Positions 1 to 52,741 of a stretch of 52,741 nucleotides of DNA are shown here, in pieces (position 1 is the stretch's first letter; each line of letters opens with the position of its first letter). The translations under genes and the position numbers were made by a program. A model generated the notes under the pieces. That model saw only the letters and a list, made by a program, of their open reading frames with translations. It was not told where the DNA came from and did not search any database. The stretch spans positions 1-52,741 of the forward strand of contig JAFSDI010000010.1 of NCBI GenBank assembly GCA_017436325.1, written 5' to 3'. This stretch comes from Alphaproteobacteria bacterium (GTDB lineage Bacteria; Pseudomonadota; Alphaproteobacteria; Rs-D84).

Positions 1-93
1 AAATCCGCTTGATACGATTGATGCGTTTGCAGTGCCTGTGCCAACAATTCCCAATATCGTGCCGAATATGCCGGCGGTTAAGAGTCTTTTCAT
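1..93 (-). CDS. 5' fragment of secreted 'KIGTLP' family protein (copy A; runs off window start)
   Basis: Manual translation MKRLLTAGIFGTILGIVGTGTANASIVSSGF; signal-peptide-like; SIVSxGF matches the other three family members; AAAGGGG RBS-like site upstream. Confidence 0.8.
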   Translation of the reverse strand, partial: MKRLLTAGIFGTILGIVGTGTANASIVSSGF

Positions 94-126
94 TTTCGTT
101 GCCCCTTTGGTTCCGTGCGTTAAACT

Positions 127-383
127 AAAAAACCGCAATGAAAATCCAATGCGGTCGGGGAGTTCGTAAATCATAAACCTAATGACTCTGTCCGCCTTTG
201 GTGAAATTCACCTATTGTATAGCGGACAGCCCCCCGACATTTTCAGCCAGGGTTAACTAAGATTACGATGCAAATATGGAAATTATAAAATGGATTACGA
301 TACATATAATTATATGTTCGAATATATTTGCACCGAGGTTTATAGGCCTACGACAGCCCCGAACCGGATTCCCACCCAGTTCA
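127..383 (-). ncRNA. Conserved structured leader RNA, copy A, ending in an intrinsic terminator
   Basis: Shares GAACYRGRTGGGAATCYGGYTCGGGGCTGT, GTCGGGGRGC, TATACAAYAGG and AACTCCCCGACCGC-hairpin-T-tract with copies at 31609-31849 and 49831-50070; covarying helices. Confidence 0.75.
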
Positions 384-389
384 TATGCC

Positions 390-419
390 ATTATAGCATA
401 AATTGATTTTTTTTGTAAA
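390..419 (-). promoter_or_regulatory. sigma70-type promoter of leader RNA A
   Basis: TTTACA-18bp-TATAAT with extended TG; context very similar to the promoter at 31855-31884. Confidence 0.7.
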
Positions 420-465
420 TATAAAAATTTTTTGTATAAAAAAATGCCCGTGTGGGCATTCCTGA

Positions 466-1533
466 TTAAAATATGTATTTTATATTCAAGTCGCCAATCC
501 AACCAGTTAAATCACCATCGTGACGGCCAATAGTTGCCTTGAATGCAAAGGAATTTGTTTGTTTTTCAAGACTAATTCCATATTCTGTATAATTGTCAAC
601 AGTGGGTATTTCAATTTCTGCGTCGTTAATGGTTATGTTTTTGTCTGTGTTTGATAACATTATGTACTTTACACCCAATGTGCCATACCAATTGTTGCCA
701 ATGTGCTTGACCGCATTTAGGGCAGGGGTGACTTCAAAAAATCCAAAGGTTTGATTTTGCAGGTCGTCACTGTATGTACTGTTTTGAGTTTCGTTCTTTA
801 TCCATGTGTAACCTGCAGTTATCACGGGATAAAGGCTGAATGTATCATCAAGCTTTAGGTTGTATGCAATGTTTGCCATTGCGCCAAACCAAATGTTTGT
901 ATGATTGTCAGAAATAGATGCATAGTTAACATCTGTTTTTAAAAATCCGGTGTTGATTGTGCTGTTGATTATAAAATTGTGCGTTTGTAATTTGTTAAGT
1001 ATACCAATAAATCCGCCATTTTCATCGCTGTCTAATTCTGAATTCTTGGATGTGCCGTTGATATAGCCACCATAAAATGTCCAATTGTAAAAGCCATTGG
1101 GTGTTGTTTTGTCGTGGGCAGTAAAGCCAATGGTTGCAATGTCATGTCTGGAATCAAATCGATTAAAATTATTTAGGTTTATATCATCTGATGTGTGCTG
1201 CCAATTAAGCCATATATTAGATATTGGCGCGTTTGTGTCGCCGCCGTTGCGCCCCATTGTTCCATCATCGTTGTATTCACCATATAATAATTCAGAACCA
1301 TAAATAGGCTGATTATATGTCGGGGCCGGATTGATTATGGTTTCTGGTGTGGTGATTGGATGTGCAGAAAAAGGCCTTGCACGCGTAGAAAATAGATTTT
1401 GTGTGATTGTGTGTTGTAATGTCGCAATTGTTGTGGCACCGATTGCTTGTTCGGTTGCGAATAGTGTTTGGTCGGCATATGCGTTGGTCGCAGAAAGTGC
1501 AATTAGTGCGCTGAAAAATAAAAAGTGTTTCAT
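466..1533 (-). CDS. Outer-membrane beta-barrel / autotransporter-beta-domain-like protein
   Basis: Signal peptide (AYA), alternating aromatic beta-strand pattern, C-terminal KYIF. Confidence 0.6.
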   Translation of the reverse strand: MKHFLFFSALIALSATNAYADQTLFATEQAIGATTIATLQHTITQNLFSTRARPFSAHPITTPETIINPAPTYNQPIYGSELLYGEYNDDGTMGRNGGDTNAPISNIWLNWQHTSDDINLNNFNRFDSRHDIATIGFTAHDKTTPNGFYNWTFYGGYINGTSKNSELDSDENGGFIGILNKLQTHNFIINSTINTGFLKTDVNYASISDNHTNIWFGAMANIAYNLKLDDTFSLYPVITAGYTWIKNETQNSTYSDDLQNQTFGFFEVTPALNAVKHIGNNWYGTLGVKYIMLSNTDKNITINDAEIEIPTVDNYTEYGISLEKQTNSFAFKATIGRHDGDLTGWIGDLNIKYIF

Positions 1534-1656
1534 ATTTTTCTCTCTTACATTGTTGGTTCTTGTATAGTTGAATTATAGCATAAAAATCTGTTTAAAAAAA
1601 TGCTAAATATATTTTTTATTGTTAAAAGGTAAATTTTTGATAAAATTGTGCTTGTT

Positions 1657-2205
1657 ATGAACGAGAAAAATGAAGATTTTATAGATAGACCTGTCGTTAT
1701 GGTCGGCTTGATGGGGGCAGGGAAGACAAGTGTTGGGCGTGCGTTGGCGCGCAGACTGGGGATTCCTTTTGTGGATTCAGACAAGGAAATAGAAGCCGCT
1801 GCAGGCTGTAGTGTTGTCGATATATTCGCAATGTACGGCGAAGAAGAATTTCGCAGGGTAGAACAACGTGTTATAGAACGATTGTTGGATACACCGCCAG
1901 CATTGAAGGTTATTTCAACAGGAGAGGGCGCATTTATAACCCCGGCGATTCGTGAAATGATTATGGAAAGGGCGCTTTCAATATGGTTGCGTGCTGATTT
2001 GGACTTGTTGGTGCGCAGAACAGGGCGGCGCGATACACGACCACAATTGCTGAATACGGATAGTCGAAAAATTTTATCGCAATTAATAGATGAAAGATAT
2101 AAAACATATGCGTTGGCGGATATAACCGTGCAAACACAGGACGAGAATTTGCGAAAAACCTTGACAAAGGTCTTGGCTGCAATAGAAGATTATTCAAATA
2201 AATAA
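1657..2205 (+). CDS. aroK: Shikimate kinase
   Basis: GLMGAGKTSVG P-loop, DSDKEIE, FRRVE, RPQL motifs; ATG at 1657 preferred. Confidence 0.92.
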   Translation: MNEKNEDFIDRPVVMVGLMGAGKTSVGRALARRLGIPFVDSDKEIEAAAGCSVVDIFAMYGEEEFRRVEQRVIERLLDTPPALKVISTGEGAFITPAIREMIMERALSIWLRADLDLLVRRTGRRDTRPQLLNTDSRKILSQLIDERYKTYALADITVQTQDENLRKTLTKVLAAIEDYSNK

Positions 2206-2216
2206 GGAGAAAATAT

Positions 2217-2789
2217 ATGTCAAAAAAAACAGGATTTTTTAAGGAGTTTGCCGCCTTTGTGCAACGCGGAAATGCAATTGATATGGCTGTCGGTATTATT
2301 GTCGGCAGTGTTATGACAAGCGTGGTCAATTCGTTGGTCAAAGATGTTATTATGCCACCAATTGGTTTGCTGATTGGTGGGGTTGATTTTTCACAGTGGT
2401 TCTTTGTGCTGGGTGGAGGTGAAAAGGGCGCTGTGTATGAAACAATTGCACAGGCGCAGGCAGCAGGCGCAACAACGTTGAATTTAGGATTGTTCTTGAA
2501 TTCTGTGGTTAGTTTCTTTATAACGATGTTTGCGATATTCTTGTTCGTGCGTACGATTAATAAGTTGCGTGATAAAAAGCCTGTAAATACCCATGCATGT
2601 CCGTATTGTACGTCAACTATTAATAACGCAGCAACAAAATGTCCGTTTTGTTGTTCTGATGTGGAATCAGTTCAGACTGCGCCAATCCAAGAAGGCGATT
2701 TGAAAAAATCTTTGAAAAAAATAAAAAAAGTGGCTAAAAGCCTTGCGGAAGAGTCGCTAGAAAAAGTAAAAGATATTACAAATCACTAA
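2217..2789 (+). CDS. mscL: Large-conductance mechanosensitive channel with C-terminal CxxC/CxxC and Lys-rich extension
   Basis: FKEF...RGNAIDMAVGIIVG...VNSLVKDVIMPPIG signature. Confidence 0.92.
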   Translation: MSKKTGFFKEFAAFVQRGNAIDMAVGIIVGSVMTSVVNSLVKDVIMPPIGLLIGGVDFSQWFFVLGGGEKGAVYETIAQAQAAGATTLNLGLFLNSVVSFFITMFAIFLFVRTINKLRDKKPVNTHACPYCTSTINNAATKCPFCCSDVESVQTAPIQEGDLKKSLKKIKKVAKSLAEESLEKVKDITNH

Positions 2790-2815
2790 ATTGGGTTTAT
2801 GTATGATGTTTTTTG

Positions 2816-2838
2816 CCGGCAATTATTGCCGGTTTTTT
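2816..2838 (+). terminator. Intrinsic terminator after aroK-mscL
   Basis: CCGGCAA-TTA-TTGCCGG followed by T-tract. Confidence 0.7.
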
Positions 2839-2872
2839 CTTGCAGGGTGGTGTTTTTTAGGGCGGTATATAA

Positions 2873-2900
2873 AAGGCGCATAATATATATTATGTATAGT
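2873..2900 (+). other. dif-like XerC/XerD chromosome dimer resolution site
   Basis: AAGGCGCATAA-TATATA-TTATGTATAGT vs E. coli dif GGTGCGCATAA-TGTATA-TTATGTTAAAT; GGGCAGGG octamers converge on it. Confidence 0.8.
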
Positions 2901-3290
2901 TTAACATGCTGGCGCATGTATAAACATATACATAATATGATGTTTGTTTGTGGTTAACGTGCTGGCGTATGTGTAAACGTATACATAATATGATGGTTGT
3001 TTCACATGCTGACGCGTGTATAAACGTATACATAATATGTGTAAACGTATACATAATATGATGGTTGTTTCACATGCTGGCGTATGTGTAAACGTATATA
3101 TAATAAGATGTGTTGTGTGTGGTTAATATGCTGGCGCGTGTCTAAACATATATATAATATGATGGTTGTTTGTGGTTAATATTGCTTAAGATGTTTGTGG
3201 CTAACATGCTGATGCGTGTATAAAACGTATATATAATAAGAACTTTGTTTGTTGTTAACATGCTGAAAACTATACATAATGTTGTTGGTT
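2901..3290. repeat. Degenerate tandem array of about 8 units of ~47-54 bp, carrying inverted XerD-arm-like motifs
   Basis: Consensus about TTAACATGCTGGCGYRTGTRTAAACRTATAYATAATATGATGGTTGTTTGTGG; units start near 2901, 2954, 3001, 3069, 3123, 3176 (partial), 3201, 3255. Confidence 0.85.
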
Positions 3291-3697
3291 TTGTTGTTTT
3301 TGTTTGGCGATAATATAGTTAAAGTAATTTATATGATATTGCTGTTTGTTTGTTGGGTTTTCTTGTATTGTTTCGATATTTTGTATCGTGTTTGGTGCTG
3401 TGTTTTGGTGTAAGCTGGTGTTGTATGCCCTATTCTGCTGGTAAAAATGTGAAAAAATGGCGGATTTCTGCGGTTTTTTGTGCTTTTTAGTGTTTTTTGT
3501 GTAGTTATTTATTGAATATTGTATTTAGTATTATGTTTTTACTGGATTATTATGCTTAAATATTTGTCTTTTTGTTTTTGTATTGAATCTTTTTGTTAAA
3601 AATTATAAATATCTTTCTGAAAATAGTTGATAGTATGTCTTTTTTGTCTTGTGTTGATTTTGTTTATAATTTATTTGCGGTATTGTATTGAATATAC

Positions 3698-3730
3698 AAA
3701 AAAAGCGGCGTTTATATTGCCGCTTTTGTT
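3698..3730. terminator. Bidirectional intrinsic terminator
   Basis: A-tract-GCGGC...GCCGC-T-tract hairpin. Confidence 0.6.
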
Positions 3731-3744
3731 TTTTTGTTTGGTTT

Positions 3745-3999
3745 TTATCGGGTTTTGTTAAAGTTTGGGCATAATTTTGCGATTTGATATGCTTGGTTTA
3801 TGGCGCCCTGTTTTGTATAAAATTTGGGAACGGTTTGTTTTTTGTTGTTCTTATCGATGTATTCAGTGATTTCTTGGTTGTTAATTGTTGGGATGAATGT
3901 GATAACCTCTATCCCAGGGTGCAGCGCGTATGATAGCGTACATTTTTTATCTGTGCATTTGCAGATTATTTTATCGATTTTGTTTTCATGTTTAGGCAT
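3745..3999 (-). CDS. Small Cys-containing hypothetical protein
   Basis: AAGGA RBS before ATG at 3999; ends NKTR; terminator downstream. Confidence 0.6.
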   Translation of the reverse strand: MPKHENKIDKIICKCTDKKCTLSYALHPGIEVITFIPTINNQEITEYIDKNNKKQTVPKFYTKQGAINQAYQIAKLCPNFNKTR

Positions 4000-4108
4000 A
4001 TGTTGTCCTTTTTTTGTGTTTTCACGTTTATATTGTAGTTCAAAAAATGTATAAGTCAATGTATATAAAAAGTTGAATTTGCCGGTTTTTCGGATTAAAA
4101 TATAATTT

Positions 4109-4822
4109 ATGAGATTAGATCAGGAATTAGTAAAGCGCAATTTGTACCAAAGTCGCGCCAAGGCGGTGGCGGCAATTGATGCGGGGCTGGTAAAGGTCAA
4201 TGGTGTTGTTGCAAAAAAACCAAGTCAATCTGTTGTGGAATCAGATGTGATTATTGGGGGAAATTTGCCCTATTCTGTCGGTCGTGGCAGTTTGAAATTA
4301 CAGGCGGCATTAGATGAGTTTGGTATTAATCCAGAGAATATGATTTGTCTGGATGTTGGGGCCAGTACCGGTGGTTTTACAGAGGTTTTGTTAAATCGCG
4401 GTGCGGTACGTGTTTATGCGGTTGATGTTGGTTCAAATCAATTGGCTGATAATTTGCGTGCGGATTCGCGTGTGGTGTCTTTGGAAAAAACAGATATTCG
4501 TGCCCTGCCCCCTGTTGAGATGGTAGATTTAATCGTTGTTGATGTTTCGTTTGTGTCGTTGACTAATATTGTTGATGTTTTTCCAAAATGGGGTGCAAAG
4601 GATGTGGTGGTTTTAATAAAACCACAGTTCGAAGTTCCGCGAGAGGTTGCAGCAAAGTTTAATGGTATTATAAAATCACAGCATTGGCATAATTGGTCGA
4701 TTGAGCGTGTAAGGAATGCGTTTGAAGAATTGGGGTATGTGTTTGCTGGGTTGGTAAAATCCCCTGTTTTGGGTGGCAGTGGGAATACAGAATTTTTAGC
4801 AAGGTTTAAGTTCAAGTCATAG
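4109..4822 (+). CDS. tlyA: TlyA family rRNA 2'-O-methyltransferase
   Basis: MRLD S4 domain, LDVGASTGGFT, DVSFVSL, LIKPQFE, GNTEF. Confidence 0.93.
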   Translation: MRLDQELVKRNLYQSRAKAVAAIDAGLVKVNGVVAKKPSQSVVESDVIIGGNLPYSVGRGSLKLQAALDEFGINPENMICLDVGASTGGFTEVLLNRGAVRVYAVDVGSNQLADNLRADSRVVSLEKTDIRALPPVEMVDLIVVDVSFVSLTNIVDVFPKWGAKDVVVLIKPQFEVPREVAAKFNGIIKSQHWHNWSIERVRNAFEELGYVFAGLVKSPVLGGSGNTEFLARFKFKS

Positions 4823-5002
4823 TTTAAGTTATGTTTTTAATAGTTTGTATTAAGTTTTTTTATTTTTGTTTTTATTTCGTATATGATTTATAGTTTTTAT
4901 GGTTGTTTTGTGTTGTTGATTTGATGATAGTTTTATCTTGAAAATATGGGTGTTTCGCGCTATGATTTGCCAAGGTTATATACAAATATAGGATATAAAA
5001 AA

Positions 5003-7399
5003 ATGGCAGATGACATCAAAAAAATTCATGAACGTGAAGAAAAGTGGCAAAGAAAGTGGCAGGAATCTGGTGCTTTTGTACCGAAAAATGATGGGACAAA
5101 ACAGAAGTATTATAATTTGATTGAGTTTCCGTTTCCATCTGGTTCAGGGTTGCATGTTGGGCATATGTTGCCGTATACGGGTATGGATGTATTGGCGCGT
5201 TGGCGCAGGATGCGTGGTTTTGATGTCTTGTTTCCAATTGGTTATGATTCTATGGGGATTTCTTCGGAAAATTATGCAACAAAAATTGGCAAGCATCCCA
5301 GTGAATCTGTTGCGGAATTAATCAAAATATTTGAACGTGATATTTCAATTATGGGGTTGTCTTTTGATCCGGAATCCAAGGTTGCAACATCTGACCCAGA
5401 ATTTATTAAGTGGACACAGTGGATGTTTATTCAGTTCTTTAAGGCAGGATTGGCATATAAGTCAGAATTGCCGATGAACTGGTGTCCGGCATGTAAAACA
5501 AATCTGACAAATGAAGAACTGGAAGATGGTTGTTGCGAACGTTGTCATGGACCTGTGGAAAAAAAGATGAAACTGCAATGGAATCTGGCAATTACAAAGT
5601 ACGCGGACAGATTGATTGATGACTTGGCATTGGTTGATTATCCAGAACGCGTCAAGACAGAACAAATAAACTGGATTGGTCGTTCTTATGGCGCAGATGT
5701 TGATTTCAAGGTCGGTGATGATGTGATGACGGTTTATACAACACGTCCAGATACTATATTTGGTGTGACGTTTTGTGTGATTGCGCCGGAACACACGCTG
5801 GTTAAAAAGTGGATTGCAGATGGAAAAATTACAAATGTCGCAGATGTGCAAAACTATATTGCTGCGGCCAAGGCAAAGTCTGAATTTGAACGAACTGATG
5901 TGACCAAAGAAAAAACAGGGGTCGAATTACAAGGAATCAAGGCCACTAATCCATTTAATGGCAAAGAAATACCTGTGTTTATTTCGGACTATGTTTTGGC
6001 GGATTATGGTTTTGGTGCGATTATGGCGGTGCCTGCGCATGATGGACGTGACTGGGATTTTGCGAAAAAGTTTGGCTTGGAAATAATACCTGTTTTGGCA
6101 GGGGGTGAGGATGATAAAGTCTGGGAAGGTGATGGGGTGCATATTAATTCGTCTTTCTTGGACGGTATGAATAAAGAAGATGCAATTGCAGCTGCAATTA
6201 AATACGGCAGTGATAAAGGCTTTGCGCGTGGCACTAAGAAATATAAATTAAAAGATTGGGGTTTTTCACGCCAGATGTACTGGGGTGAACCAATTCCGTT
6301 GGTGTATTGTGAAAAATGTGGCTGGGTGCCAGTGCCAGCATCTGAATTGCCACTGATGCAACCGTATATGTCGGATTATAAGCCAACAGATGATGGCGAA
6401 GGACCTTTGGCGCGCGCGACTGATTGGGTGAATACAACGTGTCCGCATTGTGGGGGCGCGGCCCGTCGTGAAACAGATACTATGCCACAGTGGGCGGGGT
6501 CATCGTGGTACTTTATGCGCTATTTAGATTCAAAAAATGATAAAGAGTTTTGCAGTCGTGAACAATTGGATAAATGGATGCCAGTCAATCATTATAACGG
6601 TGGTATGGAACATACAACACGTCACGTATTGTATTCGCGCTTTTGGTACAAGGCTTTATCTGATTTAGGTTTTGTTCCAGGGGTTGAGCCATATAAAAAA
6701 CGTACCAGTAATGGTCTGATTATGGCGGCAGATGGTTCAAAAATGTCAAAGTCGCGCGGCAATACAGTGCCAAGTTCTGATGTTGTTGAACGCAGTGGTG
6801 CGGATGCATGTCGTATGGCGATTTTGTATCTGGGGCCATGGGAACAAAGTGCGAACTGGTCCGAAGATACTTTGCGTGGTGTTGAACGGTTCTTGAAACG
6901 TGTGGAAAATTTGGCGGGTAATTTGACAGAAGATGCATTGACCGCACAGCAAGAACGTTTGGTTAATCGTCTGATTGCAGATATTACAGACAGATTGGAA
7001 AATATGAAATTTAATACAGCAATTTCTGCAATGATGGAATATATCAACGCGTTTGGTGGTGCAATGCCCCGCCCTGCGTATGAGGTCTTGTTGCAGATGT
7101 TGAATCCGTTTGCACCACACCTGACCGAAGAAATGTGGGAAAAGTTGGGACATAACGAAATGCTGGTGTTTCAACCATGGCCGACATTTGATTCTGCAAA
7201 GTTAGTTGATACAGAAATTACAATTGTTGCATCGATTAATGGCAAGCGCGCTGCTGAATTTGTTGTCGCGTCAGATGCGGATCAGGCGACGATTGTCGCA
7301 CAGGCACGTGCGGCAGTGGACAAGAAATTACAAGGCGCAGAAATTATTAAAACAATTGTTGTGCCGAAAAAGTTGGTGAACTTTGTAGTTAAGAAATAA
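5003..7399 (+). CDS. leuS: Leucine--tRNA ligase
   Basis: HVGH and KMSKS motifs, TTRPDT and GAIMAVPAHD editing domain; start MADDIKK at 5003 behind AGGA. Confidence 0.97.
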   Translation: MADDIKKIHEREEKWQRKWQESGAFVPKNDGTKQKYYNLIEFPFPSGSGLHVGHMLPYTGMDVLARWRRMRGFDVLFPIGYDSMGISSENYATKIGKHPSESVAELIKIFERDISIMGLSFDPESKVATSDPEFIKWTQWMFIQFFKAGLAYKSELPMNWCPACKTNLTNEELEDGCCERCHGPVEKKMKLQWNLAITKYADRLIDDLALVDYPERVKTEQINWIGRSYGADVDFKVGDDVMTVYTTRPDTIFGVTFCVIAPEHTLVKKWIADGKITNVADVQNYIAAAKAKSEFERTDVTKEKTGVELQGIKATNPFNGKEIPVFISDYVLADYGFGAIMAVPAHDGRDWDFAKKFGLEIIPVLAGGEDDKVWEGDGVHINSSFLDGMNKEDAIAAAIKYGSDKGFARGTKKYKLKDWGFSRQMYWGEPIPLVYCEKCGWVPVPASELPLMQPYMSDYKPTDDGEGPLARATDWVNTTCPHCGGAARRETDTMPQWAGSSWYFMRYLDSKNDKEFCSREQLDKWMPVNHYNGGMEHTTRHVLYSRFWYKALSDLGFVPGVEPYKKRTSNGLIMAADGSKMSKSRGNTVPSSDVVERSGADACRMAILYLGPWEQSANWSEDTLRGVERFLKRVENLAGNLTEDALTAQQERLVNRLIADITDRLENMKFNTAISAMMEYINAFGGAMPRPAYEVLLQMLNPFAPHLTEEMWEKLGHNEMLVFQPWPTFDSAKLVDTEITIVASINGKRAAEFVVASDADQATIVAQARAAVDKKLQGAEIIKTIVVPKKLVNFVVKK

Positions 7400-7423
7400 A
7401 AAATGCCCGTTTGGGCATTTTTT
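7399..7423. terminator. Bidirectional terminator between convergent genes
   Basis: AAAAATGCCC-GTTT-GGGCATTTTT; similar hairpins at ~441-460 and ~43013-43036. Confidence 0.7.
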
Positions 7424-9092
7424 ATATTTCATGGTCGTCATCAAAACGAATGATGCTGTGTTCTTTGGTTGGGGTTAATATGTTTTTGATTCCTTGCCTA
7501 AAAGCATTTGTCTTTGAATTTTTTGGCGTTAATGGATTTCCGTCCGATAATATTTTTCCCCCTATTTTTTTAGGTATACCTATCAGGCTGGTTAATTGGT
7601 TGTGGTTGCAATTAAAATCCCTCCCTATTTTTTTAGGTACACCCATCAGGCTGGTTAATTGGTTGTGGCTGCAATTAAAATCCCCGCCAACATGTTTTGG
7701 TGCATCTGTCAGGCTGGTTAATTGGTTGTTCTGGCAATAAAAGTTCCCGCCAACATGTTTTGGTGCGCCCATCAGGCTGGTTAATTGGTTGTTGTTGCAA
7801 TAAAAATCCCCGCCAATCTGTTTTTGTGCGCCCATCAGGCTGGTTAATTGGTTGTGGTCGCAACTAAAAGCCCCGCCAACGTTTTCTGGTGCACCTGTCA
7901 GGCTGGTTAATTGGTTGTTGTGGCAAAAAAAGTTCCCGCCAATCTGTTTTGGTGCACCTGTCAGGCTGGTTAATTGGTTGTTCTGGCAATAAAAGTTCCC
8001 GCCAACATGTTTTGGTGCGCCTGTCAGGCTGGTTAATTGGTTGTGGTAGCAAGTAAAACTTCCCAGAATCGTTACGGTCGACATATCAGGCAGTTCTGTT
8101 AACCCCATATTAGACAAATCTAAATTGCCACGAAGCACAAAATTACGCGGTAGGTGCAGTATGCTGTAATATTCACCGTCTTGTTCAATCAATCTTGTGT
8201 TTTTTGTATCGCCACCCAGTTCAAATTTTTTTGATTTTATAAATTCTTGAATCGCGGGCATATATTTTGCGACGGGTGCTTTGTTTTGTTTACCCTTGCA
8301 TTGTTGAATTGTGTTGTTTCTAACTTCAAAAGTAGCGTGTGGTTCACCACGTTCATCGCGGATTGAATATATTTGCGTTGTGCCATTTTTGACGTTTTCA
8401 TCATAGCCACCACTGCCCACACAATGTCCCATATATTCGCTTTCAAAATCTAGTGCCTCTGGCGTGGTCAGGCGATATGCCGTCATATTATTTGGTAAAT
8501 TCATAACAAATTCTGCACCAATTAAAGATTTGCTTAAAATCTGTTGCGCCTTTTGTTTTTTTGCCAGATTTTCTGCCAGTTTTTCGTGCCATTCTTGTGC
8601 GGCAGATAATGCCTGTTCAAAAGTATTATATTCGTTTGTTATTTTTAAATAATCGTATCTGATTTTGGGTTTTTGTTTTGTGTTTTCTGCGATTTTTATA
8701 ACTTTGTCCACATACATTGTGGCGACATCATACAGGTAATCACGCACAGTCGTAATATCGTTTTTTAACCTGTCTGACATTTTTGCACCATCAAATTGAT
8801 AGACTTGTTCGCCACGTAATAACAGTGTCTGGGCCCAGTCCGGCAGATTTGCAGAATCTTTTACAGGTATAAATGCAGGCTCATTTTCTTGGGCCAAGAT
8901 ATATTTACGAACGCGCAGTTTGATGTATTGATTTAGAATACCGCGTACAATAGTGTCGCGATTTGCGACAACATAATCAACACTTTCGAATTGGCCATGT
9001 AATCCTTGGTTGGCTATCTGTGGGTTGCCTTGGAATGAAATGTCGGTTAAAAAATCATTTAATGCATAATCATTTAATAAATTTAATGCCAT
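7422..9092 (-). CDS. PcfJ-like domain protein with C-terminal 21-aa leucine-rich repeats
   Basis: ESEYMGHCVG...IYSIRD...PHATFE...QCKGKQN resembles PcfJ-like domains; 8 x GGxFxCxxNQLTSLxGAPxxV. Confidence 0.7.
   Translation of the reverse strand: MALNLLNDYALNDFLTDISFQGNPQIANQGLHGQFESVDYVVANRDTIVRGILNQYIKLRVRKYILAQENEPAFIPVKDSANLPDWAQTLLLRGEQVYQFDGAKMSDRLKNDITTVRDYLYDVATMYVDKVIKIAENTKQKPKIRYDYLKITNEYNTFEQALSAAQEWHEKLAENLAKKQKAQQILSKSLIGAEFVMNLPNNMTAYRLTTPEALDFESEYMGHCVGSGGYDENVKNGTTQIYSIRDERGEPHATFEVRNNTIQQCKGKQNKAPVAKYMPAIQEFIKSKKFELGGDTKNTRLIEQDGEYYSILHLPRNFVLRGNLDLSNMGLTELPDMSTVTILGSFTCYHNQLTSLTGAPKHVGGNFYCQNNQLTSLTGAPKQIGGNFFCHNNQLTSLTGAPENVGGAFSCDHNQLTSLMGAQKQIGGDFYCNNNQLTSLMGAPKHVGGNFYCQNNQLTSLTDAPKHVGGDFNCSHNQLTSLMGVPKKIGRDFNCNHNQLTSLIGIPKKIGGKILSDGNPLTPKNSKTNAFRQGIKNILTPTKEHSIIRFDDDHEI
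7549..8062 (-). repeat. Eight 63-bp coding tandem repeats (LRR)
   Basis: Invariant core TCAGGCTGGTTAATTGGTTGT at 63-bp period (7583, 7646, ...). Confidence 0.95.
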
Positions 9093-9251
9093 AATAAAGC
9101 TCTTTTATTATCTTAGGATTGTCAGGTTAAGATTATCACAAAAATGCAGAAAAATCAAAATGAATAAAGAAATAACGTATTCATCACAAAAACAACGATA
9201 ATAAAATACCCCCAGATAATTTGTTTGGGGGATTTTTATGATTGTTATATT

Positions 9252-9686
9252 TTATTTTTGTTTTGTGGTGGTTAGTGTTTTTAACAACTGGGTGATTTGT
9301 TGTGTGTTGTTGGTTTTTTCAACCCTGTCATGCAGGCGGTCGTCTGCCATATTTAACAGGTGAAAGAACAGTGGCGCGCGCGCACGTGTAAATATACTGA
9401 TGGGATTGTATTTTGACCTGTCAAAGGCGCGACCAACATTGTGTTTGGTGCATGCACTGAAAAGATATCGTTTGTTATGGTATAACTCAATTATGCCCTC
9501 TCTTTCTTTCCACAATTCGGGGGCGCCATGGGGTGCCTCTATGGTTAAAACAAGTGTGCCATACGTAGGGTGTGCAGATTCAATGCGATAACTGGTTTTG
9601 TATGTTTCGCTGGTGTTTTGAATGTCAATAAATTTATTGGTAAGTATGGCCTTTGCAATGTCGTATACTTGGTAAATGGTTTTCAT
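9252..9686 (-). CDS. Hypothetical protein
   Basis: 144-aa ORF with AAGGA RBS, co-oriented after rpiB, terminator at ~9205-9237. Confidence 0.65.
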   Translation of the reverse strand: MKTIYQVYDIAKAILTNKFIDIQNTSETYKTSYRIESAHPTYGTLVLTIEAPHGAPELWKEREGIIELYHNKRYLFSACTKHNVGRAFDRSKYNPISIFTRARAPLFFHLLNMADDRLHDRVEKTNNTQQITQLLKTLTTTKQK

Positions 9687-9709
9687 ATTGCGTGTCCTTG
9701 TGGTTGCGG

Positions 9710-10156
9710 TTATGAAATCTTTTCGATTCTGCGGATGCGACGTTCAACTGCGTCAAATGGACTTTCTAAGAATGTTTGTGCGCATAAAAAGGCGACTTCT
9801 ATGTCTAAATCGTCTGCCGCCAATGCCAAAACGTTTATGTCGTCGTGAAAACGGTCGTCACGTGCCTGAGATGGATTGTCGCAACGCGATGCGCGTATGT
9901 GGCGATATCTGTTCGCGGCAATCATTACACCCGCACCTGTGCCACAGATGATAATGCCACGCGATTCTGGGTCGTCAATCATTGCATCAGCAAGGGTTGC
10001 CGCAATATCTGGGTAATCAACAGATATGTTTGGATTGTCAACACCCAAATTTACAACGTTGTATCCCAATGCAGACAACATTTCAATTAAGTATAATTTT
10101 AACCCTGCCCCACGATGGTCGGCAGCAATAAAGACTTTGGATACCGTTTTATTCAC
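9710..10156 (-). CDS. rpiB: Ribose-5-phosphate isomerase B
   Basis: ADHRG, VDYPD, ICGTGAGV, AN motifs. Confidence 0.92.
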   Translation of the reverse strand: MNKTVSKVFIAADHRGAGLKLYLIEMLSALGYNVVNLGVDNPNISVDYPDIAATLADAMIDDPESRGIIICGTGAGVMIAANRYRHIRASRCDNPSQARDDRFHDDINVLALAADDLDIEVAFLCAQTFLESPFDAVERRIRRIEKIS

Positions 10157-10518
10157 TTTTTTTCTCCTTTGTTATCTGATTGTTTGTGTTTTTCAAGCTT
10201 GCATTCCAGACCTGTATTGCCAGTGATGTTTAATGTGCGATATGTTAAAGTGCCTGTCATCTTTGCAGCATTAAAAATGTTCGCTGTGTTTACTGTTGCA
10301 CTGCCATCAAGTGTGCCGTGCAAGAATAATACAGGGGTTTTAATTTCACCAATAACATGTCCCCCACGACCAATAACAACGGTTTCCGCAATGATGTCGC
10401 CAACGACTTCGCCATGAATTTGAACGGTGTGGTCTGTTTTTATGTCACCTGTTAATTTGCACCCTGCACCGATGACTGTTGGTGATTGTTTTTCTGTAGA
10501 GTTTGTAAATGCTAGCAT
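10153..10518 (-). CDS. Bactofilin (polymer-forming cytoskeletal protein)
   Basis: TVIGAG..LTGDI....VQIHGEVVGDI...VVIG..G.V.G.I beta-helix pattern; adjacent to M23 peptidase. Confidence 0.85.
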   Translation of the reverse strand: MLAFTNSTEKQSPTVIGAGCKLTGDIKTDHTVQIHGEVVGDIIAETVVIGRGGHVIGEIKTPVLFLHGTLDGSATVNTANIFNAAKMTGTLTYRTLNITGNTGLECKLEKHKQSDNKGEKK

Positions 10519-10522
10519 TGTT

Positions 10523-11800
10523 TTATTCTTCCTTTATGAATTTTGTTGGATCAAATGGTGCACCTTTGTATCGAATTTCGTAATGTAAATGTGGCCCAGT
10601 TGAACGGCCAGATGACCCCGCCAGACCGATTACTGTCCCAGGACGTACCCAATCCCCACGTGAAACAAGTATTTGCGACAAATGTGCATAAAGTGTCGAA
10701 AAGCCTAGACCATGATCAATTTCAACCGTTGTGCCATACCCAACACGTTCGCCAGCAGATACAACGCGACCAGGGGCAACCGCCATTAATTCTGTGCCAA
10801 TCTTGCCAGCAAAGTCAATGCCACGATGCTTTTTAGGTTTGCCTGTAAATGGGTCGTTGCGCGTGCCATAATTTGATGTAATGCGCGATTTTACAGGCTT
10901 GCCTAAGGGTAATATCTCATTAAGGCGTTTTAAGCCATTCCAATGTTCTAGCCCATCTGCAAGTTTTTGATATTTTTCATCCATTTCTTTATCAAATTCA
11001 ATCGGCGAAAATACGGAACCAACCAGTGGATTTGTGTATTTATTTGCATTGCGCATAAGTGTTTTTTGTGTCAGACCAAGTGCGGTAAGTGTGCTGTTGA
11101 TTCTTTTTATGTTCTTTTGTAGTTCGTCTGTGTTTTCTTTTGTAAGGGCACTGATTCTGTCAACGATTATGTTATCTGCATTTGCAATTTCTGCCATCGA
11201 TTCAATTAGTTTTGTATTGCGGCGTTTCAGTTCTTCGTTTTCAGCACGGGTTAATTCATATTCAGTCGATAATTCAGATAGTTTTGTGTATTCAGCAGTA
11301 TAATCTTCATTTTTTAACATTTCAGCAATGCGTGTGCGTAAAAAATCTAGTTCGCCCCATGTTTTTATGCGACTGTTCATCAATTTTTCTTTTTCAGATG
11401 GTTCTATGTCTGGGGTGTTTAAAATTTTGTCGTCAATGACATTTAAATCACGTGCCAGGTTGTTGAACTTTGTTAGATACGTCTGTAAGTCAGTCATATG
11501 GCGTGAATGTGTTTCACGTTCTTGTTCCAGTTGCTGGGTGCGCATTTGTAATAATGGGCGATGATATACAAATACGTATGTAGACCATAATGCCCATAAA
11601 ATTAAACCTATCTTGCCAATAAAACGGGTGAAGCGCCAAAAACTGCTTTGTTCATATGTGTAAACATTACCACGTGGCGTGTCCATTACTGTGAATTCGC
11701 GTGGTGGAAAAATACGTACAATTATCCGCCATATCGCACGAAATGGCGATGTGATAAATGCCCATAGTGATGTAAAATATCTGGTTATAAAATTTATCAT
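10523..11800 (-). CDS. Membrane-anchored coiled-coil M23 endopeptidase (LmdC-like)
   Basis: HRGIDF, YAHL, STGPHLHYE; N-terminal TM plus coiled coil; probable start MINF at 11800. Confidence 0.9.
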   Translation of the reverse strand: MINFITRYFTSLWAFITSPFRAIWRIIVRIFPPREFTVMDTPRGNVYTYEQSSFWRFTRFIGKIGLILWALWSTYVFVYHRPLLQMRTQQLEQERETHSRHMTDLQTYLTKFNNLARDLNVIDDKILNTPDIEPSEKEKLMNSRIKTWGELDFLRTRIAEMLKNEDYTAEYTKLSELSTEYELTRAENEELKRRNTKLIESMAEIANADNIIVDRISALTKENTDELQKNIKRINSTLTALGLTQKTLMRNANKYTNPLVGSVFSPIEFDKEMDEKYQKLADGLEHWNGLKRLNEILPLGKPVKSRITSNYGTRNDPFTGKPKKHRGIDFAGKIGTELMAVAPGRVVSAGERVGYGTTVEIDHGLGFSTLYAHLSQILVSRGDWVRPGTVIGLAGSSGRSTGPHLHYEIRYKGAPFDPTKFIKEE

Positions 11801-12483
11801 TGTTGTGATAGTGTAGACAAAAAATCTGCAACAGTCAAGCCATCCCATAATATCTGGCGATTGTTCATAGAAATTCCATGGTGAATTATGCTTATACCAT
11901 TCGTGCCAAGGCGACCACTAAGTAATACGCGTTCTGCCGTATTTTTGGAACCAAAGAGTGGTAGTATATGTATGTCGCCAAGTTTTTGTGCCATTTCGGA
12001 TACAACGGTTGCAGTTGTTGCGGCATCTGTTATGATGCAAAATGTCCCCATTGGCCGTACGCGTGATATACAACGGGAAATCCATAATTTTAAGTCTGCG
12101 TTATGATGGGCATTATGCTTGGCAGGTGTGCCATAAAAGTATGGTGGATTTGTTATAACTAAATCAAATGTGTCGCTGGTGCGCCATGTTGTAATGTCTG
12201 CTGGGATTAAATTAATGTTCGCGTTATTTAGTTCGGCGTTTTGTTTGCAGATTTTCAACATATCATCAGATGTATCAAGGCCTGTGATTTTTGCATTTGG
12301 GTTATGTTGCAGCAGGCACATAGAAACGCCACCGCTGCCGATACCAACGTCAAGTACTGTTCTGATGTTTGCGACAGGCGCAAAAGCAGCCAGCCATACA
12401 GCATCGCTGGTTGGGTTGTATTTGCTGTGGTGCATTTTTACGCGTCCGCCAAGCAGAGTAAAAATTTCTTGTTTTATGCTCAT
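11797..12483 (-). CDS. SAM-dependent N6-adenine methyltransferase (tRNA1Val A37 TrmN6-like)
   Basis: VLDVGIGSG, FDLVITNPPY. Confidence 0.8.
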   Translation of the reverse strand: MSIKQEIFTLLGGRVKMHHSKYNPTSDAVWLAAFAPVANIRTVLDVGIGSGGVSMCLLQHNPNAKITGLDTSDDMLKICKQNAELNNANINLIPADITTWRTSDTFDLVITNPPYFYGTPAKHNAHHNADLKLWISRCISRVRPMGTFCIITDAATTATVVSEMAQKLGDIHILPLFGSKNTAERVLLSGRLGTNGISIIHHGISMNNRQILWDGLTVADFLSTLSQQ

Positions 12484-12523
12484 AGCTATTTATAATAATT
12501 CAATAAAATCAAAAGGCAAGTAT

Positions 12524-13513
12524 ATGTTAGATGATGTTGTAATAGTACAAAGCGCGATAAGTGCATTTAATAACGCTGCATTGTGGGCACCTGCATTCTT
12601 GTGGTGGGCGGTGTTGGCGTTGCCTTTGTTTGCGGTGATATATTTGTGTGCAGATTCTATATCAGGGTGTGTCGGCTGGAATAGGCAGAATATTGTTGAA
12701 AAGTCTGTGCCATGGATTGTTGGCTTGCTGGTTTTTTGGGTTGTATTATTAGGCGGTAATTATTCTGTTTTGCGTGATGGGGTGACTGTTTTGCCGTTTG
12801 TTAATGCGACAATTTTATTTCTGGGATCGGCATTTTTATCTGGTAAAGTACGGTTTGGTGTCCTGCCCCATATTGGTTTGATTGGAAAAATTGCAATTGT
12901 GTTATTTGTGCTGGTAATGGTTGTGCTGTCTGATGTGCATATTTGGTGGGGACCATTGTTGCAATTGGGGGCGATAGTGATTGGGTGGCTGATTGGGCGA
13001 TTAGTTGGTGCGCGACTTGGTAATGTTTCTTTTGTGTGTATTTTAATGATTATGGCAGTTTCCGCAGTTTTAATGCAACCGGAATTCTTTAGATTTGGGC
13101 AGTTAGGAAATTTGACGGTTATACATTTGTTCGCTGTATTGGTCTTTGCAATGTTTTGTGTCGCGGCATTAGTCGTAACAAATGTTCGTGCAAAGCATAA
13201 GATAAAAAGTACGGTTTATGTTAAATTAAAATGGTTGTTACGTACGTTTGTTGTGTTGACAGGTGCTTTTTTTATATTAACTGAGGCATTACCAGTATTT
13301 TTCGCTGTTCTTGGTTTTTTGTGCTTGTTATTTATTGTGTCTGTAAAACATTTACGATCAGTATCACCTGCATTTGGGCGACAATTGTTTGCGCTGGGGG
13401 TGTTTTTGTTCGGGGTGATAATGGTTATGCCTGCGGTTTGTGCTGTTGGGATTTTAATTTGGGATAAATGTTATGCGTTGGATTTTTGGCGGGATTTCAA
13501 GGCGTTGTTATAG
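12524..13513 (+). CDS. Multi-pass integral membrane protein, unknown function
   Basis: About 10 hydrophobic segments; start MLDD at 12524 (the longer ORF overlaps the opposite-strand gene). Confidence 0.75.
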   Translation: MLDDVVIVQSAISAFNNAALWAPAFLWWAVLALPLFAVIYLCADSISGCVGWNRQNIVEKSVPWIVGLLVFWVVLLGGNYSVLRDGVTVLPFVNATILFLGSAFLSGKVRFGVLPHIGLIGKIAIVLFVLVMVVLSDVHIWWGPLLQLGAIVIGWLIGRLVGARLGNVSFVCILMIMAVSAVLMQPEFFRFGQLGNLTVIHLFAVLVFAMFCVAALVVTNVRAKHKIKSTVYVKLKWLLRTFVVLTGAFFILTEALPVFFAVLGFLCLLFIVSVKHLRSVSPAFGRQLFALGVFLFGVIMVMPAVCAVGILIWDKCYALDFWRDFKALL

Positions 13514-13595
13514 TTTGTTATATTTATTTAATACAAATTTGTTTGGTTATAAGTTATTATCTAAACCATAAATAATATAAAAAGTGAGTTAAATT

Positions 13596-14393
13596 ATGCA
13601 AATACATCCAACAGCTATTGTTCACGAAGGGGCAAAGTTAGGCGCAGATTGTAAAATTGGGCCATATTGTATTATTGGGGCAAATGTCGTCTTGGGTGAC
13701 AGGGTTGAATTAGTGTCACATGTCGTGATAGATGGAAAAACATCAATTGGCGATGATTCTATTGTTTACCCTTTTGCAGTCTTGGGTGTTATGAGTCAAG
13801 ATTTAAAATGGCAAGATGAAGCAACTATGACAGGACTTCGTATCGGAAAGCGCTGCAGAATTCGTGAATATGTGACGATTCATTCTGGAACACCTGCATC
13901 AGATGGTACTGTTATTGGTGATGATTGTCAGATTATGGTAAATGCGCATGTCGGCCATGACTGTAAAATTGGTAATAGTGTCGTTATGTCAAATCTTGTT
14001 CAGGTTGCAGGACATGTAGAGATAGAAGATTTTGCAATTTTGTCTGGTGGAACAATGGTTTTACAATTTGCGCGTATCGGACGAAATGCATTTATTGGTG
14101 GAATGTCTGGGGTTGGAAATGACGTTTTACCGTATGCTATTTATGATGGTAATCGTGCCGTATATCGTACTATTAATCGTGTCGGATTAATGCGCCATGG
14201 GTTTACTAATGAAGATATGCACGCAATTCATTCTGTTTATTCTGCGGTTTTTAATGGTGGCGAAGGTACGGTGTCTGATAGATTGGCAAAAATTCGTAAG
14301 GATGTTAAAAATAATAAATATGCAATGGATGCCATTGATTTTATAGAAAATCGTTCAAAACGCGGTATCGGTACATCAAAGAATGCAGAATAA
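13596..14393 (+). CDS. lpxA: UDP-N-acetylglucosamine acyltransferase
   Basis: IHPTAIV, hexapeptide repeats, QDLK, IREYVTIH, HVGHDC. Confidence 0.95.
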   Translation: MQIHPTAIVHEGAKLGADCKIGPYCIIGANVVLGDRVELVSHVVIDGKTSIGDDSIVYPFAVLGVMSQDLKWQDEATMTGLRIGKRCRIREYVTIHSGTPASDGTVIGDDCQIMVNAHVGHDCKIGNSVVMSNLVQVAGHVEIEDFAILSGGTMVLQFARIGRNAFIGGMSGVGNDVLPYAIYDGNRAVYRTINRVGLMRHGFTNEDMHAIHSVYSAVFNGGEGTVSDRLAKIRKDVKNNKYAMDAIDFIENRSKRGIGTSKNAE

Positions 14394-15516
14394 GAATTTA
14401 AAAATCTTTATTATTGCCGGTGAAGTTTCAGGTGACGTTCTGGGTGGACGTATTATGTCTGAGATAAAAGATGCAGAATTCATCGGTATTGGTGGCGAGA
14501 ATATGCAGGCCGCAGGTCTGCAATCTTTGTTTCCTATGTCGGATTTGTCGGTTATGGGAATTGTAGAGGTTTTGGCGCACGCAAAGACTTTGACACGCAG
14601 AATTAAACAAACTGTTGATGCAATAATAACTGAAATGCCCGATGTGGTCGTTTCAATAGATGCGCCAGGTTTCGCAAAAAGTGTAATTAAGCAAGTGCGT
14701 AAACATCCAGATGGAAAAAAATTAATCGATGCAGGGCTGCGTTTTCAGCATGTTGTTGCGCCCCAGGTATGGGCGTGGCGATCCGGACGTGCAAAAAAAT
14801 ATGCGCGTATATTTGATAAATTGTATGCTTTTTTTGATTTTGAGGTGCCCTATTTCACTAAATATGGTTTGAATACCGTTGCCGTTGGACATCCAATTGC
14901 AGATGGAATAATAGGAAAGTATAAATCACAAAATAAAGATGCAGAAAAAATTATAACCTTGGTGCCTGGCAGTAGAATGTCAGAGGTTAAGCGTTTGTTG
15001 CCATTGATGCGCGATGTGATTGATATGCTGTATCGAAATGGTTATATGGGATACAGATTTGTTATACCTGTGGTTGAAACAACTGTGGATTATGTTCAGA
15101 AAGAAATTGAAAAATGGCCCGTAAAGCCAGAGTTGATTCCTGCAAAGGATAGGTATGATTTATATGCAAGAACATATCTTGCGATTGTTGCCAGTGGTAC
15201 AGTTACTGCAGAATTAGCAATGTTGCATATCCCGACAATTGTTGTTTATAAAATGAATCCGATAACAATGTGGATTGGACGCAGAATAATTAATGTAAAG
15301 TGGGTGTCGTTGGTTAATATATTGTTAAAGCATATGGTGTATCCAGAATTTTTGGGCGGTGCAGCAACAGCAGAAAATGTTGTAAATGCGGTACAGCAAT
15401 TGACAATACCATCTGTTCGTGAAAAAATGATAACGGAATTAAAAACAGCAGATGATTTGTGGCGAAGACCAGATGGTAATGCGTGTAAATTAATTGCAGA
15501 TGGAATACAAAAATAA
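14383..15516 (+). CDS. lpxB: Lipid-A-disaccharide synthase
   Basis: AGEVSGDVLG, IDAPGF, PQVWAWR, VGHP, PGSR, SGT. Confidence 0.95.
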   Translation: MQNKNLKIFIIAGEVSGDVLGGRIMSEIKDAEFIGIGGENMQAAGLQSLFPMSDLSVMGIVEVLAHAKTLTRRIKQTVDAIITEMPDVVVSIDAPGFAKSVIKQVRKHPDGKKLIDAGLRFQHVVAPQVWAWRSGRAKKYARIFDKLYAFFDFEVPYFTKYGLNTVAVGHPIADGIIGKYKSQNKDAEKIITLVPGSRMSEVKRLLPLMRDVIDMLYRNGYMGYRFVIPVVETTVDYVQKEIEKWPVKPELIPAKDRYDLYARTYLAIVASGTVTAELAMLHIPTIVVYKMNPITMWIGRRIINVKWVSLVNILLKHMVYPEFLGGAATAENVVNAVQQLTIPSVREKMITELKTADDLWRRPDGNACKLIADGIQK

Positions 15517-15567
15517 AAACGGCATTGCCGTTTTTTTTGTTGTTTATAATGGAACTTTTTTATTTGT

Positions 15568-18342
15568 CTATATGCCATTTGGAACCAGAGAAGATACATC
15601 GATTTCTATTTGAGTATCGCCGAATGAAGGCGGTAAATTATCTAAGACAAAATTATATACATTGTTGCATTTGCCTTCATCATCATCAGATAGTCCGGTA
15701 TAAGAACATACCTGGTTGTTGTCTGATATTGCATCTTGTGTGCACCAAAAGTATTCTGGTTTTGTTTCATCAAATACTGTAAATGGTGAAAACAATGCTG
15801 TATATTGATCTATGCCTGTAAAATTCCCAGCATATATAGAACCTAATATATTAGGTGTTATAGAATATGGAAAGAATTTTAGTTTTGAACAAGATTTATC
15901 ATTAATAGGCCTTCGAAAATATGGGTGTATACCGGTAGTAACAGAACCTTGACTTTTATTAATATATGCAACAGGTAATATCGGCAGGCAGGTCTCTGTT
16001 ATACCGTTGCGACTGCGACGGCCACCGTTGTGCCAGCAAGAGCACATACCCCATGATGCGGTATCTACCATTTCTTGATATTTTGCAGGACATATGTCTT
16101 CAAGCCAGCCTACGTAATGACTGGCTGTTGTGCCGGTATCTGTTCTGGTATATGCGCATACGTTTTTTTCAAATGGTGCTGCAAAAGTAAAATCGTTAGA
16201 TTGGCGTTCAAGGAAACGACCTTGTTTATTTTTGCATTGTAATGCCAGATAAGAGATTATTTGATTATATATTTCTGTGGCAACACCAGTTGCACGTTTG
16301 TGACGTGGTATTAATTTGTTTTCATTATCTAATAAACCATAATTTATGTGTGGCAAATCGTTTATACAGGCATAGTATTCGCCAATTGGGTCGTCTGTTT
16401 CGGCGCTTGGATCGTATGTGCATTGTTCAGTCGTTGTGTCCGTTTCGTTAGAGAAATTTGTAGATAAAAAGTCTTCTGTTATAAATGAGTCCATACCACC
16501 AAAGACCTGTTCAATAAGATCTGGATTGTTGCACGCATCGATTGTGGTCAGTTGTTGTGCGCATTGTGAAACATAACCAGTTTGTTTGGTTGGTGTAGTG
16601 CCTGTATAGTGATATAGGGTAAACCAATCAATTGCACGACCTTGTTCAAATAGACCACTGCTGGGGTAAAAGAAGTTTTCATAATTCTTGCCACCAAATT
16701 TATCAAAACATTGTTTTACAACAGCACGACAGGCAGTTAAGGTGTCTGTTTCGTTACGATTGGCAATGAATTCATTAATTATATTGTTGTCAAACATATT
16801 GTTGCAAGATTCAATGTAATCAGAACACATTTGTGTATTTAATGAAATTTTATCTGGTTGTAATGGTATTGTTTTGTCGTCTGATATCGATGTTGTCGCC
16901 CCGTCAATGGCGGAATCGTTGTTGATATAGCAAGTGGAAATATAGTTAAAACAATTTTGTTTTATTTCTGACACTTTGTCTTTTTGTGCATAATATATGT
17001 CAAGCATTGCTTTGTCCAGATATTCTGACCATACTTTGTCGGCATTTTCAACACATTTATCAAGTGCAGGTTTTGCAAATTTTTTTGTTCGGTTCGTGAA
17101 GTTTTCTACAAAAGTACGGTTGTTTATATTTTGTGCTAATTTTTGATGCAGCGCATCAACCCCAGGTGTAAAGGATAATAATTGTTCAAGTTTGAAAAAG
17201 TCTTTGACACCTGTTATTGGTGCACCTGTATCAATATCGATAAATTCACCATTATCTAAGCATCTGTGATAGTTTTTGCCACAGACTTCTTCGCTAAGTA
17301 TTGCTGTTTCAACAGCATTGACACATGTTGTTATGTCATAGGCATTGTGTTTTTGTCTGTTTTCTATGCGCGCAAGATCCAACATTGCACTGCCTTCGCG
17401 TATTGCGGATTTTACCTTTTTTTGTGTTGTTTCAATCGCAGATTGTACGGTGTTACAATCTTGTTCAATCGCCATCAAATACGCATTTATTGCGCGCTGT
17501 AACGATGCATCGTTACAATCTGCACGAACGGCATTTCTGCATTGTGGGTATACTGCATTGTATAATGCAAGACCATTGTACGATGCGATAACTTGGCCAG
17601 AGTTGTTTGCGCCAAATGATTCGGATGTATCAAAGGACATATTTATGCTATTTAAATCTGCGTATTTGCCACTGACATTTGTATCTTGACCATTGATAGA
17701 ATTCATTATTGCTTGTAATAATGCCTTAGATGCAGATTTATCATCTGTAAGCGCGTCTTCGCCCTCAGACGCGGTGCGTAATGCCGTAGCCTGGGCGGCG
17801 GTCATTCCGACAACCTGAAGTTCTTCGGTAAATGCGTTAAGCTGTTCGCCGGCATCTTCCAGTGTTTTGCGCGCATTGTCCAGTGAAAATACGCGATCGT
17901 TGCATGAACAGCGGCGATACGCATCGTTTTTTAATGTGCAAAATTGATCCATACATGCAAAATAGGTGTTTTTGCATTGTTCGTATTCGGCACCTGTTCG
18001 CGTTTCTGTAATCGCAGTGGTTGCAGTTGCACGTGCTGCTTGCTTTGGGGTGGTAACAGCATTACGTGAACCGAATGTACGTACTGTTGCGATTCGTGAT
18101 GTTTTCTGGTCGTTATTTGCCACTGTATTTGTTCGGGCGGAAACAGCCGGTTTTGTGGTGCGTGCGCTTAATGCGCGTTGTGTGCGGGCAATTGGTTGAC
18201 GTCTGGGGGTGGTTGCAGTTCTGGATTGGGTTTGTTGTGGTGTATTTCCAGCCCTGATTATTGCATTTCCATCGCGAATAGCCGCGTTGGCGGTACCAAT
18301 GCAGCATAATAACCCAGTAATAAAGGTAAGAAATTTCTTCAT
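15568..18342 (-). CDS. Large Cys-rich secreted hypothetical protein
   Basis: Signal peptide MKKFLTF...ANA, Arg/Thr-rich linker, many spaced Cys; likely start at 18342. Confidence 0.75.
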   Translation of the reverse strand: MKKFLTFITGLLCCIGTANAAIRDGNAIIRAGNTPQQTQSRTATTPRRQPIARTQRALSARTTKPAVSARTNTVANNDQKTSRIATVRTFGSRNAVTTPKQAARATATTAITETRTGAEYEQCKNTYFACMDQFCTLKNDAYRRCSCNDRVFSLDNARKTLEDAGEQLNAFTEELQVVGMTAAQATALRTASEGEDALTDDKSASKALLQAIMNSINGQDTNVSGKYADLNSINMSFDTSESFGANNSGQVIASYNGLALYNAVYPQCRNAVRADCNDASLQRAINAYLMAIEQDCNTVQSAIETTQKKVKSAIREGSAMLDLARIENRQKHNAYDITTCVNAVETAILSEEVCGKNYHRCLDNGEFIDIDTGAPITGVKDFFKLEQLLSFTPGVDALHQKLAQNINNRTFVENFTNRTKKFAKPALDKCVENADKVWSEYLDKAMLDIYYAQKDKVSEIKQNCFNYISTCYINNDSAIDGATTSISDDKTIPLQPDKISLNTQMCSDYIESCNNMFDNNIINEFIANRNETDTLTACRAVVKQCFDKFGGKNYENFFYPSSGLFEQGRAIDWFTLYHYTGTTPTKQTGYVSQCAQQLTTIDACNNPDLIEQVFGGMDSFITEDFLSTNFSNETDTTTEQCTYDPSAETDDPIGEYYACINDLPHINYGLLDNENKLIPRHKRATGVATEIYNQIISYLALQCKNKQGRFLERQSNDFTFAAPFEKNVCAYTRTDTGTTASHYVGWLEDICPAKYQEMVDTASWGMCSCWHNGGRRSRNGITETCLPILPVAYINKSQGSVTTGIHPYFRRPINDKSCSKLKFFPYSITPNILGSIYAGNFTGIDQYTALFSPFTVFDETKPEYFWCTQDAISDNNQVCSYTGLSDDDEGKCNNVYNFVLDNLPPSFGDTQIEIDVSSLVPNGI

Positions 18343-18468
18343 CTCTGACTGAATGTTAGCAAAATTATAAAATTTAGCGCAAGCGAATAATAAAAATATT
18401 GTTATATAAATAATTTTTTTATTTTCTTGTTGCAAAAATCTTAAAATTAGTATAGTATACTGGTCGCT

Positions 18469-18555
18469 GCGGATATGGCGGAATTGGTAGACGCGCTAGT
18501 TTCAGGTACTAGTGGTAGCGATACCTTGGAAGTTCGAGTCTTCTTATCCGCACCA
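18469..18555 (+). tRNA. tRNA-Leu(CAG)
   Basis: Cloverleaf with long variable arm, CTAGT-ttCAGgt-ACTAG, encoded CCA. Confidence 0.95.
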
Positions 18556-18603
18556 GTTTTAAGACTTGTGTGTTTTCTTGCTGCGGGTCTTAGGGTGAGT
18601 TTT

Positions 18604-18679
18604 GGGGTTGTAGCTCAGCTGATAGAGCGCTACGTTCGCATCGTAGAGGTCGTGGGTTTGAGTCCCATCAGCTCCACCA
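18604..18679 (+). tRNA. tRNA-Ala(CGC)
   Basis: G3:U70 pair, CTACG-ttCGCat-CGTAG, CCA; T-loop TTTGAGT variant. Confidence 0.92.
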
Positions 18680-18700
18680 ATTTTTGTTGAGTAAGTCTTC

Positions 18701-18787
18701 GGGGATATGGCGGAATGGTAGACGCTGAGGACTTAAAATCCTTTGGTCATTGCGACCGTGTGGGTTCAAGTCCCACTATCCCCACCA
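18701..18787 (+). tRNA. tRNA-Leu(TAA)
   Basis: GAGGA-ctTAAaa-TCCTT, long variable arm, CCA. Confidence 0.95.
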
Positions 18788-18830
18788 CTTTTGTCGCCAA
18801 GTTCTTGGCGCTTTTTTGGTTATATAGTTT

Positions 18831-18907
18831 GGATGTGTAGCTCAGTTGGTTAGAGCGCTTCGTTCACATCGAAGAGGTCGTTGGTTCGAGTCCAATCACA
18901 TCCACCA
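18831..18907 (+). tRNA. tRNA-Val(CAC)
   Basis: CTTCG-ttCACat-CGAAG, GGTTCGAGTCC, CCA. Confidence 0.95.
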
Positions 18908-18910
18908 GAT

Positions 18911-18938
18911 AAAAAAAACCGTCAATTTGACGGTTTTT
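18911..18938. terminator. Bidirectional terminator between tRNA cluster and convergent operon
   Basis: AAAAACCGTCAA-T-TTGACGGTTTTT. Confidence 0.75.
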
Positions 18939-19254
18939 ATCTTAATCCTTTGTCGCGACAGCATGTTGATGCGGCGGATTTCCAATCGGAATATTGTTTT
19001 GCAGGATTGCGCAAATCGCGCCATGGTTGCCATCCGTTACAACGCTTGTTTATGCCGTTGCCTGTGCATTTTGCATAACGCCGTAATGTGCATGTTTGGT
19101 TAGATAATTTACCTGTGTCTGTGGTGCATTTTACAACAACATTTTGATTCTTGGCATCGTCTTTGCCAATTTGTTTTGATGATATAATTTGATATGCGTT
19201 TGCGGAAAATGCAGTTAAAGAAATTATTAATAATGTAGACAGCAGTTTTTTCAT
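18937..19254 (-). CDS. Small secreted Cys-rich protein
   Basis: Signal peptide MKKLLS...ANA; 6 Cys. Confidence 0.75.
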   Translation of the reverse strand: MKKLLSTLLIISLTAFSANAYQIISSKQIGKDDAKNQNVVVKCTTDTGKLSNQTCTLRRYAKCTGNGINKRCNGWQPWRDLRNPAKQYSDWKSAASTCCRDKGLR

Positions 19255-19320
19255 ATTCTCGTTCCCTTTTTATATTATGTATTTTTATTATAATGGTTGT
19301 GTATAAAAAAACAATAAGAA

Positions 19321-20373
19321 TTAATTACGTCTTATGGGGTTGGTGGTTTCGCTGTGACAACCATTTTCGCGCTTTAGCCTAAGGCGATTCATCCAGCCTT
19401 TTAGGTATATGTGATAGTTGTTTATTTTTGATATATCAACATAAAATTCCTTTTGATTATCAAGAAAATCGTTGTGTAAATCACCGTTATAATTTTCAGC
19501 GGCTGCGACAACTTCGGCATCAATTGTATTTCGCTCTGCAATACCCAGAAATTTACAAAAACGGCGTATGGCTGTAATGGGGCCTGCACCCCATGACATC
19601 ATAAATACATCACCACGAATATGGTCTGGTAATAAATGAATTCCATATTGTTTATAGTATTTGTTATATGCAATGTTTTCTGCATCTGCACGTGTTATGT
19701 TCTTGACATCAATGTCCGGATTGTTGTTTTGCGATATTCCGTAGCAAGTATATCCACCGCTGTCATTTGGATCATTAACACATCCGCCTTCTGCGCGAAA
19801 TGTTGTAATCATTGCTTTTTCGAACGCAGGGTCTGAAATTCGATAGTTGCCAGTTGTTAGGATTTTGTTTGTAAAAATGTCACTGTGTTGTGGCATTGTG
19901 CAGTGTGCGCCGTGTATGCGTAAATCCAGGGTAACTGGTGTGTCAAATTCACTGTAACCAACAAAGTTTTGTATGGATGTATGTGTTGTTGGGGGTCTGG
20001 TTTGTTGTTGTGGGCGCTTGTCAATTGCGGTTAGTTCTTCGATGGTTTCGTGTGGGCAACGTTCTGAATCAGAATATTTTTTGCAATATTCGTCTAGTGA
20101 CATTGTTGTTAGGTCTGTCTGTCGCTGATGTTCTGCTAAATCTATCATACGATTTATATATGCTTCTTCGCTTTCGACAGTTATTTGAGTAAATGCAGAT
20201 TTGTTCGCGTATGGGGCATAGCCTTGTGATGCGTTTTCTGTGCGTTCTTTAAATGTTGCATCAGATGCAGTTTGTTGGAATTTCATAGGTCTTAGATAGG
20301 AGTTTGTAGCAAAAACACAATCTGCAAATATAAAAAATAGACCAGAAAAAATAAATATGTTTTTATATGTCAT
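19321..20373 (-). CDS. Secreted glycoside hydrolase family 108 lysozyme with peptidoglycan-binding C-terminus
   Basis: EGGCVNDPNDSGGYTCYGIS catalytic motif; YLKGWMNR C-terminal motif; signal peptide. Confidence 0.85.
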   Translation of the reverse strand: MTYKNIFIFSGLFFIFADCVFATNSYLRPMKFQQTASDATFKERTENASQGYAPYANKSAFTQITVESEEAYINRMIDLAEHQRQTDLTTMSLDEYCKKYSDSERCPHETIEELTAIDKRPQQQTRPPTTHTSIQNFVGYSEFDTPVTLDLRIHGAHCTMPQHSDIFTNKILTTGNYRISDPAFEKAMITTFRAEGGCVNDPNDSGGYTCYGISQNNNPDIDVKNITRADAENIAYNKYYKQYGIHLLPDHIRGDVFMMSWGAGPITAIRRFCKFLGIAERNTIDAEVVAAAENYNGDLHNDFLDNQKEFYVDISKINNYHIYLKGWMNRLRLKRENGCHSETTNPIRRN

Positions 20374-22039
20374 TTGTTGTCCATGGTGTGTCGTTCATAA
20401 TAAGGTAAAATATGTCTGCGTTGTCAGTGTCTGGATTTCTTAGGATTGGGCGCACAACAAATATATCTACGTTACATGGTGAGTTTGTATCGTTTTGAAT
20501 TTCTAGTAAGTCTTCGTGCAATTTTGCTGCGAAATCCATTGCCTGCAGGTATGCAGCGTCATCATCGCTGACGTCTGTTGAACTGCCTGCGAATAATATC
20601 CACATTCCATAATTTACAACGTTTTCTTGTCCTGCAAGGTCATCAGCAGATAGTAATAATAGTGGTTTAAATTCAATGCCATTGGTGTATTGGTCGGTGC
20701 TGGTTGAGGTATAGTCATACATTTCGCCTAATAAATTTATTGCACCATATAACATACCACCTGTTGCGCCAACCTTGGCCAGTGCGCCCGCGTTTTTTAG
20801 TGTTGAATCAAATAGCCAATTACGAATTTGTCCTGAAAATGTGCTGCTGCGCCCCAGTTTGCGTGCGTGTTTTATTTTTTTATTGCCTGAAAATGCAGAC
20901 TTGGTTGCGCGTGCAGCACGTGCAATAATATTGCCGCGTTGTGGCGTTTTTAATGCACGCAGACTGCGCCTGTATTGGTTTAAGTCGGAAAATGTTTTTG
21001 TTGCGTCACGATATTTTTTTACATCATCTGTTTTTGAAAGTGTTTTTACCGTATCATTTATAGAATTTAATTCTTTGTTTAAATCAGCAATTTTTGCGGC
21101 ATCTTTGGTTTTATCAAGCGCCTTGATTTGGTCGTTTATACGATCGGCTGCGCGCAATGCATCTTTGTATTTCATAACATCTGTGGTGGCATCAAGTGCT
21201 TTTATGGTGTCTTTTAAATTATCTAGTGCGCGTGATGCACGTATGGCCTTGGTTGTGCCAGAAATGATTGTGCCACCACCAAATGTTGCAACAGTTATTG
21301 CAACGTCAAGCGCGATTTCGGCATATGATATCCATTGCAGGTTTATATCGCCCGCAATATAATAATCATTTGTATCTTTTTTTTCTGTTTGGGCTTGTAA
21401 ATCAATTGCTTTTGTTGTTGCGCGATTTATAGCCGCATTATTACGGGCCAGTGCGCTTTTGTTTGTGCATTTTGCGCCGCGTGGATATAATTTATCGATG
21501 TTATCGTTTATGTATTTTAAAGAAATAGTATAATTCTTGTCCGGTCCAATAAATTCATCAAGTGCACCGTGTTCAACAACCATAATTCCATACCATGCAG
21601 GGTCTGTATTTGTCCAAAGTGCATTTGAATCCGGACCGATTTTTGGACTGGCTTCATCTGATGGCAGTGGTCGCTTGTTTAATAGGCTTAATCGTTGTTT
21701 AAGAACACGCGGTTGGGTTTCATAGTTTATAACAATTTTGCGACCGTTTGAAAAACTGTATTGTATGGGGGTAAATTTTATTGTGTCTGTTTCGGAAATT
21801 GATTGTATTTCAGGGCAGTCTAAAATCTTTTGTAGTGTTTCTGGTGTTGAAAAAGCCGCATGAACCCATTGTTTTACGTCTATTTCTGGGGCATTTTCAT
21901 CAATATCGCTGGCATTTAAGGTTAATGCATCTACAAAAACTTGTGTCGTGCAGTCGTTGTTTTGGTGTATAGCATCATTTGCCATAAGGTTGTATGGAAA
22001 TATATAGATTAAAAATAGTGCAATTTGCCATTTGAACAT
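20363..22039 (-). CDS. Secreted hypothetical protein with hydrophobic hairpin and coiled coil (paralog of 22043-23617)
   Basis: WYGIMVV, NDYY, EIALDVAITVATFGGG, LLSADDL, CNVDIFVV. Confidence 0.75.
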   Translation of the reverse strand: MFKWQIALFLIYIFPYNLMANDAIHQNNDCTTQVFVDALTLNASDIDENAPEIDVKQWVHAAFSTPETLQKILDCPEIQSISETDTIKFTPIQYSFSNGRKIVINYETQPRVLKQRLSLLNKRPLPSDEASPKIGPDSNALWTNTDPAWYGIMVVEHGALDEFIGPDKNYTISLKYINDNIDKLYPRGAKCTNKSALARNNAAINRATTKAIDLQAQTEKKDTNDYYIAGDINLQWISYAEIALDVAITVATFGGGTIISGTTKAIRASRALDNLKDTIKALDATTDVMKYKDALRAADRINDQIKALDKTKDAAKIADLNKELNSINDTVKTLSKTDDVKKYRDATKTFSDLNQYRRSLRALKTPQRGNIIARAARATKSAFSGNKKIKHARKLGRSSTFSGQIRNWLFDSTLKNAGALAKVGATGGMLYGAINLLGEMYDYTSTSTDQYTNGIEFKPLLLLSADDLAGQENVVNYGMWILFAGSSTDVSDDDAAYLQAMDFAAKLHEDLLEIQNDTNSPCNVDIFVVRPILRNPDTDNADIFYLIMNDTPWTTNDI

Positions 22040-22042
22040 TGG

Positions 22043-23617
22043 TTATTTTGGTGTAGAAACTCTGATGGAACCGGCTGGGTTTTGTATTACATAGAAAACT
22101 TCACGTGTTCTCATTTTTTCTGGATTACTTACCCCTGGTTGTACAACATAAATATCAAGGTCATCACAAAGAGGGTCTTTTAGGTTTGCTTTGGTTAGGT
22201 CTTCTTGGAATGCTTCGGCAAAAGCAAGCGCTTCATTCAATGCATCGTCTTCATTGGATGTGCCGATTTCATCAAATTTTAACCATGCGCCATGTGAAAC
22301 CTCGTTTTCACGATTTTCTAGATTATCGGCAGATAATAGTCCGAAACTGTTGAATTTAAGATTGTCGTCGATCTTTACTGCGGCGGTACTATAACCCCAA
22401 GCCTTGCGTAATTCGTTCCATAATGACACACCTGCGACAGTGGTTACAGGAATCGCATTTTTAAAACGTCTGCCCCATGATACCCCAGGACCATAAAGTT
22501 TAGCTAAATTTTTTGGTTTTAATGTTGTTATACCGTCTTTGACCAAGCGCCATGGATTTTTTAATCCGGTGACCATTGCCGTTGTCCATGGAATAGTTTT
22601 TGCGGCACCTTGGATGGTGTCTTTGACGTTATCCAGTGAGTTCCCTATTTTTATTAATTCTGATGCACGCGCACCTTTACGTACTGTTATTCCTGCATCA
22701 GCAAGGGCTGCAACAGCTTCTGTACGTGATGTTACAGCGGCTGTGTCTTTGCCCGCTTTTGCTGCTTTGGCTAAACGGATTGCTTTATTTATTTTCGCAC
22801 TGTCTTGTGTTAGTTTTACTGTTCTTATTGCTGCATTGGCGGCTTGTAATGTTGCGCCTGCGGCCTGTGCGGATGCGGCTGCAGCTTGTGCAGTGGTTAC
22901 ACTTGCTTGGGCGGCGGCGCTGGCGCCAAGTGTCGCAAGCGCAAGTGCAACTTCGCCTGCAATGGTTGCCCAACCCCAATAAACGTCTTCGCCGTCATAT
23001 ACATAGTAATCGTTGCCTTTCCAGAAACTGTTGTCTTCGTTCATAGTCATATGGGCGGCACGATTAACTACGTCCTTGTCGTGTGCCATATGGTTGCCGT
23101 GTGTGCATGCACGACGTAATCCCAGGGTGCGGTTAGAATTGCTGGGGAAAAATTCATCTTTGTGGGATTTCATATATTCCGTAGATATAATCGGTGTGTC
23201 TGAATTTGCATATTTATCTAAACTACCTTTTTTTACAACCAGTATCCCATACCACGGAAATAGCGATTCAAGTTCTTCTGGCTTGTCTATGGGGTCAAGT
23301 AAATCTGTAAGTGAGTTTGAAAATAATAATTCAATATCAAATGTATGACCAGAATATGGAATTGAAAATTTGGTTTTGTTTTGTGCAATTAAATCTGTTC
23401 CTTTGCAATCAGCATCGTTTTCAACAATGTCTAAAAATTTTGGTTCTAAAATACTTGTGACATCAGATGCTAATGTTTTTGAAGATATATCAATATTAGA
23501 TTGTTGTAATAAACTGCTTAATGAGTTCTTTATTTTTTTTGTACAATCTGTTTCAGTTGCCGCATAAGCAGAACAACAGGTGAGATATATTAAAAATGCA
23601 AATATTTTTCTTAACAT
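22043..23617 (-). CDS. Secreted hypothetical protein with hydrophobic hairpin and Ala-rich helix (paralog of 20363-22039)
   Basis: WYGILVV, NDYY, EVALALATLGA, LLSADNL, CDDLDIYVV. Confidence 0.75.
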   Translation of the reverse strand: MLRKIFAFLIYLTCCSAYAATETDCTKKIKNSLSSLLQQSNIDISSKTLASDVTSILEPKFLDIVENDADCKGTDLIAQNKTKFSIPYSGHTFDIELLFSNSLTDLLDPIDKPEELESLFPWYGILVVKKGSLDKYANSDTPIISTEYMKSHKDEFFPSNSNRTLGLRRACTHGNHMAHDKDVVNRAAHMTMNEDNSFWKGNDYYVYDGEDVYWGWATIAGEVALALATLGASAAAQASVTTAQAAAASAQAAGATLQAANAAIRTVKLTQDSAKINKAIRLAKAAKAGKDTAAVTSRTEAVAALADAGITVRKGARASELIKIGNSLDNVKDTIQGAAKTIPWTTAMVTGLKNPWRLVKDGITTLKPKNLAKLYGPGVSWGRRFKNAIPVTTVAGVSLWNELRKAWGYSTAAVKIDDNLKFNSFGLLSADNLENRENEVSHGAWLKFDEIGTSNEDDALNEALAFAEAFQEDLTKANLKDPLCDDLDIYVVQPGVSNPEKMRTREVFYVIQNPAGSIRVSTPK

Positions 23618-24441
23618 TATTCTTTTACCAGGTATCTTAAGACAATTTTTGTGTTGTTTTTTTGCGATGATGTGGTGCTGTCTTTCTCTGTTTCCTTAGG
23701 GGCTGCAATAGTTATTTGTGTAAATGCGGATTTGTTGTTATATGGTTCGTAGCCAGCGGCGGCATTTTCAATACGCTGTTCATATGATAAGTCTGATGCA
23801 GACGTTGGAAAGGCCGCGCGTTCCAAACCAGTGTTCCCTGCCCCATTGGCGGATTGCAGTTCTTGTAGTTCTAGTTTGCGTTCCATTATATCGGATTGCC
23901 AATCTGGGACAGATGGATTGTATGGGTTTTTTAGTGCTGGCATTGGTGCGCTTGCTGTTGGGTTTGGTGTTGTTGCAGTTGGAAATGTGGCTTGTGTTGT
24001 CGGGGCGGCATTTGCGCGTGTTTTTATATATGTGTCAAATGCAGTATCTATATAACCACCGCATGCAGTTGCATAATTGCCGTTCGGAATTCGGGATAAT
24101 TGCAACATTATTGCTGGTCTGATTTCTGATAACTGTGTAGATATGCAGTTGTTGCGCATTGCACATTGTGTGGCGATTAATGTTGCGACAATTGACTGAC
24201 ATTCCGATGTTTCAATTGCTGTGCCGGTTGCGTAAATGGCAGTTGGCATACGTTGATTATATGAATTTGTGCCCATTTGCCAAAACGGGTTTGATGAATA
24301 TGTTTGCACATTTTGTATGACACCGTCTTTGGACATTAATGCGGATGCCTGATAAGGGAATATTATAAATACAAATATGCCCATAAATATATGGGGGATG
24401 AAAAGTTTTAGCGCTGTTGAAAACTGTCTGATTTTATTCAA
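23617..24441 (-). CDS. Secreted hypothetical protein
   Basis: N-terminal hydrophobic segment, 4 Cys, C-terminal motif shared with the GH108 protein. Confidence 0.7.
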   Translation of the reverse strand: MNKIRQFSTALKLFIPHIFMGIFVFIIFPYQASALMSKDGVIQNVQTYSSNPFWQMGTNSYNQRMPTAIYATGTAIETSECQSIVATLIATQCAMRNNCISTQLSEIRPAIMLQLSRIPNGNYATACGGYIDTAFDTYIKTRANAAPTTQATFPTATTPNPTASAPMPALKNPYNPSVPDWQSDIMERKLELQELQSANGAGNTGLERAAFPTSASDLSYEQRIENAAAGYEPYNNKSAFTQITIAAPKETEKDSTTSSQKNNTKIVLRYLVKE

Positions 24442-24486
24442 TTTTAGGTTCTTTGATTGTTTGTTCCCGTCCTGTGTTTTGTTTAA

Positions 24487-24957
24487 TTATAGCAAAAATA
24501 ATGTTGTAATAAAAGATAAAAATCCACCAAGTAAAAAGAATGGGCCAAATGGTATGTATTTTGTACGATGTATATATGCCCAAATTGCACCTGTTATACA
24601 CGCGATGATTAATGCAAGTGAAAGTCCGTATACCCCCAGCCATAGCCCGCCAACACCAATTAGTTTTATATCGCCCATACCAATTGGTGGATATTTTAAT
24701 TCGCTTTTTTTGTTTAGTGCTTTTTCAAATAAAAAACCAATTGTTGCAGTTGTTGTGTATCCAAAAATTCCGCCTAGTACGGCATTGGTTATTTCAATTG
24801 GATATGGAAAAAATACAACAAAGCATAGTCCAATTAACATCAATGGAAATAAATATTTGTCTGGAATGATTCGGTGTCGAAAGTCTGTGATAGAGATTTG
24901 TATAGCACAATATGTGGCTAAAAGTGTTAAAATAATGAAAAATATGTAAAAAATCAC
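24487..24957 (-). CDS. Prepilin peptidase (A24 family)
   Basis: TDFRHRIIPD, IGMGDIKL, IPFGPFF. Confidence 0.88.
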   Translation of the reverse strand: MIFYIFFIILTLLATYCAIQISITDFRHRIIPDKYLFPLMLIGLCFVVFFPYPIEITNAVLGGIFGYTTTATIGFLFEKALNKKSELKYPPIGMGDIKLIGVGGLWLGVYGLSLALIIACITGAIWAYIHRTKYIPFGPFFLLGGFLSFITTLFLL

Positions 24958-25030
24958 GTTTTTCTCCCTTGCGTTTCGAATCGGATATGTGGTACAGTTG
25001 TATTATAGTATATGGTAAAGGTTTTGTAAA

Positions 25031-25633
25031 ATGAGTAAAGGCTGGGATAGTACCGCGTTAAAAAAATTAAAGTCTTTGATTGGCAAGGGGTTGTCTACGT
25101 CTGAAATCGGTCGTCGATTAGGAATGTCAAAGAATGCTGTTGTTGGTAAACTGAACCGTTTGGGATGGAACGCAAAGGCGGGTGGTGTTCCTGTGGCAGA
25201 GGTAGAAACCAAAGTAACAAAAAAAACAAAGACTGAAAAAAATGCAGAAACTGGGAATAAAGCGACTGCTGTAAAGAAAACAGATAAAAAAGCCGCTGTT
25301 AAAACAGATGAAAAGCAGACAGGGAAGAGATTGTCTGTAAAGGTTGAAAAAAAATCAAAGGTTGTAAATGCGCTTGATAAGATTGCTGATAAAAAAGTAA
25401 CTGCGGAACCAAGGGTTTCTGAAAAAAGTTTGGCGGCACATCAGCGTATAATTCAACATTCTTTGGAAATGGCGAATTTAAAACCGAATCAGTGTCGTTG
25501 GCCAATTGGTGATCCTGATTCTGAAAATTTTCATTTTTGTGGGGAAACTGTTTTTGTGGGTAAGCCTTATTGTTATGAACATTGTAAGCAGGCATATCAG
25601 TTCGCACCACCAAAGAAACTGACTGCAAAATAG
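25031..25633 (+). CDS. gcrA: GcrA cell-cycle regulator
   Basis: W...GLSTSEIGRRLGMSKNAVVGKLNRLG and CRWPIGDP..FHFCG..PYC..H. Confidence 0.92.
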   Translation: MSKGWDSTALKKLKSLIGKGLSTSEIGRRLGMSKNAVVGKLNRLGWNAKAGGVPVAEVETKVTKKTKTEKNAETGNKATAVKKTDKKAAVKTDEKQTGKRLSVKVEKKSKVVNALDKIADKKVTAEPRVSEKSLAAHQRIIQHSLEMANLKPNQCRWPIGDPDSENFHFCGETVFVGKPYCYEHCKQAYQFAPPKKLTAK

Positions 25634-25644
25634 GAATTTGATTT

Positions 25645-28131
25645 ATGGTGTCTGAGAGAGAGAGTCTTTATAAAAAATTAACCGCTGTTGATGTTGATGT
25701 CGCAGGAAGTCTTTTGCGTGCTTATTATGATGCTGATGGCAAGTTGGTTTTCGTTTTGGATTTCTTTAAGAATGATATAAAACCTAATGTTTTGTTGGTG
25801 TTGAATGCTGTGGGTGGACGTAAATGGGATGATATCTTGGCAAATGATTATGGTGTCGATTTGGAAACTGTGCGCCCAAAGGAAGATAATAAATATCAAA
25901 AGCTGGATGTGGAATATTCTGGACTTGCAGAATATGATGGTGTGTTGCAGGCGTATAATTCTGGGGCTGGTTTTGATGATGCGTTGCTGAAATTAAATGT
26001 GTTTAGACGTTCTGCGGCAATGCGTGCAGCAATGGAAAGACGTGATGATGCAGAACTTACTGTAATCAAGGCGCGTGATACAATAGATAAAACACAGGAA
26101 AAATTACAAGATTTACAGGGAAAATTAATAAAATTACGTTCAAAACTGGGTGGGTATCGTGCTAATGTTGGCAAGGAGCCTACAAAGCAATCAGCAGCAA
26201 AAATCTTGCGGGTAGAAGCGCAAATCGATTCAACAAATGAAAAAATAAATCGTGCAAAAAATCGTTTAAATAAAGCACAAAAAAGATTGGCGCTGGCACA
26301 AGATGAAATTGATGCTGCAAATAATATTTTGGAATTGTTAAATTCTGGTGATTTGCCTGCAAAACCTGTTGTGACAGATATGGCACTTGTGTCAAATGCG
26401 CAATTGCCTGCAGAAATTGACAACGATTTTATTGATGAAGAAATATCGGAAGATATAGAAGATTTTGAACCAAAGGCGGAAATTATGGCTGATGATGATG
26501 TAAAACCACTGTTGGATAAAGACCCAAATGTCTTAGATGAACATATTGCTTTTAAGCCTGTTGATTTTTCAGGCGGTCAGTCTGTTGATAATATGCCTGT
26601 TGTACAACCTAATTTTATGCCAGCATCGTTTGAAGAAAGTACTGATTATGAAGAGTCTGAACCAATGGCGTCAGATGTGTTGGATGTGTCAAAGCCTTTG
26701 TATATTAATGATTCTGATGTTGATGTAAATGCTGATGATGAATTTACTTTGCCTGCGCCAACAGAAAATGTTGCAGAAAAAATGCCTGAAACAGAGGAGA
26801 AAATAGATTCTGAATTATTGGGGGCGTTTAAACCTGTTGAAATCCCGCAGATTGTCGATGAAATGGATTCGCCTGTTGTGCCGTATGGTGAACCAGCAGA
26901 AAAAGTAACTGAAATTTATGAAGAGCCTTTACAGGCACCGGTTTATGAACCAATAATGCCACAACCTGTTGTAACAGAAGATGTTCAGAATACTGATTTT
27001 GATGTTGATAATAATGTGGATTTTGAAAAACCAGAAGTGGCAATGGCGCCGATTAGTTCTGATTATCGGCCTGTTTCACCAATGGCTTCAAATACAGATA
27101 ATGATTCTGCTGCACCGATTGATGTTGTTAGTGCTAATTCTGTGGGGACACGAAAACCAACATTTGTTTACTATATAATGTTAATTTTGTTGATTGTATT
27201 GTCAATATTTACATTATGGTTCTATCAAAAATCAGCGGGTGATTCAACGCCTGTTTTGGGTGCACAAACAGATGTTGTTGAAACTGATATAGATGATGTT
27301 ATTGTGCCAGAAGAAAATAATCCTGCGGTTTTTGTTGCACCAAAAGATGTTGAACCACAGGTTGTTGGACTGGCTGCTGAATCAGCACAGATTGTAGAAG
27401 TGTCGCCAACAGAAAATTTAGGGGCTGATGCTGGGGCTGCAGATGTTGTGTTTGATGAAACTGTTTTGCCAGAAGATGTGCCTGTTATGCAGCCAGAACC
27501 GGTTGTCTTTACCCCAGAGGTTGAGCCGGTGGTTGTCGAAATAACACAGAAGGTAGAAGAACCTGTTGTAACTGAACCAGAATCCCCTTTCTTGTCAGAT
27601 GAAGAAGTGAAATTGATAAAAACAGAAGAAGAAATTTTAAAGGAAAAGCCGGCTTATGGTGTGGCATCAGAAAGCGAAGTTTTAACAATTGTTGATGAAC
27701 CAGACGTTGTGATGCCGACTGTTGTGGCACAGGATACGGTTGTTGTTGATGAGATTCTGGAAGAAACAGCAAATTCTGTAGATGGAACATATGTTGCGCC
27801 AGTTGTCGAACAGCAAGAAGTTGTGTATCAAGCACCTGTTTCCAAGTATGATATGTCTGTAAATCAGCAAATTACATCTGAAGAATATGTTGATGATTCT
27901 GTGGATTATGATGTTTTACCACAGGTATTGAATACAGGTTCTGGCTTTAATGATGCACCGTTACAGCAAACTGCGTCTGAAATGATTATGGAAACAGAGG
28001 TAGTGGAAACTTGTGCAGATGGATTGCCCCCAGATGTTAATGGTTGTTGTGATGGTGAAGAATCAGTGTTTGTTGATGGTGAATATATGTGTTGTGTTAT
28101 TGGTGGTGATGAATGTTTCCCACCGATGTAA
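25645..28131 (+). CDS. Large bitopic membrane protein: coiled coil, acidic low-complexity regions, Cys-rich C-terminus
   Basis: Heptad region ~aa125-235, single TM FVYYIMLILLIVLSIFTLWFY, CADG..NGCC..CC..CFPPM. Confidence 0.75.
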   Translation: MVSERESLYKKLTAVDVDVAGSLLRAYYDADGKLVFVLDFFKNDIKPNVLLVLNAVGGRKWDDILANDYGVDLETVRPKEDNKYQKLDVEYSGLAEYDGVLQAYNSGAGFDDALLKLNVFRRSAAMRAAMERRDDAELTVIKARDTIDKTQEKLQDLQGKLIKLRSKLGGYRANVGKEPTKQSAAKILRVEAQIDSTNEKINRAKNRLNKAQKRLALAQDEIDAANNILELLNSGDLPAKPVVTDMALVSNAQLPAEIDNDFIDEEISEDIEDFEPKAEIMADDDVKPLLDKDPNVLDEHIAFKPVDFSGGQSVDNMPVVQPNFMPASFEESTDYEESEPMASDVLDVSKPLYINDSDVDVNADDEFTLPAPTENVAEKMPETEEKIDSELLGAFKPVEIPQIVDEMDSPVVPYGEPAEKVTEIYEEPLQAPVYEPIMPQPVVTEDVQNTDFDVDNNVDFEKPEVAMAPISSDYRPVSPMASNTDNDSAAPIDVVSANSVGTRKPTFVYYIMLILLIVLSIFTLWFYQKSAGDSTPVLGAQTDVVETDIDDVIVPEENNPAVFVAPKDVEPQVVGLAAESAQIVEVSPTENLGADAGAADVVFDETVLPEDVPVMQPEPVVFTPEVEPVVVEITQKVEEPVVTEPESPFLSDEEVKLIKTEEEILKEKPAYGVASESEVLTIVDEPDVVMPTVVAQDTVVVDEILEETANSVDGTYVAPVVEQQEVVYQAPVSKYDMSVNQQITSEEYVDDSVDYDVLPQVLNTGSGFNDAPLQQTASEMIMETEVVETCADGLPPDVNGCCDGEESVFVDGEYMCCVIGGDECFPPM

Positions 28132-28238
28132 AAATCGAAAAATAAAATGCCCCAAATTATCTTTGGGGTTTTTGTTTATTTAATTTTTTATAAGAAAAAA
28201 AGATGCACATTTTGTGCATCTCTTGTTATTTGTGGTTG

Positions 28239-29546
28239 TTATTTAACATTTGCTTGCTGGAACAATTCTTCTGCCTTTACCTTTTTTTCTTTGGTTTTGA
28301 CATGTGTTAACATTGCATCCAGTGCTTTGCGTTCGAATAACATTCCGCGCAGCATTGCCAAAGCATTTTGATTTTTGTTATAGAATTCAAATACTTGTTT
28401 TGGGTCTGGATAGCGTGATGCTTCGGCCCAGATTGCTTGTTGTAAATCTTCGCGGGTAACTTCGACTTTGTTTTGTGTGCCCCACTCTGCTAAGATTAAA
28501 CCAAGTTTAACGCGACGTTCTGCGTCTTTGCGTTCTTGTTTTTCGTCCCATTTATGGTCACATTTTTCATCGTGACAATGTGTATGTGAACGTTCAAATT
28601 CTGATTTTGCCATTTCGTATTCTTGATTTACCAATGATTCTGGCAAGTCTAATTTAACTTTGTCCGCTAAGATATCAAGCAGTTCGTTGCGCATATCGCG
28701 TTGTGCAGCATCGTTGTATTGTTCGTTCAGGATGTTACGAATGTGATTTCGCAGTGCATCAACTGTTTCCTGACCAACTGCCTTTGCAAGGTCATCATTT
28801 AGTTCTGGCAAAATATGTTTGCGAATTTCATGAATTTCGACTTCGAATCTTGCGTCTTTGTCAGCCAAATTTTCTGCATGGTAGTCTGCAGGGAATTTTA
28901 CATTTACATCAAATTTATCGCCAATTTTATGACCAATAATTTGATCTTCGAATCCTGGGATAAACGCACCAGACCCCAGTATTAAATGGTGTTTTTTTGC
29001 TGCGCCACCTTCGAATGCTGTGTCGTCAACATAGCCTGTAAAGTCGATGACAGCGACATCACCATTTGCAGCGACATAATTTTCGTCTTGTTTTTCTGCG
29101 GTGCTGCGACTTTTACGAATGTTTTCTAGGGCTGTTTCGACTTCTTTTTCGTCAAGGTCTGTTATTTTCTTTGTTACTGTGAATTTTTCAAGATCAATTG
29201 CAGATAGTGTTGGTAATATGTCAAAATCCAAGGTGTATTCAACGTCTTTACCAATTTCCCAGCCAGATAAATCTGCTTTTGGTGCGCCGGCTAAGCGTAA
29301 TTTTTTTTCTGCGACATATTCATTTAAATCTTTATTCATTAGATTGTCGATTGCTTCACCGTATGCAGATGCGTTGAATTTTTGGCGCAGAATTGATAGT
29401 GGAACTTTTCCAGTGCGGAATCCAGCCATTTTTACTGTTTTGCCATGTTCAAGTAAAATTTCATCAGCTGCTTTTTGCAGGTCGGCGGCGCTGATTGTTC
29501 CATTAATAGAATAATGTAAATCTTTTATTTTTTCTTTTGTAAACAT
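28239..29546 (-). CDS. tig: Trigger factor
   Basis: GFRTGKVP, FKBP domain IDFTG..FEGG..FIPGFEDQIIG. Confidence 0.96.
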   Translation of the reverse strand: MFTKEKIKDLHYSINGTISAADLQKAADEILLEHGKTVKMAGFRTGKVPLSILRQKFNASAYGEAIDNLMNKDLNEYVAEKKLRLAGAPKADLSGWEIGKDVEYTLDFDILPTLSAIDLEKFTVTKKITDLDEKEVETALENIRKSRSTAEKQDENYVAANGDVAVIDFTGYVDDTAFEGGAAKKHHLILGSGAFIPGFEDQIIGHKIGDKFDVNVKFPADYHAENLADKDARFEVEIHEIRKHILPELNDDLAKAVGQETVDALRNHIRNILNEQYNDAAQRDMRNELLDILADKVKLDLPESLVNQEYEMAKSEFERSHTHCHDEKCDHKWDEKQERKDAERRVKLGLILAEWGTQNKVEVTREDLQQAIWAEASRYPDPKQVFEFYNKNQNALAMLRGMLFERKALDAMLTHVKTKEKKVKAEELFQQANVK

Positions 29547-29613
29547 ATGTTTCCCCTAACTTAATTTTGGAATTGCCTGATGATTATACACTCTTTTTTT
29601 ATTAAAGCAATAA

Positions 29614-29643
29614 TAAAAAATCCCACAAAGGTGGGATTTTTTT
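29614..29643. terminator. Terminator after rplM-rpsI
   Basis: AAAAAATCCCAC-AAAG-GTGGGATTTTTT. Confidence 0.75.
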
Positions 29644-29660
29644 GCATTCGTTTGAAATAA

Positions 29661-30143
29661 TTAACGTTTGCTGAACTGTGTTGATCTGCGTGCTTTGCGA
29701 TAACCATAGTGTTTACGTTCAACAACACGGCTGTCGCGTGTCAAGAAGCCAGCTGTCTTTAAGACTGCGCGCAATTCTGGTTCTACTTTTTCCAATGCTT
29801 TGGAAATACCATGTTTTACCGCGCCAGCCTGACCTGACAGGCCACCACCTTCGACAAATGCAACAATATCATATGATGTTTCGCGATTTGTAACACCAAA
29901 AGGTTGTGCAATAATCATTTGTAATACAGCACGGCGGAAATATTCATTAGATGCCTTGCCATTAACGATTATATTGCCTTTGCCTGGCATTAAGTATACG
30001 CGTGCAACAGAATCTTTACGTTTTCCGGTTGCGTATGTTGTGTCTGTTAATTTTGGTGTTGCAACTGGTGCTTTCTTAGCAGTTGCTTTCTTTGCTGTTG
30101 TTGCCTTGGTTGTTTTGGCAACTGTTTTTTTTGCTTCTGCCAT
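29661..30143 (-). CDS. rpsI: 30S ribosomal protein S9
   Basis: [31 protein letters not shown]. Confidence 0.97.
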
Positions 30144-30616
30144 TATTCGCCCCTTTTGTTTTTACGATTCAAGCCTGCAAAATCAATAACCTGTGGATTT
30201 TGTGCAGTGTGTTTGTGTTCAGCGCCTGCATATACGTGCAGTTTTGTTAAGCGTTTGTTTGCCAGTGCAACAGCAGTGCGGCGGCCCATCATACGTTTAA
30301 CTGCATTAAATACCAATTGTTCTGGTTTTTCTTCGCGCATTTGACCCAATGTGCGGGATTTTAAACCGCCTGTCCATAAGCTGTGCCAGAAGAAACGGTC
30401 TTTGTCAGGCTTGTGCCCAGATAAAGCAACCTTGTCTGCGTTGATGATAACAACATGGTCGCCACAATCCATATTTGGTGTCCAGGTTGGTTTGTGCTTT
30501 CCGCGCAGGATGTTTGCAGTATATGCCGCCAAACGTCCCAGCGTGCAATCTGTTGCGTCAATCAGATACCATTTCGCATCTAATTCACATTTTTTTAACG
30601 ATTTTGTCGCTGCCAT
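30143..30616 (-). CDS. rplM: 50S ribosomal protein L13
   Basis: [29 protein letters not shown]. Confidence 0.97.
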
Positions 30617-30815
30617 TTTTATTTTTTCCTATGGTTTTTAAATTAAAGCGCGCATATTGTGCATTAAATCGGCAGAAAAGTCAAGAAAAATCGATGTGGT
30701 ATTATTGTACCGTATAGCTTAAGTGTTGCAGTGGGGGGATGGTGGCTGTTGATAAAAAAACACCGGTTTATAGAATAAAAAGCCGGTGTTGAAAGATAGA
30801 TAGAGCGGATGTTTT

Positions 30816-31586
30816 TTATTCTGTTTGTGTTTCAGTTGTTGTTCGGTCAATTATTTCCCAACGATATGTTGCTGTTTCACCTAATTTTTCCGCAGTTAAG
30901 ACATATTTACCGTTGCTGGATTCATTAAGTACATTTGGAATGGCTTGTTCGGCAAGTTGTTTTGCTGTGTCTGCTGTAATCTTTACTGCCGCCAAGGCAT
31001 CAGCCAAATTTGTATAACCGTCTGGGATTGTGCCGATTTTATCAATGCCGGCGCTTAATTGTGGTAATGTGTATATTTTTTCCCCTATACCCGTTGTTGC
31101 CCCGTGCGTAATTAGTAATTCATATAAGCTTGTTTCAGGGAATTCGTTAATAAAATCAGAAAAATAATTTGATATATCATAAAGACCCAAATTATCGTTC
31201 CAGCCAGCGAATAATCGTAATGTTATTCCTGCAACGCCTGGGAATTCAGTGTTAAAATAACTGTTGTATAAAAAATCATATATGTTGTTTATATCATTTG
31301 ACTGACCAGAAAAGAAGGGTGTACTAAGCCAGTCGTTTTCAAGTCTTCCAAATAAACGGTGTATTGTTCCCCTGCCCGCAACTTCGGCATATGTTGCGGT
31401 GGAATCAGGTGTGCCGATTTTGTTTGATAGTGTTGTTATGTCGCTTTGATTTGCTTTGGAATCTAATAAGTTTAATGTAGCGTAATTTGTCATCTGTTCA
31501 TCAAAAAATCCGCGGGATATAATTGATGCAGAGGCGACACTTGTGATTGTTAGCCAAATGATTGTACTGATTAAAATTTTGTTCAT
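30816..31586 (-). CDS. Secreted 'KIGTLP' family fibre-like protein (copy B)
   Basis: Signal peptide, SIISRGFFDE, KIGTIPDGY, GKYVLTA..ATYRWEIIDR. Confidence 0.8.
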   Translation of the reverse strand: MNKILISTIIWLTITSVASASIISRGFFDEQMTNYATLNLLDSKANQSDITTLSNKIGTPDSTATYAEVAGRGTIHRLFGRLENDWLSTPFFSGQSNDINNIYDFLYNSYFNTEFPGVAGITLRLFAGWNDNLGLYDISNYFSDFINEFPETSLYELLITHGATTGIGEKIYTLPQLSAGIDKIGTIPDGYTNLADALAAVKITADTAKQLAEQAIPNVLNESSNGKYVLTAEKLGETATYRWEIIDRTTTETQTE

Positions 31587-31608
31587 TTTTTTACTCCTTT
31601 CGATTAAT

Positions 31609-31849
31609 AAAAAAACCGCAATGAGAATTCATGCGGTCGGGGAGTTCACAAATCACCTAAAAGTCTGATTCCGCCAGCCTTCGGGAAACCCTGTTGTATA
31701 AACTGACGGCTCCCCGACCGGTGTGGCTAAGCGGGGAAAACAATAAAAGACGCTTTCGCGCCCCTTTGTCGCGGATTCAGTATCGTTTTGCGATACCGCT
31801 TTTAGGCAAGGCTTGTGACAGCCCCGAACCAGATTCCCATCCAGTTCAA
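31609..31849 (-). ncRNA. Conserved structured leader RNA, copy B
   Basis: Same conserved blocks and compensatory helices as copies A and C; ends CCGCATGA..TCATTGCGG-T7. Confidence 0.75.
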
Positions 31850-31854
31850 TCGGA

Positions 31855-31884
31855 ATTATACCATAAATATTGTATTTTTGTAAA
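31855..31884 (-). promoter_or_regulatory. sigma70-type promoter of leader RNA B
   Basis: TTTACA-18bp-TATAAT with extended TG. Confidence 0.7.
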
Positions 31885-31903
31885 TATAAAAATTGTTGAT
31901 TTG

Positions 31904-33184
31904 TTATATCGGCAGAATAATTCGAACGCAAAGTCCGCCAAGTTCGCTGTCTTCTAGGAACAGCTGGCCACCATGATTTTCAATCGCTGTTTTCGCAATC
32001 GATAACCCAAGACCCGTTCCCCCAGTTGATGTGCTGCGTGCTTCGTCAAGACGGATAAAAGGACGTAATGCATCTGGCTTTTTTTCATCAGGAATCCCAA
32101 TGCCGTCATCTTCGATTGTGATTTCGATGAAATCTGGTGTGTCTTTTTCAGTGATTTTTATGCGTTTGTTTGCATAGCGGGCCGCATTTTCAATAATATT
32201 GCCAAAGGCACGCGCAAGTGCCATAGGACGCGCATAAAACTGTGCGGGAATGTCTGGAAAATTTGTTATTATCTTCTTGTCTGGTGCCGCATCACGTGCA
32301 ATGCGAAGTAACATCGGTGGTAATTCTGTGGTTTGTTCTATTTCTGGGGCTTCGCCACGTGCAAAAGATAAATAACCGTTTACCATTTCTGTCATTCTGT
32401 CAATGTCTTGAATTAAATTATCGTTCGTTGCCGTGTTTGTTTCAATGGCCAGACGCATACGTGCAAGCGGTGATTTTAAATCGTGACTGACAGCATTTAA
32501 CATATCTGTACGGGTACGATTGTAGCGATCAAGTCGTTCTTTCATTTTTATCATAGATGTGGCTGCTTCGCGGATTTCTTTGGAACCGGTCGGTTCAAAC
32601 CCAGGTGCGTCAAGTCCGCGACCAAATCGATTCGCAGCGCGCGCAATACGGCGAATGCTGCGCGTGTGCAGGATGATGAATGGAGTGGCTAAAATTGATA
32701 CAATCAGTATTGAACCAATTAACCAGATTATAAATACTTCGGTGCTGGTTGAATAAATTCTGTATAATGATGTTCCAAATGTTGCTATCTTGTTGTCTTT
32801 GGTCGGTACGTCAATAAATACAAGACGTTTGCCTTTGTCTATATATATTTGTGCAGGACGTGATACACGCTTTGATAATTCTGATGCAAGTTTACCCGTT
32901 TCGCGTGATGAATTGTCGTTTTGGGTTGGGCGGTTTAATTTGTCGTTTATACTGATATTTATGCCAATGTCGCGCGCCATCTTTTGCGTTGTGGTAATAT
33001 CACCATCGTCAATAAAATTCATCATAGTGGTAATTTCACCCGCCAGTGTGCGTGCCAATGTATCATGCACACGTGACCAGTGATTGCCAAAAAATGCGTT
33101 CGCAACAATAACTTGCGCAATAATTAACGGTACAAGTATCATTAATATGGTTCTGGCGGAAAAACTGCGCGGTATAATTCTCAT
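31904..33184 (-). CDS. Sensor histidine kinase, EnvZ-like
   Basis: Two TMs, HAMP, VSHDLKSPL, NIIENAARY, DDGIGI, GTGLGL. Confidence 0.92.
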   Translation of the reverse strand: MRIIPRSFSARTILMILVPLIIAQVIVANAFFGNHWSRVHDTLARTLAGEITTMMNFIDDGDITTTQKMARDIGINISINDKLNRPTQNDNSSRETGKLASELSKRVSRPAQIYIDKGKRLVFIDVPTKDNKIATFGTSLYRIYSTSTEVFIIWLIGSILIVSILATPFIILHTRSIRRIARAANRFGRGLDAPGFEPTGSKEIREAATSMIKMKERLDRYNRTRTDMLNAVSHDLKSPLARMRLAIETNTATNDNLIQDIDRMTEMVNGYLSFARGEAPEIEQTTELPPMLLRIARDAAPDKKIITNFPDIPAQFYARPMALARAFGNIIENAARYANKRIKITEKDTPDFIEITIEDDGIGIPDEKKPDALRPFIRLDEARSTSTGGTGLGLSIAKTAIENHGGQLFLEDSELGGLCVRIILPI

Positions 33185-33200
33185 ACGATTTGCCTTTGGT

Positions 33201-33839
33201 TTATTGTTGGGTGCGATTCAATAGTTTATATCCCTGCCCCCGTATTGTTATGATATCAAGATTAGATGATACTAAATTTAATTTCATACGCAAGCGTTTT
33301 GCAACCATCGGTGTGGCAGATGCAATATTGCCAATTGGACTAATTAACTGAATTAATAGCTTTTTTTCTTCGCCAGATAAATTTAATAGTGTTTTTTCGT
33401 TTGCTTCATGCGAAACTGTGAAAAATTCATCATTTGTAAAAATAAGACCATCTGGTGGTATTGGTGCAGATGTTGGGTTATGCTTTATTATGTTGTTTAA
33501 TCTTAAAATAAGTTCACGAAATTGAAATGGCTTTGCTAAATAATCGTTCGCGCCATATGATAGACCAGCAATTGTATTTTCTGCACCAGTCATTGCGGTT
33601 AGCATAATAATTGGGGTTTGGTTGCCGTTGTTTCGTAGTTTTTGTAAAAATGATAAGCCATCCATACCCGACATCATTCTGTCAAGAATAATCGCGTTAA
33701 CTGATATGCGTGACAATATTTTTTCTGCTGATTCCGCAGATTCTGCAGATAGTGTATTAAATCCTTCGTTACGCAAACCTTTTGTTAATGTGTCGCGTAA
33801 AATATTGTCGTCATCAATAACTAATATTGTGTTGTTCAT
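33201..33839 (-). CDS. OmpR-family response regulator
   Basis: ILVIDDD, LDRMM, DYLAKPF, TIRGQGYKL. Confidence 0.9.
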   Translation of the reverse strand: MNNTILVIDDDNILRDTLTKGLRNEGFNTLSAESAESAEKILSRISVNAIILDRMMSGMDGLSFLQKLRNNGNQTPIIMLTAMTGAENTIAGLSYGANDYLAKPFQFRELILRLNNIIKHNPTSAPIPPDGLIFTNDEFFTVSHEANEKTLLNLSGEEKKLLIQLISPIGNIASATPMVAKRLRMKLNLVSSNLDIITIRGQGYKLLNRTQQ

Positions 33840-34753
33840 TTGTTTAAAGGTTCAACTGCATATTCGCCAGGTTGGATTGTACGTATCGCATTGTTTGCAC
33901 CAGACATATCTTCATCATAGGTTGCAGCGCGGAATTGCATATTGTCTGTTGCAAATTCTGTCTTGAATAATGCGTATCCTGTGCCACCACCAGTTGTTGG
34001 CCCCTGCATACCAAGGGAGTAATAGCCACCAAGAATACCATAATCAAGGTCAATATAATCTAGGCTTACGATTAAGGAAACACTGCTGATGCCGTCACTG
34101 GTCATATTACAGGAAAATTCACGATTCGATAAGACGGCTTCGGAATTTACAGGAACCATCAAATCCATAACAGTTGGTTCGCAAATACGACTAATTCCAT
34201 TTACTAAAAAATCGTATGTCATACCAACTGTGGCCTTGGATAAACCAGTTGATACACTAACTTGTGATATTGTTGCCTTGGGGATTTTAATCATTGCGTT
34301 TGCAATACCGCTGCGCACAGGGAATGATATACCTGACTGCAGGCAGTCACGTGAAAATGGATCTGCTTCACAAATATAAACACGTGAATGTGCGTTCATC
34401 ATAAACATATTTGCAAGGCTGTTGAATAAAAAAGAGCGTGTAATCCGATCGTTTAAACGTGTGCAGCCAAAATTACGACAAATAACCATAGGCTTGTTTG
34501 CAAACATAACCCCTGGGTGTTCATAGGCCTCTAAATCACGGGCGGCAACAATGTTGTCGTCATAATCTAAACTGTCTGCGCGTTCCATAAATTCTGTTTC
34601 CGGTATAAAATTAGGATCGTCAGGGTATGCATAATAAGATTGCACAGGCGTTTCTGTGTAAATTGTTTGAAAGTTTTCGTATACATAATCGTTCGCATGG
34701 GCAGAAATTCCCCATAAAATTGCGAAAATTGTACTGAAAATATACTTTTGCAT
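33836..34753 (-). CDS. Secreted Cys-containing hypothetical protein
   Basis: Signal peptide (AHA); overlaps the regulator start by 4 bp. Confidence 0.7.
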   Translation of the reverse strand: MQKYIFSTIFAILWGISAHANDYVYENFQTIYTETPVQSYYAYPDDPNFIPETEFMERADSLDYDDNIVAARDLEAYEHPGVMFANKPMVICRNFGCTRLNDRITRSFLFNSLANMFMMNAHSRVYICEADPFSRDCLQSGISFPVRSGIANAMIKIPKATISQVSVSTGLSKATVGMTYDFLVNGISRICEPTVMDLMVPVNSEAVLSNREFSCNMTSDGISSVSLIVSLDYIDLDYGILGGYYSLGMQGPTTGGGTGYALFKTEFATDNMQFRAATYDEDMSGANNAIRTIQPGEYAVEPLNK

Positions 34754-34892
34754 ATTGTTGCCTTTGGTTCTCTCTGACTGAATATTAGAACATTTTTAGT
34801 ATTTGTGTCAAAATAAAAATTTTTATTGAAATTTGGTGTGGCTTTGTTCTAACGTTAAATAGTAAAATAATATATAAGAAAGGTTAAAAGGT

Positions 34893-35552
34893 ATGGTTGA
34901 TATCGTAATTTTAGGTGATTCTGGTAAACTGCACGCGGTTTATCATAAGTCTGCACAAGAAGCGGCGCCTTTGGCGGTCATTCTGTCAGGGAATCCACGT
35001 CAGAAATTTCATATGAATGACAGGGTTTCTTATGCTATGTTCCGTGCGTTTATGGATATTGGTTTTTCTGTTATCCGTTTCAATTATCGCGGTGTTGAGG
35101 ATTCTGAGGGGGTTATTGGAACAACTGCAGAAAATATGCTGGATATCGCGACTGTGATAGATTGGATTCAGAATAATAACGAAGATAGCGATAAAATATG
35201 GCTGGCAGGTCATCAGTTGGGCGCATGGTATGTGTTGCAAGCAATGATGCGCAGGCCAGAAATATCGGGATTTGCATTGGTGTCGCCTGATTCACAAGTG
35301 TCTGATTTTAGTTTCTTGTCACCAAGGCCGAATCGTGGATTGTTGTTACAGGGTATGATGGAATCTGATGAGGCGCGTGCGTTTGGTGTGCATCTGACAC
35401 AGGTTTTGAAAAAACAAGCACAAATAGATTTAGAAACTATTCGTGTAAAAGGTGCAGATGCATTGTATAGTCAACCGGCTGATTTGCGGCAAATGTATAA
35501 TGATTTGAAAGCGTATGTTGGACGCGAAAACGAAGAAGATAAGTTGTTGTAA
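34893..35552 (+). CDS. Alpha/beta-fold hydrolase-like protein (nucleophile motif degenerate)
   Basis: [33 protein letters not shown]. Confidence 0.75.
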
Positions 35553-35556
35553 AAAA

Positions 35557-36546
35557 ATGCAAAATAAAGAACGGTTTTTAGATGCTAATATTCCAGATGA
35601 ATTGGCGGGTTCTATTAGGCCACGTAGTTTGTCAGATTTTATTGGCCATGAAAGTTTAAAGCAGAATTTGTCTGTATTCGTTTCTGGGGCGCGTAATCGT
35701 GGCGAGGCAATGGATCACGTTTTGCTGTATGGCCCCCCAGGGTTAGGAAAAACAACTTTGGCACATATCGTTGCAAATGAACTGGGGACTAATTTTAGGG
35801 CAACATCTGCGCCAATGTTGACAAAGCAAGGCGATTTGGCGGCTATATTAACTTCGTTAGAGCCGATGGATGTGTTGTTTATTGATGAAATTCATCGCTT
35901 GCCAACAGCAATCGAAGAAGTTTTGTATTCTGCAATGGAAGATTTTAAACTGGATATTATGTTGGGTGAAGGCCCCAGTGCGAAAAGTGTGCGTATTGAC
36001 CTGCCCCCATTTACGTTGGTTGGGGCGACTACGCGTACTGGGTTGTTATCTAATCCGTTGCGTGATAGGTTTGGTATTGATTTGAGATTGACCTTTTATT
36101 CGCCGTCTGATTTGGCAAAAATTATTATGCGCAGTGCTAATATTCTGGGGATGCCAATCGATGAAGATGGGGCATTGATGTTGGCGCAATCTGCGCGGGG
36201 AACCCCACGTATCGCAAATAGATTGCTGAAACGTGCGCGTGACTTTGCAAGTGCGTTGGGAAAAAATCAAATTACAGCAGATACAATAAAGACAACATTG
36301 TTTCAATTGCATATAGATGAATGTGGCTTAGATGAAATTGACCGTGAATATATGAATATGATAATAAAGTTTTATGCGGGCGGTCCGGTTGGTATTGAAA
36401 ATCTGTCTGCGGCATTGTCTGAACCTGCGGATACAATCGAAGATGTTGTTGAGCCGTATTTGATGCAGTTGGGATTTGTTCAACGCACACCACGTGGTCG
36501 TATTATTACAGATGCTGGATATGCGCATTTGGGGCTGGAGAAATAG
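35557..36546 (+). CDS. ruvB: Holliday junction branch migration helicase RuvB
   Basis: [37 protein letters not shown]. Confidence 0.97.
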
Positions 36547-36552
36547 TTAATT

Positions 36553-36930
36553 ATGTATAAGATTCATAAATTTCCGTTTACAATCGCATTTGCGGATACA
36601 GACGCTGAGGGGATTGTGTATCACGCACGTTATCTGGAAATCGCAGAACGTGCAAGGATGAATTGGTTAAAAGGACATTTCTCGATTGGTGATGATGTGG
36701 GATTTGTTGTAAAAGAATTAAATATAAAGTATTTTATGCCACTTATATTAAGTGATGAGGTCATAGTTGAAACAGTTATGGTTGAAGCTGGGGCAGCGGT
36801 TGTTAAAATTGAACAAAAATTTGTAAAAAATGATTCTGTTTATGCTATAATAAACCTTAAGGTTGCGTATTTGGGAAAGGATATGCGGCCAAAACGGATT
36901 CCAGAAGAGTTTATAAAAGAGTTAATGTAA
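36553..36930 (+). CDS. ybgC: YbgC family acyl-CoA thioesterase
   Basis: DTDAEGIVYHARYL..AERAR; conserved position between ruvB and tolQ. Confidence 0.85.
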   Translation: MYKIHKFPFTIAFADTDAEGIVYHARYLEIAERARMNWLKGHFSIGDDVGFVVKELNIKYFMPLILSDEVIVETVMVEAGAAVVKIEQKFVKNDSVYAIINLKVAYLGKDMRPKRIPEEFIKELM

Positions 36931-36950
36931 AAAAAGAAAGGAAAGAAAAA

Positions 36951-37442
36951 ATGGAAAATAATTTTTCGTTGTTGTCATTGTTTACTGGTGATTGGATGAC
37001 AATTTTTGTGTCGATTGTTTTGTTGGGGTTTAGTGTTTTTTCTTGGGCAATTATTGTTGAAAAAATTAGATTATGGCATACAGTTAAAAGAAACCCTGTT
37101 AAGGTGAAGAATTCTGATGATTTATCTGTTGCAGCAGATAAATTAATTCGTCCTTTTGATAAGAATTTATGGTTTTTGTCGATGGTTGCATATATTTCAC
37201 CCTTTATTGGTTTGTTTGGTACTGTGTGGGGGGTTATGGATTCGTTTGCGGCGATTGGGGTTAATCAATCTGTTAGCATTGGTGTTATTGCCCCAGGGTT
37301 GGCTGTTGCATTGGGTACGACTGCGTTAGGGTTAATTGCAGCTGTGCCTGCAGCAATTGCACATCAATATTTTGCAAAAAAATCTGATGATTTATATGAT
37401 AGTTTGGTTGAGTCAACTTGTGAATTAAAGTCTAAAAAGTAA
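36951..37442 (+). CDS. tolQ: TolQ/ExbB family proton channel (short form)
   Basis: SPFIGLFGTVWGVM..IAPGL..AL.TTALGL.AAVPA. Confidence 0.85.
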   Translation: MENNFSLLSLFTGDWMTIFVSIVLLGFSVFSWAIIVEKIRLWHTVKRNPVKVKNSDDLSVAADKLIRPFDKNLWFLSMVAYISPFIGLFGTVWGVMDSFAAIGVNQSVSIGVIAPGLAVALGTTALGLIAAVPAAIAHQYFAKKSDDLYDSLVESTCELKSKK

Positions 37443-37453
37443 GGGTGTAAGGT

Positions 37454-37852
37454 ATGTCAAGATTAAGACGTAGACAGACGGATGCCGCTATACAGTTGAC
37501 CCCGATGATTGATGTTATGACTGTGTTGTTGGCGGTCTTTATGGTTACAACACCGATGATGACAACAGGTATAGATTTGGAATTGCCACGTGCAGGTGCG
37601 TCTGCAATTACGGGTGCTGATCACGCAATTCAAATAAGTGTAGATTCAAATGGTCGGTATTTCTTGTCAGAAATGGAATTGTCGCCTGATGAGGTTGTAA
37701 AGCGTGCGATTGCAATGCGTGGCGAAAATCCGCAATTAACAATAATGATAAGTGGTGATACGCATACTGATTATGGGGCAGTTATGTCAATGATGGGAAA
37801 ACTAAAAGATGCAGGTTTTCAAAAAGTTGGATTGCGTACACAACCGGAATAA
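37454..37852 (+). CDS. tolR: TolR/ExbD family protein
   Basis: LTPMIDVMTVLLAVFMVT..P; YGAVMSMMG.L..AGF. Confidence 0.85.
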   Translation: MSRLRRRQTDAAIQLTPMIDVMTVLLAVFMVTTPMMTTGIDLELPRAGASAITGADHAIQISVDSNGRYFLSEMELSPDEVVKRAIAMRGENPQLTIMISGDTHTDYGAVMSMMGKLKDAGFQKVGLRTQPE

Positions 37853-37855
37853 GTT

Positions 37856-38635
37856 ATGGCAAAATTTAATTTGTTTTCTGCAGAAAATTTGTTGATGTCT
37901 GTGTGTGGGCATTTGGTTTTGTGCGCGATTATGATTACTTCGTTTGTCGTGGTGTTAAATCGTGCGCAGTTGGTTGCGCCTGATAGAATTCAAATTATGG
38001 AAATTGATTTGAATGATGTTGTCGTTTCGGGCGATGAAACAAAATTGTATAATGTTGGACAAGTCGCAGAGCCTGAGCCAAAAGTACAGGATGTTGTGCC
38101 AGAACAAAATGAATCACAGCCAGTAAAAGATTCAGAACCAGTGGAAGAACCAGAAGAAATAATTGCACCGACACTGGTTGAAGAAAAAAAAGTTGAAGAA
38201 CAACCAGAAAAGATAAAAGAAGAACCTGAAAAAAAAGAATCTAAACCTGTGGAAAAAATTCAAACACCAAAGAAAAAACGAGTTATTCGTGTTAATCGTG
38301 AGGTTTTATCGCTGGAAAGAACGTTGACGGTATCTGTTGTTGATGCACTGCGTGTTGCAATGACAAGGTGTTGGGTGATTGATACCACGCGGTCGGATAT
38401 TAAAGATATTCGGGCGGTTGCGCATTTGACATTGCGTAGAAACGGTACTGTGCGTGATGTTTGGTTTGAATCTGCTGCGCGCGCAGATACAGATATGGCA
38501 TTTGCATATGTGTTGGATACTATTCGTAATGCAATAAATGTGTGTCAACCGTTTCGTATGTTGCCGAAAAATGAATTTTCAAAATGGGAAAAGATACAAT
38601 TGACCTTTTATCCAACCCAAGGCAAGGTTATGTGA
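37856..38635 (+). CDS. TolA-like protein
   Basis: N-terminal TM with SxxxH, Glu/Pro/Lys linker, C-terminal RCW...CQPF domain. Confidence 0.7.
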   Translation: MAKFNLFSAENLLMSVCGHLVLCAIMITSFVVVLNRAQLVAPDRIQIMEIDLNDVVVSGDETKLYNVGQVAEPEPKVQDVVPEQNESQPVKDSEPVEEPEEIIAPTLVEEKKVEEQPEKIKEEPEKKESKPVEKIQTPKKKRVIRVNREVLSLERTLTVSVVDALRVAMTRCWVIDTTRSDIKDIRAVAHLTLRRNGTVRDVWFESAARADTDMAFAYVLDTIRNAINVCQPFRMLPKNEFSKWEKIQLTFYPTQGKVM

Positions 38636-38679
38636 TAGTTGTATGTAAAAAAATACACGCGCCCGCAGGCGCGTGCAGC

Positions 38680-39004
38680 AGATACACATATAAGCCGGAT
38701 TCTGTTCTGCCACCAGCCCAGTATGTTTCGCATACCATTCTGTGGTAGTGGACATGATTAATCTGCAAATCTCATTACTGAGAAATGTCAAGCCTTCTAC
38801 CCGCCCCTAAACGTGGGACCCGTAAGTGGGGCCTATTTGAAGTTGCTGCACGCAGAGATTGCCCGTTTCACTCGAATTTAATCGTTTACGTCACTGTTGC
38901 TCTAATCGTCAGGTCGCCCTGCCCGGTATATTAGCCGGTGCGCCGTCCCATGCAGTCCGGACTTTCCTCTGGCTTTTTGAGGGCCAGCCATGTCCCGCGT
39001 ATCT
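38680..39004 (-). ncRNA. rnpB: RNase P RNA
   Basis: GAGGAAAGTCCGG and ACAGAATCCGGCTTAT universal motifs; P1 AGATACGCG/TGTGTATCT. Confidence 0.92.
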
Positions 39005-39157
39005 TACAGTGCACTATAATAGCATTTTTTTTATTCGTTTCAACACTTTTATTCTTTTTTTTATATTTGGTTAAGAAAATATGACTATTGCCCCTTGAAA
39101 AGTTTTTTTGCATAACTATATCGTAGGTAAATAATTTTTAACTTAGGAGTGAAAAAA

Positions 39158-41050
39158 ATGGGAAAAGTATTAGGTATTGATTTGGGTACCACTAATTCAG
39201 CAATGGCTTTTATGGATGGTGCAGATCCAAAAATTATTGAAAATGCAGAAGGACAACGTACAACACCATCTGTGGTTGCATTAACATCGAATGGTGAGCA
39301 ATTGGTTGGAATTACTGCAAAAAATCAAGCGGTTACAAACCCTGAAAATACTATTTATGAAATTAAGCGATTGATGGGATTGCGTTTTGATAGTCCTGCG
39401 GTAAAGGAAATTGCAGCACGTGTCCCTTATAAAATTGTTGCGGGTGATAATGGTGACGCATGGGTTGAAATGGAAGGTAAAAAATATGCGCCTTCACAGA
39501 TTTCAGCGATGATTTTGGCAAAGTTAAAAAAAGACGCAGAAAGTTATTTGGGCGAACCTGTGACAGATGCGGTTATTACTGTGCCTGCATATTTTAATGA
39601 TTCACAACGTCAGGCTACAAAAGATGCGGGGCGTATCGCGGGGCTGAATGTTTTGCGTATTGTTAATGAGCCAACTGCGGCAGCATTAGCATATGGTCTG
39701 GATAAAGATAAAGACGGTATTATTGCTGTTTATGACCTTGGTGGTGGTACATTTGACGTTTCTATCTTGGAAATTGTTGATGGTGTATTCGAAGTAAAAT
39801 CAACAAACGGTGATACTGCGTTGGGCGGTTCGGATTTTGATGCACGTATTTTGGAACACTTAATTGCAGAATTTAAAGCACAGACAGGTATTGATTTGTC
39901 TGGTGATAAATTGGCATTGCAACGTTTGAAAGAAGCGGCAGAAAAAGCGAAGATTGAACTATCGTCAAAAACAAGTACAGATATTAATTTGCCTTATTTG
40001 ACCGCAGACGCAACAGGACCAAAGCACTTTAACACAACGTTGACACGCGCAAAGTTAGAATCATTGGTTGCTGATTTGATTGAACGTACAATTGAGCCTT
40101 GTAAAAAAGCATTGAAAGATGCGGGCTTGGAAAAATCACAAATTAATGAGGTTATTTTGGTTGGTGGTCAAACACGTATGCCAAAGGTTGCAGAAACAGT
40201 AAAAGAATTTTTTGGTCGTGAACCACACAAAGGCGTTAACCCAGATGAAGTTGTCGGTATGGGCGCAGCTATTCAAGGTGGTGTTTTAAAAGGCGATGTA
40301 AAAGATGTTTTATTATTGGATGTGACACCTTTGTCATTGGGTATTGAAACATTGGGTGGTGTATTTACACGACTGATTGACCGTAATACAACAATTCCAA
40401 CCAAAAAGTCACAGGTGTTCAGTACCGCAGAAGATAATCAATCTGCTGTGACAATTCGCGTATTCCAAGGTGAACGTGATATGGCCGCAGATAATAAATT
40501 ATTGGGACAATTTAATCTGGAAGGTATTGCCCCTGCCCCACGTGGTATGCCACAAATTGAGGTTTCTTTTGATATTGACGCAAATGGTATTGTTCACGTG
40601 TCTGCAAAAGATAAAGGTACAGGTAAAGAACAAGCGATTTCTATTAAATCTGATGGCGGATTAAGTGAAGATGAAATAAAACGTATGGTCGATGAGGCCG
40701 CTGCAAATGCCGAAGAAGATAAAAAGAAACGCGAATTGGCAGAAGCAAGAAATACCGCAGAAACCGCTGTGTTTAGTATTGAAAAATCATTGAAAGAACA
40801 CGGTGATAAAATTAGCGAAGATGAAAAGAAAGCTATCGAAGATGCCAAACAGGTATTAAGCGATGAACTGGCCAAGGTAGATGCAACTGTAGAATCTTTG
40901 AAAGAAAAAACAGAAGCGTTGACAGAAAAAGCAATGAAACTGGGCGAGGCAGTTTATAAAGCTGCACAGGCCGAACAAGCCAATCAGGGTGCAGAAGAAA
41001 AGAAAAATGAAGATGGCACTGTTGATGCAGACTTTTCAGAAAAGAAATAA
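39158..41050 (+). CDS. dnaK: Chaperone DnaK
   Basis: [31 protein letters not shown]. Confidence 0.98.
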
Positions 41051-41065
41051 AAAATAATGTATAAA

Positions 41066-41103
41066 AGAAAAATCCCCATTGTGAATTGTATGGGGATTTT
41101 TTT
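41066..41103 (+). terminator. Terminator after dnaK
   Basis: AAAATCCCCAT...ATGGGGATTTTTTT. Confidence 0.7.
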
Positions 41104-41162
41104 CTTTGGTTTGATGCTTGTTTATGATACTGTTATTATTAGTGATAAACTAAGGATTTATT

Positions 41163-42428
41163 ATGAAAAATCAATTTAATAAAGCTAATGATAATTTAAA
41201 TAAAATAATGCTTGAAAATGATGAACTTTATATGGCTGATAAGAAGAATTGGTTGTTGGTGCATTGCACACATTATATGCCACAAATAAATAAAAATGGC
41301 GAATTATTTATTCAAAATACTGCTGCGGCAACAGGTGGCGAAATCCCTAGGGCAACTGTGCATTTTACGTTGAATCATACAGTGGTGGCAAATAATGGTG
41401 GATCGTGGACAGATAAAGGAATTGTTATACTGGCCCCATATGATTCACTGGTTGAAAAAAATAATAAGCCAGCAGGATTTAAAATTGACGATACTTTCTT
41501 TTCTGTTGGGGCTGATGCAGGTTTGATTTTGCCAGAAAATTCACGAATAGTAAAACCGGTAAATGATGGACCGTTGTATCAAATAGGTGAAAAAGTATCA
41601 ACATATAAAACAGATAATTTTACTGATGATGAAATTGAATTGATAAAATCATGGATGCCGTATCGGACTTTGCAGGATTATGATAGGTATGATAAGGGTG
41701 ATGTTGATAATGCTGAATTGCAAATAGTGTTGCAATTAATGCCAGCAGAAATCGTTAAGTCTTATGAAATAGCAAAGGATAAAAAGGCATTTATTAAAGG
41801 TTTTTATGAAGAGCAGAAATATGAAATCTTAAATTCGGTATTAAGAGATAATGTTGTTGCGGAAACTGCAAAAAAAATGGGATACAGAACAATCGCGCGT
41901 AATGAAAGTAATTTGTGGGATGTTGATAGAAAAATGCAATCTGTTGCATTGCGTGATGGGCTGTATATCGGAAGTCATGCAGGTTCTTTTTATTCCGAAG
42001 CAGAAGATTATGGATTGCATTTGGTTGATCAATTGGATAAATTGAGTAACGCAGAAAAAAATGAAGATTTCATAAATATATTGTATAAAAATACTTTTAT
42101 TTCCAGATTGATTCTAACAAATGAAACTGATTACAAAAATGTTGTATATTCTCAGTATGAAAAGAAATTTACAGAATATCTAAATAATTATAAAGAAAGT
42201 AGAAGAACAGGTATATATGTAAATGCTTTATTAAAACAATCTTTTGGAAAACGTATTCTAAAATTTGATAAGAATTTATATGTCGCTTTGAAAAAAAATG
42301 CAGATGTTTTGGCACAAAAAATCGAAAAAACTTTTAATGTTTTAGATAAGAAGTTTGGTATGAAAGAGATAAAAAAACATCTTAATACAAGAATTTATTC
42401 TGATGTTGAAAAGTCTTGGCGTGTCTGA
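41163..42428 (+). CDS. Hypothetical protein
   Basis: 421-aa AT-rich ORF with AAGGA RBS; no family recognised. Confidence 0.7.
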   Translation: MKNQFNKANDNLNKIMLENDELYMADKKNWLLVHCTHYMPQINKNGELFIQNTAAATGGEIPRATVHFTLNHTVVANNGGSWTDKGIVILAPYDSLVEKNNKPAGFKIDDTFFSVGADAGLILPENSRIVKPVNDGPLYQIGEKVSTYKTDNFTDDEIELIKSWMPYRTLQDYDRYDKGDVDNAELQIVLQLMPAEIVKSYEIAKDKKAFIKGFYEEQKYEILNSVLRDNVVAETAKKMGYRTIARNESNLWDVDRKMQSVALRDGLYIGSHAGSFYSEAEDYGLHLVDQLDKLSNAEKNEDFINILYKNTFISRLILTNETDYKNVVYSQYEKKFTEYLNNYKESRRTGIYVNALLKQSFGKRILKFDKNLYVALKKNADVLAQKIEKTFNVLDKKFGMKEIKKHLNTRIYSDVEKSWRV

Positions 42429-42519
42429 TTGTTATTATGGTTTTTTTGTGATTTTTTTATTGTTTTTTTATAAATATCGTGTTAAATATGCCTGAATTTT
42501 AATAAAAAAAGGTAAAAAT

Positions 42520-43008
42520 ATGGATTTAGTTGTTTTGCATGCAATTGAAAATGTTTGTAATGAAAAAGTAAACTATGATACGTCTATGGGGTATTTTAGT
42601 TTGCAGACAAAGAACGCTGCGGATTTATCATTGGACGAAGCAGATGTTGCAGGTATTTTGAATGAAATAGAATATATGTCAACAGTGCGATTTGATAAAA
42701 AACGTAGAGAAAAGATTCTTGCTGATTTAAAAGGTAAAAGAATAACTGTTGCTGATTTTATACGCAAGATGGAAACTCAATCACTGTTGGTGCTTACAGA
42801 ACGTGTGGCGGAAAGAAATTCAGTTGCAAAACCGAAGCCATTGAATACGCCTATGAAAATAAAAACAAGTGGGACACGTTGTTTCTTGACAGAAGAAAAA
42901 TGTGATAAAATACCAAAAGATATAAGTGTTAATGTTGAAGAGTTTTGTTTAAAATCAAATTGTAAAATCGCAAAAAATTTTTTTGATTTTGTTGAAAGAA
43001 TGAGATAA
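42520..43008 (+). CDS. Hypothetical protein, N-terminal half weakly acyl-carrier-protein-like
   Basis: DLSLDEAD..ILNEIE...ITVADFI; C-terminal 4 Cys. Confidence 0.6.
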   Translation: MDLVVLHAIENVCNEKVNYDTSMGYFSLQTKNAADLSLDEADVAGILNEIEYMSTVRFDKKRREKILADLKGKRITVADFIRKMETQSLLVLTERVAERNSVAKPKPLNTPMKIKTSGTRCFLTEEKCDKIPKDISVNVEEFCLKSNCKIAKNFFDFVERMR

Positions 43009-43035
43009 AAAGAATGCCCGTTTGGGCATTCTTTT

Positions 43036-44118
43036 TTATTTTTTTGTTTCGCCTATGTAAATACCCATATTGTGCGCAACGTCTAATAGTGGGTCGTCAG
43101 GGGAAACGTATGCGTTTGATGTCATTAGCGCTGGTATCTTTGGGTCTGATACACATTCACCGGCAGAAATGAATTCTGATAATGATACGGTAAATACTTC
43201 ATTGCAATCTAGGGTTGTTATAACATATGTTTCGTTGTTTTCTATGGCTTTTAGTGCACAGTCTGCAAAACGTGTGGCTAATATGCGGTCGGTTGCAACT
43301 GTGTCGCCGGAACGTTGAATGTGTTCGGGGAACGCAGTGCGATTTAATATGCCGGCGGCGCTTAGTTTACGTGAAATCATATCTGCAGGTCGACCGGAAT
43401 GACCACGTAAAGATATGCCTTCGGATACCATAATTAGTCCATAGTCGGTGGTGGTATTCTTGATGTGATTAATAAGGTTGTTTGTGTCAAATTTTATTTC
43501 TGGAATTAATATTGCTGATGCGCCAGATGCAATGCCGGCATGTAATGCCAATTGACCACAGTCGCGCCCCATTGCCTGAACAACAAACCAGCGATGGTGA
43601 CTGCGTGCGGTTAATAACAGTTGATCACAGAATGTTGTTAATTGTTGAACTGCGGTGTCAAAGCCAATTGTGCGTTCTGTTAACGGCATATCCATATCAA
43701 TGGTTTTTGGAATGCATATTAGTTGCAGGTCTTGATATAGATTTTTGTTCGCCCATGCCAGTGATACACTGCCGTTGCCACCAATTAAAATTAATGCATC
43801 TAGTTCTAATGATTTTAAGGATTTTTTAAGATGTGCATTGAATTGTTTGGTCTTGCCCTGCTCGGCTGCGGTTTCAAAGTTTAATGCTGTGGCACGGCCG
43901 TTGTGTAAAAAACTGCCAGCAAGTCTGGAGTTTTCAATTGGTAATAACATATCGTTTAATAAAACTGCCGCAGGCGGATTAACATACAAGCCGTCTGTAC
44001 CGTCAAGTATTCCCCATACCTGCCAACCGCGCTTGGTTGCGCCAGTTAAAATTCGTTGAATGGTTGTGTTCAAGCCACTGCAATCGCCGCCTGTTGTTAT
44101 AATTCCAATCTTTTTCAT
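43036..44118 (-). CDS. pfkA: 6-phosphofructokinase (PfkA family)
   Basis: TTGGDCSGLN, IGGNGS, PKTID, MGRDCG, HIQR. Confidence 0.9.
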   Translation of the reverse strand: MKKIGIITTGGDCSGLNTTIQRILTGATKRGWQVWGILDGTDGLYVNPPAAVLLNDMLLPIENSRLAGSFLHNGRATALNFETAAEQGKTKQFNAHLKKSLKSLELDALILIGGNGSVSLAWANKNLYQDLQLICIPKTIDMDMPLTERTIGFDTAVQQLTTFCDQLLLTARSHHRWFVVQAMGRDCGQLALHAGIASGASAILIPEIKFDTNNLINHIKNTTTDYGLIMVSEGISLRGHSGRPADMISRKLSAAGILNRTAFPEHIQRSGDTVATDRILATRFADCALKAIENNETYVITTLDCNEVFTVSLSEFISAGECVSDPKIPALMTSNAYVSPDDPLLDVAHNMGIYIGETKK

Positions 44119-44228
44119 CGTTGTCCTTACCTTTATTTACTGTGCTTCTATTATATCACAAATAAGTTGACAAAGAAATATTATTTGGAATAATTTGTCT
44201 AATAAATAAAATTCAGGAGTTTTTTTAT

Positions 44229-45428
44229 ATGTCTAAAAAGAATCAGAATAATATGGGAAAAACAAAACGTTCTACTGATGATATGATTGATAGTGCAATT
44301 GCACAGCAAAATGATTGGTTGGAAAATCGTCGTGAATATACACGTGATTTTTTAAAGTCTTTGAATTTATTTGCACGTCCTGCAGATAAGAAAGATGAAG
44401 TAAAAAATCTGACAATAGAAAAATCAGAAACAAAAGTGTTTAAAAAGTCTTTCTTGCGTGCATATTGGTTTCCTGTGCTTTGCTTGTTCTTTGTCTTGTT
44501 TGTTGCAATATGGGTTTTGTTCGTTCGTGGTGATGTGCCTGCGCGTGTGATTGTTGTGCCAACTATACCAGAACCAGTTATGCAACCCGTATCAAAAAGA
44601 ACGATTGAATCAGAAATTGAGGTTGCACAAATAGATGAAAATGAATTCCCAGAATTTGATATTGTTCGTATCGAAAATACAGGGGCAATTGTTGTCGCAG
44701 GACGTTGGTTGCCAAATAAGAATGTTTCTGTGGTTGCAAATGGAAAAATAGTCGCAACACAACAGACTAATTATGCAGGTGAGTTTGTTTATGTTTCTGC
44801 TAATGTTTGGGGGGCGGGAAATTATAATGTTTCTTTGCTTGGTGCGGATTCTGCTGTGAAATCGAAAGATAATGTTTTTGTGTATATTCCTGAAAAAAAT
44901 TTGGAAAATTCTGTGTCTTTATTGATGACGCAAGATGGCAGTACATTGTTGCAAGCGCCAAGAATGCTGGCGGATGGAGATTTGAAAATATCAAAGATAG
45001 ATTATTTGTCTAATGGACGTATCGTTGTGACAGGTGATGGATTGCCACGATTGCGTGTATCATTGGAATTAAATGGTAAATATTTGGGCTTTGCGCGTGT
45101 GTCAGATTATCGTCATTTTGGCTTGGGCGCTGATGTTGAAGAATTAAAATCAGGTCAAGAGTATAATCTGACAATTCGTATGCATGATGGTGATGGTCGT
45201 ACAGTTGCACGTACAAATCATAAATTTATTATGCCAGAAATGACAGGTGATGATGATACTTTCTATACTGTGCGCCGTGGTGATTGTTTATGGGTTATTG
45301 CACGTAATTTTATGCGCCGTGGAATTTTGTTTAGTATTATCGCAGATAAAAATAATATTAAAAATCCTGATTTAATATTTCCAAAACAAAACTTGCAAAT
45401 ACCACTGGGGGTAATGAAAAATGACTAA
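44229..45428 (+). CDS. Membrane-anchored LysM peptidoglycan-binding protein
   Basis: TM, FDIVRIE..G..VVAGR, C-terminal YTVRRGDCLWVIA..IKNPDLIFP. Confidence 0.85.
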   Translation: MSKKNQNNMGKTKRSTDDMIDSAIAQQNDWLENRREYTRDFLKSLNLFARPADKKDEVKNLTIEKSETKVFKKSFLRAYWFPVLCLFFVLFVAIWVLFVRGDVPARVIVVPTIPEPVMQPVSKRTIESEIEVAQIDENEFPEFDIVRIENTGAIVVAGRWLPNKNVSVVANGKIVATQQTNYAGEFVYVSANVWGAGNYNVSLLGADSAVKSKDNVFVYIPEKNLENSVSLLMTQDGSTLLQAPRMLADGDLKISKIDYLSNGRIVVTGDGLPRLRVSLELNGKYLGFARVSDYRHFGLGADVEELKSGQEYNLTIRMHDGDGRTVARTNHKFIMPEMTGDDDTFYTVRRGDCLWVIARNFMRRGILFSIIADKNNIKNPDLIFPKQNLQIPLGVMKND

Positions 45429-45837
45429 ACAAGAAATTATAGATTTATTGTCTGTTATTGGACACTGTTCAGATAGATTGGGGCCTAATCAAATCAAAGA
45501 ATTGTATAGAATTGCTATATTTTTAGGATTTGCGCCAATTTGTCCAGGTTGTAAAAGACCTATTGATAATATCGGGGATTTTTCATGGGATCATATCTTG
45601 CCACAATCAAAGGGTGGAACAAGTGTCTTGGAAAATTTGCAACCGATGCATAAGGAATGTAATTCTGTTAAATCAAATATTATGGTTAATTGGCAAGATG
45701 TATGCGCTAAATATGCAGAAAATGGAAAGCGTAAGAAAAATAAAATAAATAAAAAGTCCAGGGAAAAAGAAGTTAGTGATAGTGTTGAAAAAATAAATAT
45801 GTATTTAAAAAACAAAAATCTAAATAAAGGCATTTAG
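45421..45837 (+). CDS. HNH endonuclease
   Basis: CPGC..DHILPQSKGG...NLQPMHKECN..K. Confidence 0.85.
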   Translation: MTKQEIIDLLSVIGHCSDRLGPNQIKELYRIAIFLGFAPICPGCKRPIDNIGDFSWDHILPQSKGGTSVLENLQPMHKECNSVKSNIMVNWQDVCAKYAENGKRKKNKINKKSREKEVSDSVEKINMYLKNKNLNKGI

Positions 45838-45838
45838 A

Positions 45839-46129
45839 ATGAATGAAAAGCGTGTTAAAAAATCAAAATATTTATCAGGCATAATGATGTCGACTTTAGA
45901 AAGAGAATGGCGCGGTTTGCTGTTTCGTGCGGAACGTTTAGAGTTCAAGGCGATTGAATTGCAATTGGAAACTTTGGAAGATTTGATTTCTGATATACGT
46001 GATGAAATTGAAAAAAATCGACCAAATAAGAAATTATTACGTGTTGTTGAACGCAAGATTTCTGAGGTGGAATTCGCAATAAATAAAATTGAATTCTTGT
46101 TAAGTCAAAAAAATCAGAAAGCCCGATAA
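45839..46129 (+). CDS. Small helical hypothetical protein
   Basis: 96-aa ORF directly after HNH gene; ends NQKAR. Confidence 0.6.
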   Translation: MNEKRVKKSKYLSGIMMSTLEREWRGLLFRAERLEFKAIELQLETLEDLISDIRDEIEKNRPNKKLLRVVERKISEVEFAINKIEFLLSQKNQKAR

Positions 46130-46192
46130 AAAATAACAAATAGTGTTGTGGTACAGCGCTTGGTTTGGCCCTTGGCGAAAATTGGTGGAATT

Positions 46193-46541
46193 TATTAGAT
46201 AAAAAGAAAAGTCCGCCTTCGCTGAATGTATAATATGAATTTTATTACCCAGAGTTTGTTGGGCTACGGCGAGACACTCAATTTTCAGCCCTTGCTACGC
46301 TTCGGTGTGTATTAAATAAAAAGAAAAGTCCGCCTTCGCCGAGCGTATAATATGAATTTTATTACCCAGAGTTTGTTGGGCTACGGCGAGACACTCAATT
46401 TTCAGCCCTTGCTGCGCTTCGGTGCTTATTAAATAAAAAGAAAAGTCCGCCTTCGCCGAATGTATAATACGAATTTTATTACCCAGAGTTTGTTGGTCTA
46501 CGGCGAGACACTCAATTTTCAGCCCTTGCTGCGCTTCGGTG
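46193..46541. repeat. Three 117-bp tandem direct repeats downstream of tRNA-Gly
   Basis: Near-identical units starting at 46193, 46310, 46427 (TATTARATAAAAAGAAAAGTCCGCC...GCTTCGGTG). Confidence 0.95.
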
Positions 46542-46549
46542 AAAATTGG

Positions 46550-46623
46550 TGGTGCGGGCGAAGGGAATCGAACCCTCGTCTTCAGCTTGGGAAGCTGACG
46601 TGCTGCCATTATACCACGCCCGC
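46550..46623 (-). tRNA. tRNA-Gly(CCC)
   Basis: GCGGGCG/CGCCCGC acceptor, TCAGC-ttCCCaa-GCTGA, GGTTCGATTCC, CCA. Confidence 0.95.
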
Positions 46624-46691
46624 AAATCGTGCACTATTCTATAGCAATCTGTTTTGTTTGTCCAGATAAATATATAACTGTTAATAATTAG

Positions 46692-46721
46692 TTGACTTTT
46701 TTTGTTGTTTGGTCTATAGTT
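46692..46721 (+). promoter_or_regulatory. Putative sigma70 promoter of the rpsP operon
   Basis: TTGACT...TATAGT at near-canonical spacing. Confidence 0.5.
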
Positions 46722-46869
46722 GTGTCGCAAATCCCAAAGATTGCCATTTAAATTTAACCAGTTCGCGGTACGCGTGTGGTACGTCATCCGATGAGTTTTC
46801 ATCCTTGGCGATGGTTCTTTTGGTGGTTTAAAAGATTAATTATTGCTAAAAAAAACAAGGAGCAAAAAT

Positions 46870-47319
46870 ATGGCAACAGTTATTCGTTTGGCACGTTATG
46901 GGGCGAAAAAACGTCCTTATTATCATATCGTTGTGACAGATTCACGTAATGCACGTAATTCTGGTAATGTTTTGGAAGTTGTTGGTAAATATGATCCAAT
47001 GCAGCCACGTGATAGCGAAAAACGCGTTATCTTAAAAATTGACGAAGTTAAGGCTTGGATGGCAAAAGGCGCAAAACCATCTGATCGTGTATATAAATTC
47101 TTGGCGAATGCGGGATTGGTAGAAAAGAAAGCTATCCCTGTTCAGACAAAGAAGCATTTGCAATCTGAAAAAACACAAATGCGAATAAAAGATAAAGCGG
47201 ATAGATTGGCAAAAATCGCAGAAGAAAAAGCCGCTGCAGAAGCAGCCGCTAAGGCTGCGGCAGAGGCAGAAACTACAGCGCCTGCAGAAGAAGCACCAGC
47301 GGAAACTGTTGCAGAATAA
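46870..47319 (+). CDS. rpsP: 30S ribosomal protein S16
   Basis: IRLARYGAKKRPYYHIVVTDSR; AAGGAG RBS before 46870. Confidence 0.96.
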   Translation: MATVIRLARYGAKKRPYYHIVVTDSRNARNSGNVLEVVGKYDPMQPRDSEKRVILKIDEVKAWMAKGAKPSDRVYKFLANAGLVEKKAIPVQTKKHLQSEKTQMRIKDKADRLAKIAEEKAAAEAAAKAAAEAETTAPAEEAPAETVAE

Positions 47320-47358
47320 AAAAATGTTTCATACTGCACAGACCGAAATCTGTGCAGT

Positions 47359-47619
47359 ATGTTTATAAAAAGTTTTTATGTGGCTATGTCTTATAAATGT
47401 CCGTATGATGGTGATTTTTGTCAGCGCAAAAAGGATAAACTGGATTCTTTTGAGGCGGCGGTTGAATATATGGCCCAGAATAAAATAAATTATACTTTTA
47501 TTGTATCAGATAAAACGTTTTCTGGGTGTCCGTTGGAAAACTTGCGCGAACAAATTAATTGTGAACGTTATGTGCGGTATTTATATATCAGTGTACAGAA
47601 ATTAACAAATCAGAAATAA
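47359..47619 (+). CDS. Small Cys-rich hypothetical protein between rpsP and rimM
   Basis: 4 Cys; ends 1 bp before rimM start. Confidence 0.6.
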   Translation: MFIKSFYVAMSYKCPYDGDFCQRKKDKLDSFEAAVEYMAQNKINYTFIVSDKTFSGCPLENLREQINCERYVRYLYISVQKLTNQK

Positions 47620-47620
47620 T

Positions 47621-48088
47621 ATGAAAGATGGGCAAAAAATCTTAATTGGTAAAATTGTCGCGCCACAGGGTATTCGTGGCGAAGTGCGTGTGCAATCTTT
47701 TGCTGATAAACCAACGGATTTTAAGACGTTAAGCGTGGTTTCAAATCGTTTTAGTTCTGCGGATTTTTGCTTTGTGCGCGCTGTGCCGAATTCTAATGTT
47801 GTGATTGCAAAAATTCGTGGTGTTGATGACAGAAATGCTGCAGAAACTCTGCGCGGGACAGAATTGTTTGTTGAGCGTAGTGCCCTGCCCGATTTGCAGT
47901 CGGAAAATGTGTTCTATCAGGCGGATTTAATCGGGTTTGATGTTGTGCGTGATAATAAAAATATAGGTTCTGTTGCGGGGTTTCAAAATTTTGGTGCTGG
48001 TGATATCATTGAACTGGGTGATGGTAATATGGTTAGTTTTGTTGGTGCGACAGTAGATATGGATAATAAAATAGTTTATGTAATATAA
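47621..48088 (+). CDS. rimM: Ribosome maturation factor RimM
   Basis: IGKIVAPQGIRGEVRV, DRNAAETLRG, FYQADLIG, NFGAGDIIE. Confidence 0.93.
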   Translation: MKDGQKILIGKIVAPQGIRGEVRVQSFADKPTDFKTLSVVSNRFSSADFCFVRAVPNSNVVIAKIRGVDDRNAAETLRGTELFVERSALPDLQSENVFYQADLIGFDVVRDNKNIGSVAGFQNFGAGDIIELGDGNMVSFVGATVDMDNKIVYVI

Positions 48089-48104
48089 AAAAAGGTGTTA
48101 AGTA

Positions 48105-48389
48105 ATGGTAAAATCTAAAATAACTTCTTATGCTGTTGTTGTGATAACATGTGATTGGTTGGATAAAAAAGATTGCAAGGTGTGTAAGTATTTAGCAATG
48201 CAACCAAATTTGTACAATGTTGTTATGAAAAATACTGAACCAAATACTATAAAAGTTCATACCTTGGGGGACACGTTAACAAAATGTATAAATGCGTTGA
48301 ATCTGTCTAATATAGCGAAAACATTATGCGATGCGTGTGATACAACGCCATATGCAGTTAAAGAAAAAGTGTCAGAAAAAACAAGATAA
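48105..48389 (+). CDS. Small Cys-containing hypothetical protein (paralog of next gene)
   Basis: AAAGGTG RBS; SY....I.CD...C.V...CxxC layout. Confidence 0.65.
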   Translation: MVKSKITSYAVVVITCDWLDKKDCKVCKYLAMQPNLYNVVMKNTEPNTIKVHTLGDTLTKCINALNLSNIAKTLCDACDTTPYAVKEKVSEKTR

Positions 48390-48410
48390 GGTTAATATAA
48401 GGAAAATAAT

Positions 48411-48662
48411 ATGAATAATATCGTAAAGTCTTATTCAACCCTGATGATTGAATGTGATAAAGAAGTGAAATTATGTGAAGTAAAACTGTTCGCTTTGTCG
48501 CAACCGTTTGCATATAAAGTTATTCAAACAGAAAACGAAAAGAATATTTTGACAATTCGTTCGATTGGTGAAGTGGATGTTAAACACGACAATACAAAAA
48601 GATTAAAGTACTTTGCAGATATCGCGTGTGAAAGATGTGGCAAAAATCAAAAAGAAAGATAA
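48411..48662 (+). CDS. Small Cys-containing hypothetical protein (paralog of previous gene)
   Basis: AAGGA RBS; SY....IECD...CEV...ACERC. Confidence 0.65.
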   Translation: MNNIVKSYSTLMIECDKEVKLCEVKLFALSQPFAYKVIQTENEKNILTIRSIGEVDVKHDNTKRLKYFADIACERCGKNQKER

Positions 48663-48665
48663 AAT

Positions 48666-49352
48666 ATGCACTTTAATATACTGACCATTTTTCCAGATTT
48701 GTTTCCAGGGACATTGTCGGCTGGGGTTGTGGGACGCGCATTGGAAAAAAAGATTTGGTCGTATGATGTGATTAATATTCGCGACTTTGCAATTAATAGT
48801 TATGGCAGTGTTGATGATACTCAATTTGGTGGTGGTGCAGGTATGGTTATGCGACCAGATGTATTGGGGGACGCGTTAGATTCTGTGAAAAATAAAGGAA
48901 AGGTTATCTATTTTTCGCCACGTGGAAAAACACTGAATCAGAAAATGGTGCGTGAATTTGTTGCAAATGAAAATGCGAATTATACACTGTTGTGTGGCAG
49001 GTACGAAGGAATAGATGAACGTGTTATCACAGAATATGATATAATGGAATTATCGATTGGGGATTATATTTTATCTGGGGGTGAAATAGCAGCGCAAGTT
49101 TTTATTGACAGTTGTGTTCGCTTGTTAGATAATGTGGTTCATGGTGGTAAAGATACCACTGAAAATGAAAGTTTCGAAATCGGGGGGCTTGAATGGCCGT
49201 TATATACCCGCCCGTCAGTATGGCGTGGACAAAGTGTCCCAGAAGTCCTGCTGTCCGGTCACCACGGCAATATAGAACGGTGGCGGAAACAACAATCGGA
49301 CGATATAACAAAAAAACGTCGTCCGGATTTAATAAAGGAAAATGAAAAATGA
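48666..49352 (+). CDS. trmD: tRNA (guanine-N1)-methyltransferase
   Basis: [42 protein letters not shown]. Confidence 0.97.
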
Positions 49353-49741
49353 GCATTATTAAAAAAATCGAAGCAGCCCAGGTCGCTAAATTGGCGGCTG
49401 ATAAAAAAATACCTAACTTCAAAGCCGGTGATACATTGAAAGTTCACGTCAAAATTAAAGATGGGGATAAATTCCGTATTCAGGTTTTCGAAGGTGTTGT
49501 TATCGCACGTGATGGTGGAATGGGTAATAATGCATCCTTTACAGTACGTCGTGAATCATACGGTGTTGGTGTAGAACGCAAGTTCCCACTATACAGCCCA
49601 GCAATCGAAAAGATTGAAAAGGTTCGTATCGGTAAAGTACGTCGTGCTAAACTGTTCTTCTTGCGTGGTTTGTCTGGCAAAAAAGCGCGTATCGTCGAAG
49701 ATTTGGCAGCAACATCCGCAGAAAAGACAGAAAGCAAATAA
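49349..49741 (+). CDS. rplS: 50S ribosomal protein L19
   Basis: [36 protein letters not shown]. Confidence 0.97.
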
Positions 49742-49764
49742 TTTATTTGTTTGCTTTGACTTGC

Positions 49765-49790
49765 AATCCCCCAATTGGGGGATTTTTTAT
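49765..49790 (+). terminator. Terminator after rplS
   Basis: AATCCCCC-AATT-GGGGGATTTTTT. Confidence 0.75.
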
Positions 49791-49796
49791 TTTGTC

Positions 49797-49825
49797 TTGA
49801 AAATAATCTTGGTATTAGGTATAAT
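49797..49825 (+). promoter_or_regulatory. sigma70-type promoter of leader RNA C
   Basis: TTGAAA-17bp-TATAAT. Confidence 0.7.
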
Positions 49826-49830
49826 TAATG

Positions 49831-50070
49831 TTGAACCAGATGGGAATCTGGCTCGGGGCTGTGGTGGCCCAGTACATCCGGTGCAAGTATATGTTATGTG
49901 TCGTAATCCGACGATTATTTCCTGTATTTGCACTGTATTTTTGTTAATCCCTGACTTGAAAGTCGGGGGGCTGACCGTTATACAACAGGTGTTTTCACCA
50001 AAGGCGGCAGAATCAACGATGTACTGATTACCAACTCCCCGACCGCTTATGATTTCCATAGCGGTTTTTT
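49831..50070 (+). ncRNA. Conserved structured leader RNA, copy C
   Basis: GAACCAGAT-GGGA-ATCTGGCTC hairpin; conserved blocks; terminator CCGCTTATG..CATAGCGG-T6. Confidence 0.75.
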
Positions 50071-50094
50071 AACACTAAAAAAAGAGGGATTTTT

Positions 50095-50754
50095 ATGAAT
50101 AAATATTTACTTGGGGTTCTTATGGGGTTGGGCACAATCGGCACAACATACGCATCAATTGTTTCGCGTGGTTTCTTGGACGAGGCCCTAACCAGTTACG
50201 CCACCACCACAGCACTGGATTTAAAAGCAGATAAGGCAGATTTGATGACGGTATCAGACACAATAGAAGAATGGAACAAAATTGCTAATATAGGTGAAGG
50301 ACTCGATTTTTGTAGCGGCATGAACTTGGATGCTATAGTAGTTAATGGCGAGACGATTTTCGGTAGCTGTTACGATACATATGATGTTAGCGATTTAATT
50401 AAGCGTTTTGTTCCATATCAGGCTCAATATGAGGGAAATTGGTTTATTCAATTATTAGAATTATCGACAAAGGGTTATACAAAAGGAATCGATCAAATAA
50501 AAGGTTTGGAAACTTTAACATCAGACATTGAAGATTTGAACATCAAAATCGGAACTTTGCCGGCTGGTTATGAAACTGTTGGTGATGCGCTGACCGCCAT
50601 TAATGCCAAGGTTGATAACAAGATTGAAAATCTGTCTGAAACCGCCAGTGCTGGAAAATATGTCTTAACCGCGGTTAAGGTTGGTGACCAGACAACCTAT
50701 GCCTGGGAATTGATTGACCGCAGTGAAAGCGAAACCACAACAACAAGCGAATAG
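50095..50754 (+). CDS. Secreted 'KIGTLP' family fibre-like protein (copy C)
   Basis: Signal peptide, SIVSRGFLDE, KIGTLPAGY, GKYVLTA..TTYAWELIDR. Confidence 0.8.
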   Translation: MNKYLLGVLMGLGTIGTTYASIVSRGFLDEALTSYATTTALDLKADKADLMTVSDTIEEWNKIANIGEGLDFCSGMNLDAIVVNGETIFGSCYDTYDVSDLIKRFVPYQAQYEGNWFIQLLELSTKGYTKGIDQIKGLETLTSDIEDLNIKIGTLPAGYETVGDALTAINAKVDNKIENLSETASAGKYVLTAVKVGDQTTYAWELIDRSESETTTTSE

Positions 50755-50816
50755 TTATTTGTTGCAGTTTCTGTGAAAAACGCAGAAAGTAAATAAGTTT
50801 TGTTTGTTGAAAGTTG

Positions 50817-50840
50817 AATCCCCCGTTTGGGGGATTTTTT
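50817..50840 (+). terminator. Terminator after copy C
   Basis: AATCCCCC-GTTT-GGGGGATTTTT. Confidence 0.7.
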
Positions 50841-50911
50841 ACATCTTTATTATCGGTATGCTTGATAGGTACGGGTATGATAACGAGCTGATAAATTATG
50901 ATTTTGTAGCG

Positions 50912-51165
50912 TTTGAATTGGGGTAGAAAAAAGGATAACACCTGGGTCCTGTGGGGCATTCACCCACAAAATTTTTTCCAAAAATTTTGCGGGGCCCGAA
51001 AAAGCCACAGGATGACAAAGGTTAAAAATTTATTATAAAATTTTGCGGGACACGGAAAAAACACAGCGATGACAAGAGATTAAAATTTGTGATTTTGTGG
51101 GATTTGAACTGAGGTAGGAAAAAGGATAACACCTGGGTCCTGTGGTCAAGCCACAGGATGACAAC
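50912..51165. repeat. Cluster of REP/RPE-like palindromic elements
   Basis: TGGGTCCTGTGG-TCAAG-CCACAGGATGACA at ~51134-51163; second copy at ~50943-51017 with a hairpin insert; shared ~43-bp 5' segment. Confidence 0.7.
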
Positions 51166-51264
51166 ACTTCGTTAAAACTTCGTGTTGCAGGCAAGTTTTG
51201 TTAAAAGTTCGGGGTGTGTGGGGGGGATGATTAATCCCCTGTTTGCACAGGGGATTTGGGTGGG

Positions 51265-52740
51265 TTATTCGGTAGTGGTAGTGGTGGTTTCACCCTCGCG
51301 ATCTATCTTTTCCCAGTGATATGTCGCATTATCACCAACAATATCAACAGTTAAGACAAATTTACCGCTTGAACCCTCTTGCTTAGGGTCTGGGATTGCC
51401 GCCAGTGCTGCAGCCTTAGCATCTTCGGCAATGCCCTTAATTGCGGTCAGCGCCGCCCCAACACTATCATAGCCCGCCGGCAATGTACCGATTTGCCTCT
51501 CTATAGCTCCCGTACGGTCAAATAAGCCTGTATGATTATCATTTCCATAAATCTCATCCTCAAGTCCCCAAAGAAGATCTATAGTATCACCAAATAAAAT
51601 AGCTAGGATTCCGGGGTGTTTTGCAGATGTATCGCCATATAAATCAATAATAAGTTCTTCAAGGGATTGTGGATATGTTGCATCAACTGGGAATATCGTA
51701 TGACGAGAATTAAAATCCTCTAATATACTTGATAACATAGGTGCTACCCCACTTGGCAATGTACCGATTTTGGCATCGGTTTCACTTATCATACCTGCAA
51801 GATTTTTGCCATCTGGTACAGTACCGATTTTGGTTTCGATAGAAGCGATTTTACTATCTAAATATAGGGTGCGTGTTGATATTTCAGGAAGCGATAAAAT
51901 TTTTACTCCAGCAAGATTCTCAGATCCGTGTAAAATTATATTTAATAATCCACCTATATTGTAATCTTTACCAAGAAGATCTGCAGCTGGATATTTTGCA
52001 TAATCTAGAGTTCCGTTAGCGGTATATTTGTAAGTTAGCATTGATGATGGCAATGTGCCGATTTTATCAATCCCTTCACTCAGTTTCCACAGTGGATATA
52101 TAGGGCCTGTATAGTCAACACCATCGATTGTTGTGGCTCTTGCGCCCTGAATTAATAAAGGTGCTGTTTGAGATTCATAGGCATTCAGTAAAAGTCTTTC
52201 GTTCTTGCTAAAAGCGTATACTCCGGGAAAACCATCCCCTCCTTTATCAGTCCAGCCTTCATACATAGCCTTTAATCCTGGGTTAGCAAGCGCCCCATTC
52301 TCATCCGTCCAGCCTTGGTACATACCTTGAACCGTTATGCCTTCTGGCAATGTGCCGATTTTGGTATTTAAATCTTTTATGCCAAGATAGGTTTGGCCAC
52401 TGACTGAATCAGTCCAACCACCAGTTAGCGATAGCATTGAATGAAGAATGAAGCCTTCTACTAAATCAAAAGCCCCGTTAATGTTATTATTAACTTTATT
52501 TGGATTAAAACCATATGCAAGGTCTCCGATTTCAGCACCCCATAACATTTTTAAATTATCTACAGAATCACTTATTTGTGTATTTAATTCTATAAAATCG
52601 CTTTGATTCGCTTTCAGGTCTAGTGATGTGCTGAGTGCGTATTCTGTTAATTTTTCGTCTAAAAATCCGCTTGATACGATTGATGCGTTTGCAGTGCCTG
52701 TGCTAACAATTCCTAATATCGTGCCGAATATGCCGGCGGT
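51265..52740 (-). CDS. Secreted 'KIGTLP' family fibre-like protein (copy D, 5'-truncated by window end)
   Basis: Frame open from 52740 (TAGIFGTILGIVSTGTANASIVSSGFLDE...); five IGT(L/V)P repeats; GKFVLT..ATYHWEKIDR C-terminus. Confidence 0.85.
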   Translation of the reverse strand, partial: TAGIFGTILGIVSTGTANASIVSSGFLDEKLTEYALSTSLDLKANQSDFIELNTQISDSVDNLKMLWGAEIGDLAYGFNPNKVNNNINGAFDLVEGFILHSMLSLTGGWTDSVSGQTYLGIKDLNTKIGTLPEGITVQGMYQGWTDENGALANPGLKAMYEGWTDKGGDGFPGVYAFSKNERLLLNAYESQTAPLLIQGARATTIDGVDYTGPIYPLWKLSEGIDKIGTLPSSMLTYKYTANGTLDYAKYPAADLLGKDYNIGGLLNIILHGSENLAGVKILSLPEISTRTLYLDSKIASIETKIGTVPDGKNLAGMISETDAKIGTLPSGVAPMLSSILEDFNSRHTIFPVDATYPQSLEELIIDLYGDTSAKHPGILAILFGDTIDLLWGLEDEIYGNDNHTGLFDRTGAIERQIGTLPAGYDSVGAALTAIKGIAEDAKAAALAAIPDPKQEGSSGKFVLTVDIVGDNATYHWEKIDREGETTTTTTE

Positions 52741-52741
52741 T

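Follow-up and report, generated by a model that had tools for sequence, protein, structure and literature searches.

In classical attenuators and in the expression platforms of ON-type riboswitches, a helix that shares nucleotides of the terminator stem acts as its competitor and is itself restrained by an upstream strand. In intrinsic terminators, the base of the stem, beside the U-run, is the part that matters most. With regard to phage antisense RNAs, the c4 RNA of P1 pairs at the RBS region of icd/ant. The passages of Hershko-Shalev 2016 (PMC4825925) dealing with related RNAs describe the isrK leader, which adopts alternative folds and whose short terminated form acts in trans on the read-through form, and the CI RNA of P4, which pairs with seqA upstream and with seqC downstream, resulting in termination. 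Finally, the excerpts describing sRNA-Xcc1 (RF02221) present it as a small RNA carried by integron cassettes in Xanthomonas campestris, with further annotations in islands of Xylella and in APSE phages, and as a trans-acting sRNA, unlike the leader described here.

This leader lies in a window of 52,741 nucleotides, which is the whole stretch of DNA analysed. It exhibits the same four-strand logic as classical attenuators, with a competing helix that shares terminator nucleotides and is held by an upstream strand. In contrast to classical attenuators, it is without a leader peptide, tRNA-binding or identified ligand, and its anti-antiterminator is a long-range, pseudoknotted and locus-specific double helix. 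As in the P4 CI, P1/P7 c4 and Gifsy-1 IsrK leaders, the recognition sequences of the module are complementary to an upstream site of the same transcript. The phage antisense leaders also resemble it in their alternative folds, in an outcome tied to termination or read-through at the end of the small RNA, and in recognition sequences that vary between related elements. Unlike c4 and P4 CI, the leader is without a second complementary site downstream (32 copies, 130 nt after the terminator), and, unlike the phage leaders, it is found outside a prophage and is multiplied before cellular surface-protein genes. Judging from its sequence, the element is a leader of the terminator/antiterminator type, with an sRNA-Xcc1-like junction at its core and an addressing that resembles that of phages.

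Layout of the leader and comparison with sRNA-Xcc1

The window contains three copies of the leader (A, B and C). Copy B, the site of the finding, is read from the minus strand; it is flanked by a histidine-kinase gene (31904-33184) and by a 256-aa ORF (30816-31586), and promoter, leader, terminator, RBS and ATG follow one another in the 5' to 3' direction. Its features, and the positions of the two other copies, are as follows.

126..383, minus strand: copy A, the same leader, with an ORF that continues beyond the end of the window
31855..31884, minus strand: sigma-70-type promoter of the leader (TTTACA, 18 nt, TATAAT), with TG ahead of the second hexamer
31826..31847, minus strand: Pa, the hairpin at the leader's 5' end, with 9 bp and a GGGA tetraloop
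31821..31827, minus strand: G1 (UCGGGGC), the 5' G-strand, which pairs with C2 as helix P1a
31812..31818, minus strand: 5' strand of P1b, including a variable 'address' box of 4 nt, which is CACA in copy B
31799..31806, minus strand: 5' strand of PK (CCTAAAAG), a variable box forming a pseudoknot with the H2 loop
31739..31798, minus strand: variable mid-domain; in B-type copies (n=3) a hairpin and a terminator-like hairpin (31745-31766), then TTTTATTGTTTT
31732..31738, minus strand: C1, UUCCCCG in copy B and CCCUGAC in most copies, holding G2 in a local hairpin (anti-antiterminator)
31710..31720, minus strand: G2 (CGGUCGGGGAG), the internal G-strand, with C1 or C2 as alternate partners
31671..31709, minus strand: H1, a stem that covaries and contains an inner hairpin as well as internal loops of conserved sequence, UAUACAACAGG / GAAGG
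31652..31669, minus strand: H2 hairpin, whose loop (31656-31663, CTTTTAGG) is the 3' strand of PK
31646..31652, minus strand: 3' strand of P1b (UUUGUGA)
31634..31644, minus strand: C2 (CUCCCCGACCG), the contested strand, overlapping the 5' foot of the terminator
31609..31637, minus strand: intrinsic terminator, with a 6-bp ACCGCA / UGCGGU stem (31615-31637) and a U-run (31609-31614)
30816..31600, minus strand: RBS AAAGGAG (31594-31600) and the 256-aa ORF, with its ATG at 31584-31586
49831..50071, plus strand: copy C, the same leader, ahead of a 219-aa paralogue (50095-50754)

The leader of copy B starts near 31848 and is ~245 nt long. Its promoter matches at 11 of 12 positions and is the sole promoter-like site within 31450-32000; copies A and C exhibit the same promoter arrangement upstream of the leader. 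A separate promoter for the downstream gene, which the earlier note had named as an observation that would speak against its reading, is absent from this interval. Since the only promoter-like site in 31450-32000 precedes the leader, the downstream gene appears to depend on read-through. As in expression platforms, a hairpin with a U-run stands directly before the ORF, with no promoter between them. The predicted fold of leader B has an energy of -99.2 kcal/mol (z = -5.5 against shuffled sequence); the terminator hairpin (-9.6 kcal/mol) is part of this minimum-energy fold, and U-runs are present in the 32 aligned copies of the genome. Two ORFs that overlap leader B, one of 92 aa (31653-31931, minus strand) and one of 87 aa (31694-31957, plus strand), were taken as spurious because of the many indels between copies and the covariation of the paired columns.

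It had been claimed that an invariant CTCCCCGAC immediately precedes and overlaps the terminator, and this is borne out on the minus strand (C2 CTCCCCGACCG, 31634-31644; terminator, 31615-31637). The motif occurs at four sites in the window (0.04 expected; four were reached in none of 100 shuffles), i.e., at 154-162 on the minus strand in copy A, at 31636-31644 on the minus strand in copy B, at 50035-50043 on the plus strand in copy C, and at 31710-31718 on the plus strand. This fourth site is the exact complement of the internal GTCGGGGAG of copy B.

With regard to Rfam, no family reaches its gathering score on the leader, and sRNA-Xcc1 is the only one matched consistently. Copy B scores 30.9 bits (E 0.002); among 20 further copies, 14 score between 25.5 and 39.5 bits and six give no match at E<=1, and the gathering score of this family (53 bits) is reached by no copy scored. 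The isrK family (RF01394), whose gathering score is 50, matched only the mid-domain of copy B (31743-31812), with 16.7 bits, and gave no match in the 20 others at E<=1. The leader and sRNA-Xcc1 have in common a G:C-rich closing helix (GGUCGGGGAG / CUCCCCGACC in the leader, GgCcGGggGG / CccCCgGcC in the consensus) and a three-way junction, which comprises a closing helix of ~9 bp, a first hairpin with an AUACAA...GAA internal loop, to which H1 of the leader aligns, and a second hairpin. In contrast to the free-standing cassette gene, the junction of the leader is the 3' half of a ~245-nt RNA present in ~48 chromosomal copies, and the leader adds to it a 5' strand, two long-range helices and a hairpin that sequesters G2, as well as an overlapping terminator that stands immediately ahead of an ORF.

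Several other elements are found around the leader. The histidine kinase (HAMP, HisKA, HATPase_c) and a response regulator occupy 31904-33839 on the minus strand, directly upstream of leader B and on the same strand, and a weak terminator-like hairpin (31923-31937) lies between these genes and the leader promoter. Elsewhere in the window are an RNase P RNA of class A (38675-39005, minus strand, 159.5 bits), a cluster of four tRNA genes (18469-18904, plus strand) and a further tRNA gene (46553-46623, minus strand).

Covariation of the alternative pairings

We consider it likely that the stretch corresponds to the 3' domain, with the expression platform, of a two-fold leader that gates the terminator before a secreted-protein gene, a reading supported by comparative data. 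The leader would be transcribed from its own promoter and would end in the intrinsic terminator, ~20-50 nt before the gene. In one fold, hereafter fold Y, G1:C2 and C1:G2 would form and be locked by the long-range, locus-specific P1b and PK, leaving the terminator free to stop transcription. In the other, fold X, G2:C2 would close the three-way junction (H1, H2) and consume 2-5 nt of the terminator foot, and the polymerase would then read on into the gene. The leader would flip when something occupies the 5' strand or stabilises the junction. Our leading guess for the trigger is RNA-RNA recognition via the locus-specific boxes, as in the phage c4, P4 CI and IsrK leaders; a protein or a ligand bound to the junction is our second guess. 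The succession of promoter, leader, terminator, RBS and ATG recurs in 32 full copies, and all called downstream ORFs begin shortly after the terminator.

The pairings on which the earlier note had built its proposal are present. C2 can pair with the 5' GGGG (G1, 31821-31827) and with the internal GUCGGGGRG (G2); in copy B, the latter helix reaches 11 bp (CGGTCGGGGAG:CTCCCCGACCG, 31710-31720 with 31634-31644) and takes 4 nt of the terminator stem. The local hairpin that holds the internal strand is found in all three copies, as CCCTGGC/GTCGGGG in A, CCCTGACT/AGTCGGGG in C and TTCCCCG/CGGGGAG in B.

Over the 32 copies of the window's genome, 96.2% of the cells of fold Y are paired and both-side changes are observed at 27 of 61 pairs, whereas sliding the partners left 33-44% paired; the real value was reached by none of 500 shuffles. 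Both-side changes affect 5 of the 9 pairs of Pa (98.3% paired) and 4 of the 7 pairs of P1b, a 7-bp helix between the variable box after G1 and the tail before C2 (columns 33-39 with 264-270), which is 100% paired. They affect all six pairs of PK, a pseudoknot between a 6-8-nt variable box and the H2 loop, with up to four pair types per column, as well as 6 of the 12 pairs of M1, the closing helix of the variable mid-domain, and 5 of the 7 pairs of H1. The nearly invariant H2 exhibits none at its three pairs. In the terminator (99.5% paired), one of the six pairs shows both-side changes, and the closing pair occurs as four pair types. G1, C1:G2 and C2 are invariant, and the contested helices (G1:C2, C1:G2, G1:C1 and G2:C2) exhibit no variation within this genome; as all four strands are invariant there, they carry no covariation information at this level.

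In other families of the order, these strands do vary. They were compared on a model-made alignment of 65 distinct rows, in which no pairs were imposed on the contested strands (A4), and on a plain MAFFT alignment of 50 rows (A6). G2:C2 is 94.8% paired on A4, with both-side changes at 5 of 10 pairs, and 94.9% paired on A6, with both-side changes at 6 of 9 pairs and none of 500 shuffles as high. One of its pairs on A4 occurs as GC in 37 rows, UG in 9, AU in 4, GU in 1 and UA in 1, with 13 mismatches. Among 166 distinct relatives, pair 197-275 is GC in 122, UG in 11, AU in 8, UA in 5 and GU in 2, with 16 mismatches, and pair 199-272 is GC in 154, UA in 7, AU in 1 and GU in 1. The relatives' loci compared are the best matches among more than 1,000 in the order.

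C1:G2 also exhibits both-side changes on A4 (CG 38, AU 5 and UA 1 at one pair; GC 20 and AU 9 at another). Its two parts are 82% and 71% paired, the lower level being due to the alignment of this region by sequence only. Compensated variants can be recognised by eye, such as ACCUGGC with GUCGGGU in locus L091, and a broader script found the hairpin in 160 of 166 real and 112 of 166 shuffled relatives, this shuffling being a weak control. On A4, covariation is seen at all six pairs of the terminator and both-side changes at all seven pairs of H1. On A6, pairing reaches 71.7% for G1:C2 and 84.5% for P1b, and both-side changes are seen at 3 of 6 and 6 of 7 pairs, respectively. The terminator/antiterminator/anti-antiterminator logic proposed earlier fits these comparative data, in which G2:C2, C1:G2 and the terminator all covary.

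The three strands that meet in the proposed switch can be followed together. The combinations below come from 50 of 64 distinct rows, the filter being a PK site located 9-20 nt to the 3' side of the P1 site; their G1 partners were picked by a duplex search that leans to pairing, so that the counts from A6 (71.7%) are the more sober ones.

C2 UCCCG, with G1 CGGGA and G2 CGGGA
C2 CCCAG, with G1 UGGG and G2 CUGGG
C2 ACCCG, with G1 GGGU and G2 CGGGU
C2 UCCUG, with G1 CAGGA and G2 CGGGA
C2 CUCCG, with G1 CGGAG and G2 CGGGG
C2 GCCCG, with G1 CGGGC and G2 UGGGU or UGGGG, the latter giving a G.G mismatch

At one position, G2:C2 has exceptions, namely G.G in 9 of 50 rows and G.A in 2 of 50. A broader script for G1 partners kept 26 of 166 rows, with poor loop definition, and its G1 table was set aside. 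We read the combinations above as selection acting on both pairings of C2 and on both pairings of G2: both folds would be under selection, since changes in C2 are matched in G1 and in G2, and changes in G2 are matched in C1. As expected for an expression platform, the alternative helix shares terminator nucleotides, and both alternatives are kept by compensatory change.

P1b and PK sites are also found in other families; in most rows, the PK site follows the P1 site at a distance of 11-18 nt. Other families (e.g., L148, L153 and L173) exhibit UAGUAUC...GAUAC instead of GAACUGG...CUGGUUC as Pa, and a shorter or different mid-domain; they keep only the order of the strands, i.e., G1, P1b, PK, ..., C1, G2, H1, H2, C2 and terminator.

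Calculated energetics of the proposed terminator invasion

G2:C2 extends by 2-5 nt into the 5' foot of the terminator, next to the U-run, in the 32 copies. The energy predicted for the remaining hairpin depends on the depth of the invasion, as follows.

0 nt invaded (full hairpin): -9.9 kcal/mol, mean of 32 copies
2 nt invaded: 16 of 32 copies, including A and C; remaining hairpin -5.9 kcal/mol
3 nt invaded: 7 of 32 copies; remaining hairpin -4.6 kcal/mol
4 nt invaded: 8 of 32 copies, including B; remaining hairpin -0.5 kcal/mol
5 nt invaded: 1 of 32 copies; remaining hairpin 0 kcal/mol

The caution that had been expressed about copies A and C was fair, as the 2 nt invaded there bring the hairpin from about -9.5 to about -5.9 kcal/mol, i.e., it is weakened and not lost.

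When the whole leader is folded, the lowest energy belongs to fold Y in 26 of the 32 copies; the minimum-energy folds contain G1:C2 in 32 of 32 copies and G2:C2 in none. Forcing G2:C2 costs 13.8 +/- 3.5 kcal/mol in the whole leader and 9.4 +/- 2.8 kcal/mol before the 3' strand of the terminator exists, in calculations that ignore the pseudoknot PK. Given this cost of 9-14 kcal/mol in the whole leader, fold X would need a strong helper or a kinetic route, and the default state predicted by these models is probably termination (OFF). The 5' strand had already been put forward as a partner of C2. The pairing stands, but its weight was understated, since G1, P1b and PK together are the dominant competitor, with the same tilt of 9-14 kcal/mol. 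The energy models suggest a role of master anti-antiterminator for the 5' strand (G1, P1b, PK); they also suggest that the gene would be switched on by anything that occupies this strand or clamps the junction.

The dominance of fold Y in these calculations would also be expected of a static RNA, one that always adopts fold Y, terminates and constitutes a stable small RNA of ~240 nt, the gene receiving leaky read-through only; the G2:C2 complementarity would then reflect an intermediate of folding or be left over from an ancestor resembling sRNA-Xcc1. One metatranscriptome run (5% of sampled words, contigs only) contains leader-like contigs of 192-305 nt from related copies, including one of 227 nt that covers 31631-31847, from the promoter-proximal end to the terminator, which would suit such a small RNA. 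The ends of these contigs, however, fall at repeat borders and imply no RNA ends, so the contigs were not used as support. We nevertheless consider a static RNA unlikely: G2:C2 is kept through both-side changes across families, which argues for selection on this pairing, its overlap with the terminator foot is conserved, and about 48 genes per genome would have to rest on leakage alone.

In the 3' half of the leader without the 5' strand, folds X and Y differ by ~1.4 kcal/mol on average. The 3' half of copy B prefers fold X, with a probability of 0.73 for G2:C2 and 0.28 for the terminator, the former value being inflated by the different register of its C1. Near-isoenergetic folds of this kind could also be exhibited by a metabolite or ion riboswitch, in which the three-way junction (G2:C2, H1, H2 and UAUACAACAGG) would be an aptamer, and the ligand would stabilise P1 and prevent termination. 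Such a riboswitch would be consistent with the ON-type architecture, in which the 3' strand of P1 is common to the terminator, and with the high conservation of the internal loops (entropy of 0.32 bits). It is disfavoured by the spread of the downstream gene types, which are secreted, lipoprotein-like or unrelated rather than members of one pathway, with no Pfam family, and hypervariable, locus-specific paired boxes are not a feature of riboswitches. Moreover, we know of no metabolite riboswitch with ~48 copies in a 1-Mb genome, which also counts against this explanation. A metabolite or ion riboswitch thus appears quite improbable to us, more so than a static RNA.

Distribution, downstream genes and locus-specific boxes

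The genome to which the window belongs (1.04 Mb, 42 contigs) contains 37 exact CTCCCCGAC sites, and 32 full, non-identical copies of the leader were extracted from it. A covariance model of the 3' domain gave 48 matches in this genome; as only H1, H2 and the terminator are paired in this model, with no pairs on the contested strands, it is neutral with regard to the latter. The model has matches in 60 of the 61 genomes of the genus and in 139 of the 151 genomes of the order, belonging to 17 of its 22 genera. In one genome of another genus of the same family (G159), 49 matches were found at E<=0.001, as many as in the window's genome, and many members of the genus exhibit fewer than 10 matches; the number of copies thus differs greatly from one lineage to another. 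Many copies lie within a few hundred bases of contig ends (C3, C13, C17, C18, C21, C22, C23, C29 and C32; 1-385 in the window). The assembly is probably interrupted by the repetition of the leader and of the paralogues that follow it, so that the genome may in reality contain more than 48 copies.

Named public records were scanned at the level of contigs with a 14-nt pattern, which gives mostly chance matches in high-GC genomes; the element was confirmed in 3 of 80 loci, namely two MAGs of Candidatus Enterousia sp. and one 'Rickettsiales bacterium'. Passages of a paper on Enterousia (PMC12306168) place it in order Rs-D84, with genomes below about 1 Mb, and propose a partner-dependent life. No paper joining Rs-D84 with riboswitches, structured RNA, ncRNA or leader RNA was found among the listings searched, and none of the Enterousia papers deals with RNA, judging by the titles. 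The leader family is thus undescribed as far as Rfam and the literature searched (listings and passages only) are concerned.

With regard to the genes behind the leaders, no Pfam family was found in the product of the 256-aa ORF, which exhibits a signal-peptide-like N-terminus and the motif ASIISRGFFDE. This protein has 19 homologues among 5.8 billion proteins, none of them named. Among the downstream ORFs of the genome, most either encode paralogues in which ASI(V/I)S(R/S)GF(F/L)(D/E)E comes after a signal peptide, or are members of two other groups of exported proteins. Paralogous exported proteins in the window are encoded at 30816-31586 (minus strand), 50095-50754 (plus strand) and 1-92 (minus strand). 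The paralogues with ASI(V/I)S(R/S)GF(F/L)(D/E)E, which match no Pfam family, form a putative clade-restricted surface-protein family. In relatives, 81 of 135 called N-termini are signal-peptide-like by a crude rule, 11 of these with a lipobox, and the others look cytoplasmic. No single ligand pathway or transporter is apparent among the downstream genes, which are secreted or lipoprotein-like together with assorted others.

The paired boxes of P1b and PK are the most variable part of the leader, with 1.5 bits per column, as in unconstrained flanks. Combinations of the P1b box (4 nt) and the PK box (6 nt) are all distinct in the 32 copies (loci L031-L062), and pairs of copies that are at least 90% identical elsewhere never have both boxes in common. 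The P1b boxes number only about 10, and several of the PK boxes reappear in other combinations, a pattern reminiscent of module shuffling.

Antisense-like boxes that do pair with upstream sites would also be compatible with a translational repressor of the c4 type, in which the junction loop and the tail would pair with copies of the boxes at the downstream RBS. Nevertheless, no second 7-nt box was found in the 130 nt after the terminator of the 32 copies, where the best score was 4.97/7 for a copy's own box vs 4.82/7 for the boxes of other copies. In addition, Rfam C4 (RF01695) gave no match at E up to 10 and none in the 20 other copies at E<=1. A repressor of this type is hardly plausible, and we retain the reading of the leader as a switch that gates its terminator. 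A bolder extension of this reading is that each leader is a private RNA 'address', and that terminated or processed leaders act in trans on their own locus only, which would yield independent, self-addressed bistable switches; we regard this extension as doubtful.

The B-type leaders (B, L038 and L042) exhibit, in place of the usual mid-domain, a hairpin and a second terminator-like hairpin, AAGGGGCGCGAAAGCGTCTTTT, followed by ATTGTTTT. Located upstream of the junction, this second hairpin could terminate transcription before the presumed switch has been transcribed.

The ~48 copies of this 250-nt leader represent roughly 1% of the genome and mostly stand before exported-protein genes. The three-way covariation is a rare comparative signature of two alternative folds, and the locus-specific paired boxes connect cellular gene control with the logic by which phages achieve antisense immunity. 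Should the leader prove to be a switch, it would constitute a large undescribed family of cis-regulatory RNAs, found in 139 of the 151 genomes searched, and, among the known controls of the cell surface in these uncultured gut bacteria, it would be the main one. If the leaders were indeed self-addressed, they would provide RNA-based variation of the surface coat in a reduced-genome gut symbiont, without DNA rearrangement.

Follow-up and report, generated by a model that had tools for sequence, protein, structure and literature searches.

The Rfam family sRNA-Xcc1 (RF02221) was reportedly described, by Chen in 2011, as a free, trans-acting small RNA. Its ends were mapped and define an sRNA of 88 nt (PMC2996969), and a 2025 preprint (10.1101/2025.06.18.660453) places it directly upstream of symE and in the same direction, a placement that would also suit a leader. 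In Bartonella, the multi-copy RNAs Brt1-9 are described as about 200 nt long and highly structured, with a terminator directly upstream of a gene; they were reported to be Bartonella-specific and to precede HTH regulators, and their authors proposed a riboswitch-like control of read-through (PMC5387305). The element analyzed here is a leader RNA of approximately 245 nt from the alphaproteobacterial order Rs-D84, which includes Enterousia and is made up of uncultured gut bacteria with genomes below about 1 Mb and a predicted dependence on partner cells (PMC12306168). A literature search of limited breadth found no description of this leader element.

The window, a stretch of 52,741 nt, was scanned against Rfam 15. 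At the gathering threshold there were six matches, to RNase P RNA and five tRNAs, and the leader matched no family; the gathering scores of TPP, FMN, cobalamin, c-di-GMP, T-box and the rest of Rfam 15 were not reached. The original prediction that the leader is unlike known families was correct at this level, but below the cut-off (53 bits) the sRNA-Xcc1 model matched the 3' half in 9 of the 20 loci scanned, with up to 51.1 bits. This best score came from a relative; the best locus of the window's own genome scored 42.1 and window copy C 22.3. When the whole genome was searched with this model, 26 matches of 27-40 bits were obtained (best 40.1), 25 of them inside known leader copies and none over the cut-off. 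No other family recurred in the Rfam E-value scans, and the named plasmid loci gave no Rfam match at E <= 0.01.

Leader copies, signals and downstream genes

The three leader copies of the window (Table 1) were all found at the predicted places. The number three is right for the window and understated for the genome, of 1.04 Mb and 95.8% completeness, which holds at least 49: nhmmer and a covariance model gave 49 matches each, and one further divergent copy lies beyond these matches. Many of the approximately 50 copies are located at contig ends. The unit always starts at the promoter and ends at the start codon, in the order promoter, leader, hairpin with U-tract and ORF start.

A -10 hexamer with at least 5 of 6 consensus positions, 6-8 nt before P1, was present in 40 of the 43 genome copies that include the 5' end, which together with the promoter of copy C agrees with the proposal that every copy has its own promoter. 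The terminator-like hairpin has a 6-bp stem with 4 G-C pairs, followed by 5-6 U, and in copy C it shares its first two bases with the 3' end of strand 4. Its pairing was kept in 98.6% of cells in the copies of this genome and in 87.5% in the relatives, where 6/6 pairs were changed on both sides. The G+C-rich stem, the U-tract directly behind it and the compensated pairs bear out the predicted intrinsic terminator, the stem being short and the loop 12 nt long; a simple terminator scan did not flag the hairpin of copy C since it permits only loops of 3-8 nt.

The start codon was found 20-46 nt past the U-tract in 36 of 38 copies, and in every full copy with downstream sequence the next feature was an ORF in the same direction, supporting the earlier view of a leader acting in cis before secreted-protein genes. 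Since a gap of this length leaves no room for a second promoter, the downstream genes can only be transcribed by read-through of the leader. In four gut metatranscriptomes, covered as contigs and in small shares, nearly all coverage fell on the conserved rplS of relatives, and a lack of coverage elsewhere in the window is uninformative. One contig of 151 nt (depth 2.4) covered 49980-50132 and ran from the leader across the terminator into the start of the ORF, a weak hint of read-through, as contaminating DNA may be its source and RNA ends are not visible in contigs.

Proteins of the main family encoded behind the leaders, candidate surface fibres in the earlier reading, carry a signal peptide and have conserved termini around a hypervariable central part, and several unrelated protein families also follow leaders in the genome. 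An N-terminus nearly identical to that of the copy A ORF occurs behind other copies. The protein of the copy C ORF belongs to no Pfam or NCBIfam family; an AlphaFold2 model of it with 16 paralogs reached a pLDDT of 42.1 and a pTM of 0.20, and no atlas look-alike of it reached a score of 0.9, so that all of them, including phage fibre families with 0.79-0.81, are leads only.

Table 1. Features of the leader copies and adjacent ORFs in the window
Feature	Position	Strand	Remarks
Copy A leader	126-384	-	
ORF start behind copy A	1-93	-	ATG 93-91; runs off the window
Copy B leader	31609-31849	-	subtype with a different variable arm
ORF behind copy B	30816-31586	-	256 aa; ASI(V/I)S(R/S)GF family
Copy C leader	49831-50071	+	
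Predicted promoter, copy C	49797-49825	+	-35 TTGAAA, 17-nt spacer, -10 TATAAT; consensus scan, 11/12 matches
P1 hairpin	49833-49854	+	9 bp, GGGA tetraloop; 93.0% of cells paired, 5/9 pairs doubly changed
Strand 1 (GGGG)	49855-49858	+	fold A partner of strand 4 (P2); 99.3% paired, hardly varies within this genome
P2b 5' strand	49862-49867	+	100% paired, 3/6 pairs with double changes
P3 5' strand	49870-49878	+	94.7% paired, 8/9 pairs with double changes
P4 variable arm	49879-49935	+	closing helix 49879-49890 with 49924-49935; inner hairpins vary in shape
Strand 2 (CCCUGAC)	49949-49955	+	partner of strand 3 in fold A (P5); would mask the antiterminator strand
Strand 3 (GUCGGGGGG)	49962-49970	+	pairs with strand 2 (fold A) or strand 4 (fold B)
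P6/P7 hairpin	49971-50010	+	conserved internal loop UAUACAACA / AAAGG; in both folds
H2 hairpin (fold B)	50011-50029	+	AAUCA 50011-50015 with UGAUU 50025-50029
P3 3' strand	50018-50026	+	
P2b 3' strand	50028-50033	+	
Strand 4 (CUCCCCGAC)	50035-50043	+	CCCC pairs with strand 1 (fold A); all 9 nt pair with strand 3 (fold B)
Terminator-like hairpin	50042-50070	+	ACCGCU / AGCGGU, 12-nt loop; U-tract 50066-50070
Ribosome-binding site and ORF	50083-50754	+	AGAGGGA; ORF 50095-50754, 219 aa, signal peptide, ASI(V/I)S(R/S)GF family

Two alternative folds of the leader

Covariation in the nested fold (fold A) was counted on the 38 full-length copies of this genome, over 65 pairs and 2423 cells. Standard pairs occupied 92.9% of the cells, against 33.7-44.1% when partners were slid, and 33 of the 65 pairs were altered on both sides. 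None of 500 shuffles matched any of these measures, a control that overstates independence because the genome copies are paralogs and the relatives are kin. The ten column pairs with the highest mutual information all lay within fold A. These results confirm the claim of a structured RNA under selection for pairing, and the helices proposed for it (P1, GGGG/CCCC, a 6-bp and a 9-bp helix, the GUCGGGG hairpin and the UAUACAAYAGG...CCRAAGG stem) were all present and covarying in the 38 copies.

The long-range GGGG/CCCC helix carries a CUG/ACU loop, and its two strands, 1 and 4, change together in other genera. P2b paired in 125 of 133 cells in 23 relatives, compared with a mean of 65% and a maximum of 74% when partners were swapped. 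The closing helix of P4, an arm whose architecture varies among the leader subtypes, was paired in 86.4% of cells with double changes in 7/12 pairs, and P5 in 93.4% of cells in the own copies and 97.2% in relatives, where 5/7 pairs had double changes. An AUG in the P1 loop of some copies led us to consider a leader peptide, a reading rejected after an informal check, as the AUG is missing from other copies. A relative's copy, L080, has 5' and 3' halves that are mismatched, as after recombination or misassembly.

The same covariation bears on the role of the repeat at the DNA level, where a cassette of promoter, leader and signal peptide could provide homology for recombination or gene conversion, as in antigenic variation, or could be a mobile promoter cassette, with RNA structure being secondary. 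The approximately 50 copies, many at contig ends, the conserved ends and hypervariable middle of the main protein family, the mismatched halves of L080 and the presence of class members on conjugative plasmids and beside transposases are all compatible with such a role. Recombination, however, would favour identical sequence, while these helices differ between copies and stay complementary; across the families of the class it is structure rather than sequence that is conserved, several unrelated protein families follow the leader, and an unsystematic look found no link to a recombinase. We therefore regard this explanation as very unlikely.

A second fold (fold B), predicted from the aligned sequences and exclusive with fold A, is a new result of this analysis. 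Its closing helix, formed by strands 3 and 4, was absent from the search model and was paired in 93.9% of cells in 66 relatives (6/9 pairs doubly changed) and in 98.5% in 22 sequences of other families. H2 was paired in 96.6% of cells in the 66 relatives (5/5 pairs doubly changed) and in 91.7% in the 22 sequences, figures towards which the alignment leans since H2 is part of the search model; its compensatory variants are plain in the raw alignment rows. The P6/P7 hairpin was likewise preserved in relatives (P6 97.8% paired, 7/7 pairs doubly changed; P7 92.1%, 5/5).

Columns 198:273, which are unpaired in fold A, contained G-U in 27, A-U in 3, G-C in 3 and U-A in 4 of the 38 own copies, with one mismatch, and A-U in 13, U-A in 4, G-U in 2, U-G in 2 and G-C in 1 of the 22 sequences of other families. 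At positions 2, 4 and 7 of strand 3 the changed base could pair with the consensus partner in none of 28 cases; 23 of these changes were compensated in strand 2, 20 in strand 4 and 16 in both. In one genus, where U-A has become A-U between strands 3 and 4, the 3' arm of the terminator has changed to match. At the level of sequence comparison, these counts show that both sets of pairings have been kept. Anatomy shows in addition that folds A and B cannot coexist and that fold B overlaps the terminator stem, by 2-3 bases only; the loop and 3' arm of H2 overlap the P3 3' strand. The hairpin said to sequester GUCGGGG is present and covaries, but it is not a fixed feature and represents one side of an exchange between strands.

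An alternative without any switching is a constitutive 5' untranslated region, in which fold A would protect the mRNA or fix a low read-through and the complementarity of strands 3 and 4 would be a by-product of internal duplication. Fold A is indeed the ground state by a wide calculated margin: its stability exceeded that of fold B by about 9 kcal/mol on average in the 38 copies and mostly by 10-18 kcal/mol in the well-aligned ones, energies being unreliable for 13 divergent copies, in which the MAFFT columns used as constraints are shifted, and the unconstrained minimum-energy fold was fold A in 25 of 38 copies. Strands 1 and 3 share core letters, as do strands 2 and 4, from which part of the 3:4 complementarity follows. 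Such a by-product, however, would not make columns 198:273 covary, since they pair solely in fold B, nor keep H2, also specific to fold B, paired by means of compensating substitutions in distantly related families. Fold B is also recognised by an Rfam model built for an independent RNA, and a fixed attenuator would need no terminator foot in common with strand 4. A leader of this constitutive kind is, in our judgement, quite unlikely.

Proposed two-state switch

The anatomy and the two sets of pairings suggest that the leader is probably a cis-acting two-state RNA deciding between a stop at its own terminator and read-through into the gene. The G-rich strands 1 and 3 and their C-rich counterparts, strands 2 and 4, would swap partners. 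In fold A, the calculated ground state, strand 1 would pair with strand 4, locked by P2b and P3, and strand 2 would mask strand 3 locally, leaving the terminator foot free so that the terminator could form (OFF). In fold B, strand 3 would pair with strand 4 over its entire 9-10 nt and so occupy the 2-3 bases with which the terminator stem begins, and the P3 and P2b 3' strands would form H2. Deprived of pairs next to the U-tract, the terminator would permit read-through (ON). We infer that the overlap of strand 4 with the terminator actually controls termination. Because fold A is far more stable by calculation, fold B would need help, and a ligand, a protein or transcription kinetics may favour it, most likely during synthesis, before P3 and P2b zip up.

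Fold B has the architecture of sRNA-Xcc1, a three-way junction with a 9-bp G/C-rich closing helix, two hairpins and a short junction, in which the first hairpin has an AUACAA-type internal loop and an inner hairpin. The P6/P7 hairpin corresponds to hairpin 1 of the sRNA-Xcc1 model, the model aligns to fold B from end to end, and all four of its helices pair in the leader with compensatory changes. In contrast to sRNA-Xcc1, which comes from Xanthomonas campestris integron cassettes, the core lies inside a 245-nt RNA of Alphaproteobacteria, with a 130-nt 5' extension able to unfold it, a terminator behind and secreted-protein genes next. Instead of a free-standing RNA of about 88 nt, we found a predicted promoter approximately 130 nt upstream of the core and intervening RNA that pairs with it.

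This likeness raises the question of a multi-copy sRNA gene, whose transcript of about 245 nt, or a 3' fragment of about 100 nt, would act in trans; fold B would then be the shape that the fragment takes after losing strands 1 and 2, as in the 88-nt sRNA-Xcc1, and read-through would be leakage. The closest match in Rfam is to an sRNA whose ends were mapped, the strong predicted promoter and terminator of each copy should make the short RNA abundant, and the full transcript is calculated to be most stable in fold A; in the analogous Brt system the RNAs are described as highly transcribed and the genes behind them as barely transcribed (PMC5387305). On the other hand, a same-direction ORF follows the U-tract without room for a promoter, some members of the class have no terminator at all, and the helices most variable between copies (P2b and P3) are internal pairings, with no shared seed. 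Hfq, ProQ and CsrA were not found in the 95.8%-complete genome. An sRNA would also leave the overlap of strand 4 with the terminator foot, and the covariation of that position with both partners, unexplained. On balance an sRNA gene appears unlikely, and the cis-acting switch is the reading that we prefer.

Occurrence in other bacteria and relation to known RNAs

Two covariance models were used, R1 for the 3' domain and R2 for the 5' domain, and long-range pairing in other families was judged by visual inspection. The leader was found in 137 of the 151 genomes of the order Rs-D84 (relatives: Candidatus Enterousia). Outside the order, the 3' domain model matched 15 of 149 genomes of other alphaproteobacterial families, and blastn with one copy from another family retrieved 95 plasmid records, mainly of Rhizobium and Agrobacterium, so the element is not lineage-specific as had been supposed. 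Window copy C gave no blastn match to plasmids, a fixed DNA pattern matched only 7 of 29 relatives' loci, and R2 found the 5' domain almost only within the genus. Matches in one family of the order (f4) were AT-rich hairpins without the G/C strands; they were taken as false or degenerate and left out of the alignment (A8).

Class members occur on plasmids of Agrobacterium, Rhizobium, Shinella and Novosphingobium, and they sit on conjugative plasmids and beside transposases. Some members of other families lack a terminator and carry a ribosome-binding site shortly after strand 4. Two such members had minimum-energy folds in which strand 4 paired with this site; in that of one terminator-less member, L231, fold B formed together with a pairing of strand 2 to the ribosome-binding site, so fold B would be the OFF state there and the same logic may not hold throughout. 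In other bacteria, class members precede very diverse genes, for lipoproteins, membrane proteins, and HTH and AraC regulators, which fits no single metabolite; in one member on an Agrobacterium plasmid, the gene of a helix-turn-helix regulator begins about 55 nt downstream.

A broader reading, which we offer tentatively and consider possible rather than probable, is that of a new, widespread riboswitch-like alphaproteobacterial class, also carried on Rhizobium and Agrobacterium plasmids, whose ON state is the sRNA-Xcc1 fold and which senses a ligand or a global signal. sRNA-Xcc1, and perhaps the Brt RNAs, would be members or fragments of it, and in Enterousia, a gut symbiont with a reduced genome, it would have been multiplied until it controlled, as a master switch, all of the surface-protein repertoire, or about one gene in twenty. 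Already the two-state switch proposed above would govern some fifty genes for secreted or surface proteins at once in this genome; the cell surface would be a single RNA-controlled regulon, and the interaction with a partner or host would become experimentally approachable. The plasmid copies in culturable Agrobacterium, Rhizobium, Shinella and Novosphingobium would allow the switch to be dissected there. The class may also supply a function and a larger context for sRNA-Xcc1 and possibly for the Brt RNAs, and the four-strand exchange, with both topologies documented by covariation, would be an unusually clear natural bistable RNA.

Judged by their published description, the alphaproteobacterial Brt RNAs resemble the leader in being multi-copy and highly structured and in the terminator before the gene (PMC5387305), and the Agrobacterium plasmid member shares with them a position ahead of an HTH regulator gene. 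The leader contains a conserved, covarying structured domain in a 5' leader and, in silico, mutually exclusive structures, with strand 4 taking part in P2, in the fold B helix and in the foot of the terminator. In this it is like riboswitches and protein-dependent attenuators, which have a promoter-proximal structure and exclusive pairings, one of them taking part of the terminator. As a class it also combines one core, depending on the host, with either a terminator or a ribosome-binding-site platform, and the same core with two types of platform is typical of riboswitch classes. To our knowledge, about 49 copies per megabase would be exceptional among known classes of riboswitches and attenuators. 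The leader differs from known riboswitches in that its genes form no metabolic pathway and in that it is built of four strands with long-range locking helices instead of a compact aptamer beside a terminator.

Leader copies in the window and in the genome

The three leader copies predicted for the window, each with promoter, RNA, terminal hairpin and gene, were all found where they had been described, and the genome total proved to be far above three. The genome holding the window (G000; 1,037,644 bases in 42 contigs, rated 95.8% complete, the window being contig 6) gave 42 leader places by blastn and 49 both with an nhmmer profile built on the three window copies and with R1, a covariance model of the leader 3' half. 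An additional divergent, fiftieth copy, missed by the nhmmer profile, was revealed via Rfam. The copies, of about 250 nt each, make up approximately 1.2% of the genome, and many of them lie at contig ends.

Features of the window, with the divergent leader copy outside it
Feature	Position	Strand	Remarks
Leader copy A	126-384	-	
ORF, 955 aa	15568-18435	-	no NCBIfam match
Four-tRNA gene cluster	18469-18904	+	
Leader copy B	31609-31849	-	
Bacterial RNase P RNA class A	38675-39005	-	Rfam, 159.5 bits
Single tRNA gene	46553-46623	-	
Promoter of copy C	49797-49825	+	TTGAAA-17-TATAAT, 11/12 matches; single one found by consensus scan
Leader copy C	49831-50071	+	
Terminal hairpin (6 bp) and U-tract of copy C	50042-50070	+	
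ORF behind copy C	50095-50754	+	start at 50095
ORF, 427 aa	51265-52548	-	no NCBIfam match, no Pfam match
Fiftieth, divergent leader copy	G000 contig C13:15400-15900		outside the window

In copy C helix P1 begins 7 nt downstream of the -10 box. In the copy promoters, for example at 385-440 (-) and 31850-31900 (-) of the window, a run of 5-8 A opens the spacer after the -35 box TTTACA; the length of this run varies from copy to copy at a constant spacing of 16-18 nt, and phase variation is possible.

Two mutually exclusive folds

The helices originally predicted were combined into a single nested 65-pair structure (fold A) on an alignment of 38 full-length copies from G000. Standard pairs filled 92.9% of 2423 cells, compared with 33.7-44.1% when the 3' partners were slid by 1-3 columns, and two-sided changes were found in 33 pairs and 294 cells (43-76 cells in the slid control), bearing out the predicted covariation. 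None of 500 shuffles equalled any of five measures; this control overstates independence because the copies are paralogs, a weakness not shared by the slid comparison or by the count of pair types. The strongest helices were the two long-range ones, P2b (100% paired, three pairs each divided among three Watson-Crick types) and P3 (94.7% paired, two-sided changes in 8 of 9 pairs). All of the ten top mutual-information column pairs fell within fold A, and unguided RNAalifold recovered P1, P2, P2b, P3, P6 and the terminator.

The nested fold therefore stood, but as a single structure it was incomplete, since a second set of helices also covaries. The G-rich strand 3 (GUCGGGGNG), which is hidden by the local hairpin in fold A, complements over 9-10 nt the C-rich strand 4 (CNCCCCGAC) directly 5' of the terminator, and a possible 5-bp hairpin, H2 (AAUCA/UGAUU), uses sequence that fold A assigns to a junction and to the P3 and P2b 3' strands. 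The resulting fold B and fold A are mutually exclusive. Both were evaluated on 66 R1 matches from relatives, none of which had been used in building R1; the model contains the local hairpin, P6, P7, H2 and the terminator, and the strand 3:4 helix is absent from it.

Pairing in the 66 R1 matches from relatives
Helix	Cells paired	Pairs with two-sided changes	Remarks
Strand 3:4 (fold B closing helix)	93.9%	6/9	
Strand 2:3 (fold A local hairpin)	97.2%	5/7	
H2	96.6%	5/5	in the search model
Terminator	87.5%	6/6	

The best discriminator for fold B was the column pair 198:273, unpaired in fold A, which read G-U 27, A-U 3, G-C 3, U-A 4 and mismatch 1 in the 38 own copies and A-U 13, U-A 4, G-U 2, U-G 2 and G-C 1 in 22 sequences of other families. 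Compensation was counted at strand-3 positions 2, 4 and 7 in 88 sequences from relatives and other families (28 cases). The altered base could pair with the consensus partner in 0/28; strand 2 carried a compensating change in 23 cases and strand 4 in 20, and 16 cases had both. A genus from another family had all of strands 1-4 altered at the equivalent position; its strand 3:4 pair changed from U-A to A-U, with a matching change also in the terminator's 3' arm. Such a coordinated change was also found in the fiftieth copy of G000: its four strands are altered in concert, with GGUUGGAGG as strand 3 and CCUCCAACC as strand 4, and another sequence takes the place of the AUACAA loop.

Between strand 4 and the ribosome-binding site, Rhizobiales and Sphingomonadales plasmid copies have one more conserved hairpin, whose loop is of the GGGGGCGUACC type (L250 2660-2700, L251 2665-2700 and 3695-3725, L252 2610-2640, and L238); it may be a fifth G-rich strand of the exchange. 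In one relative (G019, locus L080, about 1501-1713, -) the 5' strands of P2b and P3 mismatch their own 3' strands, apparently because two copies recombined or the repeat was misassembled.

Proposed control of termination and the genes behind the leader

Strand 4 overlaps the terminator stem: its final two bases also open the stem, adjoining the U-tract, and the overlap grows to three bases when G precedes strand 3 (18 of 38 own copies). Since the stem bases next to the U-tract are the part most important for termination, fold B takes this part away, while in fold A the terminator foot stays free. The U-tract ends 20-46 nt before the start codon in 36/38 copies, leaving no space for a promoter of the downstream genes' own. 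This distance and the pairing-conserving changes indicate that a structured cis-regulatory RNA was the right kind of element to predict; a DNA-level recombination cassette is a very improbable reading.

With ViennaRNA the ground state was fold A, identical to the unconstrained minimum-energy fold in 25/38 copies and with a mean advantage of about 9 kcal/mol over the fold-B-constrained structure (mostly 10-18 kcal/mol in well-aligned copies), the energies of the other 13 copies being unreliable owing to shifted constraint columns. The default would thus be termination, and fold B would require a helper or a kinetic window. We consider it quite unlikely that the leader is structured but constitutive. 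The leader is probably a cis-acting terminator/antiterminator switch in which four strands exchange partners and fold B is the ON state. Transcription would yield strand 2 ahead of strand 3; once strand 3 captured strand 2, the 5' strands of P3, P2b and P2 would remain free and zip with their partners as these emerged, allowing the terminator to form. If strand 2 or the 5' strands were held by something, strand 3 would be free when strand 4 emerged, and fold B would form and the polymerase read through. The expression data were metatranscriptome contigs only, one of which (151 nt, depth 2.4) runs from the leader 3' part across the terminator into the start of the ORF, a weak hint of read-through for which a DNA origin is equally possible.

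By a crude hydropathy rule, a signal-peptide-like start was present in 37 of 38 ORFs behind the leader versus 235 of the 624 long ORFs in the whole genome; the sole exception was a mis-called start. These ORFs belong to several unrelated families in G000. In the largest (16 aligned, the ORF behind copy C and 15 paralogs), the signal peptide is followed by a conserved N-terminal motif and then by a hypervariable stretch of 0-300 residues; the last 60 or so residues are again conserved and close with an acidic tail rich in Thr and Glu. The predicted surface-fibre identity is a guess, because Pfam and NCBIfam gave no match for this family, the predicted fold of a 219-aa member was uninformative (pLDDT 42) and its atlas look-alikes were under the level of evidence. 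In relatives the leader precedes genes for lipoproteins, secreted proteins and two ORFs (L082 and L090) with, by eye, family-2 glycosyltransferase-like N-termini; the latter look like cytoplasmic envelope-building enzymes, not secreted proteins.

Distribution and relation to known RNAs

The genomes closest to G000 come from animal and human gut. Enterousia belongs to the GTDB order Rs-D84; its genomes reach about 1 Mb at most, and it is predicted to live in dependence on a partner (2025 paper, PMC12306168). The covariance-model search of related genomes, as originally proposed, gave an R1 match in 137 of the 151 genomes of the order (E <= 1e-4, G000 included); as up to 23 candidates were scored in each genome, the copy numbers from this survey are minimum values. 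In a sample scored with no such cap, relatives carried 1-26 copies versus 49 in G000. At class level, with one genome per family, 17/151 genomes matched, or 15/149 without G000 and a congener (matching genomes 0.9-4.3 Mb). A blastn search with one class-level copy matched 95 plasmid records, 48 of them from Rhizobium, 28 from Agrobacterium and the rest from others, in every case in unannotated intergenic DNA. Contrary to what had been suggested, the leader is thus not lineage-specific. On named plasmids R1 confirmed four copies on three plasmids, one 5' of a helix-turn-helix regulator gene, one 5' of an AraC-type gene and one adjoining a Tn3-family transposase.

The 22 class-level places examined all kept P1, strand 1, P2b, P3, a small P4, strands 2 and 3, P6/P7, H2 and strand 4, and their fold B closing helix was 98.5% paired. 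Some have a terminator and others (L231, L232, L237 and more) have none and a ribosome-binding site close behind; the same core thus occurs with two types of expression platform. In the minimum-energy folds strand 4 pairs with the ribosome-binding site in L232 and L237 and strand 2 does so in L231, so that the switching logic is not clearly uniform.

Rfam at gathering thresholds found RNase P RNA (with a shortened P3 region and with a stretch of 24 nt in place of the 81 in the model) and five tRNAs in the whole window and nothing else, in agreement with the claim of no known family. With E-value thresholds that claim held less well, as one family, sRNA-Xcc1 (RF02221), recurred below its cut-off, always end to end in the fold B region. 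It matched 9 of 20 loci (top scores 51.1, 44.5 and 42.1 bits, cut-off 53), copy C at 22.3 bits and, in G000, 26 places scoring 27-40 bits, of which 25 lie within known leader copies; 14 control genomes gave none. These recurrent matches, all below 53 bits, relate the leader 3' half to sRNA-Xcc1, close to the threshold but outside the family as Rfam delimits it; the leader core is related to an orphan family. About 700 nt from a leader in a relative, the Rfam DUF3800-VII RNA scored 28.6 bits against a cut-off of 36.2 (L079 753-846, -).

sRNA-Xcc1, discovered as an RNA of 88 nt whose ends were mapped (PMC2996969), is described as preceding symE in the most frequent of the Xanthomonas integron cassettes (preprint 10.1101/2025.06.18.660453) and has seven copies reported in Xylella (PMC12189769). 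That the leader acts in trans, as a multi-copy sRNA or a 3'-derived fragment, is unlikely, and the failure to find Hfq, ProQ or CsrA in G000 argues against a classical sRNA role. A literature search turned up no published description of the leader. Read as a switch acting in cis, it has a functional analogue in the Bartonella Brt RNAs, nine terminated RNAs of about 200 nt located 5' of HTH genes, for which read-through control was proposed (PMC5387305).

Follow-up and report, generated by a model that had tools for sequence, protein, structure and literature searches.

Genes and features of the locus

The window, meaning the whole 52,741-nucleotide stretch analysed here, carries four paralogs (A, B, C and D), all of which had been placed correctly in an initial annotation made from the sequence alone (Table 1). 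The genome likely belongs to the reduced-genome Rs-D84/Enterousia group of farm-animal guts, for which the accessible part of a published study proposes a partner-dependent lifestyle and contains no mention that we found of the present family (PMC12306168). In addition, a full-text literature search with the string IGTLP returned unrelated papers only.

Table 1. Positions of family genes, leader RNAs and sequence blocks in the window.
Feature	Position	Strand	Remarks
Fragment A	1-93	minus	Start codon and signal peptide of a further paralog; truncated by contig start
Leader RNA of A	127-387	minus	
Gene B	30816-31586	minus	256-aa paralog
Leader RNA of B	31609-31852	minus	
Candidate promoter of C leader	49798-49825	plus	TTGAAA-16/17 nt-TATAAT
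Leader RNA of C	49826-50072	plus	Ends in terminator (~50043-50071)
Gene C	50095-50754	plus	219-aa paralog; convergent with D
Multicopy palindromic repeat cluster	50870-51230		3' flank of D; 67 blastn matches in genome
Gene D	51265-52740	minus	491 codons and stop; 5' end truncated by contig end
D C-terminal block	51268-51477	minus	AGYDSVGAALTAIKGIAEDAKAAALAAIPDPKQEGSSGKFVLTVDIVGDNATYHWEKIDREGE, then Thr-rich tail
Q-IGTLP linker 5 of D	51478-51495	minus	Residues 416-421; C-terminal block begins
K-IGTLP linker 4 of D	51754-51771	minus	Residues 324-329
K-IGTVP linker 3 of D	51814-51831	minus	Residues 304-309; blocks common to C23, C24, C26 and C33 begin here
K-IGTLP linker 2 of D	52048-52065	minus	Residues 226-231; closes IYPLWKLSEGIDKIGTLP module
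K-IGTLP linker 1 of D	52345-52362	minus	Residues 127-132 of 491
D N-terminal block	52570-52740	minus	Residual signal peptide (..GTANA|S), then SIVSSGFLDEKLTEYALSTSLDLKANQSDF; N-type 6

In full length, D is represented by the public protein P0038 (496 aa), which was seen to differ at one residue. Over its first 136 nt, D agrees at 100% identity with the beginning of contig C13, where a leader and a start codon are present. A circular contig, in which A would supply the missing start of D, was rejected, since the overlap amounts to only 79 nt with 2 mismatches and C13 fits better. Gene C has an ortholog in the sister genome G222, where, as in the window, rplS is followed by a leader and a family gene; in G003 and G102, gene C is absent from this position and another gene directly follows rplS. 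The repeat units between C and D also occur at many contig ends and behind other D-type paralogs, and show high summed depth in other runs.

An unusual strand bias had been reported for D and taken as a hint of recent relocation. D does show the most negative plus-strand GC skew among the 19 minus-strand ORFs of the window (-0.077, against a mean of +0.062 and sd of 0.087), but the deviation is only about 1.6 sd. The relocation itself finds no support in the skew, which is alike in other family genes opposing the G-rich strand (coding skew mean +0.05, sd 0.07, n=7).

Family ends and distribution

The modular, signal peptide-bearing family is real, and comprises 33 ORFs or fragments in the 1.04 Mb genome, nine of which run off contig ends. 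Both end motifs are present in 21 complete genes of more than 150 aa. At the N-terminus, members carry a Sec-type signal peptide followed by SI(I/V)S(R/S)GF.DE..YA..LD.KA, and all complete members have a signal-peptide-like start ending in A-x-A. The C-terminus reads GK(Y/F)VLT..G..TY.WE.ID and is followed by a Thr/Glu tail. Both end motifs are thus as originally described; the ends are not constant, however, as several end types exist and reassort. N-type 2 is paired with C-types 1 and 2, C-type 2 is paired with four N-types, and N-end and C-end identities show a Spearman correlation of 0.33 over 210 pairs.

Close members are confined to a few sister genomes from ruminant guts, and the family expansion was found in one of 158 other genomes sampled from the genus. 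The same architecture is seen in relatives from three named MAGs and G222. Elsewhere in the genus, single distant relatives with coiled-coil character are found. Four of these (P0126, P0127, P0129 and the gene at 790-1674 of locus L032 in G003) keep the signal peptide, with an N-end A(I/V)TSK.YVD, a C-end NGKYVLTA..TYAWE.IER, and middles made of coiled-coil or fibre-like repeats.

Linker motifs, mosaic middles and breakpoints

The middles of the proteins are punctuated by a short linker. Across the 8,212 aa of the family, IGT[LIVM]P occurs 32 times, while it is missing from every other six-frame ORF of at least 100 aa in the whole genome, a total of 430,594 aa. Of the motif counts given initially, five in D and one in C were reproduced; B has one strict copy (KIGTIP) and a partial KIGTPD in place of the two counted. 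The reported conservation of the junction as DNA was borne out: GGCAATGTRCCGATTT occurs four times in D, at 51479, 51755, 52049 and 52346, against zero expected (0 of 100 shuffles with any match), and a fifth, diverged copy lies at 51814. The Ile codon of the motif is ATC in 25 of 27 copies, compared with 18% ATC among family Ile codons, and the Lys codon is AAA in all 27, with neighbouring synonymous sites variable. The AAAATCGG codons are therefore conserved beyond the needs of the protein.

Comparison of D with its paralogs revealed a mosaic. Its N-terminal block shares 91-100% nucleotide identity with seven paralogs or fragments, and residues 1-133 show 89-92% identity to paralogs on contigs C23, C38 and C17. 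C33 is matched by residues 156-228 at 87% identity and C38 by residues 210-232 at 100%, and residues 303-329 match C23, C24, C26 and C33 at 92-98%. The C-terminal block (residues 416-489) matches five paralogs at 90-96% (C17, C23, C26, C33 and C38), and residues 232-303 and 330-415 are nearly unique. Recurrence of sub-modules was likewise recovered: GWTD is present three times in D (residues 108, 143 and 162), and the IYPLWKLSEGIDKIGTLP module has 66 nt identical to the paralog on C38. Furthermore, the Thr-rich tail of D is a GGTAGT microsatellite whose length differs by 3 and 6 nt in variants from other runs.

Block boundaries are enriched at K-IGT(L/V)P, in agreement with the module joints proposed initially. 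Inside the 18-nt motif lie 164 of 558 DNA block endpoints against 6% at random (maximum 8% over 500 randomisations), an approximately fivefold excess that is to be read with the non-independence of paralog pairs and with the tendency of BLAST blocks to end where a conserved motif separates unrelated flanks. For D alone, the figure is 22 of 56 against 7%, and linker 5 (nt 1246-1248) is the start point for 11 similarity blocks. At the protein level, 41 of 103 endpoints fall within 5 aa of a motif, compared with 16% at random. The remaining picture is broader, with 55% of DNA endpoints lying more than 15 nt from any motif. These similarity patterns suggest recombination between paralogs, and the shared blocks, being 77-98% identical rather than identical, indicate old exchanges.

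An assembly or binning artefact, in which the mosaics would be assembler chimeras formed at short repeats, is hardly credible. The members truncated at contig ends would fit it, as would the 5' end of D, which matches three different contig ends at 97.5-100% identity; against it stand the complete open frames, a linker repeat of merely 18-33 nt and the relatives of the same architecture in other genomes. Moreover, the module order of D is genuine, being the same in P0038, from another assembly, and in other-run contigs that bridge each motif. Contigs of run X1 span all five motifs with zero differences, and 51805-52077 is covered, again with zero differences, by a contig of X4, a run that belongs to another study; in runs X4, X6 and X12, parts of D are uncovered, and these gaps were not counted as absence.

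The codon-level conservation and the sharp block boundaries within the motif could also be read as programmed cassette shuffling, with AAAATCGG serving as a dedicated recombinase site for high-frequency rearrangement in the manner of shufflons or Mycoplasma vsa/vsp. Other-run contigs do join separate motif sites of D (for example 51494->51749, 51495->52336 and 51845->52059), but their short sides measure 20-45 nt, alleles and paralogs are indistinguishable in them, and paralogs explain the joints equally well. All five copies of the motif in D have the same orientation and thus form direct rather than inverted repeats, so that site-specific exchange would delete modules instead of switching them. 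Together with the age suggested by the diverged shared blocks, this makes programmed shuffling quite improbable. A role as DGR target was rejected as well: the sole RT of the genome lies on contig C7 among restriction/methylase-like ORFs, and a blastn search of C7:9000-15000 against the genome returned repeats on C37 and at C23:2701-2929, with none within a family gene.

A conserved leader RNA

The family genes were initially proposed to be regulated by a leader RNA, and a conserved leader does precede them. It is about 245 nt long and ends in a terminator. Searches with nhmmer and BLAST, which may miss distant leaders, located 49 genomic copies, 30 of them before family genes; others lie upstream of other exported proteins. 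Each of these 30 family genes has its own leader, ribosome-binding site and ATG. The fold is supported by covariation, with 62 pairs, 95% of cells paired and 30 pairs showing compensatory changes, a number reached by none of 500 shuffles; slid controls gave at most 16. The leader was also found upstream in 11 of 15 related loci from three other MAGs, and the sixteenth locus searched, L032 of G003, is without it. Across the genus the leader is widespread, and its variable helix is different in every copy. In 16 of 21 leaders, an upstream segment pairs perfectly over 10 bp with the loop of the c4/Xcc1-like antisense domain of the same leader, while none of 420 cross-combinations does so. At gathering level, Rfam matches in the window were limited to RNase P and five tRNAs.

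As the terminator precedes the ribosome-binding site, expression would need regulated read-through. Antitermination by a NusG paralog of the RfaH/UpxY-like kind was considered and found unsupported; the genome has one NusG gene.

Homology searches and structural models

No characterised family claims these proteins, in line with their initial description. For B, C and D, hmmscan against Pfam-A gave no family at E <= 1, and searches of NCBIfam and PDB sequences gave nothing usable. PHROGs likewise yielded nothing usable, with a lone spanin match at E=0.018. The absence of Pfam matches extends to YadA_anchor of trimeric autotransporter adhesins, the modelled C-end being a helix and one beta-hairpin, and to Flagellin_N and Flagellin_C; flagellin lacks the signal peptide that members have. 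AlphaFold monomers had a mean pLDDT of 45.1 for B (16 sequences) and of 56.4 for D (46 sequences), the latter with a pTM of 0.23. The D model shows confident helical blocks separated by low-confidence stretches that include the linkers, and its C-end, within a model of low confidence overall, forms a helix and then a beta-hairpin at 460-479. Foldseek searches with this poor-quality model returned no match in PDB or BFVD at E <= 0.001.

The suggestion that the family is fibre- or adhesin-like may still hold. One specific form of it is a trimeric fibre of phage-tail-fibre ancestry, in which the C-terminal hairpin GK(Y/F)VLT...TY.WE.I would act as a foldon-like trimerisation knot, the N-end as an anchor and the middle as an exposed shaft or tip. 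The distant relatives of the genus, which keep the signal peptide and both ends around coiled-coil or fibre-like middles, are consistent with such an origin, as is the terminal hairpin of the models. Furthermore, an ORF upstream in G003 carries LAGYGITDAYTKTETD, which we take to be typical of phage tail fibres, and some of the weak profile matches are to proteins containing Mtd_N, YadA_head and Alanine_zipper domains. Phage fibre families and Fibritin_C are among the protein-atlas neighbours, at scores of 0.79-0.81 that shuffled proteins often reach; every named neighbour stays below 0.9 and serves as a lead only. On the other side, Pfam shows no fibre family, a tblastn search with P0127 found no match in 50,697 phage records, and none of 42 pattern matches of profile A1 in IMG/VR contigs was confirmed. 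The proteins also carry Sec signal peptides, their genes lie between housekeeping operons and outside prophages, and close members have other modules in place of the coiled coil. Phage-fibre ancestry, including the trimerisation role of the hairpin, is thus possible but somewhat doubtful, and would refine the preferred explanation rather than exclude it.

The family proteins could be periplasmic, as neither an outer-membrane anchor nor a lipobox or known sorting signal was recognised in them. On this basis, the family could consist of periplasmic or envelope-structural proteins whose duplicated copies drift neutrally, with no role in variation or adhesion. The long member P0045 has alanine-rich helices resembling Lpp-type zippers (PF11839, 30.1 bits against a cut-off of 23.1). 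Neutral drift is nevertheless improbable, given that some 30 intact copies are retained in an otherwise reduced genome and that only a few sister genomes share the expansion; mosaic exchange and dedicated, regulated leaders argue for selection on diversity.

Proposed explanation and significance

Altogether, these results are probably best explained by an exported, likely surface-located modular family that owes its diversity to recombination between paralogs and is controlled by attenuation. A, B, C and D would belong to a lineage-restricted multigene family whose products are Sec-exported past the inner membrane. Each protein would be a string of small, mostly helical modules with flexible K-IGT(L/V)P linkers between them. 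Paralogs may swap modules through homologous recombination or gene conversion, a process that could be ongoing, and crossovers would fall most often in the linker, which is conserved at the DNA level too (AAAATCGGNAC...). The outcome would be a repertoire of proteins with related ends and differing middles. Each copy is predicted to form an independent transcription unit consisting of a promoter, the folded leader and an intrinsic terminator just before the ribosome-binding site. Most likely, the set serves as a variable cell-surface or secreted coat or adhesin in a reduced-genome, partner-dependent gut bacterium.

A more far-reaching version, which we regard as unlikely, is that a shuffled surface repertoire is expressed through a self-addressed system, combining the family and its leader with AAAATCGG as a recombination signal that makes new module orders. 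Since each leader has a private 10-bp self-pairing, each paralog could have a switch of its own, acting in cis or through the RNA processed from that copy. If true, this would be a new type of combinatorial coat variation with RNA-addressed gene choice and linker-guided cassette exchange, and the bacterium would probably be attached to other cells.

Small-genome microbes that depend on a host or partner have repeatedly arrived at recombining families of variable surface proteins, and a candidate for such a family is described here in an uncultured, almost uncharacterised gut alphaproteobacterial lineage. The family genes take up about 3% of the 1 Mb genome and the leaders about 12 kb more, a share that makes the proteins the best candidates for mediating contact with a partner cell, host or phages. 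In addition, the family offers a handle for strain detection and for the design of experiments on enrichment or localisation. With constraint reaching even its synonymous sites, the short linker that marks exchange points provides a clean natural case for guided module shuffling. The leader, present in many copies with strong covariation and helices particular to each copy, may represent a new class of regulatory RNA.

Comparison with known systems

The model of sRNA-Xcc1 (RF02221) aligns over its whole length with the 3' half of the leader, including the closing helix GUCGGGG/CCCCGAC, the AUACAA loop and two hairpins, at sub-threshold scores of 30.9 bits for the leader of B and 22.3 bits for that of C, against a gathering cut-off of 53. 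Unlike sRNA-Xcc1 and the phage c4 antisense RNAs, the element described here is embedded in the leader before exported-protein genes and recurs throughout one genome, and the loop of its hairpin 2 finds its pairing partner in an upstream segment that differs from copy to copy.

Phage tail fibres, T4 fibritin and the mosaic fibre proteins of Bdellovibrio combine conserved attachment or folding ends with swapped middle or tip modules. The present family resembles them in its modular build and in the fibre-like coiled-coil middles of its distant relatives. It differs from phage fibres and fibritin in having no detectable homology to them, in its Sec signal peptide and in its location outside prophage.

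The Vsp, Vsa and Vlp proteins of Mycoplasma are surface lipoproteins in which the 5' untranslated region and signal peptide are strongly conserved, whereas the body is repetitive and varies. The present family is likewise multigene, lies in a reduced genome and joins a conserved 5' region and a signal peptide to a variable body. However, its signal peptides end in A-x-A without the lipobox cysteine, its conserved 5' region forms a large folded RNA that closes with a terminator, and inverted recombination sites or a neighbouring recombinase were not noticed.

Finally, Anaplasma Msp2/P44 and Ehrlichia OMP-1 have conserved ends, a hypervariable centre, many paralogs and recombination between copies, and Msp2/P44 relies on a single expression site fed by promoterless donor cassettes. 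The likeness lies in a small-genome alphaproteobacterium whose paralogs share conserved ends around a variable centre and appear to recombine between copies. No sequence relation to Surface_Ag_2 (PF01617) was detected in the Pfam search, and by the low-confidence models the family would not be a beta-barrel. Instead of silent cassettes around one expression site, the present family has 30 copies that are each equipped with a leader and a start codon, and its centre, instead of being one variable loop region, is a chain of modules of variable number.

Genomic setting of gene D and its paralogs

The window is contig C6 in its entirety (52,741 bp); the genome to which it belongs comprises 1,037,644 bp in 42 contigs and is 95.8% complete. 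For all four paralogs (A to D) the description in the initial annotation was matched, and searching all stop-to-stop ORFs with B, C and D as phmmer queries yielded 33 family ORFs or fragments in the genome. Nine of these extend past contig ends, 21 are complete genes of more than 150 aa carrying both end motifs, and lengths range from ~106 to 618 aa. Full-length D corresponds to the public protein P0038 (496 aa); a single residue, in the signal peptide, was seen to differ. The start of another contig, C13, which includes leader RNA and start codon, is identical to the first 136 nt of D, and two further contig ends match its 5' end at 97.5-99.3%. Because the start of D thus matches three contig ends, its open 5' end is attributed to an assembly break. 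The palindromic repeat units between C and D, which recur behind further D-type paralogs and at the ends of many contigs, are probably a main cause of such breaks.

Coordinates of features in the window, and blocks of D (in residues) that match other contigs of the same genome (C17 to C38); 46 more leader copies occur in the genome
Feature	Position	Strand	Remarks
Fragment A	1-93	-	31 codons
Leader copy	127-387	-	structured, with terminator
Gene B	30816-31586	-	between rplM-rpsI and histidine kinase
Leader copy	31609-31852	-	structured, with terminator
Leader copy	49826-50072	+	structured, with terminator
Gene C	50095-50754	+	after trmD-rplS
Multicopy palindromic repeat cluster	50870-51230		between convergent C and D (3' flank of D); units such as ..CCTGTGG....CCACAGG..
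Gene D	51265-52740	-	open 5' end
D block	residues 1-133		C23, C38, C17; 89-92% nt
D block	residues 156-228		C33; 87%
D block	residues 210-232		C38; 100% over 66 nt
D block	residues 303-329		C23, C24, C26, C33; 92-98%
D block	residues 416-489		five paralogs; 90-96%

Family genes are dispersed among housekeeping operons. In two relatives (G003 and G102) a small exported-protein gene directly follows rplS, and in a third (G222) the leader and a 219-aa ortholog of C stand between the two, as in the window, an arrangement which argues that a "leader + gene" unit was inserted after rplS. Furthermore, a 355-aa ORF at 466-1533 (-) adjoins the leader of fragment A; it has a signal peptide and terminates in ...KYIF, as is typical of outer-membrane beta-barrels. 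At 51271-51285 a GGTAGT microsatellite encodes the Thr-rich tail at the C-terminus of D, and in-frame length variants of 3 and 6 nt are present in contigs from other runs.

Within the window, G is in excess on the plus strand, and the unusual composition of D was partly confirmed, its plus-strand GC skew being the lowest among 19 minus-strand ORFs (~1.6 sd). The recent relocation hinted at on this basis is not supported, since family genes opposing the G-rich strand elsewhere in the genome behave alike (mean coding skew +0.05, sd 0.07, n=7; D +0.077). The skew is a property of the family as a whole, due either to its composition or to copies on the two strands exchanging sequence.

Mosaic structure and breakpoints

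The DNA linker word GGCAATGTRCCGATTT occurs four times in D, where shuffles expect none, and a diverged fifth copy was found at 51814. At the protein level, IGT[LIVM]P is present 32 times in 8,212 family residues and is absent from every other six-frame ORF of at least 100 aa in the genome (430,594 residues). D itself is a mosaic of blocks matching different paralogs (see table), and residues 232-303 and 330-415 are near-unique.

Breakpoints were scored across all family genes at the internal ends of blastn blocks with 40 nt or more at an identity of 75% or higher. By this measure, 164 of 558 endpoints fell inside the 18 nt encoding K-IGxxP, against 6% under random placement (maximum 8% in 500 trials), a statistic in which paralog pairs are non-independent and a conserved word between unrelated flanks by itself halts a BLAST block. 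With unique endpoints only, 87 of 362 lay in the motif; for D alone the figure was 22 of 56, against 7% at random, and at the protein level 41 of 103 endpoints lay no more than 5 residues from a motif, where chance gives 16%. The enrichment at KIGTLP-type motifs is real but partial, since the distance to the nearest motif exceeds 15 nt for 55% of DNA endpoints. Together with the mosaic blocks, it supports the main point of the modular shuffling proposed by the initial annotation. The ends are also related, as proposed, but constancy proved too strong a term: N-type 2 pairs with two C-types, C-type 2 pairs with four N-types, signal-peptide types recombine with N-types as well, and N-end and C-end identities show a Spearman correlation of 0.33 over 210 pairs.

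The module order of D recurs in P0038, which comes from another assembly. Contigs of sequencing run X1, which may be the source sample, cover 51453-51787, 51804-52077 and 52114-52383 with zero differences, bridging all five motifs of D, and a contig of run X4, from another study, covers 51805-52077, also with zero differences. Other contigs link one motif site of D to another (51490 to 51788, 51494 to 51749, 51495 to 52336 and 51845 to 52059), with sides of only 20-45 nt, and paralogs account for these joints as well as alleles do.

In 25 of the 27 KIGT[LIVM]P copies genome-wide (for example at 52345-52362 and 51754-51771), the Ile codon is ATC, the rarest Ile codon of the family (18%), and the Lys codon is AAA in all 27; the Gly, Thr, Leu and Pro codons beside them are free to vary at their third positions. 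Common descent alone is insufficient for the motif because one synonymous site was fixed while its neighbours turned over, and the DNA word AAAATCGG seems to be constrained in itself. The fixed ATC may reflect a signal for recombination, a requirement of translation or another cause.

A diversity-generating retroelement appears to be excluded as the source of variation, the sole reverse transcriptase (RT) of the genome sharing no repeat with family genes. This RT, a 548-aa open frame from stop to stop in a 1 Mb genome (C7:11094-12740), adjoins Mrr-like and methyltransferase-like ORFs of restriction/methylase-like character and is probably a defence-island RT. A shufflon-like system seems unlikely, given that the repeats of D are direct.

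Protein features

Each complete member opens with two adjacent basic residues, followed by a hydrophobic stretch of ~15 residues and A-x-A with no cysteine after it, judged by eye to be a putative Sec/signal-peptidase-I type signal. No usable Pfam, PHROG, NCBIfam or PDB sequence match was obtained for the family. The AlphaFold model of D (46 sequences) reached a mean pLDDT of 56.4 and a pTM of 0.23, with blocks of pLDDT 70-82 around residues 100-125, 150-185, 340-380 and 430-480, and the fold search proposed earlier returned no match for it. Its low-confidence stretches (129-142, 228-260, 284-327 and 385-418) contain or adjoin linkers; beads on a string would fit this model, a fit that proves little.

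The C-end is modelled as a terminal helix followed by a beta-hairpin at 460-479. One idea is that this hairpin may form a foldon-like trimerisation knot, in favour of which stand distant relatives with a coiled coil, weak domain matches in remote proteins (Mtd_N, YadA_head and Alanine_zipper) and protein-atlas neighbours below the level of trust. No relatives of the family are encoded in the phage records or viral contigs searched.

Family range

A word-indexed search of 5.8 billion proteins returned only 19 homologs of B, all without a name, and scanning 1.84 billion cluster representatives with a profile yielded 143 matches at E <= 0.001, including 59 at E <= 1e-30. Among GTDB species genomes, 15 loci were confirmed in three MAGs titled Alphaproteobacteria, from sheep rectum (8), goat colon (4) and one further assembly (3). 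When 200 genomes were sampled from the same family-level group, matches at E <= 1e-5 were found in 23 of 158 genomes of the same genus and in none of 42 from 17 other genera. Expansion was seen in only one matching genome, G222; the other 22 carry a single weak match.

Weak matches, such as the public protein P0127 and a gene at 790-1674 of locus L032 in G003, combine a signal peptide and A(I/V)TSK.YVD at the N-end with a long coiled-coil or fibre-like middle and the C-end NGKYVLTA..TYAWE.IER. The presence of both ends in these distant coiled-coil relatives argues that the ends are older than the expansion, and in a small clade the coiled-coil middle gave way to new modules. Upstream in L032, a comparable small motif resembling a beta-hairpin, GRCVLSVDTEGSGLMWLDV, terminates the ORF at 188-751, which also bears LAGYGITDAYTKTETD. 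The genus may hold several fibre-like exported proteins, in operons lacking the leader.

No description of the protein family was found in the literature searched; by sequence, its members appear to be uncharacterised, clade-restricted, exported modular proteins sharing an RNA leader. Passages of one study describe the order Rs-D84 (genus Enterousia) from farm-animal guts as having genomes of ~0.75-1.0 Mb, no flagella and few transporters, and propose dependence on partner cells (PMC12306168). The present genome is consistent with those passages, and its relatives come from ruminant guts.

Leader RNA and copy-specific pairing

Every family gene with upstream sequence is preceded by a conserved ~245-nt leader, which follows a TATAAT box and ends in a hairpin and U-run 20-50 nt before the start codon. 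With nhmmer, 49 copies were detected in the genome, 30 of them upstream of family genes; the other 19 stand mostly before other small or exported proteins, some at contig ends. Nine helices with 62 pairs in total make up the consensus fold, 95% of cells being paired, and compensatory changes occur at 30 pairs, against at most 16 in slid controls; 0 of 500 shuffles reach any measure. Beside the terminator (alignment columns 277-300), the structure is closed by long-range pairing of columns 30-56 with 249-275 in a single helix. Rfam offers no more than an alignment of the 3' half to sRNA-Xcc1 that stays below threshold (30.9 and 22.3 bits against 53).

The leader also precedes a lipoprotein and a secreted coiled-coil protein longer than 992 aa. 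In addition, it precedes three copies of a Cys-rich exported family of ~295 aa (292-299; C12:9520-, C37:33137- and C38:-28918) with near-identical C-terminal halves, as well as four miniature proteins (75-81 aa) that share ASIPSSAFMREQ...GTYTV(T/S)G and look like minimal relatives of the main family. Among related loci, 11 of 15 carry the leader upstream, and L032, the sixteenth searched, has none. Of 160 further genomes in the genus, 86 contain it by BLAST, and all five leader loci examined there have unrelated signal-peptide proteins downstream. This distribution argues for a genus-wide leader of exported-protein genes that predates the expansion of the family. An RfaH-like partner was unsupported, only one NusG gene being present in the genome.

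At ten variable paired columns in helices 3 and 4, 21 leaders pair with themselves at a mean of 9.5 of 10 (16 perfectly), whereas cross-combinations average 5.2, with 0 of 420 perfect and 11 reaching 9. Self-pairing combined with the lack of any perfect cross-pair argues for a separate address in each gene copy and suggests that the copies are regulated individually. Within the Xcc1-like domain, hairpin 2 supplies the 3' strand of the variable helix from its loop and 3' arm, the position at which c4-type antisense RNAs carry their recognition loops.
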